Source: an uncultured Gemmatimonadaceae bacterium (lineage in GTDB: Bacteria > Gemmatimonadota > Gemmatimonadetes > Gemmatimonadales > Gemmatimonadaceae). From it: a stretch of 64,000 bases of DNA. The number at the start of each line of letters is the position of its first letter. The first letter of the stretch is position 1. The stretch spans positions 800,001-864,000 of the forward strand of contig CAVVTZ010000007.1 in the NCBI GenBank assembly GCA_963751275.1. The letters are read 5' to 3'. Below are positions 1 through 64,000 of the stretch, in pieces. Both the position numbers and the translations under genes were made by a program. Under the pieces are notes generated by a model that was not told where the DNA came from, did not search any database, and saw only the letters and a program-made list of their open reading frames with translations.

Positions 1-231
1 TGTGTGCGTGGCATGTCCGATTCTACGGAGACGGTGATGCCGCCGCCACCCGCTCCCCGCGCCGCGTGCGCTGGGGGCCTCTCCATCGGGCCTGGGAGCC
101 CTCCTGGCGGCTGAACGCAGGCGCCCCAAGGAAATGGGGCCTCCGACCGCCGCCTTGAGTGGCATAAACGACGACCCCCCGGCGCGAATGCACCGGGGGG
201 TCACCATCAAACACTGCAAGAACTCTCCGTC

Positions 232-264
232 CTTGCTCCCGGCCAACGTGCCCGGGAGCAAGGC
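232..264 (-). terminator. Hairpin downstream of the Fn3 gene, possible intrinsic terminator
   Basis: CCTTGCTCCCGG / CCGGGAGCAAGG inverted repeat just past the stop at 273; no clear U-tract. Confidence 0.45.
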
Positions 265-272
265 GTTCGGAG

Positions 273-2357
273 TTACGGAGTAGCCGACACCTGACCAGAG
301 GGGGCCGACTCGCCGCTCGCGTTCACCGCCGTCACAATGTAGTAGTACGTCGTTCCGGTGGTCAGGCCAGTATGGACGTACGGGTTAGCCGCACCCGAAA
401 TCTTGGTGCCCGTGGCGGTAGTCACACCCGTGGTCGTGGACCAGTAGATGTTGTACGACGCTGCGCCGGCTTCCGGCGTCCAGCCCACCGTCACCTTATT
501 CGCTCCTGCCGTCGCCGTCACACCACTCGGCGACGTCAGCGGCGTAGCACTCACCTCCGCGGACGCCGGTGAAGAGACGCCCTGATTGCTCGTGGACGGC
601 GACACGACGGTGTCGACGACAATGTAGTAGTACGTGGTGCCGTTGGTCCGACCCGTGTGCGAGTACGGGCTCACCGCGCCGTTGATCTTCGTGCCGGTGG
701 CGACGGTCACACCCGGGCTCGTGGACCAGTAGATGTTGTACCCAGCCGCGCCGGTCACCGCCGGCCAGCTGATCGTGTTCTTCGTGTCGCCGAGCACTGC
801 CGTAGCAACCGGAGCTGCTGCAGCGGCCGCCGGCGTGGCGGTCACCTGCCCCGAGGCCGGGCCTTCGCCCGCGCTATTCACTGCCGTCACGATGAAGTAG
901 TACGGCACACCATTCGTGAGCGGGCCGAGCGCGTACGGCTTGGCGGCGCCGGCGATCTTCGTGCCGTTCGCCGTCGTCACGCCGGTCGTCGCCGACCAGT
1001 AAATGTTGTACGACGTCGCGTTCGCCACGGCGGTCCACGTGATCGTGTCAGAGACCACGGCGGGCTTGGCCGTCACGCCGGTCGGTGCGACCGGTACCGC
1101 GTTCGGGATCACGCTCACCGTGGACGAAGCCTTCGACTCAATGCCCTGTCCCGTGACCGCCGGGCTGAGGATCGTGTCGGTGACGATGAAGTAGTACGTG
1201 GTCCCGGTCGTCAAGCCGCTGATAGTCGCCGGACTGGCCGCAACCGCGACTTTGTTTACCGGGTTCGTGTCGTTCGCCACGGTCAAGCCCGGGTTCGTGC
1301 TCCAGTAAACATTGTACCCGGCAGCGCCGGTCACGGCCGTCCAGCTGATCGTCGCCGACGTGGGCGACGCGATCGCGCCGGCGACACCTGCCGGAGCGGC
1401 CAGCGGCGCCGCTGGCGTCGCGTTCACCTCAGGCGAGGCGGTCGCGGACTGCACGCCACCCTTCACCGCCGTGACAATGTAGTAGTACGTCTTCCCGTTG
1501 GTCGCGGTATCGACGTACGGCGTCTGCGCAGCGGCGTTCTTCGTGCCGGTAGTCGTCGTCACGCCAGTCGCCGTGCCCCGGTAGACGAAGTAGCTGCCAC
1601 CGTGGTTCGTGAAGGAGGTGTCCTTCGTCCACGTGACCGTATCCGAGGCATTCCCGGGCTTGGCCTTGACGTTCAAGGGCAAGGCAGGGCTCGCTCCCGG
1701 CGTCGCGCTCACTTCCGCCGACTGATCCGACTCGCCATTCGCGTTGACGGCGGTCACCACGTAGTAGTACGTCGTGCCGTTGGTCAGGAGCGCGTGGATG
1801 TAGGTCGGCGACGGATTGCTGATCTTGAACGCGTACGACGCAGCGCTGTCAATATTGATGCCGGCCGTGTTCGACCAGTACACGTTGTAACTGGTCGCGC
1901 CCGGAACGGCCGACCACTTGACGGTGTCCATCATCGGGCCAGGCGCAGCCTTCACGCCGAGCGGCGCCGCCGTCTTCAGCGTCGTTGCGGGCGTCGCGGA
2001 GACCTCCGTCGACGGACCCGACTCGCCGTTCACGTTCGTCGACGTCACCACGTAGTAGTACGTGGAGCCGTTGGCCAGCCCGGTCTGGATGAACGGATCC
2101 GACGCACCCGTGACCTTCGTGCCCGTCTGGGGCGTCACGCCCGCGGTCGTCGACCAATACACATTATTCGTCACGGCTCCGGCGTTCTCATCCCACGACA
2201 CGGTGACCTGGCCCCATAGCGCAGAGGCGCTGACGCCCAATGGGACCGGCGGCAGCGTCGTTGGCGCCGTCCCGACATCGTTCGTCGAGCAATTGATGAC
2301 GGTCAAGGCCGCCGCGGCGGCGACAAGACCCCTGCGTAGAACAAAACTGTTTCGCAT
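273..2357 (-). CDS. Lipoprotein made of seven fibronectin type III repeats
   Basis: ATG at 2357 after AGAGGAG; signal peptide ending in INC; seven W..YNxYWS..YYYxVT repeats; Thr/Ala-rich. Confidence 0.85.
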   Translation of the reverse strand: MRNSFVLRRGLVAAAAALTVINCSTNDVGTAPTTLPPVPLGVSASALWGQVTVSWDENAGAVTNNVYWSTTAGVTPQTGTKVTGASDPFIQTGLANGSTYYYVVTSTNVNGESGPSTEVSATPATTLKTAAPLGVKAAPGPMMDTVKWSAVPGATSYNVYWSNTAGINIDSAASYAFKISNPSPTYIHALLTNGTTYYYVVTAVNANGESDQSAEVSATPGASPALPLNVKAKPGNASDTVTWTKDTSFTNHGGSYFVYRGTATGVTTTTGTKNAAAQTPYVDTATNGKTYYYIVTAVKGGVQSATASPEVNATPAAPLAAPAGVAGAIASPTSATISWTAVTGAAGYNVYWSTNPGLTVANDTNPVNKVAVAASPATISGLTTGTTYYFIVTDTILSPAVTGQGIESKASSTVSVIPNAVPVAPTGVTAKPAVVSDTITWTAVANATSYNIYWSATTGVTTANGTKIAGAAKPYALGPLTNGVPYYFIVTAVNSAGEGPASGQVTATPAAAAAAPVATAVLGDTKNTISWPAVTGAAGYNIYWSTSPGVTVATGTKINGAVSPYSHTGRTNGTTYYYIVVDTVVSPSTSNQGVSSPASAEVSATPLTSPSGVTATAGANKVTVGWTPEAGAASYNIYWSTTTGVTTATGTKISGAANPYVHTGLTTGTTYYYIVTAVNASGESAPSGQVSATP

Positions 2358-2800
2358 GTCAAGCTCCTCTTGGCGGTTGGGACTACCGTGCCCTGGCCCA
2401 CGTGGCCCTTTTGGCCGCAAACTGGTACGCCTACAATAACACTACGACACGCCCCCCGTTAGGGGCGATTGGCACCCTAGCGTAGGTTCCTCCCGCCCGG
2501 ATGTCAAGCCTCTCAGACATACCCGCTTAGCCGAGATATTAGTTTCGGTTAACGGGGGGTCTTCGGCTTATTCCCGACGCGTGGTAAGAGATCACGACCG
2601 AGCCAACTCGAGAGTACCACGAATGAGCGGTCGTGTCCAGTCGAGTCGCTCAGCGAGGCGAGAGTTTGCGCACGCGCCGCGTACTGCGCAAGTACCCGCT
2701 CCTGCTTCACGCTGGTCGCCGGGATCGCTATCTTGAAAGCGCGCGAGACGACGGTTCACGTGCCTGCGCGCAGGACGGTTCGCCTCGCTGATCCAAGTGC

Positions 2801-2873
<73 letters not shown>

Positions 2874-3104
2874 TCCTTCGCTCCACCCACGGAAATCTCT
2901 TCTCGCTGCCGGTGTGTGTTCGCAGCTCGAGTTGCGGGAGTCGAGCACGCACCCGCATCGATCGACCGTGCGCGGGGTGGTCCTCCGCCGCTTCGGCGCG
3001 ATCTCGTTCCGCTCGAAGCGGTGCCGCTCCCGGCTTGCCAGGCCGGATGGAACCTGCGTTCTTTCGAGGCATAGCGATACTGCGCCACGCGGAAGGTGCT
3101 CGTG

Positions 3105-4244
3105 ATGTACTCCACCTGTCTCTTTTGCCACACCGACCTCGGCGCGAACGATGACATCGCGCCGTGCCCCGTTGGCCGTCGCCTGGCGTTCGATCCGGAG
3201 AGGGGGCGCCTCTGGGTGGTGTGCACCTACTGCGGCCGGTGGAACCTCACGCCGCTCGAAGAGCGCTGGGAAGCGATCGAGCGGTGTGAACAGCTCTTCC
3301 GCGACACGTGGCAGCGCTATTCCGTCGAGAACATCGGACTCGCGAAGACGCGCTCGCGCCTCGAGCTGATCCGCATCGGCCCCGCGCTCTTCCCCGAGAT
3401 CGCGTCGTGGCGCTACGGCGCGCGGCTCCAGCGCCGCCTCAACGATCCGCACGGTCCGCGCGGCATGTGGCGCCGCGGCGCCCGCTACCTCGCGCGGCGC
3501 GCGGCCGCCGGCGTCGCGCGCGTTTCCTCGCTCGTGGGGCTCAGCGACGAGACGGTGCTCCACCTCAGCACGTTCCGCCGCGCCGGCTCCGTGCTCGCGC
3601 GCTCCGAAGATGAGAGCCACCGGCGCGTGACCATCCGCTACGCGCATCTCGCGCAGGCCGAGCTCATCCGCCCCGCGCGCGGAGAGCCGTGGCGCATCCG
3701 CGTCGCGCACGACGACGGCGTTTCCACGCTCGCCGAGCAGCCCGCGATCCTCGCCTCCGGCCGGCTGCTCGCGGTGCTGAATTTCGCTACGGCGAGCAAG
3801 CACGAGGTCCGCTGGGCCCTCGCCAAACTCGGCGACGCGGCCGATCCCACCGGTTTCTTCGGCCGCATCGGGAACCTCGCGATGCGCACGGAGTGGGGCC
3901 GGCATCCCGAGGCCGCGCCCGACGCGGCCGCCGCACCGGTCGCACACTCGGAAGCCGAGCGTCTCGCGCTCCCGCTCGCGACCCGTTCGTTCTGGGGGCA
4001 CGGTGGGATCGGGAGCGAGAGCCGTACGCCGCTCTATCGGCTGCCGCCGGAGGACCGCCTCGCCATGGAGATGGCGGCGAACGAGGACGTGGAGCGGCGC
4101 GCGCTCGCGGGCGAACTGGACGAGTTGCGCGAGGCGTGGAAGGAGGCCGAAGAGATCGCCGCGATCGCCGACGACCTCCTCGTCGGCGATGCGCTCGACG
4201 AATTCAAGCGGCAGTACTACTTGCGGCTCGAGGCGGGAATATAG
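3105..4244 (+). CDS. Hypothetical protein with N-terminal CxxC...CxxC zinc-ribbon-like motif
   Basis: MYSTCLFCH...VCTYCGRWNLTP; coherent codon usage; helical acidic C-terminus. Confidence 0.75.
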   Translation: MYSTCLFCHTDLGANDDIAPCPVGRRLAFDPERGRLWVVCTYCGRWNLTPLEERWEAIERCEQLFRDTWQRYSVENIGLAKTRSRLELIRIGPALFPEIASWRYGARLQRRLNDPHGPRGMWRRGARYLARRAAAGVARVSSLVGLSDETVLHLSTFRRAGSVLARSEDESHRRVTIRYAHLAQAELIRPARGEPWRIRVAHDDGVSTLAEQPAILASGRLLAVLNFATASKHEVRWALAKLGDAADPTGFFGRIGNLAMRTEWGRHPEAAPDAAAAPVAHSEAERLALPLATRSFWGHGGIGSESRTPLYRLPPEDRLAMEMAANEDVERRALAGELDELREAWKEAEEIAAIADDLLVGDALDEFKRQYYLRLEAGI

Positions 4245-4260
4245 GCGCGAGTTGCCGCGA

Positions 4261-4581
4261 TCACCCTGGCTGATTGTACCACATCGCCTGGATGCTCGGC
4301 TCGCAGCGCAACCCATTCAGCACAGACTGGGGCTGCGGCGCCGGGATGGTCGCGATGTGCTGCGCGGGGAGCTCGCTCACCGGGGTGAATCCGTAGCGGG
4401 CAGCGAGCGTATCCGTGGTCGCGGCGACGTCCACGTTCGTGTGGAAGAGCAGCACCAGCTGCGGGGTCTCGCCGTGGTAGACGCCCCCGATCGGCACGCA
4501 CTCCACGGGGTTCGACGCGCCGCAGGCCGCCAGCGCTGAGAGCAACGCGGCGGCGACGAGCACCGACAAGCGAGAGCGCAT
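4261..4581 (-). CDS. Small hypothetical lipoprotein
   Basis: Signal peptide with LAAC lipobox; GGAGG upstream. Confidence 0.65.
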   Translation of the reverse strand: MRSRLSVLVAAALLSALAACGASNPVECVPIGGVYHGETPQLVLLFHTNVDVAATTDTLAARYGFTPVSELPAQHIATIPAPQPQSVLNGLRCEPSIQAMWYNQPG

Positions 4582-4748
4582 GCGTAGTTGCCTCCCTGAG
4601 GACTTCCGATGTGCGCTGTACCCCGGGCTCGAGTGCCCGTTCCTGCGAGATCCGCACTGAACCCGCTCGCGACTTCGATTATCTTTATGCCCGCGCGATC
4701 CCGTCCGCGCCGCGGACGGCCAACCACCTCTCCACCAATTCCAATCCG

Positions 4749-5858
4749 ATGCGTTCCTCGCTTGCTGTGCTCCTCGCTCTCGCCGCGTCGCCGCTCGCCG
4801 CGCAATCCGCGCCGGGCGCGCCCACCACGGTCAAGATCACCGTGGATTCCGTGCACAAGAAGGTCGTGATCGTCGCCGGCCCCTTCGATCTCGTCGGCCA
4901 CGGCAACATGCCCGGCATGGGCGCCGGCGTGATGCACCATACGTCCGAAAGCAAGATGATGCGCTTCGACTGGCCGGTGGACGGCGCGCTCAATGGCGTG
5001 AACGTCACGCTCACGGATCCGCACGGCGCGCCGGTGCCCGGCAACGTGATCCACCATCTCGTGATGTACAATTTCGACCGGCGCCAGTTGATCTTCGAAT
5101 CGGTGGAGCGCTTGTTCGCCTGGGGCCAGGACACGCAGGAGGTCACGCTGCCGGCCGGCGTCGGCGTCCCGCTCCCGCTCGGCGACCACCTCGGCTTCCT
5201 CATCGCGTGGCATAACGACAGTGGCCATGACATCAAGGGCGCGGTCGTGACGATCACCATGCCCTACGAGCTGCCCAAGGACATGAAGGTCGCCGTGTAC
5301 CCGTGGTACCTCGACGTGAGCAACGTGAATGGCGGCGACAACTCGTACGATCTGCCGGTCGGCAAGTCGACCAAGACGTTCGATTTCACCATCCCGGTGA
5401 GCGGTCGCATGATCGCCGTCGGCGGGCACATGCATCCGTACGGCAAGAATGTGCAGCTCGTGGACGTGGCGAGCGGCAAAGTCTTGATCAAGCTCAACGC
5501 CACGAAGAGCAAGGATGGCCTGGTGCGCGGCGTCGAGCGGTTCGTCTATGGCTTCCACGAGGATGCGCTTCCCCTCGAGGCGAACCATCCGTACCGCCTC
5601 GTGGCTCTCTATGACAACACGTCCGGCAAGCCGATCGTGAAGGGCGGGATGGCGCAGCTCAACGGCATCTTCGAGCCATCCGATTTCGCGCTTTGGCCCA
5701 AGCTCGACCTGACCGATCCCGAGACGAAGAAGGACATCGCCTCGATGCCGCCGGATCTGGGCGATGAGCACGCCGGCATGGAGATGGACCCGAGCATGAA
5801 GATGGACATGCCCATGCCGCCCAAGCCCGACACCGCGAAGAAGCCGCCGCGGCAGTAG
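4749..5858 (+). CDS. Secreted protein, copper type II ascorbate-dependent monooxygenase (PHM/DBH)-like
   Basis: Signal peptide MRSSLAVLLALAASPLAAQ; VIHHL...AWH, GGHMH...GGM; FAW and LPAGVG segments; Met-rich termini. Confidence 0.65.
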   Translation: MRSSLAVLLALAASPLAAQSAPGAPTTVKITVDSVHKKVVIVAGPFDLVGHGNMPGMGAGVMHHTSESKMMRFDWPVDGALNGVNVTLTDPHGAPVPGNVIHHLVMYNFDRRQLIFESVERLFAWGQDTQEVTLPAGVGVPLPLGDHLGFLIAWHNDSGHDIKGAVVTITMPYELPKDMKVAVYPWYLDVSNVNGGDNSYDLPVGKSTKTFDFTIPVSGRMIAVGGHMHPYGKNVQLVDVASGKVLIKLNATKSKDGLVRGVERFVYGFHEDALPLEANHPYRLVALYDNTSGKPIVKGGMAQLNGIFEPSDFALWPKLDLTDPETKKDIASMPPDLGDEHAGMEMDPSMKMDMPMPPKPDTAKKPPRQ

Positions 5859-5934
5859 AGCACAGCGGGCGCCGCCGTTCCGGCGGCGCCCGCGCGCTCG
5901 CGCGGCCCTTCTCCGCGCGATAGATTCACGGTCG

Positions 5935-8900
5935 ATGTCCGACCTCCAAACTCGACTTCAGACCGCGCTCGGCGACGCCTATCGCATCGAGCGCGAGCTT
6001 GGTGGCGGCGGCATGTCGCACGTGTACCTCGCGCAGGAGACGGCGCTGGGCCGCCGCGTCGTGATCAAGGTGCTGCCCCCGGAGATGGCGGCGGGCGTGA
6101 ACATCGAGCGCTTCCGCCGCGAGATCCAACTTGCCGCCTCGCTCCAGCATCCGCACATCGTGCCGCTGCACGCCGCGGCGCAGGTCGGCGACCTCTTCTA
6201 CTACACGATGCCGCTCGTGGACGGGGAATCGCTGCGCGCGAAGCTCGCGCGCGAGGGCGAACTCCCGGTGGGCGACACGATCCGCATCATCCGCAATGTG
6301 GTCGATGCCCTCGCCTACGCCCACGCGCACGGTGTGGTGCACCGCGACATCAAACCCGACAACATCCTGATCTCGGGCAATCACGCCGTCGTGACCGACT
6401 TCGGCGTCGCCAAGGCCGTGAGCGCGTCCACCGGCGGCACGTCGCTGACGTCGATGGGCTTGGCGCTGGGCACGCCGGCGTACATGGCGCCGGAGCAGGC
6501 GGCGGCCGATCCGCACGTGGACCATCGCGCCGATCTCTACGCCGTGGGCGCCACCGCGTACGAGATGCTCTGCGGGCACCCGCCGTTCAGCGGCATGTCG
6601 CCGCAGCAAGTGCTCGCGGCGCACGTGACGCTCGCGCCGGCGCCGCTCAGTTCGCAGCGCGCATCAGTGCCGCCGGCGCTCAACGAATTGATCATGCGCT
6701 GCCTCGAGAAGAAGCCCGCCGACCGCGTGCAGCGCGCCGAGGATCTGCTCACCCAGCTCCAGGCGATGGCGACACCCAGCGGCGGCATGGCGCCCACTGG
6801 CGCGACGCCCGCCCTCACGAGCGGAGCGAAGGCCGCGATCCGGCGCACGAACCCGATGCGCGTCACGATGATGTTCGCGGCCGCTTCGGTGGCGGTGCTC
6901 GGGATCGTCTTCCTGCTGCGCAACGTGCTCGGCCTGCCCAACTGGGTGCTCGGCGCCGCCGGCGTGCTGCTCCTCGCCGGACTTCCGATCATGATCATGA
7001 CCGGCCGCCGCGAGCGCGCGCGGCTCGAGGCGGCGCACACCGGCACATTCATGGTGCCGCCCGTGGGCGTCGAGAAGCTGTTCACCTGGCGGCGTGCCAT
7101 CCTCGGCGGCGTCGCGGCGTTCGCGCTGCTCGCGGTGATCGTGATCGGCTACACCGTGATGCGCGTCATGGGCATCGGTTCCGTCGGCACGCTGCAGGCG
7201 AAGGGCCTGCTCAAGGCACGTCAGCCGATCCTGCTGGCGGAATTCGAGAATCGCTCCACCGATTCCACACTGGGCCCCACGCTCACCGAGGCGTTCCGCG
7301 TCGACCTCTCGCAGTCGCAAACGGTGAAGCTGCTCGACGCGCAGGCGGTCAGCGACGCGCTCAATCGCATGCAAAAGCCACCGGGCTCGGTGCTGATCCC
7401 GGCGCTCGCGCGCGAGGTCGCCGAGCGCGAGGGCGTGCCGGCGATCGTCGAGGGGCAGATCGATCCGGTGGGCAAGAGTTTCGTCGTCTCGGCGAAGATC
7501 GTTTCCGCGAAGGATGGCGCGGTGCTCACCGCCGTGCGCGAGACCGCCGCCGCCGACGCCGACTTGATCCCCGCGCTCGACAAGCTGTCGCGCGCACTGC
7601 GCGAGCGCATCGGCGAATCGCTCGTGAGCATTCGCGCCGACGAGCCGCTCGCGCACGTCACCACCGGTTCGCTCGATGCGCTGAAGAAATACACGCAGGC
7701 GCTGCGGCTCTCGGACGTGGGGCAGGAAGAGCAGTCGGTCCCGCTCTACGAGGAAGCCGTCGCGATGGACAGCGGCTTCGCGATGGCCTGGCGCAAGCTC
7801 GGCGCGATCTACCAGAACATGGGCGCGTCCAACGTGAAGGTGATCAACGCGATCAAGAATGCGTACAAGTACCGTGACCGGCTCCCTGAACTCGAGCGGC
7901 AGGCGACGATCGCGTACTACTACAACGCGGTGGACAACGAGCCGACGAAGGTGGAGGCGGCGTATCGCGCGATGCTCGCGATCGACCCGGACAATACGAT
8001 CCCGCTCAATAATCTCTCGATCGTACTCTTTGACATGCGGCGGTACGCCGAAGCCGAGAGCCTGGCCGTGCGCTGCATGGACAACGGCGTCTTCTCCAAT
8101 TGCCCGTTCCACGCGATCCGCGCGCAGATGGCGCAAGGGAAGATGGCCGCCGCCGACACGTCGCTCGCGCGCTGGCAGCGGGCACTGCCGACCGATCCCA
8201 ACCTGGGCTTCAGCCGCTCCGGCATGGCGGCGGTCCGCGGCGACTATGCTGCGGCGGAACGGATCTCCCGCGAGAACAAGGCGGCGCATCCCGCCTCGCT
8301 CTACGTGCAGGAGATCTCCGACCAGTCGCTCGCCGCGTTCGCCGCGGATCAGGGCCAGCTGAACCGGGCGTTGCAATCGCTGCGCGCCGCGCAGGCGTCG
8401 GCGGAGGCGCGGGCGCTGCCGGGCGACTACCTGAGCCTCGCCGCGAACTACGCCCTGGTCGAGATCCGTGACCTCAATCGCTCCGCCGAAGCGATCGCCA
8501 GGGTGAACGCCGCGATGGCGAAACACCCGCTCTCGACCATGGATGCCGTCGATCGACCATATACCATCCTCGCCAGCGCGTACGCGGCGGGCGGCCGCAT
8601 CGAGGACGCCCAGCGCCTGATGGCCGAGTACGCGAACGAAGTGCCCAAGGATCTGCAGAAAGGCGATTTCAACGCGTCGGCCGCCGCCGGCGACATCGCC
8701 GCCGCGCAGGGCCGTCCGGCCGATGCGATCGCGGCGTACCGCCGCATGCGCACACAGTTCGGCTGTCCCCAGTGCGGACTGTTCGAGATCGCCACCCAGT
8801 TCCAGAAGCTCGGCGAACCCGACTCGGCGCTCGTGTACTATGAGGCCGGGCTCGCGAACTCCGGACCGCAGCGGGCGATCTTCACGGACCCCGTCACGCT

Positions 8901-9072
8901 CGCGGCCACCTATCAGCGCCTGGGCGAACTGTACGAGGCCAAGGGCGACCGGAAGAAGGCGATGGAGTATTATCTCAAGCTCGCCGACCTGTGGAAGAAC
9001 GCCGATCCCGAGCTCCAGCCGATCGTGAAGGACGCCCACGCGCGCGTCGCGCGCCTCTCGGCCGAACACTAG
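5935..9072 (+). CDS. Ser/Thr protein kinase with transmembrane helices and C-terminal TPR region
   Basis: GGGGMS, VIK, HRDIKPDN, DFG, GTPAYMAPE; about three hydrophobic helices; TPR-like helices. Confidence 0.92.
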   Translation: MSDLQTRLQTALGDAYRIERELGGGGMSHVYLAQETALGRRVVIKVLPPEMAAGVNIERFRREIQLAASLQHPHIVPLHAAAQVGDLFYYTMPLVDGESLRAKLAREGELPVGDTIRIIRNVVDALAYAHAHGVVHRDIKPDNILISGNHAVVTDFGVAKAVSASTGGTSLTSMGLALGTPAYMAPEQAAADPHVDHRADLYAVGATAYEMLCGHPPFSGMSPQQVLAAHVTLAPAPLSSQRASVPPALNELIMRCLEKKPADRVQRAEDLLTQLQAMATPSGGMAPTGATPALTSGAKAAIRRTNPMRVTMMFAAASVAVLGIVFLLRNVLGLPNWVLGAAGVLLLAGLPIMIMTGRRERARLEAAHTGTFMVPPVGVEKLFTWRRAILGGVAAFALLAVIVIGYTVMRVMGIGSVGTLQAKGLLKARQPILLAEFENRSTDSTLGPTLTEAFRVDLSQSQTVKLLDAQAVSDALNRMQKPPGSVLIPALAREVAEREGVPAIVEGQIDPVGKSFVVSAKIVSAKDGAVLTAVRETAAADADLIPALDKLSRALRERIGESLVSIRADEPLAHVTTGSLDALKKYTQALRLSDVGQEEQSVPLYEEAVAMDSGFAMAWRKLGAIYQNMGASNVKVINAIKNAYKYRDRLPELERQATIAYYYNAVDNEPTKVEAAYRAMLAIDPDNTIPLNNLSIVLFDMRRYAEAESLAVRCMDNGVFSNCPFHAIRAQMAQGKMAAADTSLARWQRALPTDPNLGFSRSGMAAVRGDYAAAERISRENKAAHPASLYVQEISDQSLAAFAADQGQLNRALQSLRAAQASAEARALPGDYLSLAANYALVEIRDLNRSAEAIARVNAAMAKHPLSTMDAVDRPYTILASAYAAGGRIEDAQRLMAEYANEVPKDLQKGDFNASAAAGDIAAAQGRPADAIAAYRRMRTQFGCPQCGLFEIATQFQKLGEPDSALVYYEAGLANSGPQRAIFTDPVTLAATYQRLGELYEAKGDRKKAMEYYLKLADLWKNADPELQPIVKDAHARVARLSAEH

Positions 9073-9187
9073 CCGAACTCCCGGCACCTTCGTCGGGGAA
9101 AAGGGTTATATTGTAGGCTGTCCGCCGCGGTTTGTTATCTGTTCGGCCGGCGGCTCAGCACCCGAGAACCCGAAGCCAGGAGACACC

Positions 9188-10090
9188 ATGCGACGCATAT
9201 CCGCCATTCTGTTGGTCGTGGGCCTCATGGCCTGCGAGAAGATCGGCTCCGGCGGCGGCACCAGCGCCTCGAAGCCCGATTCGATCACCGTACTGAACAC
9301 CCAGCTCGCGCAGGCGAAGGCCGTGGCCGCGCAGCAGGATTCGCTCCTGCAGGGCTTCCAGCAGACCACGCAGCTCTTGGCCGACATCGACAAGGATCTG
9401 TCGAGCGTGAAGGGCCTCAAGAGCCACGTGGCGGTCGACACCAAGGGTGAGAACCCGAACGACCCGCAGGCCGCGTACCGCGCGAGCCTCCAGGGCAAGG
9501 TGGCCGAAGTGACCTCGCTGCTGAAGCAGAGCCGCGCCCGCGTCGCCGCGCTGAACGAGAAGAACGAGGCGCTCGGCGGCAAGGTGGCGACCTATGAGGC
9601 GAGCATCGCGAGCCTCCAGCAGATCGTGGAGCAGGACAAGGAACAGATGGCCGCGCTGCACATCCAGGTCGACAGCCTCACGCTGGCGAACGCGACCGTG
9701 ACCACCGAGAAGGTGGCCGTGACGGACACGATGCTCACCCTGCGCAAGCAGGAGAACACGGTGTTCGTGGTGGTCGGCACGAAGGATGAGCTGATGAAGA
9801 AGGGGATCATCACGGAAGAGGGCTCCAAGTTCCTCTTCTTCGGCAGCAAGGCGATGGTGCCCGCGCGCAAGCTGGACAAGACGCAGTTCACCGCCATCAA
9901 TAAGTGGGACGATGTGCCGGTGGTGCTGCACATCACGGACAAGCCGTACAAGGTCGTGTCGCGCCAGGATCCCTCGCTGATCGAAGCGGGCAAGGATTCG
10001 GCGGGCAAGTTCAACGGCGAACTCCACATCACGCAGCCGGCCGAGTTCTGGTCGACGAGCAAGTACCTCATCATCGTAGAAGGCGCCTAA
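9188..10090 (+). CDS. Coiled-coil lipoprotein of unknown function
   Basis: LMAC lipobox; long heptad region; globular C-terminus; AGGAG RBS. Confidence 0.8.
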   Translation: MRRISAILLVVGLMACEKIGSGGGTSASKPDSITVLNTQLAQAKAVAAQQDSLLQGFQQTTQLLADIDKDLSSVKGLKSHVAVDTKGENPNDPQAAYRASLQGKVAEVTSLLKQSRARVAALNEKNEALGGKVATYEASIASLQQIVEQDKEQMAALHIQVDSLTLANATVTTEKVAVTDTMLTLRKQENTVFVVVGTKDELMKKGIITEEGSKFLFFGSKAMVPARKLDKTQFTAINKWDDVPVVLHITDKPYKVVSRQDPSLIEAGKDSAGKFNGELHITQPAEFWSTSKYLIIVEGA

Positions 10091-10108
10091 ACTTCCTCGT
10101 GAAGGCCG

Positions 10109-10144
10109 AACGGCCGGCTGATCCTTCGGGATCAGCCGGCCGTT
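10109..10144 (+). terminator. Intrinsic terminator hairpin
   Basis: AACGGCCGGCTGATCC-TTCG-GGATCAGCCGGCCGTT, perfect 16-bp stem after the stop at 10090. Confidence 0.75.
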
Positions 10145-10154
10145 TCCACATCCT

Positions 10155-10352
10155 ACAGGCGCGTGTAGGCACTAGTACCGCTTGAGACGCGCGTCTGGGA
10201 GGCAGCGTGTGGTACGAGCAGGGCGGGAGTTGTACTGCGGCTGCGCTTGTGGGGCGTGGGCGGATTGGGTCGTGCGACTCCCGCCGAGCCGTACCACACG
10301 CCGCCTCCTAGACGCGCATCCTCAAGCGGTACTAGTCCCCACACGCGCCTGT
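10155..10352. repeat. Family A long palindromic repeat, copy 1 (long loop)
   Basis: GGCGCGTGTAG..CTAGTACCGCTTGA..CGCGTCTGGGAGGCAGCGTGTGGTAC arm and its inverse. Confidence 0.9.
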
Positions 10353-10359
10353 GCGCCGG

Positions 10360-11316
10360 TCAGTCGACCCGCGACGACAGCTGCGCCGGGAACGGCTGCG
10401 AGGGAGTTGGCAGCATCACCCCGTTCACGGGCGAGAGCCGCTTCGCGCGTTTCTCCTCGTACATGAGACGGTCGGCGCGCGCGAGCAGGTCGTCCAGGTC
10501 GCGCGGCGCGTCGGGATCGTAGTAGGCGATGCCGATGCTCAGCGAGAGCAGATAGCGGCGGTCGGCGCGCGCGTTGCGGGCGCGGAGGTTCTCCTGCAGG
10601 CGCGCGGTCCACAGCTCGGCGTCGGCGCCCGCGTTCTCCATGGCGAGCACCACGAACTCGTCGCCGCCCATGCGCGCGATGATGTCCGAATCGCGGAACG
10701 TCTCCTTCAGCAGCTCCGTCGTCTCGAGCAGCGCCTGGTCGCCCACGCTGTGGCCCAGCGTGTCGTTGATCACCTTCAGCCCGTCGAGGTCCACGAAGAT
10801 GTGCGACACGCGGCGGCGCATCCGGTCCGCGACCTTGAACAGCTGGCGCGCGAGCGCGAGCAGGCCGCGCCGGTTGTAGAGCAGCGTCAGCGGATCCACC
10901 AGCGACATCTCGCGCAGCGCGGCGTGCAGCTGCTGGCGCTCGATCGCGTAGCGGATCGCGCGCACGAGCAAATGGCCGTCCACCTGGCCCTTCACGAGCG
11001 AGTCCTGCGCGCCCACCTTCAGCGCGCGCATCGCCAGCGCCTCATCGTCCACGCTGCTCAGCACGATGATCGGCAGGTCGGGCTGCTGCTCGTGGAGCAG
11101 CTTGAGCGGATGCAGGTCGTGCCCGTCGCTCAGCGAGAGGTCGAGCAGCACGGCGTCGAACTTCCGGTCGCTCATGCGGTGCAGCGCATCGCTCACCTGC
11201 GTCACGTGCACGAGGTCGAACTGCGCGGCCGCGCGGCCCGCCACCGCGCCGTTGAGGCGCCGGACGTCCCGCTCGCTGTCTGCGATCACCAATACCCGGA
11301 TCGGACCGCCGCTCAA
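10360..11316 (-). CDS. Response regulator diguanylate cyclase (REC-GGDEF)
   Basis: TTG start overlapping upstream TGA; REC with VLLDL and LVKG; RDSD I-site; RMGGDEF. Confidence 0.9.
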   Translation of the reverse strand: MSGGPIRVLVIADSERDVRRLNGAVAGRAAAQFDLVHVTQVSDALHRMSDRKFDAVLLDLSLSDGHDLHPLKLLHEQQPDLPIIVLSSVDDEALAMRALKVGAQDSLVKGQVDGHLLVRAIRYAIERQQLHAALREMSLVDPLTLLYNRRGLLALARQLFKVADRMRRRVSHIFVDLDGLKVINDTLGHSVGDQALLETTELLKETFRDSDIIARMGGDEFVVLAMENAGADAELWTARLQENLRARNARADRRYLLSLSIGIAYYDPDAPRDLDDLLARADRLMYEEKRAKRLSPVNGVMLPTPSQPFPAQLSSRVD

Positions 11317-12962
11317 ACCGCCACCCGCTCGTGCTGCGGCACCGCGACGGGCCGCGGCGGCGGCGCCAACGTGGCGCTCCGCTGGTCCAGGATCCCCATG
11401 AACAGCTTGAACAGGGCGGGGTCGAACGCGGCGCCGACGTCCGCCTGCATGATCTCGCGCGCGCGCTCGCGCGTGAACGCGGTGCGGTACGGCCGGTCGG
11501 TCACCAGCGCGTCCCACACATCGGCAATGCAAAGGATGCGCGCCGAGAGCGGGATCGCCTCGCCCGCGATCCTGTCGGGATAGCCGGTGCCGTCCCAACG
11601 CTCGTGGTGGTGCCGGATCATCGGCTTCACGTCCCACGGGAATTCGATGCCCGCGAGCATCTTCTCGCCGGCCGCCGGATGGCGCTCCATGAGCGCGCGC
11701 TCCTCCGCGGTGAGCGGGCCCGGCTTGTTCAGGATGCTCGACGGCACGATCAGCTTGCCCACGTCGTGCAGCAGCGCGCCGGCGCGGAACCAGAACAGCG
11801 TCTCGTGGTCCAGCCCCGCCATGCGCGCGAGCGCGCACGCGTAGTCGGCCACGCGGTCGCAGTGGCCGCTCGTGTAGTTGTCCTTCGACTCGATGGACGC
11901 GCCCCACTCGGCCACGATCTCCAGGAACTTCGCTTCCAGCTCGCCCAGGCGCCGCCGCGTCTCCACCACGTCGCGCCGCGCGCGCAGTTGCGAGAACAGC
12001 CGGTGCGCCGTGTTCAGCTCGCGCAGCGTGTCGCGATTGCGGTCCTGCCGCCGGTAGAGTTCGGCGCGCTCCTTGGCCGTGTGCGCCGCGAGCAGCAGCT
12101 CGTGCCGCTGCTCGGCGATCTGCCAGGCCTGGCCGAAGAACTCCTCCGCCCCGCCGAAATCGCCCGTCTCGCGCGCGATCACGCCGTAATGCTTGTACGC
12201 ATCGCCCAGCCCGCGGTGGTCGCCGGTCTGCTCCGCCAGCGTGAGCGCGGTGTCGCACCACTCGCGCGCCTTCACGTATTCCCGGCGCGCGATCCACAGT
12301 TCCGCCCGGTTCACCGCCACCGCGATCTGCGTGCCCACGTCGCCCGTGCGCACCGCCGTGTCGAACGCCTCGAGGTACATCTCCTCGGCCGAGCGCCACC
12401 GGCGCATCTGCGAGTAGAGCATCCCGATGTTGTTCAGCAGGCCGCAGAGCGGCCCGTCGAGGCCGAGGCGGCGATAACCGGCGAGCGCCGCGCGGTAGTG
12501 GGTGAGTGCCTTCGGCTGGTCGCCGCGGATCCCGGCGATCGTGCCCAGGTTCTGCTCGATCATCGCGACCAGCTGCGTCTCGCCGGCGAGCGTCGCGTAC
12601 TTCACCGCGCGGCCGTACAGGCGCGCGGCCTCGTCCAGATCGCCGCGCTGCTGGTGCGCGATCGCCATCAGATTGACCACGCTCGCCACGCCGGGCCGGT
12701 CGCTGTTGGCCATCGCCACCGCGAGCGCCGCGGCGTAGCAGTCGAAGGCCGACTCGGTGTCGGCATCGTCGGCGTAGGTGCGCCCCGTCCAGCGCAAGAG
12801 CGCCGAGGCGGTGGACGCGTGCTCGCGCTGGTCCAGGTCGTACAGCGCTTGCTCGTACATCGCGCGCGCGGCCGCCCGCTGCCCCGCGCGCTCCAGGCGC
12901 AGCGCCTCCGAGATGCGCGCCGCCAGCTCCGGCGCGAGCCCTTTCAGCTCGCGCGGCGTCAT
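11313..12962 (-). CDS. TPR-repeat HD-GYP phosphodiesterase
   Basis: N-terminal TPR helices; [35 protein letters not shown]. Confidence 0.9.
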
Positions 12963-14095
12963 TCCGGGGGCTCCGTACTGCCGCTCATCACGCCGTATTC
13001 GCGCAGTTTCCGCGCGAGCGTCGGACGCGAGATCCCGAGAATGCGCGCCGCCGCGCTGCGGTTTCCCCCGGTGATCTCCAGCATCGCCAGCACCGCCTCG
13101 CGCTCCACCAGCGCGAGCGCCTTCCCCTCCGGCGGGATCACGATCTCATGGTGCGCGCCCTGCGCCGCGTGGGTCGCGGGCATCGACATGCGCTGCTGGA
13201 TCATCATGTGCTCGGCGCCGATCGACTGTCCCTCGGACAGGATCGCCGCGTGCTCGATCACGTTCTTCAGCTCGCGGATGTTGCCGGGCCACATGTGCCC
13301 GCGCAGCGCCGCGGCCGCCGCGGGCTCGAGCGTCTTCGGCTCCAGGTCCTGCTGGCGCGCGATCTCGGCCAGGAAATGCTGCGCGAGCAGCTCGACATCC
13401 CCCGCGCGCGTGCGCAGCGGGGGCAGCACGATCCGGAAGACGTTGAGGCGGTAGTAGAGATCCTCGCGGAACTCGAGCCGCGCCACCGCATCGTGCAGCG
13501 ACGTATTGGCCGCCGTGATGATCCGGCAGCTGATCTCGATCTCCTGCAAGCCCCCGAGCCGGCGCACGCGGCGCTCCTCGAGCGCGCGGAGCAGCTTGGG
13601 CTGCAACCGCGGGGGCAGCTCGCCGATCTCGTCCAGGAAGAGCGTGCCGTTGCCGGCGAGCTCCATCAGGCCGCGCTTCTGCGCGCGCGCGTCGGTGAAC
13701 GCGCCCCGCTCGTGCCCGAACAGCTCGGACTCCAACAGCGTCTCGGGGATCGCGGCGCAGTTCACTGCGACGAACGGCTCGCCGCGCGATGCGCCTTCGT
13801 AGTGGATGCCGCGCGCGAAGAGCTCCTTGCCGGTGCCCGTCTCGCCCACGACCAGCACCGTCGTCAGGCGGCTGGACGCCACCTTGCGCGCGCGCTCCAG
13901 GGCGTCCCGGATCGCATCGCTCTCACCGACGATATTCTCGAGGCCGAATTGCAACGCTCCCCCGGGTCGTGACTCCAAGCAAGGGACTTCAGCGGGCGCT
14001 CCAAAGTAACCGGGCTCGGCGGCGTCCGGCACCTCCGGCGCGCGCAGCCGCGGAGCCGGCGGATGCGCGGTGGGATCCGCGCGCATCTTGCTCAT
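12959..14095 (-). CDS. Sigma54-dependent Fis-family activator (bEBP) lacking a sensory domain
   Basis: [41 protein letters not shown]-terminal Fis HTH; ATGA overlaps at both ends. Confidence 0.92.
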
Positions 14096-15144
14096 GCGGC
14101 GAGCGCCGACAGGCGCCGTTCGACGTCGCCCACCTGGCGCGCCGCGCCGAGCGCGCGGAAGCGCGTGAGCGCCTGCTCCCACGCGAGCCGTGCCGCCGCG
14201 GGCTCGCCGCGACGCAGCCACAACTCGCCCGCGTCGCGCTCCACTTCCGCCTCGAGCAGGGCATCCTCGGTCTCGCGCGCCATCGCGCGCGCCGCGTCCA
14301 GCGACCGTGTCGCGCTCTCCAGCTCGCCGCGCTCCCGGCCCACCAGTGCGAGCAGGCGCAGCGACTCGGCGTGACGTGCCCGGTCCCCCCGGTGCTCGGC
14401 CATCGCGAGGCCATGCCGGCACACGGTCTCCGCGTCGGCCAGCAGCCCCCGTGCGACGAGCAGTTCCACGCGGCTCAGCTCCACCGCCTCCGTCAGCGGC
14501 ACGTCCCCGATCCGCTTGGCGAGCGCGAGCGCCTCCTGCGACGCGCGCTCCGCTTCGTCGAGTTCCCCCGCCAGCGTGTGCAACCGCCCCACGTTGCAGA
14601 GCACCCAGCACGCGCCCTCCTCGTCGCCCGCATCGCGGAATCCGCGGAGGCTCAGCCGGAAGCGCGCGAGCGCGTCCTTGTCCTCGCCCTGCACCATGGC
14701 GAGCGCGCCAAGGTTCTGTTCGATCATCCCGAACAGCCGGCGCTCGCCCGCGTGCACCGCGTTCAGCCCCGCCTCGGCGTACAGACGCCGCGCCTGCTTC
14801 ACGTCGCCGCGCCGCTGCGCCACGATGGCGAGGCAATTGAGCGCGTTCGCAATGCCGCCGGCGTACGGGAGCGTGCGCGAAAGGGTGAGACTCCGCGCGT
14901 ACAGCGGCTCGGCCCCCGCCAAGTCGCCGAGCTCGCGCCGCAGGGTGCCCTTCCAGCGCAGGATGTCCGCGAGCTGCGCGGTCGGGCGGTGCGTCTCCAA
15001 CAGCGTGATCGCGAGGTCGTAGGCCGCAAGCGCTTCGCGCGCGCTGCCCTCACGTTCGAGACGCTGCGCACGGTCCGCGATGCGATGCGCCTCGGCCGCC
15101 GGCGGTGTCCGCTCCGCCGAGGAGTGCGTGATCGACTTGTTCAC
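14092..15144 (-). CDS. Stand-alone tetratricopeptide repeat protein
   Basis: Repeated TPR-like helices ([23 protein letters not shown]) similar to the TPR part of the HD-GYP protein. Confidence 0.8.
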
Positions 15145-15174
15145 GGGATGTCCCCCCGGGTTCCCGCGCCGGCC

Positions 15175-15840
15175 CTAGTGCCGCCCCCCGATCACGCCGC
15201 AGCACGTCGGCTGGTACTGCGAGGCCAGGATCACCACCGAGAAGTGCGGCACCGGGAAGGACGCGGAAGTCAACGCATCGTTGACCGTCGCTGTCAGGTC
15301 CTGATACGTCGTGACCCCATCGTCCGCGCCGATCAGGAGCCGCGACACGATGTATCCGCCGCTCAACTGCTTCGCGATCGCCTGACTCTTGTACGCGTTG
15401 GTGAAGCTCAGATCGAGCGTCAGCGTCGCCGGCGTCGCGAACTGCAGCCCGCTCGGTGACATCTCGAACACCACGTTGCGGCCGGCGTCGGCACGCATCG
15501 TGATCTTCGTCCGCTTGGTGAGTGCGCCGGCCGGCACCGTGAAGACCGCGCCGACCGATGGGATCCGGATCGCGCCGCCCTGCGCCCCGATCGCCGCGCT
15601 CGCCGACACATTGTGCTTGAGACGCGGCACCCAGCGCAGCACCCGCACCTTGTGGCCGTGATTCCCGTCGGCAGCGGCCACCCGGTCCGCTGCAGCGAGC
15701 GGTACCGCGCTCGTCATGTTCGCGGACGGCGTAGCGGTCGAGGCGCTGCGCGTCGCCAGCGGCGACGTCGTGTCGCCGCAGGCATACATCGCGCCGATGC
15801 CGGCCAACAGGGCGCCGGTCGCAGCAAGGCGGACGTTCAT
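15175..15840 (-). CDS. Lipoprotein with ZU5-like domain and C-terminal HFS motif
   Basis: MYAC lipobox; IGAQGGAI..VPAGAL..ITM..PSGLQFATPATL..PHFS; GGAG RBS before ATG 15840. Confidence 0.7.
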   Translation of the reverse strand: MNVRLAATGALLAGIGAMYACGDTTSPLATRSASTATPSANMTSAVPLAAADRVAAADGNHGHKVRVLRWVPRLKHNVSASAAIGAQGGAIRIPSVGAVFTVPAGALTKRTKITMRADAGRNVVFEMSPSGLQFATPATLTLDLSFTNAYKSQAIAKQLSGGYIVSRLLIGADDGVTTYQDLTATVNDALTSASFPVPHFSVVILASQYQPTCCGVIGGRH

Positions 15841-15900
15841 GGGGACTTCTCCGTTCGAAGGGCGGGGGAACAGCGGCATGGCGGACGAGTGTCTATCTAT

Positions 15901-15916
15901 AGCAACTGCTGTGCCT
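15901..15916 (-). promoter_or_regulatory. Sigma54 (-24/-12) promoter
   Basis: Minus strand reads AGGCAC-AGCAG-TTGCT (GG-N10-GC), close to consensus TGGCAC-N5-TTGCW, about 60 bp upstream of the operon start. Confidence 0.7.
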
Positions 15917-16010
15917 CACGTAACTCGTTGCCATTGCACGTTCTTTTTCAGCAGGTGGAACGCATCGTTCCGGGGTATCAGAACGTTACGTTACAACAGC
16001 GGAACGTTTC

Positions 16011-16041
16011 TTACCGTCACGCAACGGGACGTTACCGTCAC
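16011..16041. promoter_or_regulatory. Candidate bEBP upstream activator sites
   Basis: TTACCGTCAC direct repeat at 16011 and 16032 (21-bp period), about 100 bp upstream of the sigma54 site. Confidence 0.4.
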
Positions 16042-16048
16042 CGTGGAC

Positions 16049-16933
16049 CTATTGACCGATTCCCGCTCCGCTCGCATGCGCCCAAACCAGCCGCGAAACA
16101 TCGGCTGTGAGACGCCGAGTGACCGAGTCGCCGGCGCTCCCTTGATGCAGCACCACGAGCACGTACGGCGTGGCGGATAGCGGGTAGACGATCGCCGCAT
16201 CATGGTCGACCAGGCCATCGACCCACCCGGTCTTGTGCGCCACCGGTGTATGCGGCGGCAGGCCCGCGGGAATGCCGTCGTCGAACTCCTGCTTGAGGAG
16301 GATCGCGAGCATCGCCTTGCAGCTCGCCGGCGAGGCGGCCTTGTCCTGGGCGATCGCCGCCATCACCACGGCGAGATCGTGCGCGGTCACCGTGTTGATG
16401 AGTCCCGCGCGATACGCCGGGATGTCTTCCACGCCGCGCAGCACGCGAATATGCGGTGCGCCCAGTTCATGCATCGTCTGGGTGACCTGCGCCGGACCCG
16501 CGAGATCGATCAGCACGTTCGTCGCGAGATTGCTCGAGCGCGTGATCATGAGAAAGATCAGCTCGCTCACCGTGACCGGCTGTCCGACGCGCGCATACAG
16601 CGAGCTGTCGGAGTCATCGGCCATGTCGAGCGCGTACGGCGAGCCGTCGACGATCGACTTGAACTCGTTCTGCAGCGTGATCTTCGTGTCGAGCGAGAGC
16701 GTGCCCGCGTCCACCATGCGGTAGAGCTGGATCATCACCGGCACCTTCATCGTGCTCGCCGCGTGGTAGGTCCAATTGTCGTGGATGAGCAGCGAGTCCG
16801 CGTTCGCCGCGAGCGGCCAGTAGGCCACGGCGGTGCGCGTCGTGGAATCGACGGCGATCCGCGCGCGTACTTCCGCTTCGAGCGTGGTGGGTGGCTGGAG
16901 CGCGATGATCAGCGCCAGGATGATCTGCATCAT
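16049..16933 (-). CDS. Serine hydrolase, class A beta-lactamase-like
   Basis: ASTMK (SxxK), SSN, HKTG; signal peptide. Confidence 0.85.
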   Translation of the reverse strand: MMQIILALIIALQPPTTLEAEVRARIAVDSTTRTAVAYWPLAANADSLLIHDNWTYHAASTMKVPVMIQLYRMVDAGTLSLDTKITLQNEFKSIVDGSPYALDMADDSDSSLYARVGQPVTVSELIFLMITRSSNLATNVLIDLAGPAQVTQTMHELGAPHIRVLRGVEDIPAYRAGLINTVTAHDLAVVMAAIAQDKAASPASCKAMLAILLKQEFDDGIPAGLPPHTPVAHKTGWVDGLVDHDAAIVYPLSATPYVLVVLHQGSAGDSVTRRLTADVSRLVWAHASGAGIGQ

Positions 16934-17283
16934 GCGGACACCGTCCCCCGGAAAACGAAGTACACCGCCCCGACCAGGCAGAGCGCGGCCCAGAGGAAAT
17001 CGAGCTTGAGCGGCTGTTTCATGTAGAAGATCGCGAACGGTACGAAGACGCTCACGGAGATCACTTCCTGCATGATCTTCAGCTGGCCGAGTGACAGCTG
17101 CGTGTAGCCGATGCGGTTCGCCGGCACCTGGAGCAGATACTCGAACAGCGCGATCCCCCAGCTGGCCAGTGCCGCCACATACCATGGGCGCGCGCTGAGG
17201 TTCTTGAGATGCGCATACCACGCGAACGTCATGAAGAGGTTCGAGAGAATGAGCAATCCGGATGTCTTGAGGATCACGGGCAT
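16930..17283 (-). CDS. DMT family small membrane protein
   Basis: SNLFMTFAWYAHLK, SWGIALFEYLLQVPANRIG, QLKIMQEVIS. Confidence 0.85.
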   Translation of the reverse strand: MPVILKTSGLLILSNLFMTFAWYAHLKNLSARPWYVAALASWGIALFEYLLQVPANRIGYTQLSLGQLKIMQEVISVSVFVPFAIFYMKQPLKLDFLWAALCLVGAVYFVFRGTVSA

Positions 17284-17429
17284 GAGCGGTCCTGAGGTGA
17301 GTGATCACACCGGGGCGCCGAATATACGCGCGGCGCGCGCGCTCCGACACCGCGCGGGTTGCCGAATGCGCGCTGGCTCGTTTGTCGTGTACCCCGCGTC
17401 ATGCACCGATCCGCTTTCCGCGCTCTCGA

Positions 17430-17888
17430 ATGCCTTCGCTCACGCCGCACGCCGCCATGCCCCCGATCCCCGTGCCCGCGGACGTTTCGCGGCGCGAGCG
17501 GCTGCGGTTCACGGACTTCCGCTTCAAGCGCGCCGCCGACGGCCGCTGCAGCGCCGAGGTGGAGCTGGAATGGATGGAGGGGGTGCGCGTGCGCGGCGAT
17601 GCGGAGGGCCAATCGAGCCAGACGGTGGATCTGCGCGTCGCGGCCGAGGCGGCCCTCCGCGCGCTCGAACGCTTCTCGGATGGCTCGCTCCGCTTCGAGC
17701 TGGTGGGCGTGAAATCGGTGCGCGTCTTCGATGCGAACGTGATCATCGTGTCGGTGACGAACCACGGCGGCGGCCCATCGAAATTGCTCGGCTCGTGCCT
17801 GGTGGAAACGGATCCGGTGCGCGGCGCCGTGATCGCCGTGCTGAACGCGACGAATCGCGTCCTCGGCAATTTCATCGCGACGCGCTGA
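17430..17888 (+). CDS. Hypothetical protein; start uncertain (17430 or 17457)
   Basis: Compact alpha/beta ORF ending DPVRGAVIAVLNATNR, immediately upstream of the transglycosylase. Confidence 0.65.
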   Translation: MPSLTPHAAMPPIPVPADVSRRERLRFTDFRFKRAADGRCSAEVELEWMEGVRVRGDAEGQSSQTVDLRVAAEAALRALERFSDGSLRFELVGVKSVRVFDANVIIVSVTNHGGGPSKLLGSCLVETDPVRGAVIAVLNATNRVLGNFIATR

Positions 17889-17898
17889 CCGCGCGTCG

Positions 17899-19422
17899 AT
17901 GACCAGGTCCCTCGCGCGGTGCGCGCTGGCTGCGCTCTTCGCGGCCGCCGCGTGCCACTCCGCTCCTCCGGCCACCGCGCCGGCGCCGGGCACCGTCGTG
18001 CCTGGTGCGGCGCCACGCGACTCGATGCAGGCCGCGAGCGCACGCCCGGACACCATGCGTCGCGACAGCACCCCGATCCCGGTGCCCGAGGTGACTCACG
18101 AGGCGGTGAGCCTCTTTGGCGACTCCATCTCGGCGCCGACCATGGTAGCCGACAGCATCGCGGATTCGAGCGCGGCGCAACCGGCTCCCGTGGCCGCCGC
18201 GGCCGCACCCGCCGCCGCGACGTGGGACATCGATGTCCGCTCCTACGAAACGCGGCAGCGCGTCGCGTTCTACGTCGCGCGCTTCCAGGGTGAGGCGCGG
18301 CCCCGGTTCAGCGCGTGGCTGCAGCGCGGCGGACGGTATGAACCAATGATCCGCGCGAAGCTCAAGAAGGCTGGACTGCCCGAAGACCTCACCTATCTCG
18401 CCCTCATCGAGAGCGGCTACGATCCCAACGCGTACTCGAGCGCAGCCGCGATCGGCATCTGGCAGCTCATGACCGGCACCGCCCAGGGGACCGGCCTCCG
18501 TGTGGACTGGTGGATCGACGAGCGCCGCGATCCCGTGCGCTCCACCGACGGCGCGATCAAGTTCCTCGGCTGGCTCAACGGGCAGTTCGGCTCGCTCTAT
18601 CTCGCCGCCGCCGCATACAATGGCGGCCCCGGTCGCGTCGCACGCGGGCTTACGCGCTACGCCGATTCGCTCGAAGGGCGCACCGGCGACGACCGGTTCT
18701 TCGCGTTGGCGGAGACCGACTATCTGCGCGCCGAGACGCGGGATTATGTGCCGAAGCTGATCGCCGCGGCGCTCGTTGCGAAAGAGCCCGCGAAGTACGG
18801 ACTCGCGATCACGCTCGATCCGCCGCTCGCGTACGACTCGGCGCTGCTGGGTCCCGCGACGCCGCTGGCGTTGGTCGCGAAAGCGGCGGGTGCGCCGCTG
18901 CCGAAGATCATGGAGCTGAACAACGGGATCCTGCGCGGGATGACGCCGCCGGCCGGACAGTGGTGGGTACGGATTCCGGCTGGAAGCGGCATCGCGTTCG
19001 ACTCGGCGTTCGCACTGGTCCCAGCGAGCAAAAGATCAGGAATCCAGCGCTATACGGTGAAAAACAACAGCAGTATCACGACAGTAAGCCATAAATTCAA
19101 GCTATCATCGCGACAGTTCATCTGGTTCAACCCGCAATACAAGAAGAGCAAGAGCGGCGTGGTCGGAGCGGGGAAGGTCGTGCTCATCCCCACGGCCGCT
19201 ACCCTCTCTGCCGCGCGCGACGTGCCGGACCCCGCGATCGAGAAATACGGTTCATCGCGCCAGCATTCGGTGACGCACGTGGTGAAGAAGGGCGAGACGC
19301 TCACGTCGATCGCGACGCGGTACGGGACTACCGCGGCATCGCTTCGAAAGCTGAACGGGTTGAAGACGAACGCGATATACCCGGGTCAGGTCCTGCTCAT
19401 CAAGAAGGGCAAGAGGCGATAG
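17899..19422 (+). CDS. mltD: MltD-like lytic transglycosylase with LysM domain(s)
   Basis: Lipobox AAAC; LALIESG, AIGIWQLM, AAYNGG, ETRDYVPK; C-terminal HVVKKGETL LysM. Confidence 0.85.
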   Translation: MTRSLARCALAALFAAAACHSAPPATAPAPGTVVPGAAPRDSMQAASARPDTMRRDSTPIPVPEVTHEAVSLFGDSISAPTMVADSIADSSAAQPAPVAAAAAPAAATWDIDVRSYETRQRVAFYVARFQGEARPRFSAWLQRGGRYEPMIRAKLKKAGLPEDLTYLALIESGYDPNAYSSAAAIGIWQLMTGTAQGTGLRVDWWIDERRDPVRSTDGAIKFLGWLNGQFGSLYLAAAAYNGGPGRVARGLTRYADSLEGRTGDDRFFALAETDYLRAETRDYVPKLIAAALVAKEPAKYGLAITLDPPLAYDSALLGPATPLALVAKAAGAPLPKIMELNNGILRGMTPPAGQWWVRIPAGSGIAFDSAFALVPASKRSGIQRYTVKNNSSITTVSHKFKLSSRQFIWFNPQYKKSKSGVVGAGKVVLIPTAATLSAARDVPDPAIEKYGSSRQHSVTHVVKKGETLTSIATRYGTTAASLRKLNGLKTNAIYPGQVLLIKKGKRR

Positions 19423-19449
19423 TAGCACCACTCCCTGACTCCGTGAGAC

Positions 19450-19606
19450 GCACCCCCAACGCCGTGAGGCGTGAGGCGTGCGCCGAACAGACTGCACCGC
19501 GTGCGACGAGACCCGAACTCCGTGAGTCACTCACGAAGCTCGGGTCTCGCCGCACGCCTCACAATCAGTTCGGCGCACGCCTCACGCCTCACGGCGTTCG
19601 GGGTGC
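19450..19606. repeat. Family B-related nested palindrome
   Basis: Outer CCCCAACGCCGTGAGGCGTGAGGCGTGCGCCGAAC and its inverse enclose an inner CCCGAACTCCGTGAG hairpin. Confidence 0.75.
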
Positions 19607-19620
19607 CAATACCGCCGTTC

Positions 19621-20313
19621 TTAGTCGACCGTGCCCCGTCCTTTATAGCCTCTCATCACCGCCAACTCGTACCCATTCCGCGGATCCTGCCCCAGCATCC
19701 GCATGGACTCCACGGTCTGCGAGCCGCGGTTATACACCAGCAGCGCGATCTGCACGTCCCCGCGGTACTGCGTGATCAGCGTCCGCAGGTAGCGGAATCC
19801 CACCCGCAGATTCGTGTGAACCTCGGTGAGGTTCTCACGGGTGGTGTCGCGCTCGAAGTACTTCGCCGTCGCCGGCATGATCTGCGTGAGCCCCACGGCG
19901 CCCGCCGAACTCACGGCGCGCTCGTTGAACTGGCTTTCGACCTTCACGAGGCGGAACGCCAGGTCCGGGTCGATCCCCTCCTCGAGCGCCACGTCGTACA
20001 CCGGCGCCGCGACATCCGCGCCCACCCTATACCGCGCCGAGTAGTCCAGGATCGCGTTCGCCCGGCTCAGCTGGGCGCGCGCGATGTCCAGATCGCTGCG
20101 GGTCGCGGCCAGATCAGCCGCCAGGCGGTGCGACTGCGCCACCAGTCCAAAAGCAAATCCACCGTTGGAAGAGGCTTCCGCCTCCCGGGGCTGCTCCGCT
20201 GGGATGAGCGCGATCGCCGCGATCAACCCGCCCACCAGCAACCCCTTCCTGATCCGCGCATTGCGGCGGATCCGGTCGCCACGGTGCGAATACGTCACTT
20301 TGGAAAATTTCAT
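19621..20313 (-). CDS. SLT-domain lytic transglycosylase
   Basis: VKVESQF, GAVGLTQIMP, ALLVYNRG; N-terminal TM helix; GGAGG RBS. Confidence 0.85.
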   Translation of the reverse strand: MKFSKVTYSHRGDRIRRNARIRKGLLVGGLIAAIALIPAEQPREAEASSNGGFAFGLVAQSHRLAADLAATRSDLDIARAQLSRANAILDYSARYRVGADVAAPVYDVALEEGIDPDLAFRLVKVESQFNERAVSSAGAVGLTQIMPATAKYFERDTTRENLTEVHTNLRVGFRYLRTLITQYRGDVQIALLVYNRGSQTVESMRMLGQDPRNGYELAVMRGYKGRGTVD

Positions 20314-20395
20314 GGTCCCCTCCAGAAGGCGGGTTCCAGACACACGAACGGGGCGACGAATCGCCCCGCAGCCCTTACGGGCAATACCACAACGG

Positions 20396-20890
20396 TTAGA
20401 GCCTACGGCCTCTTCGTTGCCAGTGTCCGCTCCTGCCTCCAGCCTTTTCGAGTAAGCAGATGTCGTTGATGCTCATGTCTTTATCGATTGCCTTGGCCAT
20501 GTCGTACACGGTGATCAAACTGACGGCCACTGCAGTGATCGCTTCCATTTCGACCCCGGTCTTTCCCGTCGTTCGGACGGTCGCCTCACAGCGTATCCCG
20601 GGGAGCTTCTTGTCGGACGTTAGAACAACTTTAACGTTAGCCAAATTCAGGGGGTGGCACAAGGGAATCAGGTCCGAAGTCCGCTTGGCTGCCATGATCC
20701 CTGCCACTTTGGCTACAGATAATACGTCTCCCTTGGCCAAAGAGTTCCGCTGAATGGCCATCAAAGTTTCGGCTTTCATTCGGATGCTCCCGCTGGCGGT
20801 CGCCACGCGGTCGGTATCCGGCTTGCCGGAGACATCCACCATCCGCGCCGACCCGTCGGGCGCAGCGTGCGAGAGCTTCTTCGCGGTCAT
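20396..20890 (-). CDS. moaC: Cyclic pyranopterin monophosphate synthase MoaC
   Basis: MVDVSGK, KGDVL, LIPLCHP, TGVEMEA, YDMAKA, LLEKAGGRSG. Confidence 0.95.
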   Translation of the reverse strand: MTAKKLSHAAPDGSARMVDVSGKPDTDRVATASGSIRMKAETLMAIQRNSLAKGDVLSVAKVAGIMAAKRTSDLIPLCHPLNLANVKVVLTSDKKLPGIRCEATVRTTGKTGVEMEAITAVAVSLITVYDMAKAIDKDMSINDICLLEKAGGRSGHWQRRGRRL

Positions 20891-21963
20891 CCGAGTGTCC
20901 GCTCCAGCCGGCGCACGAGGGCGGCGCCGAGCAGGTGCGGATTGATGTTGTTCCCCGCGCTCTCGCGCGCCTCCTGCACCGCGTCGATCGCGCGGCTGGC
21001 AGCGACGGCGGCGTGGGGGTCGTTGTGCAGCACCGCCTCGCGCGCGCGTTGGTGTAGCAGCGACGTCATGGCGTCGAGCATGTCGGAGAAGAACCCGCGG
21101 GCCTTCGATCCACCGAGCGAGAGAATGGTGCGGGCCTGGGTCGCGCGGTCGCCGACGGCCGCGGCCAGCAGTTGGCGGGCGGCGGCGACGGCTTCCTCCC
21201 GCGACGATGAGGCGAGCAGCGTCCCCGGCGCTCCGGCGGCGAGCTCGGCGCGCGCGTCGTCCCCCTTGGGCGCGCCGGCCGCATCGAGCGCGGCGCGCAC
21301 CTGGGCATTGGCGAGCCAGGCGCGCACCTCGCGCTCCGGGAGAGGCGGCACGCGCATCGCCACGATGCGGGACCGGATCGTCGGCAGGAGGGCGCCGGGT
21401 TCGCTGGTCGTGATGATCACGGTCGTGTCCGTTGGCGGCTCCTCGAGCAGTTTCAAGAACGCGTTCGCCGCCGCCTCGGCGCCCGTCTGCGCGACCATGC
21501 GCTCGGCGTCGCCGACGATGATCACCTTACGCTGCGCGACCGTGGGCGTGTACGCGGCGTGCTGGACGAGGCCGCGCACGGAGGCGACGAAGATCGCCTC
21601 GAGTCCCGAGGGCGGCGGATAGAGTCCACCGTTCGCCGCGCGTTCGGCCGCGGCTTCGGCATATTCATCGAGTACTTCCTGCGGCGAGGGGTCGTCGGAG
21701 CCGTCGGCTTTGAGGCGCGGGAAGAACCAGCGCAGATCGGGGTGCACGAGTTGCAGCACGTACTTGCACTGCGTGCACGTGCCGCACGGGCGTTCGCCGG
21801 TGCCGTCGCAGAGCAGGAGCTGGCCGAGCCAGAGCGCGAGTCGCTGCTTGCCGGCGCCGCGCGGTCCGTGCAGGAGCAGGCTCGCCGGGAGGGCACCGCG
21901 CGCGACGGTCTCGCTGAGGCGGCGGCGGAGCGCATTGTGGCCGTAGAGCGGAAGGAGAGGCAC
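20887..21963 (-). CDS. holB: DNA polymerase III delta-prime subunit
   Basis: GPRGAGK, zinc Cys cluster, HPD, AANAFLKLLEEPP, LPTIRSR. Confidence 0.9.
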   Translation of the reverse strand: MPLLPLYGHNALRRRLSETVARGALPASLLLHGPRGAGKQRLALWLGQLLLCDGTGERPCGTCTQCKYVLQLVHPDLRWFFPRLKADGSDDPSPQEVLDEYAEAAAERAANGGLYPPPSGLEAIFVASVRGLVQHAAYTPTVAQRKVIIVGDAERMVAQTGAEAAANAFLKLLEEPPTDTTVIITTSEPGALLPTIRSRIVAMRVPPLPEREVRAWLANAQVRAALDAAGAPKGDDARAELAAGAPGTLLASSSREEAVAAARQLLAAAVGDRATQARTILSLGGSKARGFFSDMLDAMTSLLHQRAREAVLHNDPHAAVAASRAIDAVQEARESAGNNINPHLLGAALVRRLERTLG

Positions 21964-22106
21964 GAATGGGAATATGGGGGGTTCAACATTGCAACGACAG
22001 ACGGTGGACGGCAGGACGCAGTACTACATGGGCGCCAACGACAGACGGCAGGCGGGAGGGCGCTGTACTACATTCGGGGCGAAATTCCACCGAGCACGGA
22101 GGCGCA

Positions 22107-23151
22107 ATGCGGGTAGGGACAGGGATCGTCGCGGCTGGTTGCTTCATCCTCGCCGCCGCGGCGCGTGCGCAGTCGGGGACGATCATCGTCGTGAACAAGG
22201 CGGGATCCACGGTGTCGCTCGTGGATCTCAAGACACACGCGCTCACGGCGACGGTGCCGACCGGCGAGGGGCCGCACGAGACCGCGGTCTCGCCGGACGG
22301 CCGGCTGGCGCTCGTGACGGACTATGGGCCGGCGCGTTCCGCCGGCTCGACGATCACGGTGATCGACATTGCGCAGGGCGCGCTCGACAAGACGATCTCG
22401 ATCGCCCCGCACCGCCGCCCGCACGGGATCGTGTGGCTCCCCGACGGGAAGCGCGCGCTCGTGACGTCCGAATCCGACAGCGCACTGCTCGTCGTGGATG
22501 TGGACAGCGGCGCCGTGACGTCGGTGATCCGCACCGGGCAGGCGGGCTCGCAGCTCATTGCGCTCACGCCGGACGGCGAACGCGTGTACGTCACGAATCT
22601 CATCTCGGGCAGCGTGACGCTCCTCGACTTGGCGACGCACGCGGCGCTGCGCACGGCCGTGGTCCCGGGGGGCGCCGAGGGGCTGGCGCTCCGTCCCGAC
22701 GGAAAGGAGGTGTGGGTGACCAGCCGCGCGTCGGACCGGATCACCGTGCTGTCGGCCGATGATCTGTCGGTGCTGGCGACGATCGAGACCGGCAAGTATC
22801 CGAATGCGCCTGCGCTTCACGCCCGACGGGAAGCTGGCGCTGGTCACGTGCGCGAAGTCATCGGAGTTGCGATTGATCGACGTGGAGCGCCGGAAGGAGG
22901 CGGCCTCGATCAAGATGGAGGTGTCGAAGGCCGCGCTGCACGGCGCGACGTCGGCGGAGGGCTACGAGACGAACACGGTGCCGCTGGGGATCGCGATGTC
23001 GCCGGACGGGGCGTGGGCGTTCGTGGCGCTGGGAGGGACGGATGCGGTGGCGGCGGTGTCGATCAGCAAGCGGGACATCGTGTGGGTGGGATTCGTTGGG
23101 CGGGAACCGGAAGGGATCGCGTATTCATCCATCGTGCGGCGGCCGGCTGAA

Positions 23152-23154
<3 letters not shown>
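22107..23154 (+). CDS. YVTN-type beta-propeller secreted protein (frameshift near 22800)
   Basis: Signal peptide; repeated blades (PHETAVSPDG, TPDGERVYV); continues in ORF 22759..23154. Confidence 0.8.
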
Positions 23155-23962
<808 letters not shown>

Positions 23963-24028
23963 CTACGCTCCTGTGAGTGTCATCGAGCGGCGAAGATGCG
24001 TCGCGCCGGCGGATCCGCTAGAGTGTGG

Positions 24029-24163
24029 CGCCCCGAACGCCGTCATTGGTCCCCCGAACTCCGTGAATCGCGAGTGGTTCGTCGTACCACGAACGACTCG
24101 TCATTCACGGAGTTCGGGGTACCAATGACGTGCGTCGAGGTTCGACAAACGGAGTTCGGGGTG
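24029..24163. repeat. Family B nested palindrome
   Basis: Inner TGGTCCCCCGAACTCCGT / ACGGAGTTCGGGG pair within an outer CCCCGAACGCCGT / ACGGAGTTCGGGG pair. Confidence 0.8.
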
Positions 24164-24185
24164 TGACGAGTGGAACCACTGGCGA

Positions 24186-24936
24186 GTGGAGCGTATAGTA
24201 TCGTCTAACCCAACCGGCGAGTTGCGAGTGGTCAGCAGGCATCATTGGATCGTGAGGCTCACCCACTGGATCAACGTGGTCGCGCTGACCGTGATGGTCG
24301 GGAGCGGGCTGCGCATCTTCAACGCGTATCCGGCGTTCGCGCGGCGCGGCGATTCGTTCTGCTGCTATCCCTTCGCCGGCGATCCGATCCCGGCGAAGCT
24401 CACCTTCGGCGCCTGGCTTGGCGGGGCGCGGCACTGGCACTTCGCGATGATGTGGGTGCTGGCCCTGAACGGGCTCGTGTATCTCACCTTCGTCTATCTG
24501 CACGGCGAATGGCGCGATCTCGTCCCGCGGCGCGGCGACATCCGTGATGCGTGGGAGATGGTCAAGTTCTACACGTTCCGCGCGAAAGGATCATCCGCAC
24601 GGCGGCAAGCACAACGCGCTGCAGAAGGCGACGTACTTCGCGATGCCGATCCTCGGCGCGCTCGCGGTGATCACCGGGCTCGCGATCTGGAAGCCGGTGC
24701 AGTTGGGCTGGCTCACGAACCTCATGGGCGGCTACGTGTGGGCGCGCTATTGGCACTTCCTCGTGATGATCGCGCTCGTCGTGCTCTCGGTGGGGCACGT
24801 GTTCATGGTGTTCGCGGTGGATCCGTATTCATTGCGCTCGATGCTCACCGGCGGCTACAACGAGAAGAATTCGCCCGAGGCGCGCAACGCGCGGCCGTTC
24901 TACCATCTGCTGCCGAGGAAGACCGATGACGGTTGA
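24186..24936 (+). CDS. Cytochrome b/b6-type membrane subunit (frameshift near 24580); start uncertain
   Basis: RLTHWIN, ARHWHF, KHNALQK, ARYWHF..GHV haem ligands. Confidence 0.8.
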
Positions 24937-25640
24937 CCGGCGGGACTTCCTGCGCACCGGCGCGTTCGCGCTCGCGGCGGCGGTGCTGGAGGCGTGCGAC
25001 AGCCGGGGGCCGGCCGCGGCGAAGCCGCTGCTGCAGTTCGCGGAGCAGAAGAACGCCGTGGTGGAGGCGGGACTCTTCCGCCACCGGTCCATCGACCGCG
25101 CGAGCGCGCGGGCGGCGTCGGCGGGACACTCGTTCCCGTCGTACTTCATCTCGGAGCACGTCCCGATGTGGGACGAGAAGGTGCGCGGCCCCTGGTCGCT
25201 CGAGGTGAGCGGCGCGGTGAAGACGCCGCTGAAGCTGTCGCTCGACGATCTGATGAAGCTGCCCGCGATCCAGCAGCGCGTGGACCACTTCTGCGTGGAG
25301 GGCTGGACCGCGGTGGCGGTCTGGCGCGGCGTACGCGTGAGCGAGCTCGCGCGGCTCGCCGGCATCACGCCCGACGCCGGCTTCGTCGACTTCCAGAGCT
25401 TCGACGACGGCTATCACGAGTCGTGGGACCTCGCGAGCGCGATGCATCCGCAGACGCTCGTCGCCTACGCGATGGATGATCACATGCTCGGCGTCGACCA
25501 CGGCGCGCCGGCGCGCATCCATTCGCCGGTGAAGCTCGGCTACAAGAACACGAAGTACCTCACGAAGATCGTGTTCCTGCCAGAGCGCGAACGGGGGGTA
25601 CTGGAGTGACGAGGGGTACGAGTGGTTCGGAGGTACCTGA
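24926..25640 (+). CDS. Molybdopterin-dependent oxidoreductase, sulfite oxidase/MsrP family (frameshift near 25585)
   Basis: Tat motif DRRDFL; HFCVEGW; HGAPAR; KLGYKNTK; shifted frame gives GGYWSDEGYEWFGGT*. Confidence 0.85.
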
Positions 25641-25666
25641 AGCGAACGACGTAAGACGTTAGACGC

Positions 25667-26122
25667 TCAGCGCGCATTCTGGCGCCGAGCTGAACGTCTC
25701 CCGGTCGATTCTTGGACCGCGATGCGGAAGACGATGTCGCGGAAGGGGACGGGGTCGTCTTCGCGGAAGGTCGCGGGCAGGAGACGGCGCAGGATCGTGA
25801 GGGCATCGGCCCATTCGTTCTTGGCGCCGGGCGGGACCTCGGGCTCGAGGATGTAGATGCCGCCGTGCACGACGACGCTCTGCCAGTCGAAGAACGACTT
25901 CACCTCATCGACCTCGAACGCCACCCACTTGTTCTTCTCGAGTGTCGCGAGCTTCGTGCCCAGCGATGTGCGCCCGTACAGCCAGCCGCCGGAATGCACG
26001 TAGCTGATCGGCTCGATGTTCACGCGGTCGTGCATCGAGTAGGCGAGGCGGCCGACATGATTGCGCTCGAGGAGCGCGGTGATCTCCTCGGGAGTCAGAT
26101 CACTGATATGCGGGCTGTCCAT
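25667..26122 (-). CDS. Pyridoxamine 5'-phosphate oxidase-like FMN-binding protein
   Basis: VGRLAY, VAFEVDEV, WQSVVVHG. Confidence 0.85.
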   Translation of the reverse strand: MDSPHISDLTPEEITALLERNHVGRLAYSMHDRVNIEPISYVHSGGWLYGRTSLGTKLATLEKNKWVAFEVDEVKSFFDWQSVVVHGGIYILEPEVPPGAKNEWADALTILRRLLPATFREDDPVPFRDIVFRIAVQESTGRRSARRQNAR

Positions 26123-26159
26123 GCCTTTAGTCTGGGGCCATGGAACGGGAAGCTCAAGG

Positions 26160-26322
26160 TGAACGGCGCGCCTAGTTCCTAGTACCGCTGAAGAAGCGCG
26201 TGTAGCAACTGAGCGTATAGTACTCCTCGGCGGGAGTAGCTACCCACGCAGAGGTGTACCATACGCTCAGTTGCCAGACGCGCTCTTCCAGCGGTACTAG
26301 TAGCTAGACACGCCCTTGTTCA
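26160..26322. repeat. Family A palindrome, copy 3 (GCAACTGAGCGTA variant)
   Basis: TGAACGGCGCG..CTAGTACCGCT arm and its inverse. Confidence 0.85.
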
Positions 26323-27351
26323 ATTCGCCTTTACGAGCCGCACCTCCCCCGACCCGCTCTCGATCTTGATCGTGCCCTTGCCGTCGCCGATCTTGCCGAC
26401 GAGGCGGTCGCTCTCGTAGTGGCTGACCTGGATCTCCATCTCGGCCTTCACGCCGCCGCTGCCGGCGTCGATGTCGAGCTGGGCGCCGAGCGTGGACGGG
26501 ATGTGCAGGGTGACGGTTCCGGACCCGCTATCGATGTCCAGGCGGTCCACGTCGCCCGTGAGGGCGATGTCCACGTCGCCGCTGCCGGAGTCGAGTGAGA
26601 TCGAGCGCGCGCCGAGTCCGGTGATCGTGACCTCGCCCGAACCGCTGTCGAGGTCGGCCTTGTCCACCGTGATCGCGTCGGCGCGGATGTCGCCGGAGCC
26701 GGAATCGAGCTTGAGGATCGAGCCCGTCACCTTCGAGATCGTGACCTCGCCCGATCCGCTGTCGATCGTGAGGTCGCCGTCGGCGTTGGCGATCTTCGCG
26801 GTGCCGGAGCCGGTGTCGAGCGACAGGCTGCCCTTGGTGTTCTCGGTGGTGACGTCGGCGCCGGCGGCATCGACGCTGATGTTGCCGTTCACGTTCGAAA
26901 TGCTCACGCTGCCGACGCCGAGGTTGAGCGTCACGGTCTTGCCCGCGGGAATGCTCACGACGAGGTTCGCCGCGGCCTCGAGGCCGCTGCCGTCGCCGGT
27001 GATCCGCACGCGGTGGCCGCCGCTGCGGCCATTGAACGTGCCGTCATCGTACACGTCGAGCGTGGTGGTCGAGTGGCGGCCGAGCTTGGGGTAGATGATG
27101 TGCGTGTCGGGGAAGATGACGCGCAGGGTGTTCTTGGAGCCGATCATGCCGGTCTCGATCGTGAGCTTGGAGGCGTCGGGGCCGGTGCGCGACACGGCGA
27201 CGGACACATCGCTGCCCGTGCCCGCGACGGCGCGGATCTCACCGACGAGGTCGTAGATCGCGATGCTCGAGCCGCTCAAGGAGCGTTGATCGGACTGGGC
27301 GACGAGGATGGTCGGGGCGAGCAATAAGGCGGCAACGAGATGCGGGCGCAT
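26320..27351 (-). CDS. DUF4097 beta-strand repeat (putative adhesin) protein
   Basis: Signal peptide; repeated DSGSG-x-V units. Confidence 0.85.
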   Translation of the reverse strand: MRPHLVAALLLAPTILVAQSDQRSLSGSSIAIYDLVGEIRAVAGTGSDVSVAVSRTGPDASKLTIETGMIGSKNTLRVIFPDTHIIYPKLGRHSTTTLDVYDDGTFNGRSGGHRVRITGDGSGLEAAANLVVSIPAGKTVTLNLGVGSVSISNVNGNISVDAAGADVTTENTKGSLSLDTGSGTAKIANADGDLTIDSGSGEVTISKVTGSILKLDSGSGDIRADAITVDKADLDSGSGEVTITGLGARSISLDSGSGDVDIALTGDVDRLDIDSGSGTVTLHIPSTLGAQLDIDAGSGGVKAEMEIQVSHYESDRLVGKIGDGKGTIKIESGSGEVRLVKAN

Positions 27352-27454
27352 GGGGGGCTCAATGGGGTAGAGGACTTAGCTTCGACAGCCCCTACGCGCG
27401 CTTGGTTGGAAGAGATTCTCCAACTACTAACGGCGTTGCTGGAACCCCTCACCA

Positions 27455-27580
27455 CGTACTTGGTCCCCCGAACTCCGTTGATGGGAGCTGAGGCGTGGTC
27501 ACGGCTAGTGCGTTCCTAGCAACGCCCTAGCCGTGACCACGCCTCAGTTGCTATCAACGGAGTTCGGGGGACCAGCAACG
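27455..27580. repeat. Family B palindrome
   Basis: TGGTCCCCCGAACTCCGTTGAT..CTGAGGCGTGGTCACGGCTAG / inverse; loop GCGTTCCTAGCAACGC. Confidence 0.9.
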
Positions 27581-27593
27581 CCGTGTCTAGTCG

Positions 27594-28409
27594 TCAGGAC
27601 GGGATCAACACTCCGGCATCAAGGAGCGCATTGGCGATCTCGAGTCCTTCCCGCGGCGCCATTGATGCGGCATTGATCGCGTCGGAGAGTGGCCGCTCGC
27701 CGTCCAGGTAAGCCGTGAGCGACTCGATCGTCTCGGTCCAGCGGAGCACCGTGACGCGTCCGCGGGGGGAGCGCGCGAACACGAGGGTGGTCTCGGACTT
27801 CTCCGTCGCGGGCGGATCGGCGGGCGCGTCATCGTTCGCGGCCAGCGCCAGTAGCGGCTGGAAGATCGCGGGCAGGTCCCACGCGAAGCGCAGCACCGAC
27901 GCATCCGGATTGACGACGACGGCCAGCTGCGGGCGCGCGCGCAGCGGCGCGCCGCTCACCACGCGCGGCCCGCTCTCGGCGATGAGCTGCGCGTTCTCGT
28001 AGCGCACGAGGTCGGCCGCGTAGGGGGGCGCGCCGCGCGCGTCGGCGAGATAGGCCTGGACGAGGCGCGCGATGTCGCGCGCGGTGGTGCGGCTGCCCAG
28101 GATGATCGTGGGCATGAGGTTCGCGAATTCGGGGGTGTTGAGCAGCCCCGTGGGCGACCGGCCCGTGAAGCGCGAGAGCGCCCGCGAATACTTGTGATAG
28201 TGCGTGATGCGCCGGAGGTAGAACTCGCGCGCGAGGAATCGCGCGTAGCGGTCGATGCGCCGCGCCTCGCCGGCGCGGATCTTGTCCACCTGCGCGGCGG
28301 AGAGGCCGCCATACGCGGTGCCGCCATCCACGTGCGTCAGCGCGTGACGGAAGGGGGCGTCCGCCAAGAGCCGGATCAGCGAATCCTGGAGCGCGCGGTC
28401 GGCGTCCAT
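27594..28409 (-). CDS. Putative MNIO partner protein (DUF2063-like N-terminus, C-terminal winged-helix/RRE-like)
   Basis: Starts 2 bp after the DUF692 stop; ADLVRYE motif; LDGERPL..LLDAGVL C-terminus. Confidence 0.6.
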   Translation of the reverse strand: MDADRALQDSLIRLLADAPFRHALTHVDGGTAYGGLSAAQVDKIRAGEARRIDRYARFLAREFYLRRITHYHKYSRALSRFTGRSPTGLLNTPEFANLMPTIILGSRTTARDIARLVQAYLADARGAPPYAADLVRYENAQLIAESGPRVVSGAPLRARPQLAVVVNPDASVLRFAWDLPAIFQPLLALAANDDAPADPPATEKSETTLVFARSPRGRVTVLRWTETIESLTAYLDGERPLSDAINAASMAPREGLEIANALLDAGVLIPS

Positions 28410-28411
28410 GC

Positions 28412-29281
28412 TCAGCGCGCCAGCCGTTCGCGGAGCTGCGTGACGGCGCCGATCACCAGGCGCGCCTCGAGCGCGGGGCTGGTGGCGTCGAAGGTCACGG
28501 CGCGCACGCCCCGGCAGCAATCCACCGCGTACTGCGTGAACTCCATCATCTCCTCGCTCGGCGCGGCGGGCGCCATCCACGGGCCCTCGAGATCGGCGTC
28601 CTCGCTCATGCCGCCCGTGTGGATCACCGACACGCGCTCCAGCGGATATTCATGGAGCAGTCCGTACGGATCGGTGTTGCGCAGCTCGGCGCTCACCCAC
28701 AGGTGAGCGAGGTTGAGCAACAGCGCGCCGCGGCTCGTCTCGAGCAGGCGCGTCACGAAGCGACCTTCGCTCACGGCGCTGCCCGGGAGCGTGAAGGCCG
28801 ACGGCACGTTCTCGATGAGCAGCGGGCGGCCGAGCGCGGCGGCGAGCGTGAGGATGTTCGCGGTGAAGCGCTCGCGCATCTCGTCGGTGTAGAGCGGCGG
28901 GAAGACGGAATCGAGATCGTATTTCCCGTCGAGCGTGCGCATGCATTGCACGCGCTCGGTGACCCACGGCGCATTGCAGATGGCGGCGAGTTGCTTGAGG
29001 ACTTCGGTGGCGCGTTCGTCGAACGGGTCGGCGAGCTGGCCGTGCAGGTCGTGCACCGGAAGGGCGAGGCGCTCGCGCAGGGCGGGGAAGTGCGGATCGC
29101 TCTGGCGTGGCGGCTCGGTGATGACGAGATGGTCGAAGAGCTCGGCGGCGGAGAGGAGCTCGCGTCCGATGTGCGGATTGTAGCAGGCGCCGATCCAGAG
29201 GCCCGCGGAGCGCGGTTTGGCCGGCGGCGGAGGAGCGCCGGCCGGCGCGGGAGGAGCGGAAGGAGGCGATTCGTCGGCCAT
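28412..29281 (-). CDS. Divergent DUF692 / multinuclear non-haem iron oxidase (MNIO) family protein
   Basis: LPVH, PWVTE, PPLYT, LGRPLLIENV, SEGRF, LLLNLAHLWVS, PLERV..IHTGG in DUF692 order. Confidence 0.7.
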   Translation of the reverse strand: MADESPPSAPPAPAGAPPPPAKPRSAGLWIGACYNPHIGRELLSAAELFDHLVITEPPRQSDPHFPALRERLALPVHDLHGQLADPFDERATEVLKQLAAICNAPWVTERVQCMRTLDGKYDLDSVFPPLYTDEMRERFTANILTLAAALGRPLLIENVPSAFTLPGSAVSEGRFVTRLLETSRGALLLNLAHLWVSAELRNTDPYGLLHEYPLERVSVIHTGGMSEDADLEGPWMAPAAPSEEMMEFTQYAVDCCRGVRAVTFDATSPALEARLVIGAVTQLRERLAR

Positions 29282-29363
29282 GCGGGTGAACAAGAGTTAT
29301 CGGGGTCCACGTGGCGGGGCAAGACCACGAACGTTTCAACGGCGTGAGTGGCGACCCAAACCA

Positions 29364-29489
29364 CGTTCTTGGTCCCCCGACCTCCGTTGATAGCAATTGA
29401 GGGGTGGCCACGGCGAATGCGTTCCTAGCAACGCTCTAGCCGTGACCACGCCTCAGTTGCTATCAACGGAGGTCGGGGGACCAAGGACG
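29364..29489. repeat. Family B palindrome
   Basis: Near copy of 27455-27580, same loop and orientation. Confidence 0.9.
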
Positions 29490-29563
29490 ACGTTCGGGTC
29501 GCCATTCTCTCGTCGCCGGCATCTCCTGATTGCGCGAGGTCGAGTGCGTTCATAGCGTTCGGC

Positions 29564-30079
29564 ATGAGCAAGAGTGCCCGTTCTCCCTACGCAAAGCTGC
29601 GCGACATGTGGCTGCGTCTGAGTCCGCTGCCGGGTGGGAAATGGATGTTCATCAAGGCGCTGGGGTACACGGCGCCTTATACGCGCACCATTGGCGCGCG
29701 CGTGGTGGAGCTGCGCGAAGGGTACGCGAAGGTGACGATGCGCGACCGGTGGACCGTGCGGAACCATTTGCGGTCCGTGCACGCGATCGCGCTCATGAAC
29801 ATGGGCGAGCTGACCACCGGACTCGCGGGGACGTTCGGCCTGCCGGATGATTCGCGCGGGATCCCCGTGCGGCTCGAGATCCAGTTCCTGAAGAAGGCGC
29901 GCGGGCTGCTGACGGCGGAGTGCACGACGGGGCCGGTGGATGCGCGGACCGAGAAAGAGTACGACTTCGTCGCGGTGATCCGGAACGCGGCGGGCGAGGA
30001 TGTGGCGCGCTGCACGGCGCGCTGGCGGATCGGACCGGCGGCCCCGTCCGCCGCGACTGCCGCGGCGGCCGCGCGGTGA
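29564..30079 (+). CDS. Hotdog-fold PaaI/DUF4442 thioesterase-like protein
   Basis: APYTRTI, NHLRSVHAIAL..E, FLKKARG. Confidence 0.85.
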   Translation: MSKSARSPYAKLRDMWLRLSPLPGGKWMFIKALGYTAPYTRTIGARVVELREGYAKVTMRDRWTVRNHLRSVHAIALMNMGELTTGLAGTFGLPDDSRGIPVRLEIQFLKKARGLLTAECTTGPVDARTEKEYDFVAVIRNAAGEDVARCTARWRIGPAAPSAATAAAAAR

Positions 30080-31063
30080 GCTTCGCGTCGCTGCTGGACA
30101 CGCCGTTCACGCGGCAGGCGCAGCATCGAGGTGCCGCTCATCGGCGGCGCGATGTACCCGTGCGGGAATCCGGAGCTCATCGCGGCGGTGTCGGAGGCGG
30201 GCGGGATCGGCATCGTCCAGCCGATCTCGCTCACGTACGTGCACGGGCACGAGTATCGCGAGGGGCTGCAGTTCATCAAGTCGCTGACGAAGAAGCCGGT
30301 GGGGATGAACGCGCTCATCGAGCAGTCATCGAAGACGTACCACGAGAAGATGGTGCGATGGGTGAACATCGCGGTGGAGGAAGGGATCCGGTTCTTCGTG
30401 ACGTCGCTGGGAAATCCGCGCTGGGTGGTGGACGCGGTGCGCGGCGCCGGGGGGGTGGTCTACCACGACGTGACCGAGCGGAAGTGGGCGCAGAAGGGGC
30501 TCGACGGCGGCGTGCAGGGGCTGATCGCGGTGAACAACCGCGCGGGCGGCCATGCCGGGCCGAAGAGCGCGCAGCAGTTGATCGACGAGCTGGGCGATCT
30601 GGGCGTGCCGATGATCTGCGCCGGCGGCGTGGGCGACGCGCCCGACTTCGTGGCGGCACTCAGGATGGGTTACGCCGGCGTGCAGATGGGCACGCGATTC
30701 ATCGCGACGCCGGAGTGCCGGGCGTCGGATGCGTACAAACGGGCGATCGTGGACAGCGACGCGTCGCGGATCGTGCTCACCGAGCGGATCACGGGCGTGC
30801 CGGTGGCGGTGATCGATACGCCGACGATCGAGAAGATGGGGCTGAAGGCGGGGCCGCTCGCGCGCTGGATGCTCCGCGGGCGGAAGCGGAAGCACTGGAT
30901 GCGGATGATCTACGCGCTCAAATCGCTGCACTCCTTGAAGAAGGCGTCGCTGAGCGAGACCGCTGACTATTGGCAGGCCGGAAAATCGGTGGACGGGATC
31001 ACGGCGATCGAGCCGGCGGGCAGCATCGTGCGCAGATTCGCGAACGCGGCGAGAACTGCCTAG
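30076..31063 (+). CDS. Nitronate monooxygenase family flavoprotein (frameshift near 30120)
   Basis: PLIGGAM, AGGIG, AGGHAG, AGGVGD, QMGTRF, AGKSV. Confidence 0.85.
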
Positions 31064-31082
31064 AACGGCGAACCCCTAGATC

Positions 31083-31221
31083 CGTACTTGGTCCCCCGAA
31101 CTCCGCTGGTGGTCTTAGCGTCTGGTAACTGCTGAGGCGTCCTTCGTGTTGCGCATACCAGCAACGCCTGAGCCGTGGCCACGCGCCAAGGCCACATCCG
31201 GAGTTCGGGGGACCAAGTACG
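31083..31221. repeat. Family B palindrome with divergent, A-like interior
   Basis: CGTACTTGGTCCCCCGAACTCCG / CGGAGTTCGGGGGACCAAGTACG perfect ends. Confidence 0.85.
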
Positions 31222-31235
31222 TAGTTAGGGAGTGT

Positions 31236-31904
31236 TCAGTTCTGCGCGAGTGCCTCGGCGACGCGAGCCGCTCTCCAGCCTCTCAATTTCTCTCTCAATT
31301 CCGGCCGTTTGAGCGACAGGATCGCCGTCGCGAGGAGCGCCGCATTGGCGGCGCCCGGCTTTCCGATGGCGAGCGTGCCGACCGGCACGCCTTTCGGCAT
31401 CTGCACGATCGAGAGCAGCGCGTCGAGTCCGTTGAGCGAGGTCGCGTCCACCGGCACGCCGAGCACGGGGAGCACCGTCTGCGCGGCGATGACACCGGGG
31501 AGATGCGCCGCGCCGCCGGCCGCGGCGATGATCACCTCGAGGCCGCGCGCCTCCGCGCCCTTGGCCCAGGCGGCGGTCTCGTCGGGCGTGCGGTGCGCGG
31601 AGAGGATGCGCATCTCGTAAGGGATCTGCAGCGCGTCGAGCAGTTCCGTGCCGGCCGCGAGGGTGTCGAGATCGGTGCGGCTGCCCATCACGATGCCGAC
31701 GAGGGGCGCGGGGCGCGCGGCGGGAGCGCGCGACGGGCGCGGGATGGGCTGGATGGCGCGCGGGATGGGCTTGGGCGCCGGCTTCGCGGCGGCCTTCGGC
31801 GCCGGCTTCTTGGGCGGCCCGCGGCGCTTCTTGGCGACCGGCCGCTTGGGCGCCGTTCTCTTGGGGGTCTTCTTGGCGGCGGGCTTCTTCTTGGATGGGC
31901 TCAT
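31236..31904 (-). CDS. purE: N5-carboxyaminoimidazole ribonucleotide mutase
   Basis: [43 protein letters not shown]-rich N-terminal extension. Confidence 0.95.
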
Positions 31905-32599
31905 TTCGCGTTCGACCACCACGCGAAGCTGCGCCCCGCGAGGATCATGTCGTCGTTGGGGTAGGTCTTCCAGACGCCATCGTAGCGCCGGAGCGTGATG
32001 ATCTTGATCCCCTGATCGGCATCGCCAGGGGTGAACGGCGTGCGGCGGTAGAGCACGTGCGCCACGGAGTCCCCTTCCATCATCTCGCCGACGATCGTGC
32101 GCGTCGGGACGACGATGCGCGGACCGGCCGCTTCATCGGACGACTTGAGGTTCCGGGTGCCCGACAGCCATGCGGCGAAGAATTGCGCGGGGGTGAGCAC
32201 CTCCAGCTGGAGCAGATTGTCGACGTGGTAGAAATTCTCGAGGAAGCGCTTGCTGAAATTCCCTTCCTGCGACTCGAAGTACTTCTGCACGCACTTCGGC
32301 ATGCCGTAGCTCTCCGGATTCTTCTTCTTCTCGAGCTTCTGGCGCTCATCCTCTTCGGCGTAGAAGAGTTGCTTGGCGCGGAACTGCTCGAGGAATTGCG
32401 GCGACGCGAGCGCCGCGACCGCGTCCCAATTCTTGGCGGCCAGGGCGGCGAACGACTCCTCGACCACGGCGCTCGGCGACGACGGCGCCTGTGCGGCGGC
32501 CCGGCCGGCGCCCGCCAGCGTGATGACGGCGAAGAGCGCGGCGCGCGAGGAACGCGTGGATCGCTTACCCGTACGGGACGACATTGTGGCGGCTCCCAA
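31901..32599 (-). CDS. Hypothetical exported protein; start uncertain
   Basis: Signal-peptide-like segment ending AAAQ; ATGA overlap with purE. Confidence 0.65.
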   Translation of the reverse strand: MGAATMSSRTGKRSTRSSRAALFAVITLAGAGRAAAQAPSSPSAVVEESFAALAAKNWDAVAALASPQFLEQFRAKQLFYAEEDERQKLEKKKNPESYGMPKCVQKYFESQEGNFSKRFLENFYHVDNLLQLEVLTPAQFFAAWLSGTRNLKSSDEAAGPRIVVPTRTIVGEMMEGDSVAHVLYRRTPFTPGDADQGIKIITLRRYDGVWKTYPNDDMILAGRSFAWWSNAK

Positions 32600-32727
32600 G
32601 GGCTGAACTGGCGTGGGGGGGTATTATACCGCGCCGCGCGGTCGGGTGCGAGAGGCGGCACCGAAATGGGCCTCCGCGACGTCTGCCGGCGCCCGCGGAC
32701 TGCGGACTGTCGGCTGTTGACTGTTGA

Positions 32728-33612
32728 CTAGTCTTTCTTGATCGCGCGCCCGACGATGATCGTGATGTTGTCGGTGCCCCCGCCGTCCAGGGCATCCTGG
32801 AGCAGCAATTCGGCGGTCTCCTTGGCCGACGTCATCGTTTCGAGACGCGTCTTGATCTGCTCGTCGCTCACGTGCTTGGTGAGGCCGTCGCTGCACATCA
32901 GGTGGATGTTCCGCCAGTGCGCCGTGAGGCGCGTGACGACGGGGAAGGTGTCGTGGCCGCCGATCGCGCTGGAGAGGACGTTCTTGAGCGGCGAGTCCTT
33001 CGCCTGGTCGCGGCTGAGGGCGCCGGCGTCGACCAGGTCTTCGGCGTAGGTCTGATCGCGGGTGATCTGGGTGAGGACGCCATCGCGGTAGATATAGTAG
33101 CGGGAGTCGCCCACCTGGAGCACGTAGGCGTAGGGCCAGACGCCCATCCAGAGCGTGAGCGTCGTGGCGCGCTTGCGGGCATCGGTGCGCTCGGCGGCAC
33201 GCTGGAGCACGCGGCTGTGCGATTCGGTGGCGGCCTTTTGGAGCGTGTCGCGGAAGGCTTCCTCGCGCGCGTCGGGGCTGCTGTAGTAGGCCTGGAGACT
33301 ATTGGCCAGGAATTCGGTGACGTTGGCGAGGGCGATCCGGCTGGCTTCCTCGCCCCCTTCGGTGCCGCCCACGCCGTCGGCGACCATGCCGATGAAGGCG
33401 AGGCGCTGGTCGCTGAACTGGGATTCGTTCTCGAGGCCGGGGAGGCTGGTGAGGCGGACGTCCATGCGTTTGTGGAGCGACGCGAGGAGGAAGTGATCGT
33501 TGTTGTTCTTGCGGACCTTGCCGCAATGGGTGAGGCCGAAGAAGTCGATCTCGTCTTCGCGCGGCTTGCGCTCGAGCGTCTCGGCCGTGGGCGATTCGGT
33601 GTGCATGGACAT
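32728..33612 (-). CDS. PP2C-family Ser/Thr phosphatase
   Basis: GKVRKNNND, VADGVGG, VGDSR, MCSDGL, GGTDNIT. Confidence 0.92.
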   Translation of the reverse strand: MSMHTESPTAETLERKPREDEIDFFGLTHCGKVRKNNNDHFLLASLHKRMDVRLTSLPGLENESQFSDQRLAFIGMVADGVGGTEGGEEASRIALANVTEFLANSLQAYYSSPDAREEAFRDTLQKAATESHSRVLQRAAERTDARKRATTLTLWMGVWPYAYVLQVGDSRYYIYRDGVLTQITRDQTYAEDLVDAGALSRDQAKDSPLKNVLSSAIGGHDTFPVVTRLTAHWRNIHLMCSDGLTKHVSDEQIKTRLETMTSAKETAELLLQDALDGGGTDNITIIVGRAIKKD

Positions 33613-33676
33613 GGCTTGGCCTCCGGATGCCTAACATGGATGGGGAGACCTCGGCACGGAAGAGTGCGTGAGTCCG

Positions 33677-33840
33677 TAACGACGCGTGTAGGGACAAGTA
33701 CCGCTCGAGGGGCGCGTCTGGGAGGCAGCGTGTGGTACGGCTCGGCGGGAGTAGTACGCCGTTCCACTCCCGCCGAGCCGTACCACACGCTGCCTCCCAG
33801 ACGCGCCCCTCGAGTGGTACTAGGGCCCACTCGCGCCCTT
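33677..33840. repeat. Family A palindrome, copy 4
   Basis: Arms carry the CTCGAGGGGCGCG / CGCGCCCCTCGAG variant. Confidence 0.95.
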
Positions 33841-33876
33841 GACAATGAGCTCATTTAAATATAGATATAAGTCTAT
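33839..33876 (+). promoter_or_regulatory. Candidate promoter/operator of the ArsR gene
   Basis: TTGACA at 33839, AT-rich spacer, ATAGA-N6-TCTAT inverted repeat overlapping the ATG. Confidence 0.45.
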
Positions 33877-34219
33877 GAAAGACAGCGAGACGATCAAGGC
33901 GCTGAAGGCGATCGCGCATCCGACGCGCTTCCAGATGGTGCAGGAGGTGGCGGCGGCGGGGGAATTGACGTGCGGGCAGCTGGGTGACCGGTTCAAGCTC
34001 GCGCAGCCGACGATCTCGCATCATCTCAAGCTGCTCGCCGACTCGGGCGTGCTGCTGATGCGGCGCGAGGCGCAGCACGGGATCATCACGGTGAACCGGG
34101 CGCTGGTGGCCGAGCTGCTCGGCTCGCTGCCCGAGCGGCTGGCGCCGGCGACGCCGGCGGCGCCGCGGGCCGCGGCGCGGCCGCGCAAGACGCCGGCGCG
34201 GGGGATGCGCGGGCGCTGA
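33875..34219 (+). CDS. ArsR/SmtB family transcriptional regulator
   Basis: KAIAHPTR, TCGQL, QPTISHHLKLL. Confidence 0.88.
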   Translation: MKDSETIKALKAIAHPTRFQMVQEVAAAGELTCGQLGDRFKLAQPTISHHLKLLADSGVLLMRREAQHGIITVNRALVAELLGSLPERLAPATPAAPRAAARPRKTPARGMRGR

Positions 34220-34306
34220 TCATCACGCGGGGTTCAACAAGGCCGGGGTGTTCCCGGTTGTTCGATACATTCCTATATCCAGATACTTCAACGAGAGGAT
34301 GTTCCC

Positions 34307-34852
34307 ATGGCACCGTCCCAATGGCAGTTCGACACGTCGCACGCCACCATCGGCTTCAGCGTGCGCCACATGATGGTCTCCAAGGTCCACGGCCAGTTCA
34401 CCAAGTGGTCGGGGCAGTTCAACTTCAATGACCAGGACCCCACGGCGTCCACCGCCGTCGTCGAGATCGACGTCAACAGCATCAACACCAACGAGCCCCA
34501 GCGCGACGCGCACCTCAAGTCGCCCGACTTCTTCGATGTCGCGAATCATCCCGTCATGACCTTCCGCAGCACGAAGATCGAGCGGCACGGCGCGGACTAC
34601 CGCGTTTCCGGCGACCTGACGATCCGCGGCACGACCCGCCCGGTGGTGCTCGTCGCCGAGTTCATGGGCGCGATCGTGGACATGCAGGGCAACGACCGTG
34701 CCGGCTTCTCGGCGAAGGGCTCGATCGACCGCAAGGAGTTCGGCCTGACGTGGAACATGCTCCTCGAGGCGGGCGGACTGGCGGTCGCGGACAAGGTGGA
34801 GATTTCCTTGGAGTTCGAAGCGGTGCGCGCAAAAGCGGCTGTTGCGGCCTAA
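34307..34852 (+). CDS. YceI family protein
   Basis: FSVRHM, RDAHLKSPDFFD, GDLTIRG, IDRKEFG. Confidence 0.92.
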   Translation: MAPSQWQFDTSHATIGFSVRHMMVSKVHGQFTKWSGQFNFNDQDPTASTAVVEIDVNSINTNEPQRDAHLKSPDFFDVANHPVMTFRSTKIERHGADYRVSGDLTIRGTTRPVVLVAEFMGAIVDMQGNDRAGFSAKGSIDRKEFGLTWNMLLEAGGLAVADKVEISLEFEAVRAKAAVAA

Positions 34853-35007
34853 ATGCGCGTGTAGCTACTAGTACCGCTGAAACAGCGCGTCTGGGAGGCA
34901 GCGTGTGGTACGGCTCGGCGGGAGTGGAACTACTCACGCATCGCCGTACCACACGCTGCCTCCCAGACGCGCTGTTTCAGCGGTACCAGGCCCTACACGC
35001 GCAGTCA
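34850..35007. repeat. Family A palindrome, copy 5
   Basis: GCTGAAACAGCGCG / CGCGCTGTTTCAGC variant between convergent stops. Confidence 0.93.
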
Positions 35008-35460
35008 GTCGGTAGGAGGCGTCCCATCGAGGAACATGGAGACCCCTCCGTGCTTGGCACATGCACCATTGTGCTGGTGCGCGTGCGAGTAGGTGCCGTC
35101 CTTGCACTTCGCGGTGGCGCCGGCGGCCGTCGCGTTCGTGACGTCACCCGCGGCTTCCTTCTCGGCCGCCTTCGCGCCCTTGCCGGCATCCTCGGCGGCC
35201 TTCGAAACGGTCTTGCTGGTGTTCTTCGCGGCGATCTCCGTTGCCGTGCCCACCTTTTCGGCGCCGGTCTTGGCGTTCTTCATCTTCGTGGCATTCTTAT
35301 CCACGCCGCCATGCTCGGAGCAGCGGTACTCTCCGGTGGCGGTGGTGGTCGTGCCGTCCTTGCAGACCGTCACCTTCGCGTCCTGCGCGACGAGCGCGGC
35401 CGGCGCGGTGGCGGCCATGAACGCGGCCATCGCGGCCGCGAGAAGCGTGCGATGCGACAT
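35005..35460 (-). CDS. Exported DUF3761-like protein (paralog 1)
   Basis: Signal peptide; two CKDG...C-x2-HGGV modules; GGAGG RBS. Confidence 0.8.
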   Translation of the reverse strand: MSHRTLLAAAMAAFMAATAPAALVAQDAKVTVCKDGTTTTATGEYRCSEHGGVDKNATKMKNAKTGAEKVGTATEIAAKNTSKTVSKAAEDAGKGAKAAEKEAAGDVTNATAAGATAKCKDGTYSHAHQHNGACAKHGGVSMFLDGTPPTD

Positions 35461-35522
35461 GTGAACCTCCTTGTCCGTGGAAAGACAATCGAACAAGCCG
35501 TACGAACAGGGTATACACCGGA

Positions 35523-36440
35523 ATGGAGCCCATCGGTCCCGGTGATCGGCCGCGTCGCGGCGTGATCACGTGCGTGCGCGGCCATCGCCCAATCGCGATC
35601 GCCGCGGCCGCGCTGGCGCTCGCATCGCGCGGGATGGCGCAGGTTCCGGCGCGCGACAGCACCGCGGCGCGCCGCTGGGAGATCGCCGTCGAGGCGCGCG
35701 GCGGCGTGCCGTCGGGGACGGTGCAGGTGCGGGAGAACGCGGTGGCCGGCACTCGCTTCACGCTCGGCAGCGGGCTGGATGTGCGCGCGCTGTGGGCCGC
35801 CGGCATGGAGCTCGACTACCGCCCCGATCCGCGCACGCGTCTCTCACTCGAGCTCACGAGCTTCGGCCTCTCGGGCACCGTGACTCCCGCGCAGGAGACC
35901 TATTTCAACGGCACCACGCTCGCGGCGGGCAGCCCGCTCACCACCGCGACGACATTCCCGCACTATCTCGCGGCGACGTTCACCTTCGCGCGGCGCGTTT
36001 CGCGGATCGGCGGCGGCGAGCTCAGCGCGACGGCGGGATTCTCCTTCGTCGCGCTCACGTTCGTGCTGCACGGCACGCTTGCGCCCGGCAGCGCGACGCG
36101 CGAGACGCAGGAGGATTTCGTGACGCAGGAGCTGCCGGTGCCTGAGCTCGGCGTGGCGTATGACGCGCCGCTCGCCCACCGCATGGCGCTGGATATGCGG
36201 CTCACCGGCGGATGGCTGCCGTGGGTGAACAGTCTGCGCAACGAAGGGGGCGTGGTGACGATCACGCAGACCGCCGTGCAGCTCGCCACCACTGTGCGCT
36301 ATGCCCTGACTCCCGCGCTCGGCGCCACGGGCGCGGTGCGACTTTCGTCCTTCTCGCAGAACGAGCAGAGCGGGGAGGACGGCAATCAATTCTCGATGCG
36401 GGCGATCACGGTGGGGATCGGGTTGGCGCAGCGATTCTGA
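35523..36440 (+). CDS. Putative outer-membrane beta-barrel protein; start uncertain
   Basis: Signal peptide, alternating beta strands, C-terminal Phe (GIGLAQRF). Confidence 0.6.
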   Translation: MEPIGPGDRPRRGVITCVRGHRPIAIAAAALALASRGMAQVPARDSTAARRWEIAVEARGGVPSGTVQVRENAVAGTRFTLGSGLDVRALWAAGMELDYRPDPRTRLSLELTSFGLSGTVTPAQETYFNGTTLAAGSPLTTATTFPHYLAATFTFARRVSRIGGGELSATAGFSFVALTFVLHGTLAPGSATRETQEDFVTQELPVPELGVAYDAPLAHRMALDMRLTGGWLPWVNSLRNEGGVVTITQTAVQLATTVRYALTPALGATGAVRLSSFSQNEQSGEDGNQFSMRAITVGIGLAQRF

Positions 36441-36455
36441 CGCGACGGCCCTACC

Positions 36456-36611
36456 AACCGCGTGCATGGGAACTAGTACCGCTTGAACAGCGCGTCTGGG
36501 AGGCAGCGTGTAGCACTGCTCAGCGGGAGTAGTACCAATCACGCCGAGCCGTACCACACGCAGCCTCCTAGACGCGCTACTCAAGCGGTACTAGTTCCTA
36601 CAGGCGCCGTC
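36456..36611. repeat. Family A palindrome, copy 6
   Basis: CTAGTACCGCTTGAACAGCGCGTCTGGGAGGCAGCGTGT arm and its inverse. Confidence 0.9.
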
Positions 36612-36685
36612 GGGAGGAGTTACCGCACGCCGGCGTTCTTGGTCCGCTATACGGAGCCCGAAGAGACCCTTCAGCCCCTGCTCGG

Positions 36686-38062
36686 ATGCCCGCTCCCGCT
36701 CGGTCCACGGCGCGCCGCCTCGCGACGATCGCGGGGCTCGCCGTCATTTACTTTGTCGCGGCCAAGCTTGGCCTGCGCCTGGCGTTCGTGAACGCGAGCG
36801 CGACCGCGGTGTGGCCGCCCACCGGCATCGCGATCGCCGCGGTGCTCCTGCTCGGAACCGACGCGTGGCCTGCGATCTTCATCGGGGCGTTCGCGGTGAA
36901 CATGGCCACGGCGGGGTCCATCTTCACGTCGCTCGGGATCGGCGCCGGCAACACGCTCGAGGCGATCGCAGGCGCGTGGCTCGTGAACCGGTACGGCGGC
37001 GGGCGCTCGAGCTTCGAGCATCCGGAAGGCGTGTTCCGCTTCGCCCTGTTCGCCGGATTGGTCGCCACCGTGATCAGCCCCACGATCGGCGTCACCGGCC
37101 TCGCGCTGGCGGGCTTCGCGAGGTGGCCGGACTTCGGCCGCATCTGGATCACCTGGTGGCTCGGCGACGCGGTGGGCGCGCTGCTCGTCGCGCCGGTGAT
37201 CCTGTTGTGGAACAAGTGGCCGAGATCGTGGTGGAGCCCGGCCCGGGTGCGCGAGGCGGCGGCGATGTACATCACCCTCGTGGGGATCGGGGCGCTGGTG
37301 TTCGGCGGATTCTTTCCGACCGACGTGAAGGATTATCCACTCGAATTCCTGTGCCTGCCACCGCTCCTGTGGGCGGCGTTCCGCTTCGGCTCACGCGAAG
37401 CGGCGACCGGGATGCTCTTGCTGTCGGGGATCGCGGTGGTGGGCACGCTGCTCGGCTACGGACCGTTCGTGCGCGAGACGCAGCACGAATCGCTGCTCTT
37501 GCTGCAGACGTATGCCGGCGTCGTGTCGGTGACGACGCTCACGCTGGCGGCGGTGGTGGCGGAGCGCAGCCGGCTGGAGGGGCAACTGCGCGTGCTGTCG
37601 GTGACCGATCCGCTTACGGGCCTGGCGAACTATCGATTGCTGATCGAGCGGCTCGTGGCGGAGATCGCGCGCGTGGAGCGCACGGGGCGGCCGTTCGCGC
37701 TGCTCATGGCGGATGTGGACGATCTCAAGAAGATCAACGACCGCCACGGCCACCTGACGGGGAGCCGCGCGCTGGTGCGGGTGGCGGAGGCGCTGCGGAG
37801 GTCCAGCCGGAGTACGGATACGCTCGCGCGATACGGCGGCGACGAGTTCGCGCTCATCCTGCCGGAGACGGACGAGCGCGCGGCCCAAGCGGTGGCGGCG
37901 CGCATCGGCAGCCTGCTCGCGGACGACACGGAGGAACCGCGCGTGACGCTGAGTGTGGGAGTGGCAATGTACGCGGAGAGCGGCGTGACGGCGGAGGCGA
38001 TGCTCGCCAACGCGGATTCGCGGATGTATGAGATCAAGTCCGCTCGAAAGGCGACGGCATGA
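36686..38062 (+). CDS. MASE1-GGDEF diguanylate cyclase
   Basis: VWPPTG, WWLGDAVG MASE1 helices; DPLTGLAN, RSTD, RYGGDEF. Confidence 0.9.
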   Translation: MPAPARSTARRLATIAGLAVIYFVAAKLGLRLAFVNASATAVWPPTGIAIAAVLLLGTDAWPAIFIGAFAVNMATAGSIFTSLGIGAGNTLEAIAGAWLVNRYGGGRSSFEHPEGVFRFALFAGLVATVISPTIGVTGLALAGFARWPDFGRIWITWWLGDAVGALLVAPVILLWNKWPRSWWSPARVREAAAMYITLVGIGALVFGGFFPTDVKDYPLEFLCLPPLLWAAFRFGSREAATGMLLLSGIAVVGTLLGYGPFVRETQHESLLLLQTYAGVVSVTTLTLAAVVAERSRLEGQLRVLSVTDPLTGLANYRLLIERLVAEIARVERTGRPFALLMADVDDLKKINDRHGHLTGSRALVRVAEALRRSSRSTDTLARYGGDEFALILPETDERAAQAVAARIGSLLADDTEEPRVTLSVGVAMYAESGVTAEAMLANADSRMYEIKSARKATA

Positions 38063-38219
38063 ACGGCGCGAGAAGGGCCTAGTAACGCTCGAGGGGCGCG
38101 TCTAGGTGGCAGCGTGTGGTACGGCTCGGCGGGAGTAGTACCAATCACGCCGAGCCGTACCACACGCTGCCTCCCAGGCGCGCTTCTCAAGCGGTACTAG
38201 TTGCTACACGCGCCGTTCA
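38060..38219. repeat. Family A palindrome, copy 7
   Basis: TGAACGGCGCG...CGCGCCGTTCA; both termini are stop codons. Confidence 0.93.
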
Positions 38220-38705
38220 GGTCGTCGGTGGTTTCTTCATCCAGAACTCGACTCCCCCGTGCTGCGCGCAGGCGCCTTGGCTCTGCGTCGCGTGCGAGTA
38301 TGAAGCGTCCTTGCACTTGGCGGTCGCGTCAGCGGAGACATTGTTCGTCTTGTCGCCGGCCACTTCGGCCACCGTGCCCTTGGCGGTCTTGCCGACATCC
38401 TCGGCGCCCGTCGAGACGGCGTCACCCGTCTGGCCCGCCGCCTTCTTGACCGTCTTGCCGGTGTTCTCCGCCGCGATGTCCGTCGCGGCCGCCGCCTTGT
38501 CCACGCCGGTCTTCGCGTTCTTCATCTGGGTCGCGTTCTTGTCCACGCCGTGGTGCTCGGAGCAGCGATACTTGCCGGTGGCCGTGGTGGTCGTGCTGTC
38601 CTTGCAAACGGTGGTGACCGTGGGGGGCTTGTCCTGCGCGGCCAGCGTGAACGGCGCGACGAGGAAGGCGGCCACGGCCGCCGCGAGGAGCGATCTATTA
38701 TGCAT
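38217..38705 (-). CDS. Exported DUF3761-like protein (paralog 2)
   Basis: Same architecture as 35005-35460; shares RCSEH.GVDKNAT.MKNAKTG. Confidence 0.8.
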   Translation of the reverse strand: MHNRSLLAAAVAAFLVAPFTLAAQDKPPTVTTVCKDSTTTTATGKYRCSEHHGVDKNATQMKNAKTGVDKAAAATDIAAENTGKTVKKAAGQTGDAVSTGAEDVGKTAKGTVAEVAGDKTNNVSADATAKCKDASYSHATQSQGACAQHGGVEFWMKKPPTT

Positions 38706-38784
38706 GAGGAGCCTCAGGATCGATTGTGGATATTGTACATCTGTACAATAAGAAGCTATGTCGTGACGCGCAGCGCCGCTTGAT

Positions 38785-38950
38785 TGAACGGCGTACCTAG
38801 GGCCTAGTACCGCTCGAGGGGCGCGTCTGGGAGGCAGCGTGTGGTACGGCTCGGCGGGAGTCGAAAGGCGAACCACTCCCGCCGAGCCGTACCACACGCA
38901 GCCTCCTAGACGCGCCTTTCAAGTCGTACTAGTGTCTACACGCGCCCTCA
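38785..38950. repeat. Family A palindrome, copy 8
   Basis: TGAACGGCG...CGCGCCCTCA between divergent genes. Confidence 0.92.
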
Positions 38951-38962
38951 CGGAGGACCCTC

Positions 38963-39511
38963 ATGATCCGAGTGATGATCACTGCCGCGCTCGCCCTTGC
39001 GTTCGCGACGATGCCCAGGCAGGGGATGCGGTATCCGCTGAGCCAGCGTGGCAGCGTGGGGCAGACCGTCGCGTTCACCACCATCGAGATCACGTATGGT
39101 CGTCCCTTTGCGCGGGGGCGCACGTTGTTCGGCGCTGGGGCGGTGGTGAAGTTCGATCGCATCTGGCACCCGGGCGCCGATTCGGCGACGCGCATCACCT
39201 TCGATCATGACGTCGAGATCGAAGGGAAGTCCGTGAAGGCGGGAGAGTACTCGATCTGGATCATGCCGCAGGACAGCGCGACGTGGCAGTTCATCCTCAA
39301 CCGGAAGGCGCACGTCTTCCACACGCAGTATCCGGGGGAGTCGAACGACGCGCTGCGCGTGCCGATCCACACCGAGCGCGGCGCGTACCTCGAGACGCTG
39401 ACGTACTATTTCCCCGTGGTGGTGCGCGACAGCGCGACGCTCCGGTTGCAATGGGGAGAGATGATCCTGCCGGTGCGGATCGTGGCGCCGTATGCGCCGC
39501 CGGGGAGCTAG
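38963..39511 (+). CDS. DUF2911 family protein
   Basis: SQRGSVGQTV, ITYGRPFARGR, WHPGADSAT, AGEYSIW. Confidence 0.85.
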   Translation: MIRVMITAALALAFATMPRQGMRYPLSQRGSVGQTVAFTTIEITYGRPFARGRTLFGAGAVVKFDRIWHPGADSATRITFDHDVEIEGKSVKAGEYSIWIMPQDSATWQFILNRKAHVFHTQYPGESNDALRVPIHTERGAYLETLTYYFPVVVRDSATLRLQWGEMILPVRIVAPYAPPGS

Positions 39512-40128
39512 GCCGGGATCCGGAAGGCGCAGCTGGGCCGCGCGCCGTGCGCGCATCGCTGCTGCACCCGGCGGCCGGTCTGCGTCTCGAGCATCGATTC
39601 GACGATCGTGCAGGTGGCGGGCACCTTGGCCACCGCGGCCGCGAGCGGACAGCCTTCGCCCCGGATGTCCACGTGCGACTTGGCACGCGTGACGCGCACC
39701 GCGCCGCCCAGCGCGGTGAGGACGCTGCGCGCCGTGGCCGTGCACGAGGCGAGTGACGCGGGCCGGCGGGCCGGCGTGGCGAGATGCCGGCCGGCGTCAC
39801 GGAAGGCCGCGCGCAGGGCGGGTCCGCTCAGGCGGGCCGCGAGCACGGCGACGAGCGCCTCCAGCGCCGGCGCGTAGGCTCGGGAGAGCGCGACGTCGGC
39901 CTGCAGGGTGACCTCGTATTCCACCGCGGGCTTCCCCGCGACGCCCGTGCGCACGGTGCCACCGGCGCGCACGAGCCCGGCGCGCTCGAGCGCGGCGAGG
40001 TGGCCGCGCACGGCGTTGTCGGTGACGCCGAGCGCGGCGGCGAGGTCGTTCACCGTGCACGCGCCGGCGCGGAGGGCGGCGAGAACGCGGCGCCGGTGCG
40101 GCGTGAGCGCGAGGGCAGCGGGGGGCAT
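39508..40128 (-). CDS. Winged-helix transcriptional regulator (ArsR/SufR-like with C-terminal Cys)
   Basis: TVNDLAAALGVTDNAVRGHL, GKPAVEY, GCPL..C..C..CAF. Confidence 0.8.
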   Translation of the reverse strand: MPPAALALTPHRRRVLAALRAGACTVNDLAAALGVTDNAVRGHLAALERAGLVRAGGTVRTGVAGKPAVEYEVTLQADVALSRAYAPALEALVAVLAARLSGPALRAAFRDAGRHLATPARRPASLASCTATARSVLTALGGAVRVTRAKSHVDIRGEGCPLAAAVAKVPATCTIVESMLETQTGRRVQQRCAHGARPSCAFRIPA

Positions 40129-40256
40129 GGGAGGAATATAGGGCGCGTTGATAAGTAAACAAGAAATATGACATATCACGAGGCCGCGGCTCATCTCGAC
40201 GGGTCCAGCGCCGCCCCTCGTTGATCCAGCAGGAAATCCCCACACCGCCATTGCGC

Positions 40257-42077
40257 TCAGGCCGTTCTCCGCCGCAGCCGCCGCATCCTCCGCCGAAAGA
40301 GCCGCAACTGCGCGACCACCTGGCCCGCCTCGCGCACCTGCTCGTCGTCGCGCAGTTCGCTCCAGGCGGTCGCGATCGCCGCGCCGTCGATCATCCCGAG
40401 CAGCTTCTCCGGCTCCTTGCGGCTCACCACCGGCAGCTGCTTGACACCGTGCGACAGCATCGTGCTCATGGCCTCATCCAACAGCTCCTCCGGATGCGCG
40501 ACCACAAGGCGCAATGTGCCCACCTCGAGCGCGGTCGGCTCGGCGTCGTGCGAAGCCGCGGCCGCGCGCGACAGATCGCCCCGCGTGAGGATGCCGGCGA
40601 GCGCGCCTTGGTCCGTCACGAGGGGCCACGCGTGCACCCGGCTCAGCACCGGATCCTCGTGCAGCAGGCGGCGGAGGAGGGCGTCGATGTGCATCGCGGC
40701 CGGGACCACGGTGTCCGCCGGGCGCATCACGTCCTCGACGCGGAAGAGCGCGAGCGGGTTGACGGCGTACTCGCGCAGCACGTGATGCCCGCGCCGCGCG
40801 ACCTTCTCGGTGAGGATCGATCGCCGCATGATGAGCACGGTGACGGCGTGCGCGGCGGCGCACGCGAGCAGCAGTCCGCCGATGAGATTGATGTCGTGCG
40901 TGAGTTCGAGCAGGAACACGATGGCAGTGAGCGGCGATCGCATCGTGCCGCCCATCACGGCCGCCATGCTGATGATCGCCCAGACTCCCGGATCGCCGCC
41001 CGGCAGCACGGGGGCCTCGAGCGCGCCGAGCGCGCCGCCCATGATCAGCAATGGCGCGAGCACGCCGCCGGACGTGCCCGAGCCGAGCGCCACGGCCCAC
41101 ATGATCGCCTTCGCGATGAGGAGCGCGAGCACGACGCCCCCAACGAGATTCCCCGCGAAGAGATCGCGGATCACGTCGTAGCCGACGCCGAGCGCGCGCG
41201 GCGCGATGAGGCCGCCCACGCCGACCACGATCCCGCCGATCGCCGGCCACCACATCCAGTGGATGGGCAATTTCATGAAGCCGTCCTCGCACGCGTAGAC
41301 GAGCGCGGTGAGCAGCGCGGCGGCCAGTCCCGCCGCGACGCCCACGACGAGCGCGGCGCCGAGCCCCCCAGCGGGGAGCGCATCGTGCTGTGCACGGGGA
41401 AGACCGCGCCCGCGCCGAGCAGCGGCACACGCAGTGCGGCGCCGACGGTCGCGGCGATCGCGACCGGCACCAGGCTGCGCGGCTTCCATTCGAACAGCAG
41501 CAGTTCGACGGCGAGCAGCACCGCGGCGACGCGGCGCGGCGAAGATCGCGGCCATGCCGGCGGCGGCGCCGCCACCAGCAGCGTCTTCCGCTCGCTGTTC
41601 GAGAGATGGAACGCCTGCGCGAAGACCGATCCGAGTGCGGCGCCGGTCATGATGATCGGCCCCTCGGCGCCGAACGGTCCGCCCGTGCCGATCGCGATCG
41701 CCGAGGAGAGCGGCTTGAGGATCGCGACTCGCGCGCTCAGGCGGCTCTGCCCGATCAGGATGGATTCCATGCGCCTCGGGGATCCCGTGGCCGCGGATCT
41801 TCTCGGAGCCGTATCGTGCCAGGACCCCGATGATCAGCCCGCCCACCACCGGCACGCCGACGGCCCACAGGCCGAGGTGATTGCCGCCGGGCGTGAGGTC
41901 GGTGGCGGCGAAGCGGTGGAAGTACGCGATGGACGTGATGAGCGCGATCAGCCGGACCAGCACGGCCGCCGCGAGCGCGCCCATCGCGCCGATGACCGCT
42001 GCCATCGCCGCGATGAGCAGCATGCGCGGGCGGGCGGTGAAGTCGCCGAGCCGGTCGCGGGCGTGGGAGACGGACAT
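40257..42077 (-). CDS. ClC chloride channel family protein with CBS domains (several frameshifts at 41380-41770)
   Basis: GHGIPE, GGPFGAEGP, GTSGGVLAP, tandem CBS. Confidence 0.85.
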   Translation of the reverse strand: MSVSHARDRLGDFTARPRMLLIAAMAAVIGAMGALAAAVLVRLIALITSIAYFHRFAATDLTPGGNHLGLWAVGVPVVGGLIIGVLARYGSEKIRGHGIPEAHGIHPDRAEPPERASRDPQAALLGDRDRHGRTVRRRGADHHDRRRTRIGLRAGVPSLEQRAEDAAGGGAAAGMAAIFAAPRRRGAARRRTAAVRMEAAQPGAGRDRRDRRRRTACAAARRGRGLPRAQHDALPAGGLGAALVVGVAAGLAAALLTALVYACEDGFMKLPIHWMWWPAIGGIVVGVGGLIAPRALGVGYDVIRDLFAGNLVGGVVLALLIAKAIMWAVALGSGTSGGVLAPLLIMGGALGALEAPVLPGGDPGVWAIISMAAVMGGTMRSPLTAIVFLLELTHDINLIGGLLLACAAAHAVTVLIMRRSILTEKVARRGHHVLREYAVNPLALFRVEDVMRPADTVVPAAMHIDALLRRLLHEDPVLSRVHAWPLVTDQGALAGILTRGDLSRAAAASHDAEPTALEVGTLRLVVAHPEELLDEAMSTMLSHGVKQLPVVSRKEPEKLLGMIDGAAIATAWSELRDDEQVREAGQVVAQLRLFRRRMRRLRRRTA

Positions 42078-42586
42078 CAGCGTACGGGGCGCCGCTTGCG
42101 CGGCTCCTCGAACATCAGTGCGGGCTCGCGCGGAGCGAGTTTCATCGTGCGGGCGAGCGCGGCGAGGCCGCGGGCGAGCGCCCGGGCCTGGGCGGGGGTG
42201 AGGCGCTCGATTCCCAGGACAAGCTGTGCCAGCGGCGGCGCCGGCGCATGCCGCACCAGCTGCCGGCCCGCGGAGGTGACCGTGACGAGCACGCGCCGGC
42301 GATCGGTGGACGCTCGCACTTTCGAGACGAGGCGGCTGGCGACGAGGCGGTTCACCACCGTGGACACGGTGCTCTGGTCCGTGCGCGCGCGCTCGGCGAG
42401 CGCGTTCACCGTGAGCGGCCCCTCCTCGGAGAGGCGCTGGAGCAGGAAGAGCTGGGCGTTCGTGATGCCGGTGCGGTGCTCCACCGTTCGGGCGGAGCGC
42501 CGGAGCGTGTCCACGAGCAGGCGGAGGTGGGCGAGCGATCGCATCCGGTCGGCGCGGAGGGCAGGGGAGGCGGGGGAACGTTTCAC
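42077..42586 (-). CDS. MarR family transcriptional regulator; start uncertain (42586 or 42544)
   Basis: GITNAQL, DQSTVSTVVNRL, DRRRVLVTVTSAG. Confidence 0.85.
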   Translation of the reverse strand: MKRSPASPALRADRMRSLAHLRLLVDTLRRSARTVEHRTGITNAQLFLLQRLSEEGPLTVNALAERARTDQSTVSTVVNRLVASRLVSKVRASTDRRRVLVTVTSAGRQLVRHAPAPPLAQLVLGIERLTPAQARALARGLAALARTMKLAPREPALMFEEPRKRRPVR

Positions 42587-42625
42587 GCGAGCAGGTGTCG
42601 GAATGGTAATGAGCGCCGGGGCGAC

Positions 42626-42649
42626 ATATATATTGACATCAATATATAT
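42626..42649. promoter_or_regulatory. Palindromic operator candidate between marR and pal-like genes
   Basis: ATATATATTGA-CA-TCAATATATAT perfect 11-2-11 inverted repeat containing TTGACA. Confidence 0.65.
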
Positions 42650-42714
42650 ATATTCCTGTGCGCCGGCCGGCCACCGCCGGCATCCGCCTTCACCCCCAGA
42701 GGAGGTCGATCCCC

Positions 42715-43302
42715 ATGATCCGCCATGACTCCCGCGCCGCGCTGCGGCTTGCCGCGCTCACCATCCTGTGCGCCGGCGGCGCCGCGTGCGCGCATCACCC
42801 GCCGCCGCAGCTGGCCGCCACACCGGCGCCGGCGCCCGCGGCGACACCGAAGCACTCCACGGCGTGGGAGGACTCGGTGGTCCTCGCGAAGATGGCCGCC
42901 GACCGGCACGCCGCCGAGATCGCCCGCGCCGCCGCACGCGACACGCTCAGCATGATGACCTTCTTCTCCTTCGATCAAGCCGTGCTCTCGGATCAGGACC
43001 GCGCCCTGCTCGATGCGAAACTCGCGATCCTGCAGGCGCATCCCGACCTGCAGATCCGTATCGCCGGCGACGCTGATGACCGCGGGTCCGAGGAGTACAA
43101 CCTCGCGCTCGGCCAGCGTCGTGCCGCGGCCGCCAAACGGTACCTGGTGGACCACGGCATCAGCGATTCGCGCATCCAGATCGTCAGCTACGGGCTGGAA
43201 CGCCCGGTGGCGAAGGGCGAGACGGAGCAGGCGTGGGCGATGAACCGGAACGACCAGTTCCTGGTGATCGCGGGGCAGTTGGGCGGGAGCGGGACCGACT
43301 GA
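42715..43302 (+). CDS. Pal/OmpA-family peptidoglycan-associated lipoprotein
   Basis: Lipobox AAC; FSFDQA, DDRGSEEYNLALGQRRA, VSYGLERP, NRND. Confidence 0.88.
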   Translation: MIRHDSRAALRLAALTILCAGGAACAHHPPPQLAATPAPAPAATPKHSTAWEDSVVLAKMAADRHAAEIARAAARDTLSMMTFFSFDQAVLSDQDRALLDAKLAILQAHPDLQIRIAGDADDRGSEEYNLALGQRRAAAAKRYLVDHGISDSRIQIVSYGLERPVAKGETEQAWAMNRNDQFLVIAGQLGGSGTD

Positions 43303-43315
43303 GCAATCCCGCAAT

Positions 43316-43354
43316 GACGAAGGCCGCCCCCAACGGGGGCGGCCTTCGTCGTTT
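43316..43354. terminator. Intrinsic terminator between the pal-like gene and tRNA-Asn
   Basis: GACGAAGGCCGCCCCC-AAC-GGGGGCGGCCTTCGTC followed by GTTT. Confidence 0.75.
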
Positions 43355-43366
43355 CCGTGCTGTGAG

Positions 43367-43440
43367 CTCCCGAGGAGGGACTCGAACCCCCGACCTAGTG
43401 ATTAACAGTCACCCGCTCTGACCAGCTGAGCTACTCGGGA
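43367..43440 (-). tRNA. tRNA-Asn(GTT)
   Basis: TCCCGAG/CTCGGGA acceptor stem, GTGA-CTGTTAA-TCAC anticodon arm, GGTTCGAGTCC T-arm; CCA not encoded. Confidence 0.97.
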
Positions 43441-43476
43441 TTGGGAGGGGAAGTCTAGTCGCGAACAAGGGCGAAA

Positions 43477-46381
43477 TCAAGAAAAACGGGCGTCAACTGG
43501 CGACTGGCGACTGTTGCCAACGGGTCGAGTTTCGCGCGGCGGAATCGGCTTTGAGTCCAACACAGTGCGCAGCCAGCGGCCGGTGTGGGAGGTCTCGACC
43601 AAGGCCACCTCTTCCGGGCGGCCCATCGCGACGACGTTCCCGCCGCCGGCGCCGGCTTCGGGGCCGAGGTCAATGACCCAATCGGCCAACTTGATCACGT
43701 CCAGGTTGTGCTCGATCACGACCAGCGTGTGGCCGTGGTCCACCAGACGCTCGAAGACGCGCGCGAGTTTCTTGATGTCGTCCAGGTGAAGTCCGGTAGT
43801 GGGCTCATCCATGATGTACAGTTTGCGCCCCTGCGCGCGGCCGCTCGTCGCGAGTTCGCGCGCGATCTTTATTCGCTGGCTCTCGCCGCCGCTGAGCGTC
43901 GGTGCGGGCTGGCCGAGGCGCAGGTAGCCGAGTCCCACCTGCTGCAGCTGCCAGAGTGCCTGGCCGAGCTTCTCCTCGCGCGGGAAGAAGCGGATCGCTT
44001 CGTCCACCGTGAGCTGCAGGATGTCGTAGATGTTGCGGCCGTTCACCTTCACTTCGAGGACACTCGGCTTGAAGCGTTTGCCGCCGCATTCATCGCACGG
44101 CACGTAGACGTCGGCCATGAAGACCATCTCGATCTGGATCTGGCCGGCGCCCTCGCACACGTCGCAGCGGCCGCCTTTCACGTTGAAGCTGAAGGTGCCG
44201 GCGCTGAAGCGTTTCTGTCGGCTGAGCGGCTGCGCGGCGAAGATGCGGCGCACTTCGTCCCAGGCCTTCACGTAGGTGACGGGATTCGAGCGCGGGCTTT
44301 TGCCGATGGGGCTCTGATCGACGAGCACGACATCTTCGAGCGTCTCCCAGCCGGTGATGCTGCCGAATGCGCCGATGATCTCGCCGAGGTGCTGCTTGGC
44401 GGTGCTCTCGCCGCGCAGGCGATTCTCGAGGGCGCGATAGAGGACGTCGTGGATCAAGGTGCTCTTGCCGCTGCCGCTGACGCCGGTGACCACGGTCATC
44501 GCGTTGAGCGGGAACTTCGCGGTCACATCCTTCAAGTTGTGTTCACGCGCACCGCTCACGGTGAGCCAGGAGCGAAGTGGGGCTCGGGAGTCGGGAGTCG
44601 GGATTCGCTCTTGGCCGCTGAGATACTTTCCGGTGAGCGGGCTCTGCGCGGCGTCGGAGATCGGGCCGGAAAAAACAACCCTTCCTCCGTTCTCACCGCT
44701 GCCGGGGCCGAGTTCCACCATGTGGTCGGCGGCGCGGATCGCTTCGAGGTCGTGCTCGACCACGATCACGGTGTTGCCATCATCGCGCAGGCGGGCGAGC
44801 AGCTTCAGCAGGCGGCTCACGTCGCGCGGATGGAGGCCGATGCTCGGCTCGTCGAGCACGTACAGTGCGTCCACGAGATGCGCGCCGAGGGAGTTCGCGA
44901 GGGCGATGCGCTGCGCCTCGCCGCCGGAGAGCGTGCGCGTGGCGCGGTCGAGCGACAGGTAGCCGAGTCCGACGTCCACGAGGAAGCGCGTGCGGGCGCG
45001 CGCTTCGCGCAGGATGTGCGTCGCGATCTGCTGCTCGAAGTCGGAGAGCTTGAGAGCCGGTGATCCACGCATCGAGCGCGTCCACCGGCAGCGCGCTGAT
45101 CTCCGCGATGTTCTTGCCGGCGACGCGCACATTGAGCGCGGCGGGCTGCAGGCGCGCGCCGTGACAATCGCGGCAGACCTGGGCGAGCTGGTATTGGCGG
45201 AGGAAGACGCGGATGTACTGCTTGTATTTCTTGGGCGCGAGATCCTCGAGGAAGGGGATGATCCCCTTGTAGCCGCGCGTGCGGGCGTGGAAGAGCTGGC
45301 GGCGCTGATCGGCGGTGAGATCGCGCCAGGGCGTATCGAAGGGGATGCTCTCCTTCTTGGCGAAGGCGGCGAGGGCGGCGCGCCGGCCGTCGTAGCGCGG
45401 CTTGGTCCACGGATCGATCGCGCCGTCGCGCAGCGTGCGCTCGGGGTGGGGGACGATGAGTTGCTCGTCGTACTCGAGGGTGGCGCCGAAGCCGTTGCAG
45501 GTGGGGCAGGCGCCTCGCGGATTGTTGAAGCTGAATAGTTGAGGTGAGGGGGTGGGAGCCTTTCCGTGGCCCTCGGGACACTCGAAGTGAGTGGTGAACC
45601 GAATACGACTGCCGGCTGTCGGCTGGCGGCTGTCGGTGCCAGCCGCAACGACGAGTGCCATCGCGTCGCCGTCGCCTTCGGCGAAGGCGGTGCTCAGGGC
45701 GTCGGCGAGGCGGCGGGTCGTGTCTTGGAGTGTGGCAGGATCAGTCGGCACCTGCAAACGGTCCACCACGATCAACAGTTCCTTCGCGGCGGTGAGGTCG
45801 TCGGTCTCGGTCAGCTCATCGAGGTGCTTCAGGGCGCCGTCCTGCACGACGCGCACGAAGCCCTGGGCGCGGAGGCCCTCCACCACCTGGGCGTGTGTCA
45901 CCTGGTCGCTCAGGCGCAGGGGGAACGCGATCGAGAAGCGCGTGCCGGGGTCGAGCGTGAGCAGGCGATCGGTGACGGTCTGGACGCTGTCGGGCTTCAG
46001 TTCGCGGCCGCAGACGGCGCAGTACGTGTGCCCCGTGCGCGCCCACAGGAGGCGCAGGAAGTCATAGATCTCGGTGGCGGTGCCGACGGTGGAACGCGAG
46101 GTGCGCGTCGGGTTCTTCTGTTCGATGGCGACGGCGGGGGAGAGGCCGTCAATGAAATCGACGTCGGGCTTCTCCATGCGCTCCAGGAACTGGCGCGCGT
46201 ACGCCGAGAGCGACTCGACGTAACGCCGCTGCCCCTCGGCGTAGATCGTGTCGAAGGCGAGCGAGCTCTTGCCCGACCCGGACGGCCCGGTGATGACCGT
46301 GATCGCGCGCCGGGGGATGTCGACGCTGATCCCCTGGAGGTTGTGCTGGCGCGCGCCGCGGATGATCAGGTGGGACTTCAT
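43477..46381 (-). CDS. uvrA: Excinuclease ABC subunit A (frameshift near 45055)
   Basis: GARQHNL, GPSGSGKSSLAFDTIYAEGQRRY, LSGGEAQRI, GVSGSGKST, zinc fingers, DEPTTGLH. Confidence 0.93.
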
Positions 46382-46393
46382 GCTTTCAAGTTA

Positions 46394-46479
46394 ACTACAG
46401 ACTTGGACTCTAGACTTAGACTTAGAAGGCGGGAAAAGGCGGTAGTCTAAAGTCTCAGTCTAGAGTCCAAGTCTGTAGT
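46394..46479. repeat. Palindrome built of AGACT(T)-type short repeats
   Basis: ACTACAGACTTGGACTCTAGACT / AGTCTAGAGTCCAAGTCTGTAGT perfect 23-bp arms. Confidence 0.8.
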
Positions 46480-46570
46480 ACAGGCTCCTTGCCGTGAGCT
46501 ACGCCGACAAATAGTTTCGAGTTGCGGCGCGCGCCCCCCGGGTGCGCGCTTTCACGCCTGCCTGGTGCTG

Positions 46571-47839
46571 ATGCCGTATATCAAGCTCGAGGGACAGCAA
46601 TTTCCACTGGTCGCCGGCGAGAATGCCGTCGGCACGGGGAGCGACGCCCAGATCCGGCTGGCCGGGGGCGGCGCGGCGGGCGTGTTCGCGCGGGTGGTGG
46701 TGGGCGCGGACGGTGAGGCGGTGGTGTGGCGCGGCGGCAATGAGGCGGTGAAGGTGAATGGCGTCGCGCTCGGTGCGGAACCGTCGCCCTTGCTGCACGG
46801 CGACCGGATCGAGATCGGGGGGCGGGAGCTCTTCTTCGGCGATGACAGGAAGGCGGGGAACACGCAGTACGTTCCCAACGTGAAGCTCCCGACGCCGGGA
46901 GCTTCTGTTCCAATGGCCGCGCACAAGCCGACGGCGGCGACCGGCGGCCGGCTGATCTCCCTCATGGATGGACGCGAGTACGCGGTGCCGGTGGGCGGGC
47001 TGGTGCTTGGCCGCGATCCGACGTGCGACGTCGTCGTGAGTTCCACCGACGTGTCGCGCAAGCACGCGGTGATCGGCTCGTCGCCCGACGGCTACGTGCT
47101 GACGGACACGAGCACCAACGGCGTGACGGTGAACGGCGCGCGGATCACCGCGCCGGTGCGGCTGGGCAAGGGCGATCTGATCGTGGTGGGGACGGAGGAA
47201 TTCCGGTTCCACGCCGACAATCTCGCGCCGTCGGCGGGGCCGCGGGTGGTCGCGGCGGCGGAGCGCACCGTGCTCGGCACGCTCGCGGTGACCAGCTCGG
47301 GCGTGCTCAACGGGAAGTCGTTCGAAGTGCGCTCGCCGCTCACGCACATCGGGCGCGGCGCGCACAACGACATCGTGATCGCGGACGAGAGCATCTCCGA
47401 CTCGCACGTGAAGCTGCAGCGGCGCGAGTCCGGATGGTGGGTGGTGGACATGGATTCGACGAACGGCACCTACGTGGGCGGCAAGCGGATCAACGGCGAG
47501 CAGCAATTGGTGGGTGCGCCGGACCTGCGCCTGGGCGGTGTGAAGTTCATCTTTCGGGCATCCGAGGCGGAGGCGGGCGGCGCGGGTCAGACGCGCGCGA
47601 TCGCGGCGCTCAAGCCCGGTGAAGGGAAGGCGCGGAGTACGGTGAAGCAGCCGCCATCGGCGAAGACACCGTCGCAATCGGCGACGCCGCCGCGCGTGGG
47701 CGCGGTGACGAGCAAGGAACGGACGGAATCGCGGCCGGCGTTGCCGGCGTCGAAGGGACTGCCGGTGGCGATCTGGATCATCGGGGTATTGGCTCTGGGC
47801 GGGCTCGTCCTGTACCTCCTTTCAACCTCAGGTCGCTAG
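46571..47839 (+). CDS. Triple-FHA domain membrane-anchored protein
   Basis: GRDP..SRKH..STNG, GRGA..SDSH..STNGT, degenerate first FHA; C-terminal TM helix. Confidence 0.85.
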   Translation: MPYIKLEGQQFPLVAGENAVGTGSDAQIRLAGGGAAGVFARVVVGADGEAVVWRGGNEAVKVNGVALGAEPSPLLHGDRIEIGGRELFFGDDRKAGNTQYVPNVKLPTPGASVPMAAHKPTAATGGRLISLMDGREYAVPVGGLVLGRDPTCDVVVSSTDVSRKHAVIGSSPDGYVLTDTSTNGVTVNGARITAPVRLGKGDLIVVGTEEFRFHADNLAPSAGPRVVAAAERTVLGTLAVTSSGVLNGKSFEVRSPLTHIGRGAHNDIVIADESISDSHVKLQRRESGWWVVDMDSTNGTYVGGKRINGEQQLVGAPDLRLGGVKFIFRASEAEAGGAGQTRAIAALKPGEGKARSTVKQPPSAKTPSQSATPPRVGAVTSKERTESRPALPASKGLPVAIWIIGVLALGGLVLYLLSTSGR

Positions 47840-47840
47840 C

Positions 47841-48614
47841 GTGCAGCTGGAAGTCGGGCAGGCTACCAACGTCGGGATGATCCGGCCGGGCAACGAGGAC
47901 TCGCTGCACACGGACGTGCGCAACGGACTCTTCGTCGTGGCGGACGGCATGGGCGGCCATGCGGCGGGCGAGGTGGCGAGCGAGATGGCGGTGGGGATCA
48001 TCGCCGATGAGTTGCGGTCGGTGAAGGACATCGACGACAGCGTGATCGCGCAGGTGAACCAGGCGATGAAGCGCGCGAACCTCGCGATCTTCGAGCGCAC
48101 GCTCACCGAGGTGGACAAGCAGGGGATGGGCACCACCGCGTCGGTGCTGCTGCTGCGCGACGGGAAGTATCTCATCGGGCAGGTGGGCGATTCGCGCGTG
48201 TATCTGCTGCGCGAGGGCGTGCTGCACCAGTTGACGAAGGACCACTCGTACGTGCAGGAGCAGGTGGACGCGGGATTCCTGACGCCGGAGCAGGCGCGGT
48301 ACCATCCCTACTCGAACGTGATCACGCGCTGTGTGGGCGCCAGCGCGGATGTGGAGCCCGACACCTACACGGGCCCGGTGAAGCAGGGCGACACGTTCCT
48401 CGTCGCGAGCGATGGCCTCACGGGCATGGTGGACGACCGCCGCCTGCAGGTGCTGCTCAAGGCGCCGGCCAACGCGCAGCGCGTAGTGGATGCGCTGATC
48501 TCCGAGGCGAACGGCCGCGGCGGGCTCGACAACATCACGGCGATCGTGGTGCGGATCGCGAGCATCGACGGGGATAAGGTCATCACCCAAGAGACCGACG
48601 CCGTCACGACGTAG
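47841..48614 (+). CDS. Stp1/IreP PP2C Ser/Thr phosphatase
   Basis: RPGNED, VADGMGGHAAGEVAS, GMGTT, VGDSR, SDGL, GGLDNIT. Confidence 0.93.
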   Translation: MQLEVGQATNVGMIRPGNEDSLHTDVRNGLFVVADGMGGHAAGEVASEMAVGIIADELRSVKDIDDSVIAQVNQAMKRANLAIFERTLTEVDKQGMGTTASVLLLRDGKYLIGQVGDSRVYLLREGVLHQLTKDHSYVQEQVDAGFLTPEQARYHPYSNVITRCVGASADVEPDTYTGPVKQGDTFLVASDGLTGMVDDRRLQVLLKAPANAQRVVDALISEANGRGGLDNITAIVVRIASIDGDKVITQETDAVTT

Positions 48615-48783
48615 ATAACGGCGCGTCTAGGCCCTAGTACCGCTTGAGCAGCGCGTCTGGCAACTGAGCGTATGGTACACCGAAGCGTGAGTCGCGCTGT
48701 TCCTACGCGCGCAGCGGTTTACCATACGCTGCCTTGCCAGACGCGCTGCTCAAGCGGTACTAGAGGCCTAGACGCGCCGTTAT
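48615..48783. repeat. Family A palindrome, copy 9 (GCAACTGAGCGTA variant)
   Basis: ATAACGGCGCGTCTAG / CTAGACGCGCCGTTAT ends. Confidence 0.9.
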
Positions 48784-51043
48784 TTCGTCCCGATCCGTTT
48801 CACCAGATCAGCGTACCTCGGATCCTTCCGCAGGGGCTCGTACGATGGATCGAGATGCAGGTACAGCAGGCCCGCCGACCGGTCCTGGTACGCGCGTTCG
48901 AGCGAGGCGAACGCGCGGTCGAGGTCGCCCATGGCCGCGTAGCCCATGGCGAGGACTTCGCCGCGCACGTACTGCTTCTGCGACTCGTCCTCGAGCCGCG
49001 CGAGAATCGCCTCCGCTTCCTCGCGGCGACCGAGCGCGGCCAACGCGCGCACGATCATCGCGTCGTACGAGCGAACGGGCGTCTCGAGGCCTGCGCGCGC
49101 CGGTACCACGTCGAGCGCCGTCTCGGCGTCGCCCATGCGCGAGGTGCGCCGAGCCGATGTAGAGCGGGGCGCGGAGGAGATCCTCGTCCAGCTCGATCGT
49201 CTTCTCGCCCTGCGCGATCGCCGCGTCGTAGTCCCTGCGCGTACAACAGGAATCGCGCGAGCCACTCGCTGTATGCGACCGAGAGCGGGTCGAGCGAGCA
49301 GCGCCTTGCGCATCGTCTCGATCCCGTCGTCCAGCCGCCCGACGCGAGGCAGCACCGATGCCGAGCACGTAGTGCGCTTCGGCGTAGTTCGGGCTCAGCG
49401 TCACGGCGCGCGCGAGCTGCTGCTCGGCGCTCCGCGAAGTTCCACTCGTGCCAGCACGAGGACCTTGCCGATCGAGGTGATCGCGTCGGCGAGTTCGGGG
49501 TCGCGCTGCAGCGCGCGCTCGGCGGCACGCCTTCGCCCGCGGGTAGGCGTCGTCGGGCGCCACCCAGTCGTCGGCGAGGTTGCACCAGACGTCGGCGATC
49601 CCCGCGTACGCGCGGGCGAAGCGCCGGATCCTGCAGCAGCGCGTGCTGGAAGAGATCGAGCGCCCTGCGCAGCCCGGGCTCCGTGAACTTGTTGAAGAAG
49701 AAGCGGCCCTTCAGGTAGAGCGTTGTACGCCTCGAGATTCTTCGTGGGCGACGACGAGCGGCGCGTCGTCGCCGCGCCAGGCGGAGCTTGAGCGCCTCCA
49801 CGATCGCGCGGGAGATCTCGTCCTGGATGGCGAACACATCCTCGAGCTGCCGGTCGTAGCGTCTCCGACCAGAGGTGATAGCCGTTCTCCACGTTGATCA
49901 GCTGCGCCGTGATGCGGATGCCGGTTGCCCGACCTTGCGCACGCTCCCCTCGAGCACGGACGCCGACGCCGAGCTTCTCGCCGATCTGCCGCACGTCCAC
50001 GTCCTTCCCCTTGAAGGCGAAGGAGCGACGTGCGCGAGGCGACCTGGATGCCGGGCACCTTGGCCGAGCGCGTTGATGATCTCCTCGGTCATGCCGTCGC
50101 TGAAATACTCGTTCTCGGGATCGGCGCTCATGTTCGCGAGCGGAAGCACGGCGATCGCCTTGGGCGCGGCGCTGCTCATGTCGCGGGGTGCGCTGCGGGC
50201 GCGGTGCCGCGTCGCGGCGATGGGCGCAGCGCCTCGGCGAACTCGGCCGCGGTCGGGATACCGGTCCACCGGCGTGCGCGCGAGCGCGCGAGTGACCGCG
50301 TCGTCCACCGCTTCCGGGCACGTCGCGCGTCGTTCGCACCTTGGGGATGGGCGAGACGAACCGCTTCGCGATGATCGCCTGCGGCCGTCGGGCCGGTGAA
50401 CGGCGGCTCGCCGGCCAGCATCTCGTAGAGCACGCAGCCGAGGCTGTAGAGATCGCTGCGGCCGTCGATCCGGCTCTCGCCGCGCGGCCTGCTCCGGGCT
50501 CATGTACGCCGGCGTCCCCATCGCCATGCCGGTCTGCGTGATGCGAGCCCTCGCTGCTCAGCGCCTTGCCGATGCCGAAGTCGGCGACCATCGCCGCGCC
50601 CTCGTGGAGCAGGATGTTCTCCGGCTTGATGTCCCGGTGCACCACGTCGTGGCGGTGCGCGTAGTCGAGCGCCGAGGCGACCTCGCGCGTGATCTGCAGC
50701 GCGTCTCGAGCGGCAGCTGCCGCTCCGCGTCGAGCCGCTCGCGCAGCGAGCGCCCTTCCATGTTCGGCATCACGTAGAAGAGCAGGCCGTCGGCCTCGCC
50801 GGAGTCGAACACCGGCAGGATGTGCGGGTGCGTGAGCCCCGCCGCCATCTTGATCTCGCGCAGGAACCGCTCGGCGCCGATCTCGGCCGAGATCTCGGGG
50901 CGCAGCACCTTCAGCGCCACCTGGCGGTCGTGGCGGAGATCGTGCGCGAGGTACACGATGGCCATGCCGCCCTCGCCGAGCTCGCGGTCGAGGGTGTAAC
51001 GGCCCGCGAGGGCGGGAGAGAGGCGGCTTTGCAGGGGATTCAT
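48780..51043 (-). CDS. Ser/Thr kinase with TolB-like and TPR domains (heavily frameshifted)
   Basis: [47 protein letters not shown], TPRs scattered over three frames. Confidence 0.85.
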
Positions 51044-51066
51044 CGCGCCGTAGAGATGCATCGCCA

Positions 51067-51260
51067 CGCATGACGTGGCGAGTGGCCAGTTCCTGCTGGA
51101 CCAACGAACGGCGACGTTGGACGTTAGCCTGCGTGGAACGTGAGAGTGGGGCTGGTAACGACACGTGTCGTCCCAGCCCCACTCTCAGCATCTACGCAGG
51201 CCCAACGTCCAACGTCGCCGTTCGTTGGTCCAGCAGGAATTCCCTACTCCGTCGTTGCGA
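51067..51260. repeat. Long palindrome, family D
   Basis: TTCCTGCTGGACCAACGAACGGCGACGTTGGACGTT / inverse, inner GAGAGTGGGGCTGG / CCAGCCCCACTCTC. Confidence 0.85.
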
Positions 51261-51266
51261 GAGTCG

Positions 51267-51716
51267 TTAGTGCTTCGCCCACGCCCAGCCGGTCATCTTC
51301 CACCCACTCGCTCCCTTCGCGAGCGAGATCGCGAGGATCGAGTTGGTCTCCTTCACCGGCTTGCCGTTCCTCTTGTACACATAATTCGCCGGCGTGACCA
51401 TGTACGCGACGTCGCCCGTGACATCGACGTGGGTGGGCTTGCCAAGCGTCACCACGGGATCCGTGATCTTGTTCTTCTCGGCATCGGCGTTGAAGGCGTT
51501 CGCCCACGCCGTGCAGGCATTCGCGCCCGACCAGACGTGCGGCGGGAATTCGTCGATGATCACCATCGGTGACGCGCAGGCGGCGGCCATCGCCGTGGTG
51601 TCGCCGGCGTTGAAGGCCACGACGAATTGCTTCACCGTCGCGACCACGTCGGCTTGGTCGGTGGGGGCGGGTGCCATGAGGAGAGCGGCGGCAGCGATCG
51701 TGAGAACTGTCTTCAT
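51267..51716 (-). CDS. NTF2/SnoaL-like exported protein
   Basis: Signal peptide; FVVAFNAGD, IIDEFPPHVW, GWKMTGWAW. Confidence 0.75.
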   Translation of the reverse strand: MKTVLTIAAAALLMAPAPTDQADVVATVKQFVVAFNAGDTTAMAAACASPMVIIDEFPPHVWSGANACTAWANAFNADAEKNKITDPVVTLGKPTHVDVTGDVAYMVTPANYVYKRNGKPVKETNSILAISLAKGASGWKMTGWAWAKH

Positions 51717-51750
51717 CGTTGCTTCATGCTCCTTGATTGGTTGGGGGATC

Positions 51751-51913
51751 AGGGCGCGTGTGGGTCCTAGTACCGCTTGAACAGCGCGTCTAGGAGGCAG
51801 CGTGTGGTACCACTCGGCGTGAGTGGCACGCCGTACGACTCACGCCGAGTGGTACCACACGCCGCCTCCTAGACGCGCCGCTCAAGCGGTACTAGGGCCC
51901 ACAGGCGCCGTTC
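51751..51913. repeat. Family A palindrome, copy 10
   Basis: GGTACCACTCGGCGTGAGT / ACTCACGCCGAGTGGTACC variant. Confidence 0.93.
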
Positions 51914-51920
51914 GCAGCGA

Positions 51921-52403
51921 TCACAGGTACCGCGCGACGGCCATCGCGAGGATCGCGACCATCAAGAGCGCGGCGACCGTACGTCCGCCCCGCTGCAGCT
52001 TGTCGAACAGCGCATTGACCTCAGCGGCGGGCGGCGGGCCGCCAGACGACATGAGGGCGGTGATCTTCTTCGCGTTCGGCTTGACCATGAGCATCCCGAC
52101 GGCCAGCGCAGCGAGCGCCGCAACAGCCCCCACACTGTATCCCATCGCCGGACGTGAGTGCACCCAGTCCGGTCCGCCGGCGGTCGAGTCCATCCAGAAA
52201 AGGATGAATCCCGTGAGGATCGTGAGTCCCGCGCCCGCCGAGATGATCACGCTGTACTTCCGTTTCATGATCCCCATCATGACGCCGCCGCCACCCGCGC
52301 CCGCGTCGCGCACGGCGGGCTCGATGAAGAAGGCAAACACGACCACGGCGCCGAACCAGTAGGCGCCGAGGACGACGTGGAGGGCTTTGAGCACAATGAG
52401 CAT
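51921..52403 (-). CDS. Four-TM hypothetical membrane protein
   Basis: LHVVLGAYWFG start; four hydrophobic helices; GGAG RBS. Confidence 0.75.
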   Translation of the reverse strand: MLIVLKALHVVLGAYWFGAVVVFAFFIEPAVRDAGAGGGGVMMGIMKRKYSVIISAGAGLTILTGFILFWMDSTAGGPDWVHSRPAMGYSVGAVAALAALAVGMLMVKPNAKKITALMSSGGPPPAAEVNALFDKLQRGGRTVAALLMVAILAMAVARYL

Positions 52404-52412
52404 CGGATCTCC

Positions 52413-53633
52413 TCAGTGAAGGGAATCGAGGACCATCTTCGGGTCCAGCGCGACCTTGCGCGCCGTGAACACCCGGAACCAGCGCGCAGATTTATACAGC
52501 TTGTCGCTCAGGACCGGAAGGTCGATCGCGCCGGCCATCCCCGCGGCGGTGAGGCGGATGACGGAATCGTCGCGCATCAGCACGGGGAGATCGAGCGAGA
52601 GCATTTGCGTCTTCGCGGGGTAATCGAGCAGCAGTTCGCCCGGCGCGAGGCCGGCGGCGCTCGCCGAGTTGCTCCTCGGCGGCGCGCACGCGGTCGCGAT
52701 CGGTGGCGATCCAGTCGAGGTCGCGCCCCTCGAGCGAGGCGGCCGGCGTCTCGAAGGCGCGCTTGTAGAGGCGGCGCATGCGGATCGCGGCGAGGAGCGG
52801 GTTCGGCGTGCCGGATTCCAGCGCGAAGAGGAGGCCTTCGTCGGTGATAGCGCACGAGGGACGCGGCGTCGAGCGTGTGCGCGCGCAGCGCATCCTCCAC
52901 GAGGCGCTTGTACATCGCGGTGGCGCTGCGCACGGCGTGGTGCCAGTAGACGTTGCGGTACATCTGGTACTTCGCGAAGAGCAGCGATTCGAGCGCGCTC
53001 AGCGCCTTGGCGCGCACGCCGGTCACGGTGCGATTCGTCGTGGGGTCGGCGAGCAGCACGATCGCGAAGATCAGGCGGTCCTCGTCGATCTCGCCGTACG
53101 GGACGCCGCACATCTTCGCGTCGCGCTTGAGATAGTCGATCTTGTCCAGATCGAGCGAGCCGGAGATCAGCCCCTGCAACGGCGACTGGCTCTTGCCCTG
53201 GATGAGCGCCATCACGCGCGCGGGCGCCTCGGCGCCGTATTCCTTGCGCAGGATCGCGGCCACCTCGCCGCCGGTGATCAGGTCGCGCGCGACCTCCTCG
53301 TGGTGCGCCACGCCGATCTCCTCCAGCGCGTGGCAGAAGGGGTAGTGCCCCACGTCGTGCAGCAGCGCGGTGGCGGCGACGATCGCCGGCTCATCGGCGG
53401 CCACGCCGGCCGAGCGCGCCCGCTTCGCCGAGGGCGTGGAGCGTGCGCTTCGCGAGATGGTACGCGCCCAGCGCGTGTTCGAAGCGCGAATGCGTGGCGC
53501 CGGGGTAGACGAGATGCGCGAGCCCCAGCTGCCGCACGTAGCGCAGCCGCTGGAGCGCGGGCGTGTCGATGAGCTGCCGGGCGACCGCGTCCACACGGAT
53601 GTTGTTCCAGAGTGGATCGCGGATGGTGGTCAT
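52413..53633 (-). CDS. HD-domain phosphohydrolase, dNTPase (YwfO/SAMHD1)-like (several frameshifts)
   Basis: [43 protein letters not shown]. Confidence 0.88.
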
Positions 53634-53646
53634 CGCCGCGGCGCCG

Positions 53647-55271
<1,625 letters not shown>

Positions 55272-55320
55272 GATCGGATCCTGCGAGTCGAGGTCTATGA
55301 AGGCGGCGCGGATGCGCCGG

Positions 55321-57568
55321 CTATTTGCGTGACTGCGCGTCCACGACGGCCACGGCCGCCATGTTGACGATGCTCTGCACATCGCACCCGGCTTCCAGCA
55401 CGTGCACCGGGAGCCGCATGCCGACGAGGATCGGCCCGATGGCCGTCGCCCCGCCCAGCTCTCTCAGTAACTTGTACGCGATGTTGCCCGCGCTCAAGTT
55501 CGGGAAGATCAATACGTTGGCCGGCCCATTGAGCAGGCTGAGCGGGAACTGCGCGTGCAGCTTCTCCTCGTTCATCGCGAGATCGGCCTGCATCTCGCCG
55601 TCCACCACCAGGCTGGGGTCGCGGTGGCGGATGAGATTGACCGCGGCGGCCACGCGCTCGGGCTCCTCGTCCTTCACCGAACCGAAGTTCGAGAAGGAGA
55701 GCATCGCGATCCGCGGCTCGATGCCGAGCGTCCGGAGCAGCTTGCCCGCCGAGATCGCGATGTGCGCCAGCTTCTCGGCGGTGGGCGCGATCGTGACGGT
55801 CGTGTCGCCGCAGGAACACGGTGTGCTTCTCGAACACCAGCATGTAGAAGCCGCTCACGAGGCCGCCCTTGGGGTGCGCGCCGATCACTTCGAGCGCGGG
55901 GCGGATCGTGGCCGGATACTGCTGCGTGACGCCGGAGACGAGCGCATCGGCGTCGCCGAGCGCGACCATGAGACTGCCGAAGTAGTCCGGGTCACAGACG
56001 CGCTCGCGCGCCTGCGCCTCGGTCATGCCTTTGTGCTTGCGCCGCTCGAGCAGGTACTGCGCGAACGCCTCGCGTTTCGAGGCATCGGCCGGATCCTCGA
56101 GGGTGAGTCCCTCGAGGGAGATGCGCACCTCGGAGGCGGTCCGGCGGATCGCTTCAATGTTGCCGAGGAGCACCGGCTCGGCGATCCCTTCGTCGAGCAC
56201 GATGCGGGCGGCTTTGATGATCCGTTCGTCCTCGCCCTCGGGGAAGACGACGCGGCGCGGGTCCTGGACGGCCTGGTTGATGAGGCCGCGCATGATGCCG
56301 CGCGCGCGGCTGAGGCGCGATTCCAGGAGCGCGCGGTAGTCGCCCGCGTCGATGATGACGCGCGCGACGCCGCTGGCGACGGCGGCCCACGCGACGGCGG
56401 GGGCGACCCAGAGCAGGACGCGCGGGTCGAAGGGGAAGGGGATGAGATAGTCGCGCCCGAAGGCGATGTTCTTGAGGCCGTAGAGGCGCGAGACCGAGTC
56501 GGGCACGGGCTCGCGCGCGAGCGCCGCGAGGGCGCGGGTGGCGGCCATCTTCATCTCCTCGGTCACCTGGGTCGCGCGCGCGTCGAGCGCGCCGCGGAAG
56601 ATGAAGGGGAAGCCGAGGAGGTTGTTGACCTGGTTCGGGTAGTCGCTGCGTCCCGTGGCGACGATCGCGTCGGGGCGCGCGGCGAGCACTTCGTTGGGGA
56701 GGATCTCGGGGGTCGGGTTCGCGAGGGCGAAGACGATCGGGTCCGGCGCCATCGCGGCGATCATGGCACCGGTGATCACGCCGCCGCGCGAGAGGCCGAC
56801 GAAGACGTCGGCGCCGCGCAGCGCTTCGGTGATCGTGCGCATGTCCGTGGCGCGCGCGAAGCGCGCCTTGTACGGGTCCATCTCGATCGTGCGGCCCTCA
56901 TAGACGACGCCGTGCACATCGCACATGGTGATGTGCTCGCGCGCAACGCCGAGGCGGACATAGTGTTTAGCCGTAGCAATGGCCGCGGCGCCGGCGCCGG
57001 AGAAGACGACGCGGACCTGGTCGATCTTCTTCCCCACGATCTCGAGCGCGTTGAGCAGCGCGGCGCCGGAGATGATCGCGGTGCCGTGCTGGTCGTCGTG
57101 GAAGACGGGGATCTTGAGCGTGCGCTTGAGTTCTTCCTCGATGCGGAAGCAGTCGGGGGCGCGGATGTCCTCGAGGTTGATCCCGCCCACGGTGGGCTCG
57201 AGCATCTGGCAGAAGCGGATCACATCCTCGGGATCCTCGGCGTTCACTTCGATGTCGAAGACATCGATGTCGGCGAACTGCTTGAAGAGGTTCCCTTTGC
57301 CTTCCATCACCGGCTTGCCGGCGAGCGCGCCGATGTTGCCGAGTCCGAGCACGGCGGTGCCGTTGGTCACGACCGCGACGAGATTGCCGCGCGCGGTGTA
57401 GGTGTACGCATCGTCGGGATTCGCCTGGATGGCGAGGCACGGCTCGGCGACGCCCGGGGTGTACGCGAGGGCGAGGTCCCGCTGGTTGTTGAGCGGCTTG
57501 GTGGGGACGACCGCGATCTTGCCGGGCCGGCCACTGCTGTGATAATCGAGGGCGTCCTGTTTCTTCAT
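55321..57568 (-). CDS. maeB: NADP-dependent malic enzyme with phosphotransacetylase-like domain (frameshift near 55815)
   Basis: [45 protein letters not shown]-like C-terminus. Confidence 0.95.
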
Positions 57569-57608
57569 CCTACGGAAAGTTACTCGCTTGCGACGGGTTC
57601 TCCTACCT

Positions 57609-57770
57609 ACGGCGTCTGTGGGGCCTAGTACCGCTTGAACAGCGCGTCTAGGAGGCAGCGTGTGGTAGTGCTCGGCGGGAGTAGCACGCCGTACAACTCA
57701 CGCCGAGCCGTACTACACGCAGCCTCCTAGACGCGCCCCTCGAGCGGTACTAGGCCCCACACGCGCCTAG
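57609..57770. repeat. Family A palindrome, copy 11 (hybrid arms)
   Basis: Left arm CTTGAACAGCGCG, right arm CGCGCCCCTCGAG. Confidence 0.9.
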
Positions 57771-57777
57771 TGAGTAG

Positions 57778-58431
57778 TCAGCGACCCTCGTCCAGCGCGT
57801 TTAGCTTGTCGAGCCGCGCGGCGTACCGTTCCACGACGAATTCGCGGGTCAGGAATGTCTCCACGATCGCGGTGGCCAATCGCGGGCCAATGAGGGATCC
57901 CGCGAGCGCGAGGACGTTCGCGTCGGAATGCTCGCGCGCGCTGATGGTGGTGGTCACGTCGTGGCAGAGGGCGGCGCGGATGCCCTTGATCTTGTTCGCG
58001 GCGATGCAGGCGCTCACGCCGGTGCCGTTCACCACGATGCCGAACCGCGCGCGGCCGGCGGCCACCTCGCGCGCGACGAGCGTGGCGGCGGCGGTCGTGT
58101 CGGGGAGCGCCTTCTCGGGGCCGACGAGGTCGGTCACGGTGTGCTGGAGCTGGTAGAGGCGCGCCGCGACCGCTTCCTTGATCACCGCGCCCGACTGGTC
58201 GCACGCGAGCGCGACGGTCGTCTGCACGAGCGGCTTCGGGTCGAACGAGCCGTAGGCGCGCATCGGCAGCACCGACGTGGGCGTATCGGGCCCGGTGAGG
58301 ATCACGCCCAATTCGCGCGCGGCCGCGCGGGCGCCGGGCGTCACGATCGCGCCGCGGATGTCGATGATGCGCGCTCCGTCGCGCGCGAGGCGGCGCACTT
58401 CCCGCTCGGTGATCGCCCGTTGCTCGGCCAT
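57778..58431 (-). CDS. RpiB/LacA/LacB family sugar-phosphate isomerase-like protein with N-terminal extension
   Basis: IAANKIKGIRAALC, AREHSDANVLAL; ITEREV..VTPGAR N-terminal module. Confidence 0.8.
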   Translation of the reverse strand: MAEQRAITEREVRRLARDGARIIDIRGAIVTPGARAAARELGVILTGPDTPTSVLPMRAYGSFDPKPLVQTTVALACDQSGAVIKEAVAARLYQLQHTVTDLVGPEKALPDTTAAATLVAREVAAGRARFGIVVNGTGVSACIAANKIKGIRAALCHDVTTTISAREHSDANVLALAGSLIGPRLATAIVETFLTREFVVERYAARLDKLNALDEGR

Positions 58432-58478
58432 TCGCAGACGCTATCCCCGCCCGCTCGCTCGCGCAAGAATGCGGGCGC

Positions 58479-61400
58479 TCAGACTTCGAGGCGGTCGCCC
58501 TCCCGCGCGACCACCACATAGAGGGACGGCATGAGGAAGACGCTGATCAGCAGCCGCGAGAAGAGCCCGCCCACGATCACGAGGGCGAAGGGCCGCTGCG
58601 AGTCGGAGCCGACGCCGGTCGAGAGCGCGGCCGGCAGGAGGCCCAGCGCCGCGACCAGCGCCGTCATCATGATCGGCCGCAGCCGCAGCAGCGCCGCCTC
58701 ATGCGTCGCGCGCACGATGTCCATGCCGTCGCGCCGCAGTTCGTTCACGTACGAGATGTAGACGACGGCCGTCTGTACCGACACGCCGAACAGTGCGAGG
58801 AACCCGATCCCCGACGACGCCGAGAAGGGCGTGCCGGTGAGCTTGAGCGCGAAGATGCCGCCGATCGGGCCGGACAGCGCGACGCCGACCACGGTGATCC
58901 ACGGGAACTTGAAATTGTTGTAGAGCGAGAAGAGGATCAGGAAGATCAGCACGATCGTCACCGGCAGCACGAAGCGCAGCTGGTCGCGCGATGCGGTGTA
59001 GTCCTCGTACTCGCCGCCCCACCGCACGCGGTAGCCCGGCGGCACTTTCACCTTCGCGGCCACCGCCTTCTCGGCCTCCTGCACCGCGCTCGCGAGGTCG
59101 CGGCCCTCCACCGAATACTGGATGCCGATGAAGCGCGAGTTGTCCTGCCGGTAGATGAAGCTCGCGCCGTTGTTCACGCGCACGTCCGCGAGCTCGCGCA
59201 GCGGGATCTGCTGGCCGCCGGGCGCCGCGACGAGGATGTTCCCGATCTCTTCCGGCGTGCGCCGCGATTCCGGCTTGAGCCGCACGACGAGGTCGAAGCG
59301 CCGCTCGCCCTGCACGATCGTGGTGGCCGCGCTGCCGCCCACCGCCGCCTCCACCAATCCGTTCACATCGTCCACGTTGATGCCATAGCGCGACGTCTTC
59401 GCGCGGTCGATGCTGATCGTGAGGCTCGGCTGGCCCAGCTCCTGCACCACCGTCACGTGCGTGATGCCGGGCACGGCTTCGATCACCTGCTTGATCTCGT
59501 TCCCCTTCCTCTCGAGCAGTTCGAGGTCCGTGCCGAACACCTTCACATCCAGCGAGCTCTTGAGCCCCGTTTCGGCCTCGTTCACCGCGTCTTCCGCCGG
59601 CTGCGTGAAATTGAAGGTGATCCCGGTGAACGACGCGAGCCGCTTGTCCACGCTGTCGACGAGCTGCGCCTTCGTGCGAATGGGGCCGGTCCACTCGCGG
59701 TACGGTTTGAGGCCCACGTAGAACTCGGCGTTGAAGAAGCCGGTCGCATCGGTGCCATCATCGGGGCGGCCGTGTTCATCGGCGACCACGGTCACCATCG
59801 GGAAGGAGCGCAGCACTGCGCGGATCTGCGGGACGATCCGCGACGATTCCTCGAAGGAGATCGTGTACGGCATCGTGGATCGCACCCAGAGCGCGCCCTC
59901 GTCGAGCTTGGGCATGAACTCGGCGCCGATGGTCGGCACGATCGCGAGCGCGAGCAGAAGCAGCACCGACGAGCCGCCGATCACGCGCCAGGGGAACCGC
60001 ATCGACCAGTCGAGGCCGCGGGCGTACTTCGCCTTGATCCACTCGAACGCGGGATTGTGCTTCTCGCGCGCGCGGCCGCCGAGGATGAAGAAGCAGAGCA
60101 CCGGCAGCAGCGTGAGCGTCAGGAGCAGCGAGCCGATGAGCGCGAAGATCGTGGTGTCGGCCATCGGACGGAACAGCGTGCCCAATGGGCCCGCGAGCAC
60201 GTAGATCGGCAGGAAGCCCGCGATGATCACGGCCACCGCGTACAGGATGGGGCGGTCCACCTCCGCGGCGGCGGCGATGATCACCTCGCGCACGCCCACG
60301 TTCTCGTCGCGGCGCAGCGACAGCTGGCGGAAGATGTTCTCCACCATCACCACAGCGCCGTCCACGATGATGCCGAAGTCGATCGCGCCAATGGACAGGA
60401 GGTTGGCCGGCACGTGCCGCAGATCGAGGCAGATGAAGGCGAACAGCAGCGAGAGCGGGATCGTCGTGGCCACGATGAGTCCCGACCGCACGTCGTACAG
60501 GAAGAACATCAGCACCACGAGCACGAAGATGATGCCGCGCAGGAGATTGTCCTCCACCGTGCGCGTGGTGAGCGCGATCAGTTCGCTGCGGTCGTAGAAC
60601 GGCCGCACCTTCACATCCTTGGGCAGCAAGGAATCGTTCAGTTCCGCGGTCTTGGCCTCGACCTTCTTGAGCACGACCTGCGCCTGCTCGCCGCGCGTCA
60701 TGAGGATCACGCCCTCGACGGCGTCATTCACGCTGTCGAAGCCGAACTGTCCGAGGCGCGGCGCGGCGCCGATCACCACGTCGCCGATGTCCTTCACGAG
60801 CACCGGCGTCCCGTTGCTCACCGCCACCACGGTGCGGCCAATGTCCTCGGTGGTGGCCATGCGGCCGAGTCCGCGCACGTAGTAGAACTGCCCGCCCTCG
60901 GAATAGAAGCCGCCGCCCGCGTTGCTGTTGTTCGCGGAGAGCGCGGCGGCCACGAGGGGCACCGTGAGTCCGCGCCCCGCGAGGCGCACCGGATCGATCA
61001 CGACCTGGTACTGCATCGTTTCGCCGCCCAGCGAGCTCATGTCCGCCACACCCGGCACCGAGCGGTATTGGCGCTCCAGCACCCAGTCCTCGATGTTCTT
61101 GAGCTCCATCGCGCTCCGGTCCTTGCTCTCGATCACGTAGCGGTACACGAGCCCCGAGGGCGAGAAGAGCGGCGAGACGCTCGGCGTGATCCCCGATGGC
61201 AGGTCGACGTCGGGCAGCCGCTCGAAGACGCGCTGGCGCGCGAAATAATCGTCGGTGCCATCGCGGAAGGTGAGCGTCACATCGGACAGCCCGTAGAGCG
61301 AGATCGAGCGCATCACCTTGAGATGCGGCACGCCGTTCATCGAGAGTTCGATGGGCGCGGTGATGAGCTGCTCCACTTCCTCGGCGGCGTGGCCCGGCCA

Positions 61401-61605
61401 TTGGGTGATGATCTCGACCATCGGCGGCGACAGGTCGGGATACGCGTCCACCGGCAGCCGCAGGAACGACCAGAATGCCGACGCCCACGAGCAGCAGCGC
61501 GAGGAACGCGACGATCGGCCACTGATCGACGGCCGCCGCGACGAGATAGTTGACGAACGACGCCGTGTGGGCGACGCGGTTCTTCGGCACCTCCGGCTGG
61601 CTCAT
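58479..61605 (-). CDS. CusA/CzcA family RND permease (frameshift near 61470)
   Basis: DAYPDL, AEEVE, ANLLSIGAIDFGIIVDGAVVMVEN, RLRPIMMTA. Confidence 0.92.
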
Positions 61606-62762
61606 TGGCTCTGCGCGAATTCGAGGAAGAGCCCGCCCTCGGCCGTCACGCGTTCGCCTTCCTTCAACCCGTCGCGCACCTCGTACCGGTCGCCCACGCG
61701 ATTGCCGAGGGTGATCGTACGCCGCGCGAAGGTGCCTTGCCCGGTCTCGACGAACACGAAGGGCAGGTTGTCGTCATCGCGCAGCACCGCGGACACGGGG
61801 ATCAGCATCCCCTTGATGGTGCGCGACGACTGGATCGCCGCCTGCACGTACATGTCCTTCCGCAGCACGTGGCCGGGGTTGGGCACCTCGAGGCGCACGC
61901 TGGTGGCGCGCGTGGAGGGGTCCACCAGCGCGGCCACGTACACCGCGACGCCCTGGATCGGGTGCGGCAGCGCCGCGCCGGTGATCTGCGCTTTGTCACC
62001 CGGCGCCACGAAGGCGAGATCCGACTCGAAGACGTTCGCCAGCACCCACATCCGGGAGAGGTCGGCCACGGTGAAGCACGGCGTGGTGCCCGCCTGCAGC
62101 AGCTGGCCCGGCGTGATCAGCTTCTCGACCACGGTGCCCGAGAGCGGCGCGCGGATGTACGCCTGCACCGGCGCGGAGTGTTTCGGATCCTGCAGGGCGG
62201 CGATCGTGGCGGAGTCCACGCCCAAGGCGCGCAACTGCTGGAGCGCGGCGTCGCGATCCGACGCCGCCGCCTCGGCATCCTCCTCCGACTGCTCCAGATC
62301 GCGCTTCGCGATCCCATCGGCCTTGAAGAGCTCGGCGTTGAGATCGGCCACGCGTTGCGTCTGCAGCGCCGCGGCCTGCGCCTTCCGGTAGGCACTCACC
62401 GCGGCGGCGAAGTCGGGCGACGAGATCGCCGCGAGCGGATCGCCGCGGCGTACTTCCGCCCCCACTTCCACGAGGAGCTTCACCACGGGCCCGGACATCG
62501 GCGCGAGCACCTGCGTCGAGATGTTCCCATCGAAGGCGACGGTGCCGGTGGTGTTGATTGTCGGGCGGTAACTCTCCACCGTCACCGGGATCACCTTCAT
62601 ATGCTCCCGTTGGTCGGGCGAGAGCGTGAGCGGGCGCTGATCCGCCGCGGTGCTGTCGGCGGCGACGGTCGTGGCGCCCTTCTTCGCGGAGCAGGCAGCC
62701 GCGGCGCCGAGCGCGCAGGCGATGAGGCCGCGGATCGCGCGGCGCTGGATGTGCTGGCTCAT
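61602..62762 (-). CDS. RND efflux periplasmic adaptor subunit
   Basis: Lipobox AAAC; APMSG, IRAPLSG, VADLSRMWV, VDPSTR, IPVSAV. Confidence 0.9.
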   Translation of the reverse strand: MSQHIQRRAIRGLIACALGAAAACSAKKGATTVAADSTAADQRPLTLSPDQREHMKVIPVTVESYRPTINTTGTVAFDGNISTQVLAPMSGPVVKLLVEVGAEVRRGDPLAAISSPDFAAAVSAYRKAQAAALQTQRVADLNAELFKADGIAKRDLEQSEEDAEAAASDRDAALQQLRALGVDSATIAALQDPKHSAPVQAYIRAPLSGTVVEKLITPGQLLQAGTTPCFTVADLSRMWVLANVFESDLAFVAPGDKAQITGAALPHPIQGVAVYVAALVDPSTRATSVRLEVPNPGHVLRKDMYVQAAIQSSRTIKGMLIPVSAVLRDDDNLPFVFVETGQGTFARRTITLGNRVGDRYEVRDGLKEGERVTAEGGLFLEFAQSQ

Positions 62763-64000
62763 GGGGTCGTTTCCGAAGGCTGGGTGTCGAGCGGCGCGCC
62801 GACGGCGCGCTCGAGATCGGCGACGGCGTCGTTCAAGGCGCCGAGGGCGGTGGCGAACTGGTTCTTCGCATCGAGCAGCGAGTTCTGCGAATCGATCACC
62901 TCGAGCGAGCTCGCGCCGCCCAGGCTGTACGTCTTGAAAGCAATGTCGTACTGCTCCTGCGCGGATGGCAGGAGCTGATCGCGGATGAACACCGCTTGGC
63001 GGTAACTCGTGGTGGCGGTGGCGTACGCGTTGCGGAGATCCTGCTCCACCTGCGCGAACACGTCGCGCTGCGTGGCAGTCCAATTCGCAGTTGCGAGATG
63101 CTTCGCCTCGGCGACCTCGCCGTTCTGGTGCTGCCAGAAGAGCAGGGGGACGCTGATGCTGATGCCGCTGGTCCAGCTCTGCGGAAACCCGTAGGGATCG
63201 TTGCGCGTGACGCTGACGTTGAGGTCGGGGAAGTAGTACTGCTGGGCGAGCTTCTCGGCGGAGCGCGCCGCGTCCATCTGGCGGATGATCCCGGCGAGCT
63301 CGGGGCGCCGCTGCATCGCGACCTGCTGGAGGCGATCGTAGTCGTCGGGGACGCTCACCACTTCGAGCGTGTCGGCGGTCTCGATGCTCGCGCCGAGGAT
63401 CCGGCCAATGAGGCGATTGAGCGCGGCGCGCGCATTGGCGACGCCGCGCTCGTTCGCGATGAGATCGTTCTCGCTCTGCGCGACGCCCACCTGCGCTTTC
63501 ACGACGTCGAGGCGCGCGGTGGTACCGGCATTGTAGCGCGCGGTGGTCTTCTTGAGGAAGTCCTGCGAGAGGCTCCGTGCGGAGAGCAGATCCTCGCGGT
63601 GCTGGAGCGCGACGAGGAGCGAGTCGTACGCCTGCGCGGTCTGCGTCGCGATCGCGGCGCGCTGCACGAGGTAGAGCGCCTGGAGATTCCCCACGTCGCC
63701 GCCGGCGGCCTCCCCGCGCAGCCAGAACTTCTGCGGGAAGGGTATCGGTGAGGCCGGCGATGATGTCGGTCTCCCGCACGGGGTGCGGGTTGATCGCTCG
63801 GCCGGGCCCTTGCACCGTGAAGCCGAGCGTCGGATCGGGGAAGGCGGTGGCTTGGGTGACGCGGGCGTGCGCTTGCTGGAGCTGTTCGCGCGCGATGACG
63901 ATCGTCGGGATTATGCGCGAGCGCGCTATCGATCGCCTGCTGCTTGGTGAGGCGGAGCGGCGGCGGGGGCGGCAGCGCCGGCAGGTGCGCGCGCGGCTCG
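62759..64000 (-). CDS. TolC family outer-membrane efflux protein (5' end outside window; frameshifts)
   Basis: RYNAG..LDVVKAQ, RRPEL, PDLNV, YSLGGASSLEVIDSQ, LERAVG. Confidence 0.85.

Follow-up and report, generated by a model that had tools for sequence, protein, structure and literature searches.

A predicted peptide-signalling operon of Gemmatimonadota with a candidate self-cleaving ZU5/GAIN-like lipoprotein, TPR proteins and a sensorless sigma54 activator

Results

Organization of the locus

The window analysed here, a stretch of 64,000 nucleotides from an uncultured Gemmatimonadaceae bacterium, contains five genes, termed A to E, that all lie on the minus strand and each translate without stops, in agreement with the original prediction. 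The overlaps claimed for these genes are present (B/C and C/D through ATGA, D/E through TTGA), and a gap of 30 bases separates A from B. A histidine kinase, whose absence had also been noted, was not found among the neighbours scanned (positions 5935–20313, where one gene, 17430–17888, has no family assignment).

15979–15995, minus strand: palindromic upstream activator site (core AAC-N5-GTT) at a distance of 78 bases from the sigma54 element; predicted C binding site
15900–15917, minus strand: sigma54-type −24/−12 element (GG-N10-GC), score 11 of 14
15175–15840, minus strand: gene A, 221 aa; lipoprotein (Cys21) with a flexible linker, a single ZU5/GAIN-like domain (about residues 61–207) and a short tail
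15238–15246, minus strand: His199-Phe200-Ser201, predicted autoproteolysis site in A, with the cut predicted between Phe and Ser
15178–15240, minus strand: A tail, Ser201–His221, 21 residues; candidate signal peptide or precursor thereof
14092–15144, minus strand: gene B, 350 aa; free cytoplasmic TPR superhelix, candidate peptide receptor or modulator
12959–14095, minus strand: gene C, 378 aa; sigma54 enhancer-binding protein without a sensor domain
11313–12962, minus strand: gene D, 549 aa; TPR fused to HD-GYP, predicted c-di-GMP phosphodiesterase
10360–11316, minus strand: gene E, 318 aa; REC-GGDEF, predicted diguanylate cyclase, accessory

Sensorless activator and sigma54-type promoter

Pfam places Sigma54_activat in C from residue 55 onward together with HTH_8 and detects no REC, GAF or PAS domain, which confirms the proposed sensorless enhancer-binding protein. 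A start 47 codons later is possible (331 aa), and C is sensorless with both starts. Walker A, the GAFTDA loop, Walker B, the arginine-finger region and the Fis-type HTH are intact, and GAFTDA is the loop in most members of the C clade, which has an SH-aLRT support of 97 in a quick tree of activators and is present in 19 of 301 genomes. Matches of C to PspF models stay below cut-off. The arginine following Walker A, Arg94, is invariant; FleQ binds c-di-GMP through an arginine cluster (R138/R144/R185/R334) and a linker, the same arginine also takes part in ATP binding in FleQ, and C has no REC linker.

The sigma54-type promoter is likewise real, with a GG-N10-GC element and a conserved palindrome upstream. 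Half of the first A genes (35 of 70) have such an element in front, versus 3 of 184 background genes; by context, the share is 8 of 11 for first A genes of activator loci, 27 of 59 for those at other loci and 0 of 13 for internal A genes, and in reduced loci the element is retained before whichever gene leads. The palindrome spans 17 bases, scores 263 versus 134–142 in three base-shuffled sets, and is found in 16 of 22 promoters of activator loci, at −78 to −80 or −98 to −100. In this assembly, the rpoN gene scores over the cut-off and is spread over two frames. Judged from these sequence features, C quite probably activates this promoter, which would amount to positive feedback. A search of 9800–16300 for a sigma70-type promoter found no such site. 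Inspection by eye also revealed an IHF-like sequence directly upstream of the −24 element.

Fold and predicted cleavage motif of the lipoprotein

Cys21 of A is invariant among its relatives, and Pfam detects ZU5 above cut-off (E 5e-6, residues 80–116). The structure model of A (pLDDT 80, core >85, with a long low-confidence linker) adopts the ZU5/GAIN beta-sandwich fold, aligning with ankyrin ZU5 at Z 10.9 (rmsd 3.1, 120 residues aligned) and with BAI3 GAIN at Z 7.6 (rmsd 3.3, 117 aligned). ZU5 proteins fill the top five rows of a VIA-align comparison (Z 8.0–10.9, versus 5.5–7.6 for GAIN), and Foldseek returns a match to the fold at E 2e-6. As in autoproteolytic domains, an H-x-S/T motif occupies a turn: HFS lies between strands 192–199 and 202–207, that is, directly before the last strand. 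This motif is present in 149 of the 150 top relatives of A and in 88 of 90 A genes of mapped loci, being missing from the other two. The NLRP1 chain 6x6c_E aligns to A residues 75–200 and ends at residue 1212, adjoining the cleavage serine 1213. According to a recent preprint, bacterial MAIN domains are cut between the F and S of HFS, and the cleaved fragments remain bound as a strand of the sheet, with release by SDS or heat only (bioRxiv 10.64898/2026.05.12.724683). By motif and fold, A very probably cleaves itself at the predicted HFS site. Since A lacks a cargo domain according to Pfam and the model, the tail is all that such a cut could free; linked exported genes encode folded lipoproteins of 170–250 residues.

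Tails in the A family comprise 7–50 residues (median 10), with the first 7–8 positions conserved, and the tail at this locus and the one of its near relative L128 both diverge from the family at positions 2–3. One 7-residue tail is identical across many loci, distinct tail classes exist, and tandem A copies carry differing tails. Tail class tracks TPR clade, such that short aromatic tails need 4 changes versus 42.5 when shuffled. This covariation may be plain shared descent, and conservation of the tail is equally expected of a structural last strand. Lipoproteins of a second cassette lack the His, and several of another class lack both His and Ser and still keep an R-Y-A-L-A strand.

TPR proteins

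In B, Pfam finds nothing but TPR, which runs from residue 15 to the C terminus. Over 332 residues, B is 33% identical to the TPR part of D (E 2e-36), and the two share all three motifs on which their similarity had been proposed. The earlier likening of these TPRs to peptide receptors is supported in terms of shape by the B model (pLDDT 95), its fold matches and a ladder of asparagines, with peptide binding a prediction. The best fold matches are APPBP2 (Z 30.7) and MalT domain III (Z 30.5, rmsd 3.4, 337 residues), followed by LGN and Rap, both at Z 23.6; RRNPP structures, including Rap, AimR, NprR and PlcR, reach Z 18–24, under the ~30 of APPBP2 and MalT, and repeat folds leave descent unsettled. 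The ligand of MalT domain III is a sugar, and Pfam TPR_MalT is found in 15 of 16 B proteins. RRNPP families were not seen among 25 of the 40 Pfam families listed for the B alignment or among the best 60 of 142 sequence matches, a listing that excludes nothing. None of 12 longer B relatives carries a sigma54 domain that would mark a TPR-activator fusion, a weak result given that only 8,000 candidates were scored. The asparagine ladder (103/144/184/224 in B numbering) is present in 105, 102, 106 and 100 of 112 TPRs, respectively; B at this locus keeps Asn103/144/184 and has Ser at position 224. In Rap, a conserved Asn anchors the peptide (PMC11343458).

Predicted enzymes of c-di-GMP turnover

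Pfam assigns TPR and HD_5 to D, in which the HD, HHE...GYP and RxY motifs are intact, and the HD, HHExxDGxGYP and metal-ligand residues are invariant in 14 of 14 aligned sequences. E contains REC and GGDEF, with an intact GGDEF motif, RxxD inhibitory site and acceptor Asp. From these motifs, D is predicted to be a c-di-GMP phosphodiesterase and E a diguanylate cyclase. E accompanies C in 19 of 34 loci, which, except for L129, belong to one shallow subclade; E was for this reason rejected as a core part, and the cyclase, originally counted within the system, is probably a local, late addition.

Conservation and linkage across the phylum

The predicted gene order was upheld for A-B-C-D, which recurs across four Gemmatimonadota families, and not for E, which lies outside the conserved core. 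Of the 34 activator loci, 13 carry the complete set A–D. Each of the 11 deep-branching activators is accompanied by A, by an HD-GYP protein and by a TPR, either free or fused. A is absent from 19 of the 34 loci and B from 12, nine of which consist of C-E alone, with promoter and activator and no TPR. The supposition that C needs B as its partner fails on these 12 loci, and an obligatory partnership was rejected. In five genomes with C-E loci, the best B-alignment scores are 163–198 bits in frames of 359–624 residues, an uncalibrated search whose hits we read as other TPR types, and four of the five carry A elsewhere. Reduced loci are nested in the tree and thus likely derived.

The lipoprotein is found in 146 of 301 sampled genomes, about half. 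Among the 150 TPR matches listed, 33 have no listed A match nearby, and 117 lie within 5 kb of one, which for 88 is directly upstream on the same strand; this linkage, against ~0.8 expected, spans 80 genomes. A directly precedes the TPR gene in every architecture, tandem A-TPR repeats included, and the trio of activator, lipoprotein and TPR is repeated by the second cassette and by a different class. Of 80 A loci (1,018 kb), 25 contain an OppA-like gene, in several arrangements, where the 727 matches across 301 genomes would predict <1; five further loci have genes for an Opp permease or ATPase, such that importer genes flank 30 of 80. The other 50 have no importer gene, and the sole OppA-like gene of this genome is unlinked. 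As kin are not independent, all counts overstate.

Discussion

Proposed mechanism

How would an operon without a histidine kinase receive its signal? We hypothesize peptide signalling of the RRNPP kind, in which the peptide comes from a precursor that cuts itself, c-di-GMP is the output and sigma54 provides positive feedback, and assign this reading a probability of roughly 45%. The exported lipoprotein A is predicted to cut itself near its C-terminal end, and the short tail would likely re-enter the cell through an oligopeptide importer and be bound by the cytoplasmic TPR domains, which would set c-di-GMP breakdown. Sensorless C would likely drive the promoter of its own operon, and E would provide c-di-GMP, governed by an unlinked kinase. 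Direct gating of C by B is doubtful; otherwise, B would act on D or soak up peptide. The ligand had been left open in the original prediction; the tail of A itself is suggested by its HFS motif and by the importer genes nearby, and the odds that this tail is the ligand of the TPRs appear about even. Tentatively, the same logic might extend to cell-to-cell signalling across the phylum, in which the pheromone would be the Stachel-like last strand of the self-cleaving ZU5/GAIN lipoprotein, imported to act on TPRs that gate a phosphodiesterase and a sensorless sigma54 activator, with a positive loop on the lipoprotein promoter.

Comparison with known systems

The RRNPP(A) systems of Bacillota (Rap-Phr, NprR-NprX, PlcR-PapR and AimR-AimP) likewise pair the gene of an exported precursor, whose C terminus contains the peptide, with an adjoining gene for a cytoplasmic TPR receptor, and share with the present loci oligopeptide permease genes (here beside 30 of 80 A loci) and a conserved Asn in the groove (PMC11343458), here a putative equivalent of Rap Asn226. 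The differences are equally clear. RRNPP propeptides are short and cut by outside proteases, whereas A is a folded ZU5 lipoprotein of 200 residues that itself carries a cleavage motif and is encoded upstream of the receptor in a diderm phylum; no short propeptide gene was found among ORFs of 40 residues or more. In place of the N-terminal HTH or 3-helix-bundle output of RRNPP receptors, the TPR here is N-terminal or free, and the output is HD-GYP, GGDEF or a separate sigma54 activator.

A resembles the MAIN/ZU5/GAIN domains of YfkN, PIDD, the NLRP1 FIIND and adhesion GPCRs in fold and in the placement of HFS in the turn before the last strand. Unlike those proteins, A is stand-alone, with an N-terminal lipid anchor and no cargo, and the freed piece would be the tail. 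In adhesion GPCRs, the Stachel acts on the receptor to which it is fused, and Brogan and Rudner note that the C-terminal MAIN fragment has not been linked to any signalling. C, like PspF and HrpR/S, consists of AAA+ and HTH only, but forms a separate clade and lies inside the operon that it is predicted to activate; a PspA or HrpV neighbour was not seen among the families scanned around C. RcbA-RcbB of Vibrio vulnificus is also a two-TPR-protein operon with one TPR fused to a c-di-GMP enzyme; that enzyme is a cyclase and not a phosphodiesterase, RcbA has an extra C-terminal region, and the operon is not reported to include a lipoprotein or sigma54 activator (PMC12282931).

Alternative explanations

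One alternative, which we regard as unlikely, is that the TPRs read another ligand, either a small molecule or a protein, and that A is a co-regulated envelope lipoprotein, a sigma54 output whose last strand is conserved for folding. MalT domain III ties as the best fold match of B (Z 30.5), TPR_MalT recurs across the B proteins, A relatives without catalytic residues retain the strand, and nine loci have kept B and C but no A, all of which agree with such a role, as does the association of MAIN fragments after cleavage. This alternative, however, leaves unexplained why A directly precedes the TPR gene even in tandem repeats, why HFS is near-invariant in a cargo-less protein, and why importer genes are neighbours.

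Could C operate apart from the TPRs, whether or not a peptide is involved? It is fairly improbable that C is an unregulated or c-di-GMP-tuned amplifier, with B acting on D by TPR-TPR contact or as a decoy. The nine C-E loci, the c-di-GMP enzyme gene that is the steadiest neighbour of C (31 of 34 loci), and the repeated rise of free TPR copies adjoining TPR-HD-GYP genes without a sensorless activator are consistent with this arrangement, and RcbA and RcbB bind each other by way of their TPRs (PMC12282931). The reduced loci are nested, however, and B stays directly upstream of C in the nine loci of one subclade that lost A and D; moreover, B forms a clade of its own (support 95) that in mapped loci is found only beside C. 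Finally, A is quite improbable as a same-cell reporter of envelope or export stress, its tail freed only when A is pulled, unfolded or mis-sorted so that envelope state and not cell density is sensed: GAIN/MAIN fragments are proposed to separate under force, A is tethered to the membrane through a long low-confidence linker, and a 7-residue tail common to many loci implies little kin specificity, but A has no adhesion domain for force transmission, and the existence of separate tail classes, and of tandem A copies whose tails differ, is in keeping with communication. This last alternative departs from the peptide-signalling reading in its trigger only.

Novelty and significance

The preferred reading, peptide signalling by a self-cleaving lipoprotein, would make the operon an undescribed kind of peptide signalling that likely works like RRNPP. 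We set it apart as a new category because no described system combines these parts and because two defining RRNPP features, the short propeptide gene and the N-terminal output domain, are lacking in the genes analysed. A literature search found nothing linking Gemmatimonadota to RRNPP-type or TPR-HD-GYP signalling, the papers that it did return being unrelated or confined to single components, and the supplements of the MAIN preprint could list Gemmatimonadota proteins. The phylum is barely studied. If the cell-to-cell reading is true, a GAIN-type cleavage product would for the first time have a signalling role in bacteria, and RRNPP logic would have been invented independently. Should the tail be the signal, synthetic peptides of 7 residues and three soluble proteins would allow a test of whether the C-terminal fragment signals, a question that the 2026 MAIN preprint does not settle, and bacterial peptide signalling would be linked to the tethered-agonist principle of adhesion GPCRs. 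The locus defines a new sigma54 regulon, with a predicted promoter, activator site and activator clade, even in the event that the peptide step fails.

A conserved four-gene module

Genes A to D constitute a real, conserved and undescribed module, of which the anatomy, linkage, motifs and folds are shown. The five co-oriented genes of the original prediction are all open on the minus strand, the last four joined by overlaps as predicted, domain models recover the domains assigned to them, and the similarity between B and the TPR part of D (D-TPR) proves to be paralogy, with 33% identity over 332 residues. The genome that holds the window on its contig C7 (G000) is 83% complete. Neither A nor B is named by an NCBIfam model above cut-off, and in the ESM Atlas their neighbours are ZU5 and TPR clusters without names, for the most part from Gemmatimonadota. 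No publication matching the lipoprotein/TPR/sigma54 combination was found in a search with subscription journals largely outside its coverage.

Features of the window
15175-15840, minus strand: A, ZU5/GAIN-like lipoprotein
14092-15144, minus strand: B, free TPR protein
12959-14095, minus strand: C, sensorless sigma54 activator
11313-12962, minus strand: D, TPR-HD-GYP protein
10360-11316, minus strand: E, REC-GGDEF protein
9188-10090, plus strand: predicted lipoprotein without a Pfam family, containing a long coiled-coil-like stretch; convergent with E and behind a Ser/Thr kinase-TPR gene (5935-9072)
16049-16933, minus strand: class A beta-lactamase-family serine hydrolase gene, a site marker in syntenic relatives
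17430-17888, plus strand: 152-residue product without a Pfam family, conserved in loci L033 and L039

Among 301 sampled Gemmatimonadota genomes, the A alignment finds matches in 146, B-like TPR domains occur in 114 (the top group, at E below 1e-50, comprising 13 genomes besides G000) and C is present in 19. The A alignment also matches 626 protein clusters with E-values of 1e-30 or better, and the best 150 of these are 137-275 residues long throughout. When linkage was computed on the best 150 of 186 TPR matches and the best 150 of 270 A matches, an A match lay at most 5 kb from 117 of the 150 TPR matches (chance expectation ~0.8), directly upstream on the same strand in 88 of them, and 108 of the 150 A matches had a listed TPR match nearby.

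C forms a single clade (SH-aLRT 97) in a quick tree of 67 rows that omits two thirds of the unrelated control loci, and its 25 best listed relatives all bear Gemmatimonadota or Gemmatimonadaceae-type titles.

Gene content of the 34 mapped C loci (frameshifted L128 and L133 fall below the content thresholds, and both look like ABCDE; the HD-GYP protein of L037 is a large divergent gene)
ABCD: 11
CE: 9
BCE: 6
BC: 3
ABCDE: 2
ACD: 1
CDE: 1
ACDE: 1

The A-B-C-D order recurs across Gemmatimonadota. All 11 deep C rows, from four families, have A, a free or fused TPR and HD-GYP, and every reduced locus except the ACD locus (L062) falls in one shallow subclade (support 99), to which the window's own locus belongs; A-B-C-D is therefore likely ancestral and the reduced forms losses. 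The proposed five-gene system thus stands for A-B-C-D but not for E as a core part, which is likely a late arrival. At L038, L040 and L042 the module is doubled in tandem (A-A-B-D-[A]-B-C-D), the A copies having differing tails, and is followed by an OppA-like gene. Proteins of ~1,600 residues (TPR-HD-GYP-GGDEF-AAA_16-TPR) adjoin A genes at L037 (10460-15277), L071, L079-L081 and L085-L087, and several of these loci also carry OppA/OppB/OppC genes.

A predicted self-cleaving lipoprotein

The predicted structure of A is a ZU5/GAIN sandwich (mean pLDDT 80, core above 85), with the predicted self-cleavage motif His199-Phe200-Ser201 (HFS) in the turn preceding the last strand. HFS with a short C-terminal tail, counted from the Ser, is found in 149 of the 150 best A relatives, the tails having a median of 10 residues and mostly S, G/R and Y at positions 1-3. 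Alignment with the NLRP1 ZU5 chain reaches Phe200 at the chain end, residue 1212, which is described as adjoining the cleavage serine (PMC11760013). According to Brogan and Rudner (bioRxiv 10.64898/2026.05.12.724683), bacterial MAIN domains are cut at HF|S, the fragments stay together, and the C-terminal piece has no known signalling role; the terms Gemmatimon, ZU5, TPR and lipoprotein do not occur in the main text of that preprint. Zhang et al. 2012 (PMC3482391) report ZU5 domains of bacteria as parts of large toxins and of surface proteins. Since A has no cargo domain, cleavage would free nothing but the tail. Counter-evidence comes from the A genes of L032 and L131, which lack HFS, from a paralogous lipoprotein (hhalign probability 95%) without the His, and from families f11 and f12 of another class, where several A relatives lack the His and some the Ser, with the last strand kept. 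Some long tails contain two cysteines (window 15178-15240; L038:11031-11717; L045:1977-2867; L128:3972-4778), which could provide a disulphide or a tether for the tail.

Candidate receptors and importers

What might read such a tail? B is modelled as a tight TPR superhelix (pLDDT 95) whose top structural match is the degron receptor APPBP2 (Z 30.7, rmsd 2.7, 338 aligned), followed by MalT domain III (Z 30.5, rmsd 3.4, 337 aligned) and, at Z 20-24, by LGN, Rap, AimR, NprR and PlcR. The ligand of MalT is a sugar. Of 112 TPRs, 100-106 retain the Asn at each of four positions spaced 40 residues apart, and in Rap a conserved Asn is reported to anchor the peptide (PMC11343458). Tail class follows TPR clade when seven near-duplicate or broken loci are excluded, a pattern that shared descent alone could produce.

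An OppA-like gene (Pfam SBP_bac_5), mostly abutting a module gene in varying orientation, is present at 25 of 80 A loci, where fewer than one would be expected in the 1,018 kb examined (from 727 matches in 301 genomes). Five further loci carry Opp permease or ATPase genes, and the remaining 50, including that of the window, show no importer genes. Near six A loci (L047:15329-17326 and five others) lies a gene of the S9 prolyl-oligopeptidase family, whose product could trim or clear peptide.

Sigma54-type promoters

The anticipated sigma54-type promoter is corroborated. A scan of ~300 bases before A genes with a -24/-12 consensus (maximum 14, threshold 10), excluding two loci with short upstream DNA, found sites before 8 of 11 first A genes in C loci and 27 of 59 in loci without C. 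None of 13 internal A genes had a site, and among 184 operon-first background genes from one contig of G000 only 3 did. Reduced loci retain the site ahead of the first remaining gene, C itself included. Of 22 C-locus promoters, 16 carry a palindrome of 17 bases built around AAC-N5-GTT, positioned at -78 to -80 or at -98 to -100. Its score is 263, compared with 134-142 for three base-shuffled sets, with promoters preselected for a sigma54 site and a shuffle that preserves neither local composition nor kinship.

G000 has a single HU/IHF-family gene, and its rpoN is split across two frames (C11:276948-278400), as is another activator gene (C7:569066-569985); both splits are likely assembly errors. 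Syntenic loci, among them L111:492, L112:1750 and L117:1740, have a second sigma54-type site on the strand of C, ~4 kb upstream of it, which is a possible target of C; by synteny the site would fall near the lytic transglycosylase gene at window 19621-20313.

Proposed mechanism

We hypothesize that C recognizes the palindrome and drives the operon to which it belongs, that A would be exported, lipidated and self-cleaved, and that a trigger would release the tail, which, once imported, would bind to D-TPR and B; altered D activity would in turn shift c-di-GMP. This mechanism, in which a self-cleaved lipoprotein tail serves as a TPR-read peptide signal with c-di-GMP output and sigma54 positive feedback, is the best overall, with a probability of roughly 0.45. 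A wider proposal, that imported A tails mediate cell-to-cell signalling throughout the phylum, with TPRs gating both D and C and a loop on the A promoter, appears to us somewhat less probable. B may either gate C or modulate D: nine loci without A and D keep B with C (C stands without B in 12 of 34), and free TPR copies arise beside HD-GYP genes without a sensorless activator. RcbAB is a reported precedent for TPR-on-TPR control (PMC12282931). Of the 34 C loci, 31 also carry a gene for a c-di-GMP enzyme, so c-di-GMP might feed back on C, with the described c-di-GMP site of FleQ as a comparison point (PMC10723142, PMC10714721).

A second activator clade

A second activator clade (support 97), whose N-terminal domain scores as REC in some members only, has its gene followed by a paralogous lipoprotein gene and then a TPR gene, often adjoining A-TPR-HD-GYP loci, and its activator could drive promoters at loci without C. 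The activator-lipoprotein-TPR trio is thus shared by the two activator clades and also occurs in another class. In G000 the second cassette (C7:55.4-58.4 kb; L050:7423-10419) holds the gene of an activator whose N-terminal domain is unnamed, the gene of a ZU5-like lipoprotein, which is broken into two frames close to its end, and a TPR gene.
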